From Candidatus Jordarchaeia archaeon (GTDB lineage Archaea > Asgardarchaeota > Jordiarchaeia > Jordiarchaeales > Jordiarchaeaceae): DNA of 14,376 bases. Every line of letters starts with the position of its first letter. Position 1 is the first letter of the stretch. Below the pieces are notes generated by a model. That model was not told the DNA's origin. It saw only the letters and a program-made list of their open reading frames with translations, and ran no database searches. Location: NCBI GenBank assembly GCA_029856435.1, contig JAHQXB010000044.1, positions 1-14,376 on the forward strand, written 5' to 3'. Shown here piece after piece: positions 1 to 14,376 of this stretch. Made by a program: the position numbers and the translations under genes.

Positions 1-30
1 CCGTTTCGGTTCTCTAGCTTTGGGAGGTGA

Positions 31-354
31 GGCTGCACCGCTTCGCGGTTCTTTGGGCGTCGCCTCACTTTTCTGGCTCTCAGGAAGCAGGGTCTCCCTC
101 ACGTTTATGGATGGCTTCAGGGGAACTACCCGATCAGCAGGATGGGCGAGCAGGCGGCTCATATTCCGAGAATCATTGTTAAGGTTGGTTGCCGTTACGA
201 GGTGCTCTACAGGGGTAGGGTGGGTGAGGTTGCTGAGCGTGTTATTGTTGTTGTTTGTGAGAAGAGGGGGAGGTGCATATTTGCTTTCTTCGGGTTGAAG
301 AATGAGGAACGCTGCTTCTTGAGACCCAGAATCCTTAAAATAAAACCGCTTTAA
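31..354 (+). pseudogene. Possible decayed coding remnant of unknown identity (includes ORF 142..354)
   Basis: Frame 1 is open from 31 to the TAA at 352..354, after a TGA at 28..30. It is more GC-rich than the AT-rich 400..560 stretch. There is a loose by-eye resemblance to the transposase remnant at the right end (TFLALRKQGLPHVY..NYPISRMGEQA vs TFARLAAKGMEAPY..NNRIERLMGEIA). No recognisable family motif. Confidence 0.2.
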
Positions 355-524
355 ACCACTTATAAGCCAAAGGTGTCTACATCATTAGAGGGAGTTTATA
401 GTTGTCTTTTTATATTTATTATGATAAATTATATAGTTAAGTTATTTTGAACATTATTAATTTCTGTCTTATACAAACCAAAATATTTATGTAGTAGAAT
501 AACAAAAATATAGATAGATATATT

Positions 525-539
525 TGTAGCTTAGCTACA
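525..539. promoter_or_regulatory. Perfect 7-1-7 palindrome, candidate transcription-factor operator
   Basis: TGTAGCT-T-AGCTACA lies in an AT-rich intergenic stretch with several TATA-like runs. The palindrome is seen directly; its function is inferred. Confidence 0.3.
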
Positions 540-620
540 TTATTATTATTTCCCCCTACCAACCTAAAAAAATGCCCCCACCACCATCAAATAAAGGAGA
601 CCCCCAAACGACAAACTTCC

Positions 621-648
621 GGAGGAGAGAAAAAATCTTCTCTCCTCC
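621..648. other. Perfect 11-bp stem-loop
   Basis: GGAGGAGAGAA (621..631) pairs with TTCTCTCCTCC (638..648) around a 6-nt loop AAAATC. Confidence 0.6.
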
Positions 649-714
649 CATCACTCCGTCAAACCCCAAATTTTTCGGGGGGAAAGCGTTCTTTTTAAAC
701 ACTGAAACAACATA

Positions 715-839
715 GACTTTCCAGTTAATTTTTTCCTTTTCGCTTTCAGAAAGTGTGGTTTTTTCCGCCTTTTTTGGGGAAAGAAGCCTTAAATAACCCC
801 ATTCAAGGATAGGTTTAGGAAAAAATTAATGAGAAACTC
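715..839. mobile_element. MITE-like element, ~125 bp, imperfect TIRs, flanked by TA on both sides
   Basis: Left end GACTTTCCAGTTAATTTTTTCCT (715..737) vs reverse complement of the right end GAGTTTCTCATTAATTTTTTCCT (817..839): 19/23 matches, with a perfect inner 13 bp. TA at 713..714 and 840..841 is a possible TSD. No coding capacity. The internal core is shared with the MITE at 14131..14276. Confidence 0.55.
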
Positions 840-1019
840 TATATTATAACGTACACTATTTTTTGGAGATAAACTTCTTCCTAATTTTTTCAGTAAAATG
901 TCTAGGAACGCCCGCCCAATTGGGGATGAATCTCATTGCCTGCCTATGCAAAAGTTAACCATAAAACTAAAAGCACTATCCCATACGTTCCAAAGGCTTA
1001 CAAAAATTTATCATGCATA

Positions 1020-2300
1020 TCAATTGTTGAGATTGTAACGTAGTAGTGCTGCGATGCCGCCGAATGCTTGTTTTAGCTGTTGTCCCTCTTCTGTCTCTGG
1101 GGATATTATTTCTACATTGGCTCCTGTTTGCTCGGCAAGCTCACCTAATTCATCGATTAAGGGTGTCACTTTTTCGATAGATAGCAGGGAGCTGGCGCAG
1201 TTTGGGCAGCTTCGGCTCTGAGTTTGCTGTTCTAAAGATGGTAATTCACTCTTTTTAATTGTCAATTTTTCTTGGTATTTGCAGTTAGGACAACTAATTA
1301 TGACACGTAGTATGTCAAGTTCTTCAGATAGCAGTAAGGTATCTACTGCTCCTTGGTTAAGGGCTTTTCGAACTTCCTTTTCTCCATAAGCTACTAAGCT
1401 GTCGTCTTTCACTAGCTGAGTCAGAAATCTTTGCACTAAAACTTTCTCTTCGGAGTATCTAATGTTTTGAAGTAGGTCTTGGGATTTATCAATTAGTTCG
1501 TCGATTCCGGAGCTTCCAGTATATGCTAAATCAACCACGCCTCGAATGACGTTCTTTAAACGATAGTCGAGGTAGCTGCTTTCGGCAAATTTATTTTTTG
1601 AGGGTCCAGGGCCTCCTATTATTATGCCTTTTAAATCTGGAATTTGAAGGTAAAGTTCATTGGCATAATCTCCAGCTCGTTTGAAGAATTCATGGCCTGC
1701 CTGTTCAATTAGTCTTTCAAATCTTCTTTGTGATTGTCCCCCTGCGTGGTGTTTTCCGGGAGCTCCAGAAGTAATTTTTTTGAGAATTTCCAAATGGTTT
1801 CCTTTTAGAATGGCAAAGTCTGCTTCGGATCTATCTATTACTATGAGTCCATAGGTGTCTTTTTCAATCAGCATTTCCTTAAGGGGATCTAAGAAAAATT
1901 TACTATCACAGTGGTATTTATAGATTTTAATAGGTTCAGGTGGAACAATAGTGGTCAACTCCATTCGCTCTGTGCCTTGACCATTAGTAGGAATCGCACC
2001 ACAGAAAATGACTAGACCAGTAGGTGGAGGTCTGGGCACGTTTTTTAGCAGAGCCAAAATTTTTTGAATAGCATCCATCACATTTTTCCTAGTGGATTTA
2101 GACTTGATGTTGGAAGCAGTTCCATACTCTTGTTTTAAGTAGTTGGTAACATCGCTGATTTGCCTGTCTGGGGGTATGTATAGGGAAACCAGCTCAGTAT
2201 GATAACCTCTCTTTTTTTCTAGAGCCTCCAACTGCTGTTTTAATTTGTATTTTTCAAACGATGACCTTTTTTTCTGCTCCTGTTGCTCCAATACTGACAC
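1020..2300 (-). CDS. prf1: Archaeal peptide chain release factor 1 (aRF1/eRF1), 426 aa, GTG start
   Basis: TASNIKS, YxCxxxF (YHCDSKF) and GGQ (AGGQSQRRF) motifs; C-domain CPNC..CPNC zinc mini-domain; C-terminal GGIAALLRY. Confidence 0.98.
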   Translation of the reverse strand: MSVLEQQEQKKRSSFEKYKLKQQLEALEKKRGYHTELVSLYIPPDRQISDVTNYLKQEYGTASNIKSKSTRKNVMDAIQKILALLKNVPRPPPTGLVIFCGAIPTNGQGTERMELTTIVPPEPIKIYKYHCDSKFFLDPLKEMLIEKDTYGLIVIDRSEADFAILKGNHLEILKKITSGAPGKHHAGGQSQRRFERLIEQAGHEFFKRAGDYANELYLQIPDLKGIIIGGPGPSKNKFAESSYLDYRLKNVIRGVVDLAYTGSSGIDELIDKSQDLLQNIRYSEEKVLVQRFLTQLVKDDSLVAYGEKEVRKALNQGAVDTLLLSEELDILRVIISCPNCKYQEKLTIKKSELPSLEQQTQSRSCPNCASSLLSIEKVTPLIDELGELAEQTGANVEIISPETEEGQQLKQAFGGIAALLRYNLNN

Positions 2301-2318
2301 CTTCTATATTTTAGTTTG

Positions 2319-2340
2319 ATTAAAAACAAGGGGTAACCCC
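2319..2340 (-). promoter_or_regulatory. Putative aRF1 promoter (TATA-like TTTTTAAT) with adjacent palindrome GGGGTAACCCC
   Basis: On the minus strand TTTTTAAT lies at 2326..2319, about 20-25 nt upstream of the GTG, which suggests a leaderless or short-leader transcript. A 5-1-5 palindrome at 2330..2340 lies at the BRE position. Confidence 0.35.
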
Positions 2341-2646
2341 ACAATTTTTAGGGTTGTAAGCTATGAACACATGAGAGTTCCCTACTCGAAAAGTCAAAGC
2401 AGTATCTTTAGGTAATAAAGGTAGATAGAGTTTATCTAATTTTTGGAATCACCCAATTAACTTTTTCAAAAGCATACTAAGCAAATATAATTAGCAGTAT
2501 TAAATCTTTCTTAGCTTCTAGATTATTTAAAGTGGAGGGAGTTCTTTAAGGGGGAATCTAATCATATAAAAGGGAGATACAGCAATATTTAACAAAATAT
2601 AAAAGAGTTTATTATCCGATTTCAAATTGGAGAGTGATCCAACAAA

Positions 2647-3336
2647 ATGAAGGTTGTACTAAAAATTGGGGGTTCCTTAATCCAAGACGAATCGGGAAAC
2701 ATTATCTTGGAGAGATTTGCCGAGTATGCCAAAACAATCTTGAAACTCAGAAAAGAAAACATGGACATACCCGCTATTATTCTTGGGGGAGGCAAAATAG
2801 CGAGAAAATACATCGAGGCCGCACGTAAACTAGGAGCCCCCGAAAGTCTTTGTGACGAAATTGGAATAAGAGCCACCCAGTTAAATGCGCAATTGATGGT
2901 AGGTGCTCTAGATAGAGAAGCCTATCCCACAATTCCGGAAACCTTACAGGAGGTAGCCGGTGCAGTTGCCACGGGAAAAATAGTAGTTGTTGGTGGTTTA
3001 CAACCGGGACAGTCAACTAATGCCGTGGCAGCGCTAGTCGCAGAGCGAATAAAAGCAGACATACTAATAAACGTTACAGACGTAGATGGGGTTTACACCA
3101 AAGACCCCAAAAAGGATCCAAATGCCAAAAAAATTGATAAAATCACAATAAAGGAAATCCAAGAAATAATAAGTGAAAAAGGCTTCTCTGCAGGTAAATA
3201 CGAGTTATTTGACCCAGTAGCATTAAAGATTCTAGAAAGATCAAAAATTCCTGCATGGATAATTAGTGGGGAAGACCCCCAGAACATACTGAAAGTAGTT
3301 GCTGGTGAGAATATAGGAACAAGAATAGTATACTAG
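2647..3336 (+). CDS. pyrH: Uridylate kinase (UMP kinase), archaeal type
   Basis: N-terminal VLKIGGS, GGGKIAR..ARKLG..DEIGIRAT, GGLQPGQSTNAVAA, TDVDGVYTKDPKK and C-terminal IGTRI; 229 aa. Confidence 0.97.
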   Translation: MKVVLKIGGSLIQDESGNIILERFAEYAKTILKLRKENMDIPAIILGGGKIARKYIEAARKLGAPESLCDEIGIRATQLNAQLMVGALDREAYPTIPETLQEVAGAVATGKIVVVGGLQPGQSTNAVAALVAERIKADILINVTDVDGVYTKDPKKDPNAKKIDKITIKEIQEIISEKGFSAGKYELFDPVALKILERSKIPAWIISGEDPQNILKVVAGENIGTRIVY

Positions 3337-3353
3337 TCTCAGGTGAACCCGTT

Positions 3354-3632
3354 TTGAGAGAATTAGAGCAAATTTTCGGTAGTTTAGCTCAAACTCGAAT
3401 ATTGCAGTTTCTACTAGAAAATAAAGGCAAAGCCTTTAACTTATCCGAAATTGCAGAAAACACAAAAGTAGCCCACAGCACAGTGGGAAGAGTAATAAAA
3501 AAACTCCTAGATCAAGATTTAATCGAAGAAATAACAAGATGGAAACAAATGAGGATCGTAAGATTAAACAACGAAAGCGAAAAAACAAAAATCTTACTAA
3601 AGTTCCTAGAAGACATTAAAAAAACAAAATAA
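3354..3632 (+). CDS. Small winged helix-turn-helix DNA-binding protein (ArsR/MarR-like), 92 aa, TTG start
   Basis: RILQFLLENKGKAFNLSEIAENTKVAHSTVGRVIKKL HTH pattern followed by a wing. SD-like AGGTGA lies upstream. It starts 17 nt after pyrH, so co-transcription is likely. Confidence 0.85.
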   Translation: MRELEQIFGSLAQTRILQFLLENKGKAFNLSEIAENTKVAHSTVGRVIKKLLDQDLIEEITRWKQMRIVRLNNESEKTKILLKFLEDIKKTK

Positions 3633-4026
3633 ATCTATGAAGATGCTTCACAAACAAAACCAATAATATTAATTAAACAATCTGAGAGTTGCTCCTGTCG
3701 ATTGAAAACATTATGTTTATGTACAAGTTAATACATGTCAAAAGGTTTCTTTGAATAATCACCAACAAGAAGGGTTAAATTAGACAAAAATCTAAAAGAC
3801 AAACAATTATACTTCCACACAATACATAGAATAAGTTTTACAATATTGTCTACTTTGACAGTTATTCTCCAGTAGGATCCTCTTACTCATTTGAATTGAA
3901 TTAGTAATAATAAATAGCATTAAAAGAAATGCCGGTACCTCGTTAATACACTTTTAGAGCCAGACTGTTTTAACATAAAAGAAGCTGGTTAAATAAGTGG
4001 GAAGAAGTTTGGTGCAGGGCAGGAGA

Positions 4027-4052
4027 GTCTCGGGAGATGAAGCCAACCTCCA
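4027..4052 (-). other. tRNA intron at position 59/60 (26 nt), strict BHB
   Basis: Intron TGGAGGTTGGCTTCATCTCCCGAGAC. Central helix UUCG(54-57)/CGAG, bulges A58-A59-U and A-C-U60, inner helix GGAGGU/AUCUCC, outer helix is the T-stem AGGAG/CUCCU. Confidence 0.92.
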
Positions 4053-4083
4053 TTCGAACTCCTGAACCCCTACGGGACTGGAT

Positions 4084-4114
4084 TTCTTAACTATTTGCTG
4101 TTTTTCTCTTTGAT
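4084..4114 (-). other. tRNA intron at canonical position 37/38 (31 nt), relaxed BHB/BHL
   Basis: Intron ATCAAAGAGAAAAACAGCAAATAGTTAAGAA. Central helix CUCA(32-35)/UAAG has a C34-A mismatch and there is no good inner helix. Removal restores the anticodon loop CUCAAGA. Confidence 0.9.
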
Positions 4115-4183
4115 CTTGAGTCCAGCGCCGTTGACCTGCTTGGCTAGCCCTGCAACCATTTCTTCTAGACTTTCTTTATGCTG

Positions 4184-4194
4184 TTTATTTTAAA
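4184..4194 (-). promoter_or_regulatory. Putative TATA box of the tRNA-Leu gene
   Basis: TTTAAAATAAA on the minus strand, 30-40 nt upstream of the mature tRNA 5' end. Confidence 0.5.
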
Positions 4195-4509
4195 TATTTG
4201 TCGGGTGGCTTTGGGGCGAAATTGGTTTTATCTTTTTCTTCTCAGCGCTTTCGCCGTTAGAGGTCGTATCTGCGGCGAAAAACAATACTCTTTCACTACA
4301 TTACGGGTGATACGCGTCGGGGAACATGAATTTTGTCCCAAAGCTGGGGGGAGTCTAAGGATTATTAATATATATCTAGTGTTACCATTTAAGGATTTAA
4401 AAGTCGGATATACTACTAAAATTGCTCAAATATTGCAATAATGAATACAATCCAAATTTAAGCGTAAAAATATCTTCAATTTTTTGGTTAAATTTAGGAG
4501 GTGTAAATT

Positions 4510-4964
4510 ATGAGAAGTGGTGAGGTTCATAATAAAGGTGAGATTTCTCTTATGGACATTATTGGTGAAATTAGGAAGAATCCAAATATTAACAAGGCTG
4601 GCGCTATTGCCTGTTTTATCGGGATTGTTCGTGGCGAGTCACAGGAGGGAGTTCCTGTGGAAAAGCTAGAGTTGGAGGCATACGAAGAAAAGGCAAACGA
4701 AACACTAACTGGTATATGTGAGGATATTAAGCATAGGGAAGGTATCATTGATGTACATATTCACCATAACGTTGGAGAATTTGGTGTGGGTGAAGAAGTG
4801 GTATATGTGGTAGTTGCTGGAAAGCATAGGAAGGAATTGTTCTCGGCGCTTATCGATGCAGTGGAGAGATACAAGAAGGAAGCTCAAATATGGAAAGCTG
4901 CCTAAGATAAGCAGCCCATAAAAAGGAGTATACTTTAAGTGGAGCCCGCTGGGTGAAGGAATAG
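4510..4964 (+). CDS. moaE: Molybdopterin synthase catalytic subunit MoaE, intron-split: join(4510..4895,4922..4964), 142 aa after splicing
   Basis: GAIACFIGIVRG, LELEAYEEKA, HNVGEFGVGE and VAGKHRKELF..AVERYKKEAQIWK motifs; SD GGAGGTG at 4497..4503. The contiguous ORF ends IWKAA* at 4905, but KEYTLSGARWVKE* follows in another frame to TAG 4962..4964 and is rejoined by removing 26 nt. Confidence 0.93.
4896..4921 (+). other. Putative BHB intron in moaE pre-mRNA (26 nt)
   Basis: AUGG (4890..4893) pairs with CCAU (4916..4919); 3-nt bulges AAA (4894..4896) and AAA (4920..4922); inner helix GCUGC/GCAGC with a 9-nt loop. Cutting after the second nucleotide of each bulge removes 26 nt and restores the frame and the WKKE motif. 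Confidence 0.85.
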
Positions 4965-4998
4965 TCTCTAAGTATATTATTATGTGGGAGGTTTTTGA

Positions 4999-5511
4999 TT
5001 GTTGGTTGGTGTGATTTCGGATAGTCATGATAGGATTGAGGCGATTCGTGCTGCGGTTGAGAGGTTTAATTCGGAATCTGTTGAGTTGGTGCTTCATGCG
5101 GGGGACATTGTGAGCCCCTTCAGTGTTAGAGAATTTGAGAAATTGAGATGTAAAATTGTATGCGTTGCTGGTAATAATGATGGTGATCGGGGTGCTTTGA
5201 GAAAGTTTTTAGGTAGGTTTGGTGGGGAATTGAGGGACAGTTTTTGTAAACTTGATGTTGGTGATAGGAGAGTGGCACTTATACATGGAGAATTTCCTGA
5301 GGTTGTTGAGGCTCTTATTCTCTCTGGGAGGTATGATGTTGTAATTAGTGGTCATAGTCACGAGGCGTATATTAGGGAGCAGAATGGTGTTCTGGCGCTA
5401 AATCCTGGTAGCTGTAGTTACCCTATTGTGAATGGAGTTGTGACCATTGGGAGAGGGACAATTGCTATTTTGGATTTGGGGAAGATGAGAGCGAATCTTT
5501 TAACAATTTAG
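4999..5511 (+). CDS. Calcineurin-like metallophosphoesterase, MJ0936/YfcE family, 170 aa, TTG start
   Basis: Motifs ISDSH, HAGD, GNND, IHG, GHSH and NPGS in the expected order; SD GGAGGT upstream. Confidence 0.92.
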   Translation: MLVGVISDSHDRIEAIRAAVERFNSESVELVLHAGDIVSPFSVREFEKLRCKIVCVAGNNDGDRGALRKFLGRFGGELRDSFCKLDVGDRRVALIHGEFPEVVEALILSGRYDVVISGHSHEAYIREQNGVLALNPGSCSYPIVNGVVTIGRGTIAILDLGKMRANLLTI

Positions 5512-5518
5512 GGATGCC

Positions 5519-6703
5519 TTATGGTCGAATTAGGACGGCGATAAAGTTTCCGGGAGTCCCGTGTAAATCTGGTTCGAATCGGATGGTTTTTCTTGCCTCT
5601 GAGAAATAGTGTGATAGCCCCGGAGAGCCAAAGGTTTTAGATAAGTCTTTGAGTTCTAGTCCGAGTTCCTCTAGGCAATATTTTATGTTTAGTTCATTTT
5701 CTTCGACTGTCAGGGTGCATGTGCTGTAGATCATTGTGCCTCCTGGCTTCAATAATTTTGAAGCCACCTTTAAAAATTGGCGTTGATATGCTGATGTGGA
5801 TATGATTTGTTTCTCGGTGGTGTTGTCATAGAGCTTTGGTCTTACCCCAATTGCGGTGCAGGGCGGATCTACTATGATTCTGTCCGCTTTAAGGCAGGGG
5901 TATTTTTTATACAAGATTCGGGAATCTAAATTCATTGGAATGACGTTTTTAATTCCTAGGCGTTTTATGTGGCTTCTGAGTTTTTCTATCTTTTTTTTGG
6001 AGCGGTCTAATGCAAGAATTTTGCCAGTGTTCTTCATTAATTGGGCAGTGTGTGTAGTTTTTCCTCCGGGCCCTGCGCACATATCGATTATGAACTCATC
6101 TTGTTGTGGTTCAAGAAGTATGCTAGCAATAATTGCGGGAAGACTTTGAAAGTAAATTAATCCTTGGGAATAGAGCCAAGAATCTTTCAGATTGGGAACT
6201 TTGTACATGGACTTTATGGTTTTCACTGCGATACCATTTTTTCTATTCATTATGTCCTTACTGTCCATTACCGCCACCCCTTCTGCCACCTTTAATCCAG
6301 ATCGATCCTCAATTACGACAGGGTCATTTTTCTTTATTTTTTCGAGTTTAATTATTCCTGAAGAGTATAAGTCAGAGCCTTGCATGACAGCTTCACATGC
6401 GAATTTATCTGCGATAATTTTTTTTCCTATTGCTTCTATTGAAAATGGACCTTTGACTTCTAGGAGGATGGCTTCACTAATGTCTGGGTGGATTTTAGCA
6501 CTTATGGAAGACTGTTCTAATTCCCTTAACACATGGTTGGCGGATGTTAACAGGGTGTTTATTCTAATTGAGAAAATTTGGCTTGGTGTTTTCAATTCTT
6601 TTATAATTTTTTCTGCCCTTGTGTATCCATAGTATTCAATTAGCCTAGAAACCACACTTGGAGAATAATTATATTGAGTGGAGAGTTGGGAGGTCTCATC
6701 CAA
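5519..6703 (-). CDS. RsmB/NOP2/NSUN-family RNA m5C methyltransferase with PUA domain (NSUN6-like architecture), 394 aa
   Basis: DMCAGPGGKTT (motif I), DPPCT (motif IV Cys) and YSTCT (motif VI Cys); PUA-like insert ACEAVMQGSDLYSSGII..VVIEDRSGLKVAEG. Substrate specificity cannot be determined from the sequence. Confidence 0.93.
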   Translation of the reverse strand: MDETSQLSTQYNYSPSVVSRLIEYYGYTRAEKIIKELKTPSQIFSIRINTLLTSANHVLRELEQSSISAKIHPDISEAILLEVKGPFSIEAIGKKIIADKFACEAVMQGSDLYSSGIIKLEKIKKNDPVVIEDRSGLKVAEGVAVMDSKDIMNRKNGIAVKTIKSMYKVPNLKDSWLYSQGLIYFQSLPAIIASILLEPQQDEFIIDMCAGPGGKTTHTAQLMKNTGKILALDRSKKKIEKLRSHIKRLGIKNVIPMNLDSRILYKKYPCLKADRIIVDPPCTAIGVRPKLYDNTTEKQIISTSAYQRQFLKVASKLLKPGGTMIYSTCTLTVEENELNIKYCLEELGLELKDLSKTFGSPGLSHYFSEARKTIRFEPDLHGTPGNFIAVLIRP

Positions 6704-6786
6704 TTTGAGTATTCACTCTCTTACATAGTTAGTGAGTTAATTTTGGCGCCTTTTTCTGTAAGAATATTGAAGAATAAAAAATGTTT

Positions 6787-7308
6787 TTAATTAACTTTTT
6801 TTGATACCCGTCTCTTTATATCTCCACCACATATTTCACAAACTTTCTCAGAATAGAGGGTAGGATATTGTTTTTTACAGGAGACACAATATTTCACCCA
6901 ATGAAAGCGTTGTTTCACACCTTCTCTAATTACAGTTTTGAAGGGTATACCCAAAGTTTTTGCGGCGTTTTGAAGAGAGTAATCGTCCGTGACTAGTATG
7001 GGATTTTTATTTTCATTCTTTACATCGAGAGCCAGAGCTAGAATATGAATATCTACTGAAGATAGAGTAAAATCGTCACCTGTACTTTTCGCTGCATCAC
7101 TCGCAACTCTAATTGAAGCGGATGTGGGTTCTCTAACCTTTACTAGGTTGTTTGATACGGCTAAGTTTAGAATTATACGCGAGCGGTTATCTATTACTTC
7201 CTCAAAAACCTCGGGCACTATTAGATGTTGAGCGTTTGTCAAATTGGGATTATAACCACCAATTAGTGCGGAAGAATCCAAAATGTAAATTTCATCCTTT
7301 TCGTCCAT
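6787..7308 (-). CDS. nob1: Nob1 endonuclease (PIN domain plus zinc ribbon), small-subunit rRNA maturation
   Basis: YILDSSALI, TGDDFTLSSVDIHILALA, LVTDDYSLQNAA and C-terminal CVSC..CEICGG; 173 aa. Confidence 0.95.
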   Translation of the reverse strand: MDEKDEIYILDSSALIGGYNPNLTNAQHLIVPEVFEEVIDNRSRIILNLAVSNNLVKVREPTSASIRVASDAAKSTGDDFTLSSVDIHILALALDVKNENKNPILVTDDYSLQNAAKTLGIPFKTVIREGVKQRFHWVKYCVSCKKQYPTLYSEKVCEICGGDIKRRVSKKVN

Positions 7309-7519
7309 AATTACAGGATCCTTTGTACTTGTCTTGCATTTAAAAGGCAGATTTTTGTGGTACGGGGTAGCTAACTGTTCTCATTAATGTGAAAAACATT
7401 TTCAAGATTTGTCCAATACATTTGACGTGAGTAGGTTTTTTAAGTAAAGAAGTTGTTTGGAAGGGAAATAACGGGTTTACCCTTTAAAAAAGGGAATTAA
7501 CATACGAAACGGTGGTTAG

Positions 7520-7918
7520 TTAACCCTTTATTCTCATTAATTTTTTCTTACCCATGACACTCCAGTATTCTGCTTCTGCCCCTTCTTTCAGCTTTGATAC
7601 TATCTCTTCTTCTTTGGGTTTAGGAATCTCAAAGGTTTCATAGGTTTCCAAGTCCATTAGCATGACAGTGTTTTCTCCGACAGATATTACTTGACCATTC
7701 CTTTTGTCAATCAATGGAACCTCAACCTTGGAGTCACCAGGAAGTACTATGTCTTTTTTGGTATCATCAAAAAGGTTCACTGCCACTATTCGTGTTTTGG
7801 CGTGGCCATGCTTTCCTGATTTTGAGGTTGCTGTACTTACAACTTTGTAAGGTTCGTTGTCGATTAGAAGGTACGAGCTGACTTTTAGTTTTGAAACCTC
7901 AGTTATTTTTTTAGACAT
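7520..7918 (-). CDS. eif5a: Translation factor aIF5A/eIF5A
   Basis: Hypusine loop SKSGKHGHAK, KRNGQVISV, LMDLETYETFE; 132 aa. Confidence 0.98.
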   Translation of the reverse strand: MSKKITEVSKLKVSSYLLIDNEPYKVVSTATSKSGKHGHAKTRIVAVNLFDDTKKDIVLPGDSKVEVPLIDKRNGQVISVGENTVMLMDLETYETFEIPKPKEEEIVSKLKEGAEAEYWSVMGKKKLMRIKG

Positions 7919-7972
7919 TTATTTCCACCTGCATGTATTCATTAAGCTAAAGGAATAACTATAGTATTGTAA

Positions 7973-8428
7973 TTAGTCTATTTGTATTTTTTGTTTGGTT
8001 ATTTTTTTGGGTAGAAATATACGCAGTATGCCTCCTTTAAATTCGGCCTTTGCTTTTTCTGGATCTATCCTACTCGGTAGTTTTATTGATTTGTGATAAC
8101 AGTTGAAGGATATGTCACGCTGTATTGTTCCCCAGCGTTCGAACCGTATAGAGTTTCTCATTTTTGCGTCTATGTCCAGCGCATTTTCTGTAGCATTTAT
8201 AGTTATGTCTTCTTTATCCACGTAGGGTAAATCTGCTGTAACTACTATTTCCTCGGGGTACTCTTGAACATCGACGAGAGGAACAAGGCAGCACCTTTGT
8301 GGGTCCCAAGAAGGCTCAGTAAATCTAAATGGTCTTAATATCGAGTAGAAAGCCTCATCAAATCTTTTCTCAAACTCTGAGATATACTCAATAAATTGTT
8401 CAAAGATATCTTTTTTCTTTTCAGACAT
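7973..8428 (-). CDS. hsp20: Small heat-shock protein (Hsp20/alpha-crystallin family)
   Basis: PLVDVQEYPEEIVVTADLPYVDKEDI, IKLPSRIDPEKAKAEFKGGILRIFLPK; 151 aa; SD-like GGAGGG in the 11-nt gap after the PAC2-family gene. Confidence 0.93.
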   Translation of the reverse strand: MSEKKKDIFEQFIEYISEFEKRFDEAFYSILRPFRFTEPSWDPQRCCLVPLVDVQEYPEEIVVTADLPYVDKEDITINATENALDIDAKMRNSIRFERWGTIQRDISFNCYHKSIKLPSRIDPEKAKAEFKGGILRIFLPKKITKQKIQID

Positions 8429-8439
8429 TGGTTTCCCTC

Positions 8440-9195
8440 CTACGAATACATTGCAGGTAAATCATACTCCTGTGATTTACCCATAGATTCAAGCTGCTCG
8501 GCAGTTCTTTTCATAAGATCTCTTGATTTGATGCGAATTTCCTCAGCCTTTTCTAGGAGAGCACCAACATCAATGTTCATTTTCAATACTTTATTGATGA
8601 CTTTAACAATTGACGCCGCAGCGCCGGGATCTGGATAGTTAGGGAAGCTCTGTGCTAATAATGCTAGGCAGGGTATATCGTGTTTCGCACAGTCCATTAA
8701 TATGCTGGCGTAGGGTCCCGCCATAATACCCTCTTCTAGGCGTTGTAGGGAGAAATCATCAATTATTTTATTGGCGAAGTCGTTTGTAGCCACGGTATAA
8801 ACATCGGGTTCATCGATGGCAATTCTATTTGGCACGGGTATCCCCGCGAGCGGCATTACCAGACTTACCTTTTTATCTATTAACCATTTTGTTATTGTAT
8901 GAGATATGGAATTAACTGCTAGCGGAGGTACGGGAATTTCAGATAGGAATAATAGGATATTATCTTTTTGATAAATTCGGAAGGGGTGGTATATTTTGCT
9001 CCCATGCAAAACAATTACTGGTGGAAACAGGTCAGATTCAAGATGAGCAACAATCTTCATATCCAGAGTTTCTACAATGTGGGATGCGGATATCATTCCA
9101 ACTAAACCTACATCAGGGAGACCGATTAGAAATTTTGGTTCACGCACTTTTACAGGGACGTCCTCAATAATTTCGACTGAATCTTTTGCCTCCAT
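8440..9195 (-). CDS. PAC2-family proteasome assembly chaperone (PbaA/PbaB-like)
   Basis: GLPDVGLVGMISASHIV, HPFRIY, EEGIMAGPYASIL, YPDPGAAA; 251 aa; SD GGTGAGG upstream. Confidence 0.9.
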   Translation of the reverse strand: MEAKDSVEIIEDVPVKVREPKFLIGLPDVGLVGMISASHIVETLDMKIVAHLESDLFPPVIVLHGSKIYHPFRIYQKDNILLFLSEIPVPPLAVNSISHTITKWLIDKKVSLVMPLAGIPVPNRIAIDEPDVYTVATNDFANKIIDDFSLQRLEEGIMAGPYASILMDCAKHDIPCLALLAQSFPNYPDPGAAASIVKVINKVLKMNIDVGALLEKAEEIRIKSRDLMKRTAEQLESMGKSQEYDLPAMYS

Positions 9196-9532
9196 AAATT
9201 CCTCACCGCCAAAAGTTATTAGACGCTAAACCTCCGTAATAATGAAGCTATGTTATTAATATATTCCGCCACTATTTTAGACTTTCCATGGTTAATAGGG
9301 TATTTAGATTGTTAGGGCTTTCCCCCTCGTTTCGCGTCTCAGAATCGAGGGAGATATTCTATAAATTTTTCAGTAAAAATGGCAAACAGTTTACATTGAG
9401 TATTCACATCTTAGAAATTGCTCACGCTCAACCTACTTGTAAGAATAAAAAGTTTCAGGAAGACAGGGGTAATTATGCAGAAAATAATCATATTGTAGTT
9501 GAAAGATTTAGTTGGTGTTGAATGGGTGTTTT

Positions 9533-11014
9533 TTATTCGAGCTCTGCTAGCATTTTTCTTATCAATTTATTTGTAATTTCGGGGTCTGCTTTTCCTCTTG
9601 TTTTGTTCATAACCTGTCCAACTAAGTAATTCACGGCGTTAGGGTCTTTTTTAGCGTCTTGTACAGCCTTGGGGAATTCTTTGAATACTTCGTCAACAAT
9701 CTTTTTTATTTGAGCTTCATCACCAATTTTTAAGAGGTTTTCTCTTTTTATTATGGTTTGGGGAGAGTCCCCTGTGCTTATCATTTTGCTCAGAAGTTCT
9801 TTGGCTATTTTACCGCTTATTTCACCCTTGTCTATGAGCCTTAACATATCTGTTAGGTGTTTTGGTTTTATTTTTGATTCGGAAATTTCGATCCCTAAAT
9901 CCTTTAGGTTGCGGGTTAGATCCGTCATAATCCAATTGCTAATTTTTTTAGCATCGGGATACAAATGACAGCATTCTTCAAAAAAGTCTGCAAGTGCTTT
10001 TGAGTTTGTGATAACTGTGGCGTCATATTCAGGTATGCCATACTCTTTTACGAAACGTATTTTCCGCTCGTCTGGTAGCTCTGGCATTTTGGACCGAATC
10101 TCTTCAATCCAAGTTTGTGAGATTTCTACTGGAACTAAGTCAGGCTCGGGAAAATAGCGGTAATCGCTTTCGGTTTCTTTTGTTCTGAGGGATATTGTTA
10201 ATCTTCTATCAGCATCCCAGTGCCTTGTTTCTTGCTTTACGGTTGAGCCCCTTCTTATTAGCTGCTTTTGCCGAATTATTTCGTATTGCAATGCTCGTTT
10301 TACCTCTAAAAATGATGTGATGTTTTTTATTTCGACGCGTTTTCCGTCTTGGAGGGAAATGTTTGCATCGCAACGCATCGATCCTTGTAGGTCGCCATTA
10401 GAAACACCTAGATGTTCTATAATTGAGCGAAGTTTTTGTAGAAAAAGCCGCGCCTCATCGGGTGAGTTAATGTCTGGTTCTGTGACTATTTCCAATAAGG
10501 CAACGCCTGCTCTATTAAAGTCAACGAGGGTGTAAGGTGAGCTATCGATAGTTCCATAGTAAGACAAACGGGCAGGATCTTCTTCGAGTTGCATTCTTTT
10601 AATCCTAACTTTTTTGACTGTTCCGTTAACTTCGAAGCTAATAATTCCGCCAATAGATAGGGGGACTCCACCAGCTTTGTCGTATTGTGAGATTTGAAAA
10701 TTTTTAGGCATGTCCACATAAAAATAATTTTTGCGGTAAAATGTTGTGCGGGGAGAAATTGTGGAATTTAAGGCGAGGGCTACCATTATCGCGAAATCGA
10801 TTGCTCTTTTATTCGTGACAGGCAAAGAACCCGGTAGACCAAGGCAGACTGGACACACAAGAGTATTAGCTTCTTTGCCCCTGTAGTCTGAAGAGCAACC
10901 GCAGAAAAGTTTTGTTTTTAGAGCGGTTATTTGAATATGTATTTCTAGTCCAATTTTGACTTGGTCTTTTTCGAGGTTAATTGATCTTTGGGTGTTAACC
11001 AACTCTTTCACCAA
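9533..11014 (-). CDS. gatB: Asp-tRNA(Asn)/Glu-tRNA(Gln) amidotransferase subunit B
   Basis: IGLEIHIQ, TKLFCGC, CPVCLGLPGSLP, RKNYFY, FNRAGVALLEIVTEPD, SMRCDANIS, RVEIKN, DYRYFPEPDL and C-terminal YLVGQVMNKTRGKADP. The exact start codon (TTG or GTG) is uncertain. Confidence 0.98.
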   Translation of the reverse strand: MVKELVNTQRSINLEKDQVKIGLEIHIQITALKTKLFCGCSSDYRGKEANTLVCPVCLGLPGSLPVTNKRAIDFAIMVALALNSTISPRTTFYRKNYFYVDMPKNFQISQYDKAGGVPLSIGGIISFEVNGTVKKVRIKRMQLEEDPARLSYYGTIDSSPYTLVDFNRAGVALLEIVTEPDINSPDEARLFLQKLRSIIEHLGVSNGDLQGSMRCDANISLQDGKRVEIKNITSFLEVKRALQYEIIRQKQLIRRGSTVKQETRHWDADRRLTISLRTKETESDYRYFPEPDLVPVEISQTWIEEIRSKMPELPDERKIRFVKEYGIPEYDATVITNSKALADFFEECCHLYPDAKKISNWIMTDLTRNLKDLGIEISESKIKPKHLTDMLRLIDKGEISGKIAKELLSKMISTGDSPQTIIKRENLLKIGDEAQIKKIVDEVFKEFPKAVQDAKKDPNAVNYLVGQVMNKTRGKADPEITNKLIRKMLAELE

Positions 11015-11085
11015 CCTAGTACCAGGTTTTATGTCATGAATCGTTTAGAATAATCTTTAAAGGGTTCTAGTTCGGGATAAATTTT

Positions 11086-12549
11086 TCAGAGGTTTGGTTT
11101 TTTTCTATGAAAGACGGTATTCTGCTCATAGGAGTATGCTAGCCGTATTATGGTTTCTTCGTCAAAAAAGCGTCCTATAATTTGCATCCCTACAGGTAAA
11201 TTGTTTACAAAACCGCATGGAATAGAAATTGATGGAACTCCAGCTAGGTTTATTGGAACGGTATCTATATCAATCATGTACATACTCAGCGGGTCTTCGA
11301 TTTTTTCGCCAATTTTAAAGGGGGGCGTTGGCATTGTAGGAGCAATAAGAGCGGAGTATTTTGATAGAGCTTTTTCAAAATCATTTTTTATTAATGTTCT
11401 AATTTGGAGCGCCTTAAGGTAATACTTATCATAATATCCTGCTGAGAGGGCAAAGGTTCCAAGGATTATGCGTCGTTTAACTTCGGGTCCAAACCCCTTT
11501 TGGCGAGTCAGGCTAAAAACCTCATTCCAATCGGCACCATCCTTTTCCGCCCGAAAACCATAACGAATACCATCAAATCTGGCTAGGTTTGAACTCGCCT
11601 CACACATTGCTATTAGGTAGTAAGTGGGAATGGAATAAACAATGTGGGGCATAGATATTTCCTCATAATGGGCGCCTAAATCCTCAAATTTGTGAATGGC
11701 GTTCCAAACGAGTTTTTCTACAGCACTATCTGTTCCTTCACCAAAAAATTCCCTTGGAACTCCAAGTGTAAAGCCTCTAACATCGTCGACTAAAGCATTC
11801 ATATAATTTTTATTTGGGAAAGGCGCGGAGGTGCTATCGCGGTAATCATTTCCATTGATTATGCTCAATAACAAGGCGCAGTCTGTAACGTCTTTTGCCA
11901 TCGGGCCTATTTGCTCTAAGCTATTAGCATAAGCCACAAGCCCATAGCGGCTTACTAGTCCGTAGGTCGGTTTTAGTCCAACGATGGAACAGAAACTAGC
12001 CGGACACCTTATGCTACCACCAGTGTCACTTCCAAGGGCTAGTATTGTTTCATCCGCCGCTAAGGCGGCTGCGCTGCCTCCTGAAGACCCTCCCGTAACA
12101 TGTTCTAATGACCAGGGGTTACGAGAGTGGCCAAAAGCGCTATTCTCAGTGGAGGAGCCCATAGCAAATTCGTCCATGTTGGTTTTGCCGATGATTATGG
12201 CGCCTTCTTTTTTAATACGCTCAATTACTGTGGCATCGAATGGCGGAATATAATTTTCAAGAATCTTTGAGCCACAAGTAGTAATCTTATCTTTTGTAGA
12301 AATAATGTCTTTAACAGCAATGGGTATACCGCTTAGCTTCCCTACGGCCTCACCCTTCCGAATTCTTTCATCGATTATTATTGCTTCCTCTAGAGCAGAA
12401 TCCCGAAATAGTGAAATATATGCATGTATCTTTGACTCTAATTTATGTATACGTTCAAAAACCGAGTTTATAATTTCCTCTGAAGAAGCTTCTCTTTTAT
12501 CTATCATTTCTTTAAGTTCATGACAAGTCAATTCGCTGTAATCCACCAT
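11086..12549 (-). CDS. gatA: Amidotransferase subunit A (amidase signature)
   Basis: GIPIAVKD, GKTNMDEFAMGSSTE, GGSSGGSAAA, GSDTGGSIRCPA, EVKRRIILGT; 487 aa. Confidence 0.98.
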   Translation of the reverse strand: MVDYSELTCHELKEMIDKREASSEEIINSVFERIHKLESKIHAYISLFRDSALEEAIIIDERIRKGEAVGKLSGIPIAVKDIISTKDKITTCGSKILENYIPPFDATVIERIKKEGAIIIGKTNMDEFAMGSSTENSAFGHSRNPWSLEHVTGGSSGGSAAALAADETILALGSDTGGSIRCPASFCSIVGLKPTYGLVSRYGLVAYANSLEQIGPMAKDVTDCALLLSIINGNDYRDSTSAPFPNKNYMNALVDDVRGFTLGVPREFFGEGTDSAVEKLVWNAIHKFEDLGAHYEEISMPHIVYSIPTYYLIAMCEASSNLARFDGIRYGFRAEKDGADWNEVFSLTRQKGFGPEVKRRIILGTFALSAGYYDKYYLKALQIRTLIKNDFEKALSKYSALIAPTMPTPPFKIGEKIEDPLSMYMIDIDTVPINLAGVPSISIPCGFVNNLPVGMQIIGRFFDEETIIRLAYSYEQNTVFHRKKPNL

Positions 12550-12580
12550 TGTGCGTCACTTTTAGTGGTGAGTGAAAGCT

Positions 12581-12886
12581 TCAGATGATTTTTGGAGCTT
12601 TTATGAAAGAATCTTCTTTTTGTGAAGCATTTCTCAACGCATCTTCTTTGGATAAGGAGGGCTCAACCTTATCTTCTCTCAGAACATTCACTAAATTTAT
12701 AACGTGGTAAGTAGGTTCGATATTTGAGGTATCTATCTCATTAATTTTCTTGAAGTAGTCTAGTACTTCGTTTAATTGTTTTGTGAAGGCTTGCTTTTCT
12801 TCTTCGGTTAACTCTATCCTCGCAAGCCAAGCCACATGTTCAACTTGCTCTTTTGATATGATTGAGTTTCTAGCCATTTTAACCAC
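12581..12886 (-). CDS. gatC: Amidotransferase subunit C
   Basis: VEHVAWLARIEL, LNEVLDYF, LREDKVEPS, SFIKAPKI; directly upstream of gatA. An alternative ATG start lies at 12877. Confidence 0.96.
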   Translation of the reverse strand: MVKMARNSIISKEQVEHVAWLARIELTEEEKQAFTKQLNEVLDYFKKINEIDTSNIEPTYHVINLVNVLREDKVEPSLSKEDALRNASQKEDSFIKAPKII

Positions 12887-12933
12887 AAGCGTTTAACTAT
12901 TGTAGGGCTAGGATACGTTAAAAAGAAATTAAT

Positions 12934-13617
12934 TTAAAGGTTCTCACACTTTGCTATTAGCTCAGCCCGCTTAACATTTAAATACCCACTGTTTTTTTGC
13001 CAAATTTTTTCAGATTCAATTATTTTTATAGTGTTTTTAAAAAATGGGGCGTCCAGTACTAGAGTTTCATATTCTCCTCCCTCCCCTGATAAGTTTACCC
13101 CATATTTTTTATTTAGAGTAATTAAATCTTTGAGAGAGGATTCGTCTAATTTGCGTCCTAACCAACTTTCATCAAAGCCTAGAGCGAATACGCCGGCAAA
13201 AATTATATTAAAATCACGTTTTATCATTTCTTTCAATATGAGTATTGGATCTTTATGCCAAAGTGGGTTTATGCTACGCAGTCCCAATTTGTCTGCGACA
13301 TATTCTATGTGTGACCTCTGATACTCGCTGGCAATAGCGCCAGAAACAATACCATCAATATCCAATTGTTGAATCACGGCTTCCAAGTCTTTAACCTCTT
13401 CATCTTTAATCCCAGAGGATTGCCTTATAACATGAGGCAAATCTGCCGCCTTAGCCTGAAGCCTAGTTAACTCGATATTAGGCACATGAAACATATAACT
13501 ATCTGCCCTTCTAGGGAAAATAGACACTAAGGCCTTAATGGTGTAAGATTGATCAATACACCACTGGGTAACATAGCTTGAATCTTTTCCACCACTAAAT
13601 AAGACAGCCACATTCAA
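12934..13617 (-). CDS. dph6: Diphthine-ammonia ligase (Dph6 / DUF71 ATP pyrophosphatase family), TTG start
   Basis: PP-loop LFSGGKDS, SYMFH, GAIASEYQR, PLW, WLGRKL and GEGGEYETLVLDAPFF; 227 aa. Confidence 0.92.
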   Translation of the reverse strand: MNVAVLFSGGKDSSYVTQWCIDQSYTIKALVSIFPRRADSYMFHVPNIELTRLQAKAADLPHVIRQSSGIKDEEVKDLEAVIQQLDIDGIVSGAIASEYQRSHIEYVADKLGLRSINPLWHKDPILILKEMIKRDFNIIFAGVFALGFDESWLGRKLDESSLKDLITLNKKYGVNLSGEGGEYETLVLDAPFFKNTIKIIESEKIWQKNSGYLNVKRAELIAKCENL

Positions 13618-13875
13618 TTATTATACACCCGTAAAAGACCATACTGGTATAATTATGTCGTCTTGGAAAAAGGACATCTTAGCGATCTGTTAGAAGTATT
13701 ATCACACTGTTTAATACTTTGCATTGAAACTTAGGTTATATTAAAAGTTTTTTGAAAATTTGATTTTTGGAGAAATCCGAATCTTTAATGATTGGCACCG
13801 AATTGATATTTGAACATACAAAAGGGGATATATTTCTATATGTTTAGGTAACATTCATGATTTTGGTAAAATCTC

Positions 13876-13900
13876 GGTGCCGTCTTTTTGTCGGTTAACT
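13876..13900. mobile_element. Possible terminal inverted repeat (right end) of the ISH6-like element
   Basis: GGTGCCGTCTTTTTGTCGGTTAACT lies about 40-60 nt beyond the transposase stop and begins with GG, as many IS256/ISH6-type ends do. The partner end is outside the window, so this is unverified. Confidence 0.3.
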
Positions 13901-13936
13901 TTTTTCTCCTATGTAATTGTTACCCGTATGTTTGTT

Positions 13937-14376
13937 TCAGTGGTTTAAGTATTTTTCTTTAACCTTTTTGAAGAACCGCTTGTTGCAATACCTCACCAGG
14001 AGTATGTTTAGCGAGTTCTCCAGCCCACCGGCTCTCCAGTGCATTCACCGGTTGTCAAGCCCTATTCGCTATTTCCCCCATCAACCTCTCAATGCGGTTG
14101 TTCGTGTAAGGCGCCTCCATCCCCTTCGCATAAGAAATTGTAAAAGTTTTTTATCATTAGTTATATTGGTCTCCGTGAAAAAGAGGGCAAAAAACGCTTT
14201 TTTTTGGGGAAAAGAAGACTTCATTAACCGTTTATGCCCGGGACACCAAATGACAAAAAACTTTTCAAAATTATTACGCAGCCAGTCTGGCGAAGGTCAC
14301 CGTGCAGTTTACAGAGTTCCTCAGGAACTTCCGCGCCCACAAGATCGTCTTTAACCAGTTCCCCGCCAGTTCATTA
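13937..14376 (-). pseudogene. Decayed DDE transposase, 3' part, ISH6/IS256-like
   Basis: Reconstructed as NELAGNWLKTILWARKFLRNSVNCTVTFARLAA[MITE]KGMEAPYTNNRIERLMGEIANR/frameshift/DNR*MHWRAGGLENSLNILLVRYCNKRFFKKVKEKYLNH*. The TNNxIER motif carries the expected third catalytic residue (E). Lesions: MITE insertion, +1 frameshift near 14055..14060 and in-frame TGA at 14045..14047. The gene continues beyond the window. Confidence 0.8.
14131..14276. mobile_element. MITE, 146 bp, 28-bp imperfect TIRs, 4-bp TSD CGCA
   Basis: TAAGAAATTGTAAAAGTTTTTTATCATT (14131..14158) vs reverse complement of 14249..14276, TAATAATTTTGAAAAGTTTTTTGTCATT: 23/28 matches. CGCA at 14127..14130 and 14277..14280. Removing the element plus one TSD copy restores the transposase frame (LAA-KGMEAPY). 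Confidence 0.9.

What the first reader, a model, noticed from the sequence alone, without database searches (positions are those of the whole stretch)
4881..4964. Probable tRNA-type (BHB) intron inside the protein-coding gene moaE
Seen in sequence: moaE appears truncated (IWKAA*), yet the missing conserved tail KEYTLSGARWVKE* lies 26 nt downstream in another frame. The interrupting segment has bulge-helix-bulge geometry: AUGG/CCAU 4-bp central helix, two AAA 3-nt bulges on opposite strands, and a GCUGC/GCAGC inner helix. The outer helix is weak (U4889-A4923, then an internal loop, then GCUC/GAGU). Cleavage after the second base of each bulge removes 4896..4921 and gives a 142-aa MoaE ending IWKKEYTLSGARWVKE. 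Established: archaeal tRNA splicing endonuclease cuts BHB motifs, and the well-documented archaeal mRNA intron is in cbf5 of some Crenarchaeota. I know of no moaE intron. Inference: this lineage splices an mRNA with its tRNA splicing machinery, and standard annotation would miss it.
Basis: partly seen in the sequence, partly recalled or inferred. Interest (0 to 1): 0.95.

Follow-up and report, generated by a model that had tools for sequence, protein, structure and literature searches.

The report
tRNA-type mini-intron in Asgard moaE
The only moaE gene (molybdenum-cofactor synthesis) of this Asgard archaeon is interrupted by a 26-base insert shaped like an archaeal tRNA intron. The mRNA almost certainly has to be spliced by the tRNA-splicing enzymes, which published work shows inside a coding sequence for only one archaeal gene, cbf5.

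Summary
moaE (4510..) stops at TAA 4903-4905 (…IWKAA*). Removing 4896..4921 joins it to KEYTLSGARWVKE*, giving a 142-aa MoaE.

The insert folds as AUGG/CCAU, an AAA bulge and a GCUGC/GCAGC hairpin. The 3' site is only loosely bulged, so this is a relaxed HBh' motif.

The genome is an Asgard archaeon (Freyarchaeia/Jordarchaeia). Twelve distinct relatives carry the insert at the same site:
- Lengths are 24-28 nt, covering all three frame classes.
- The loops vary, and one inner-helix pair shows UA/CG/GU/UG.
- The tail has no indels, and every variant splices back to W-K-K-E.

All more distant homologues (67% identity or less) lack the insert and read WKKE (or FKKE) directly. K130, E131 and W139 are 99-100% conserved in 106 full-length MoaE.

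Stops in all three frames exclude frameshifting. The genome has an (alpha-beta)2 EndA with the broad-specificity loop, RtcB, ten AOR genes and a single moaE. I also confirmed similar inserts in cbf5, gatE, tyrS, pcm and rtcB.

The scan has already noted such introns in other genes of this and related genomes. No RNA data were available. Verdict: a genuine BHB-type mRNA intron (about 0.85), a new member of a known but very rare kind.

The parts
4510..4895 (+). moaE exon 1. It covers codons 1-128 plus the first two bases (AA) of Lys129.
   Evidence: ORF. Pfam MoaE PF02391, E = 6.7e-28, profile 17-114 of 114. It is the only moaE in the genome.
4896..4921 (+). 26-nt BHB-type intron. Both bulges are AAA, so the exact cut site is ambiguous by +/-1 nt without changing the product.
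   Evidence: It holds TAA at 4903, 4908 and 4919, one in each frame (read).
4922..4964 (+). moaE exon 2. It holds the last base of Lys129, then KEYTLSGARWVKE and TAG.
   Evidence: K130 and E131 are 100% and W139 is 99% conserved in 106 full-length homologues.
4890..4893 (+). Central helix, 5' strand AUGG. It is exonic, lying in the Ile-Trp codons.
   Evidence: Pairs with 4916-4919. The pairing is invariant in 12 variants.
4894..4896 (+). 5' bulge AAA. The cut falls after 4895.
   Evidence: Unpaired in the folds.
4897..4915 (+). Intron hairpin: GCUGC, a 9-nt loop, then GCAGC.
   Evidence: All cells are paired in 12 variants. Pair 3 shows UA/CG/GU/UG and pair 1 shows GC/GU. Loop length varies from 7 to 11 nt.
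4916..4919 (+). Central helix, 3' strand CCAU. It is intronic.
   Evidence: Invariant although non-coding.
4920..4922 (+). 3' bulge or loop AAA (AGA in two relatives). The cut falls after 4921.
   Evidence: The thermodynamic fold pairs A4920 with U4889.
4882..4885 (+). Distal outer helix GCUC, pairing with GAGU 4926-4929. It is probably incidental.
   Evidence: Made of coding bases and broken in variant L114. The same bases occur in the intron-less homologue L013.

Best explanation
The 26 nt at 4896..4921 are an archaeal bulge-helix-bulge (relaxed HBh') intron in the moaE pre-mRNA of an Asgard archaeon (Freyarchaeia/Jordarchaeia).

Proposed mechanism:
1. After transcription, the exonic AUGG pairs with the intronic CCAU, and the intron forms its own 5-bp hairpin.
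2. The heterotetrameric (alpha-beta)2 splicing endonuclease cuts after the second nucleotide of each A-rich bulge.
3. RtcB joins the exons.
4. The mature mRNA reads ...I-W-K-K-E-Y-T-L-S-G-A-R-W-V-K-E and encodes a full-length 142-aa MoaE.

Unspliced mRNA can only give a 131-aa protein that lacks invariant residues.

Shown here: the anatomy, its conservation, the exact restoration of the protein, and the presence of the enzymes. Inferred: the cleavage and ligation themselves.
For: **Comparative evidence.**
- All six species genomes of the genus, two metagenome contigs and six further database variants carry the insert at the same site. That makes 12 distinct sequences, down to 76% protein identity.
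- Insert lengths are 24, 25, 26, 27 and 28 nt, so all three frame classes occur. Each variant splices to W-K-K-E-Y... by the same rule.
- All 14 protein clusters at 76% identity or more are annotated at 131 or 133 aa. The 106 listed at 67% or less are 137-192 aa.
- The 24 homologues fetched from the other families of the order and phylum read TGG/TTC-AAA-AAG-GAG with no insert.

**Structure.**
- The central helix and the hairpin are 100% paired.
- One pair shows UA, CG, GU and UG, and another shows GC and GU.
- The structure beats all partner-slide controls, 98.8% paired against 35-47%.
- RNAalifold finds the same hairpin independently.

**Coding constraint on the tail.**
- The 39-nt tail has no indel in 12 variants, while the 7-11-nt loop has five different lengths.
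- Variable sites by codon position are 5, 5 and 11.
- K130 and E131 are 100% and W139 is 99% conserved in 106 full-length MoaE. PIWKKE...W is also present in solved bacterial MoaE structures.

**Frameshifting is impossible.** TAA at 4903 closes the exon-1 frame, and TAA at 4908 closes the tail frame downstream of it.

**Machinery.**
- The EndA alpha subunit aligns without gaps to Aeropyrum pernix alpha (3P1Z_B, E = 3e-45). The match includes the Y/H/K triad and the Lys44-equivalent of the specificity loop (PMC3241643).
- A second EndA paralogue has Thr where the M. jannaschii chain 1A79 has a His in the aligned block, the catalytic His by my reading, so it is the beta subunit.
- Asgard (alpha-beta)2 EndA with the L1 loop is published (PMC5829648).
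- RtcB is present.

**Need for MoaE.** The genome has one moaE, a moaC and 10 intact AOR genes.

**Context.**
- The same type of insert splits cbf5, gatE, tyrS and pcm. In pcm and gatE both exons hit the same Pfam profile at adjoining positions; in cbf5 and tyrS exon 2 starts at profile position 17-18.
- The same holds for rtcB.
- A two-intron tRNA-Leu lies 450 nt upstream.
- The sister genome has introns in 92-95% of its tRNA genes (PMC11291895).
Against: - No RNA-level evidence exists. No 142-aa spliced form at high identity appears among 5.8 billion proteins, which include assemblies of public sequencing runs.
- The 3' cut site is not in a clean 3-nt bulge. Only one U-A pair follows it, both folds prefer a 5-bp helix with a 3x5 internal loop, and the distal helix is broken in one variant.
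- Covariation rests on two pairs of related sequences, and 6 of 500 shuffles reach the observed score.
- The Pfam MoaE model is fully matched within exon 1, so some activity of the 131-aa form cannot be excluded by sequence alone.
Confidence: 0.85

Rival explanations
1. The 131-aa protein ending IWKAA is the real product, or the gene is decaying. On this view the downstream KEYTLSGARWVKE is a relic of an old insertion that cut off the C-terminus.
For: - Every annotation pipeline calls a 131-aa MoaE.
- Exon 1 contains the whole Pfam MoaE model.
- No spliced form is seen in databases.
Against: - The 'relic' has stayed open, free of indels and under codon-position-biased constraint in 12 variants down to 76% identity, while the adjacent loop changed length five times.
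- It retains K130, E131 and W139, which are 99-100% conserved across the family.
- The non-coding CCAU and the hairpin are conserved with compensatory changes, which a dead insertion would not need.
- The genome has one moaE and ten AOR genes.
Confidence: 0.07
2. Translational bypassing, as in phage T4 gene 60. The ribosome would take off with peptidyl-tRNA-Lys at AAA 4894-4896, slide over the hairpin and land on AAA 4920-4922, giving the same W-K-K-E protein without splicing.
For: - In G000, matching AAA codons flank the gap.
- A hairpin and a nearby stop follow the take-off codon.
- The product would be identical.
Against: - In two variants (L116, L118) the landing codon is AGA, not AAA, whereas the BHB rule removes that G with the intron.
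- The stop is not adjacent to the take-off codon.
- The other inserts in this genome cannot be bypassed this way. In tyrS, cbf5 and pcm the junction codon is assembled from both exons.
- From my own knowledge, bypassing is not known in archaea.
- The intronic CCAU pairs with the exonic AUGG exactly 4 bp between the two 3-nt A-rich stretches. That is the geometry EndA needs and a ribosome does not.
Confidence: 0.03
3. The insert is an assembly artefact or a strain-specific insertion or mobile element, not a feature of the living gene.
For: None beyond the a priori possibility for a draft MAG of 181 contigs.
Against: - It is present in at least 12 independent assemblies from different studies. 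One is a closed genome, CP147778, that its authors validated with long reads (PMC11291895).
- There is no second copy of the sequence in the genome.
Confidence: 0.01

Closest known systems
cbf5 pre-mRNA intron of Crenarchaeota (Aeropyrum, Sulfolobales, Desulfurococcales; Watanabe 2002, Yoshinari 2006, Yokobori 2009 = PMC2738675)
   Same: - It is a short protein-free intron inside a coding sequence.
- Its exon-intron borders form a relaxed BHB motif.
- It is cut by a hetero-oligomeric (alpha-beta)2 EndA.
- Its distribution is clade-restricted, with gain and loss.
- It was confused with frameshifting by annotators.
   Different: - The gene differs: moaE is a metabolic gene, not an RNA-modification gene.
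- The phylum differs: Asgard, not Thermoproteota.
- The moaE intron sits 13 codons before the stop.
- Splicing is not yet shown experimentally.
- In this genome cbf5 also carries a BHB insert, inside the GHAGTL|D|PKVTGVLP motif. I did not compare its position with the crenarchaeal one.
HVO_1309 mRNA of Haloferax volcanii (Schwarz 2020, PMC7714728; reviewed in PMC10485636)
   Same: It is a non-tRNA, non-rRNA transcript cut at a BHB by the archaeal splicing endonuclease and then religated.
   Different: The enzyme there is the alpha2-type, and by my recollection the site lies in the 5' region and not within conserved codons. The review states only that 'at least two archaeal genes' are spliced this way.
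Multi-intron tRNA genes of Freyarchaeia and Atabeyarchaeia (Valentin-Alvarado 2024, PMC11291895)
   Same: - Same lineage and same size class.
- Same H(4 bp)/3-nt-bulge architecture.
- The tRNA-Leu(CAA) 450 nt upstream of moaE has a 26-nt intron with a strict hBHBh' at a non-canonical position.
   Different: Those introns are in tRNAs. In the passages I searched, the paper reports tRNA introns only and none in protein-coding genes.
Phage T4 gene 60 translational bypass
   Same: A short stop-containing hairpin gap lies between matched codons, and the protein reads across it.
   Different: That mechanism is ribosomal, not RNA processing. It does not fit the AGA variants or the other inserts of this genome.

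Membership tests
Archaeal BHB (EndA-dependent) intron | A 4-bp central helix with a 3-nt bulge on each strand (strict hBHBh'), or the relaxed HBh'/hBH forms | tested here: met
   - The 4-bp helix AUGG/CCAU, the clean 5' AAA bulge and the 5-bp inner helix are all present, which makes an HBh' motif.
- The strict form is NOT met. After the 3' AAA there is only one U-A pair, and both folds prefer a 5-bp helix with a 3x5 loop.
Archaeal BHB (EndA-dependent) intron | Cutting after the second nucleotide of each bulge yields a functional mature RNA | tested here: met
   All 12 variants (24-28 nt) give W-K-K-E-Y...W-V, matching the invariant residues of 106 intron-less homologues.
Archaeal BHB (EndA-dependent) intron | The structure, not the sequence, is conserved, with compensatory change | tested here: met
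   Inner-helix pair 3 shows UA x9, CG, GU and UG. Pair 1 shows GC and GU. The loop is free in length and sequence. This is modest: only one pair carries double changes.
Archaeal BHB (EndA-dependent) intron | The host has an EndA able to cut relaxed motifs outside the tRNA context, plus an RtcB ligase | tested here: met
   - The alpha subunit has the Y/H/K triad and the CSL/L1 Lys44-equivalent.
- A beta paralogue lacks the His.
- RtcB is present, and is itself intron-bearing.
- Literature.
Archaeal BHB (EndA-dependent) intron | Excision and exon ligation are observed in RNA (junction reads, circular intron, in vitro cleavage) | not testable with these tools
   No transcriptome could be read. 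No spliced-form protein was found in the sequence collections.
MoaE (molybdopterin synthase large subunit, PF02391) | Pfam match above the cut-off, plus the conserved C-terminal K-K-E...W | tested here: met
   97.6 bits against a cut-off of 23.4. The C-terminal motif is present only after removal of 4896-4921.
Programmed ribosomal frameshift site | An open path from the zero frame into the shifted frame across the shift site | tested here: not met
   The zero frame stops at 4903-4905, and the tail frame has TAA at 4908-4910 downstream of that. Relatives with 24- and 27-nt inserts are in frame but contain a stop.

The most novel reading that the evidence does not exclude
In Freyarchaeia/Jordarchaeia, splicing of mRNAs by the tRNA machinery may be a general and obligatory layer of gene expression, not a single-gene curiosity.
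- moaE is one of many genes that cannot make a full-length protein without EndA and RtcB. The others include tyrS, gatE, cbf5, pcm and a hypD-like gene.
- The ligase gene rtcB itself carries a stop-containing intron.
- Splicing capacity would then gate Moco synthesis and core translation functions in a lineage related to the ancestor of eukaryotes.
- A stronger version is that the stop-containing moaE intron is used as a regulated switch.
Probability: 0.55. Interest if true: 0.85.

Novelty: new member of a known kind. Interest (0 to 1): 0.68.

Why it matters
- **Rarity.** Published work confirms protein-free BHB splicing within a coding sequence for only one archaeal gene (cbf5, in Crenarchaeota). 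A 2023 review counts 'at least two' spliced archaeal mRNAs in all.
- **New setting.** A conserved, sequence-verified case in a metabolic gene of an Asgard archaeon extends mRNA splicing by the tRNA endonuclease and ligase to the archaeal group closest to eukaryotes. It sits beside similar inserts in essential genes.
- **Annotation.** Standard pipelines systematically mis-annotate these genes. All 14 close moaE entries in the databases are truncated at 131-133 aa, which would distort metabolic reconstructions.
- **Testability.** Existing wetland metatranscriptomes, or recombinant EndA, could test the prediction directly.

Tried and rejected
- **Genome-wide statistical scan for BHB inserts that merge two coding stretches.** With my filters the number of hits at the true cut (about 1,000, or 33 for strict hairpins) was no higher than with cut sites shifted by 1-3 nt. 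Same-strand gene junctions dominate the background. The scan therefore gives no genome-wide count. It served only to pull out individual cases, which I then checked by motif and Pfam.
- **Spliced-form search.** Among 268 homologues, none at 76% identity or more is longer than 133 aa.
- **Rfam and ARAGORN on the raw window.** Both found nothing. The tRNA-Leu appears only after one intron is removed by hand.
- **Second copies of the intron in the genome.** None were found, so it is not a repeated mobile element.
- **Papers on the role of the MoaE C-terminal residues.** Nothing usable turned up. I rely on conservation and on the alignment to solved structures. My recollection that the E. coli Lys126/Glu128 equivalents are catalytic is unverified.
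- It translated the tail in the wrong register (from 4922). The right frame starts at 4923.
- **Frameshifting, assembly error and a mobile element** were considered and rejected (see the rival explanations).

Full report
**1. The observation**

- The window is a whole 14,376-bp contig (C50) of a 3.54-Mb, 181-contig genome.
- On the plus strand an ORF at 4510..4905 encodes 131 aa ending ...AQIWKAA*. It matches Pfam MoaE at 97.6 bits, profile 17-114 of 114.
- The sequence reads AUGG (4890-93), AAA (4894-96), GCUGC (4897-4901), CUAAGAUAA (4902-10), GCAGC (4911-15), CCAU (4916-19), AAA (4920-22), then AAG GAG UAU ... GAA UAG (4962-64).
- Deleting 4896..4921 gives ...ATA TGG AAA AAG GAG..., a 142-aa protein ending IWKKEYTLSGARWVKE.
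- The MFE fold of 4875-4940 reproduces the hairpin, the 5' bulge and the distal GCUC/GAGU helix. It gives -16.6 kcal/mol, z = -3.2, and 0 of 200 shuffles fold as well.
- One correction of emphasis. The single-sequence fold and the RNAalifold consensus both pair U4889 with A4920. The helix is then 5 bp and the 3' cut site lies in a 3x5 internal loop.
- In the BHB register only one pair (U4889-A4923) follows the 3' bulge.
- The intron carries TAA at 4903, 4908 and 4919, one in each frame.

**2. The organism and its relatives**

- The closest records are named Candidatus Freyarchaeota, Jordarchaeia and Jordarchaeum. They include the closed genome CP147778, SRVP19_Freyarchaeia-1.
- All five other species genomes of the genus have the insert at the same place. 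All 24 moaE homologues fetched from the other families of the order and phylum read TGG/TTC-AAA-AAR-GAG straight through.
- A pattern scan of metagenome contigs found two contigs carrying the insert, one of them a new variant.
- In a protein search, all 14 clusters at 76% identity or more are 131 aa (one is 133 aa). The 106 listed at 67% or less are 137-192 aa. I fetched the DNA of six of the close clusters.
- In total there are 12 distinct intron sequences, with lengths of 24, 25, 26, 27 and 28 nt. By the rule of cutting after the second nucleotide of each bulge, each yields W-K-K-E-Y-(3-4 variable residues)-A/G-x-W-V-x-E/D.
- The lengths cover all three classes modulo 3 and every variant has an in-frame stop. 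No single ribosomal frameshift can explain them.

**3. Structure conservation**

On the 12-sequence alignment A1, counting pairs for the BHB structure gives:
- The central helix is invariant, although its 3' strand is non-coding.
- The inner helix is 100% paired. Pair 3 shows UA (9), CG, GU and UG. Pair 1 shows GC (11) and GU.
- Overall 98.8% of cells are paired, against 35-47% when partners are slid by 1-3 columns.
- Only 6 of 500 shuffles reach the observed covariation. The sequences are related, so this is supportive and not decisive.
- The distal GCUC/GAGU helix is broken in one variant. It is made of coding bases that also occur in the intron-less homologue L013, so I regard it as incidental.
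- In two variants the 3' bulge is AGA. The G is removed with the intron under the BHB rule.

**4. The tail is under coding constraint**

- Across the 12 variants the 39-nt tail has no indel and ends at the same stop position in 11 of them. One variant runs two codons longer. The adjacent 7-11-nt loop has five lengths.
- Variable sites by codon position are 5, 5 and 11 in the tail, and 5, 2 and 18 in the last 21 codons of exon 1.
- In a MAFFT alignment of the spliced protein with 106 full-length homologues, K129, K130 and E131 are 100% conserved and W139 is 99% conserved. The unspliced product keeps K129 only.
- The motif PIWKKE...W also occurs in solved MoaE structures from Aquifex and Staphylococcus. 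The alignment with E. coli 1FM0 runs to residue 137.
- No start codon precedes the tail in its frame, apart from a GTG three codons before the stop. Separate translation of the tail is therefore implausible.

**5. Machinery and need**

- The genome has two EndA-domain genes.
- The 192-aa protein aligns without gaps to the catalytic alpha subunit of Aeropyrum pernix EndA (3P1Z_B, E = 3e-45). The Tyr/His/Lys triad positions are identical. A Lys aligns with Lys44 of the Crenarchaea-specific loop, the residue shown to confer broad specificity (PMC3241643).
- The 197-aa paralogue has Thr where the M. jannaschii chain 1A79 has a His in the aligned block, the catalytic His by my reading, so it is a structural beta subunit.
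- Published analysis states that Asgard archaea have (alpha-beta)2 EndA with this L1 loop (PMC5829648).
- RtcB is present.
- moaE is single-copy. moaC and ten intact aldehyde:ferredoxin oxidoreductase genes are present, so the cell needs molybdopterin.

**6. Context in the same genome**

- My motif scan did not give a statistical excess (see the tried-and-rejected field), but it pulled out individual cases with the same architecture.
- Each case has a 4-bp helix, A-rich 3-nt bulges, a simple hairpin and a length of 28-32 nt. The cases are cbf5, gatE, tyrS, pcm, a hypD-like gene and two others.

| Gene | Pfam family | Exon 1 profile positions | Exon 2 profile positions |
|---|---|---|---|
| pcm | PCMT | 3-59 | 61-208 |
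| gatE | GatB_N | 2-41 | 47-276 |
| cbf5 | DKCLD, then TruB_N | DKCLD 10-58 | TruB_N 17-149 |
| tyrS | tRNA-synt_1b | no hit (48 aa) | from 18 |

- In tyrS, cbf5 and pcm the junction codon is assembled from both exons.
- The RtcB match contains one TGA. The stop lies in a 30-nt insert, CCCG|ACA|...|CGGG|AAG, whose removal joins ...TLPD to AHQGYGFPIGG.
- In the window itself, ARAGORN finds nothing in the raw sequence. After removal of the 26-nt strict hBHBh' insert at 4027-4052 (minus strand), it finds tRNA-Leu(CAA) at 4010-4153 with a second intron in the anticodon loop.
- The paper describing the sister genome reports introns in 92-95% of tRNA genes, many at non-canonical positions. The passages I searched mention none in protein genes.

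**7. Rivals**

- Frameshifting is excluded by the stops and by the length series.
- T4-gene-60-like bypassing from AAA to AAA would give the same protein in G000. It fits poorly with the AGA variants and cannot explain the other inserts.
- A truncated or decaying gene is contradicted by the constraint on the tail and on the non-coding helices.
- Assembly error is excluded by 12 independent assemblies, including a closed genome that its authors validated with long reads.
- The intron is unique in the genome.

**8. Comparison with what is known, and novelty**

- The closest known case is the cbf5 pre-mRNA intron of Crenarchaeota. It has a relaxed BHB, is cut by an (alpha-beta)2 EndA, and was 'confused with translational frame-shifting' (PMC2738675).
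- Searches of the held library for Asgard, Freyarchaeia or Jordarchaeia together with BHB or intron found no report of introns in protein-coding genes.
- The moaE intron is thus a new member of a known but very rare kind, in a new phylum and a new gene.
- Earlier notes of this scan report the same kind of intron in other genes of this and related genomes. I re-checked gatE, tyrS, pcm, rtcB and the tRNA-Leu myself.

**9. What remains unproven**

Splicing itself is not shown. There are no RNA reads and no spliced-form sequence in the databases. My confidence that the insert is removed from the mRNA by EndA and RtcB is 0.85.

Noticed in passing
G000:C93:302-1636 (-) (locus L126): The only RtcB (splicing ligase) gene has an in-frame TGA inside a 30-nt BHB-type insert, CCCG|ACA|...|CGGG|AAG. 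Removing the insert joins ...SVTLPD to AHQGYGFPIGG. The ligase needed for BHB splicing therefore seems to need splicing itself. Earlier notes of the scan report the same.
   Followed up: partly
window 4010-4153 (-): tRNA-Leu(CAA) has two introns. One is a 26-nt strict hBHBh' insert at 4027-4052, GGAG UUCG AAU ... CGAG ACU CUCC. ARAGORN places the other, 23 nt, in the anticodon loop. The gene is invisible to ARAGORN and Rfam until the first intron is removed by hand.
   Followed up: yes
G000:C73:22783-22813 (-) (locus L122): In this Asgard genome, cbf5 (the one gene known to carry a BHB intron in Crenarchaeota) has a 31-nt BHB insert. The insert splits the catalytic motif GHAGTL|D|PKVTGVLP, and the catalytic Asp codon is assembled from both exons. 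I did not check whether this is the same position as the crenarchaeal intron.
   Followed up: partly
G000:C73:11339-11368 (-), C81:49794-49823 (+), C109:12093-12124 (-): gatE, tyrS and pcm are each split by a 30-32-nt BHB insert. For gatE and pcm both exons hit the same Pfam profile at adjoining positions; for tyrS only exon 2 hits, from position 18.
   Followed up: yes
G000:C136:1384-1411 (-), C24:15011-15038 (-), C35:14826-14855 (-): Three further 28-30-nt BHB-type inserts lie in a hypD-like gene (…HICG|T|HEQ…GPGCPVC), a gene with an YHFDGHR motif, and a PurM/SelD-like gene. These were judged by motif only.
   Followed up: no
window 4902-4910 and the same loop in relatives: In all 12 variants the intron loop carries a stop in the exon-1 frame. 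In 11 of 12 the loop begins with YUAR. This could be selection against read-through of unspliced mRNA, or simply an AU-rich loop. It was not tested.
   Followed up: no
window 3633-4509: This 877-nt stretch has no long ORF between the HTH-like gene and moaE. Apart from the tRNA-Leu, nothing in it was identified, and Rfam gave no hit.
   Followed up: partly
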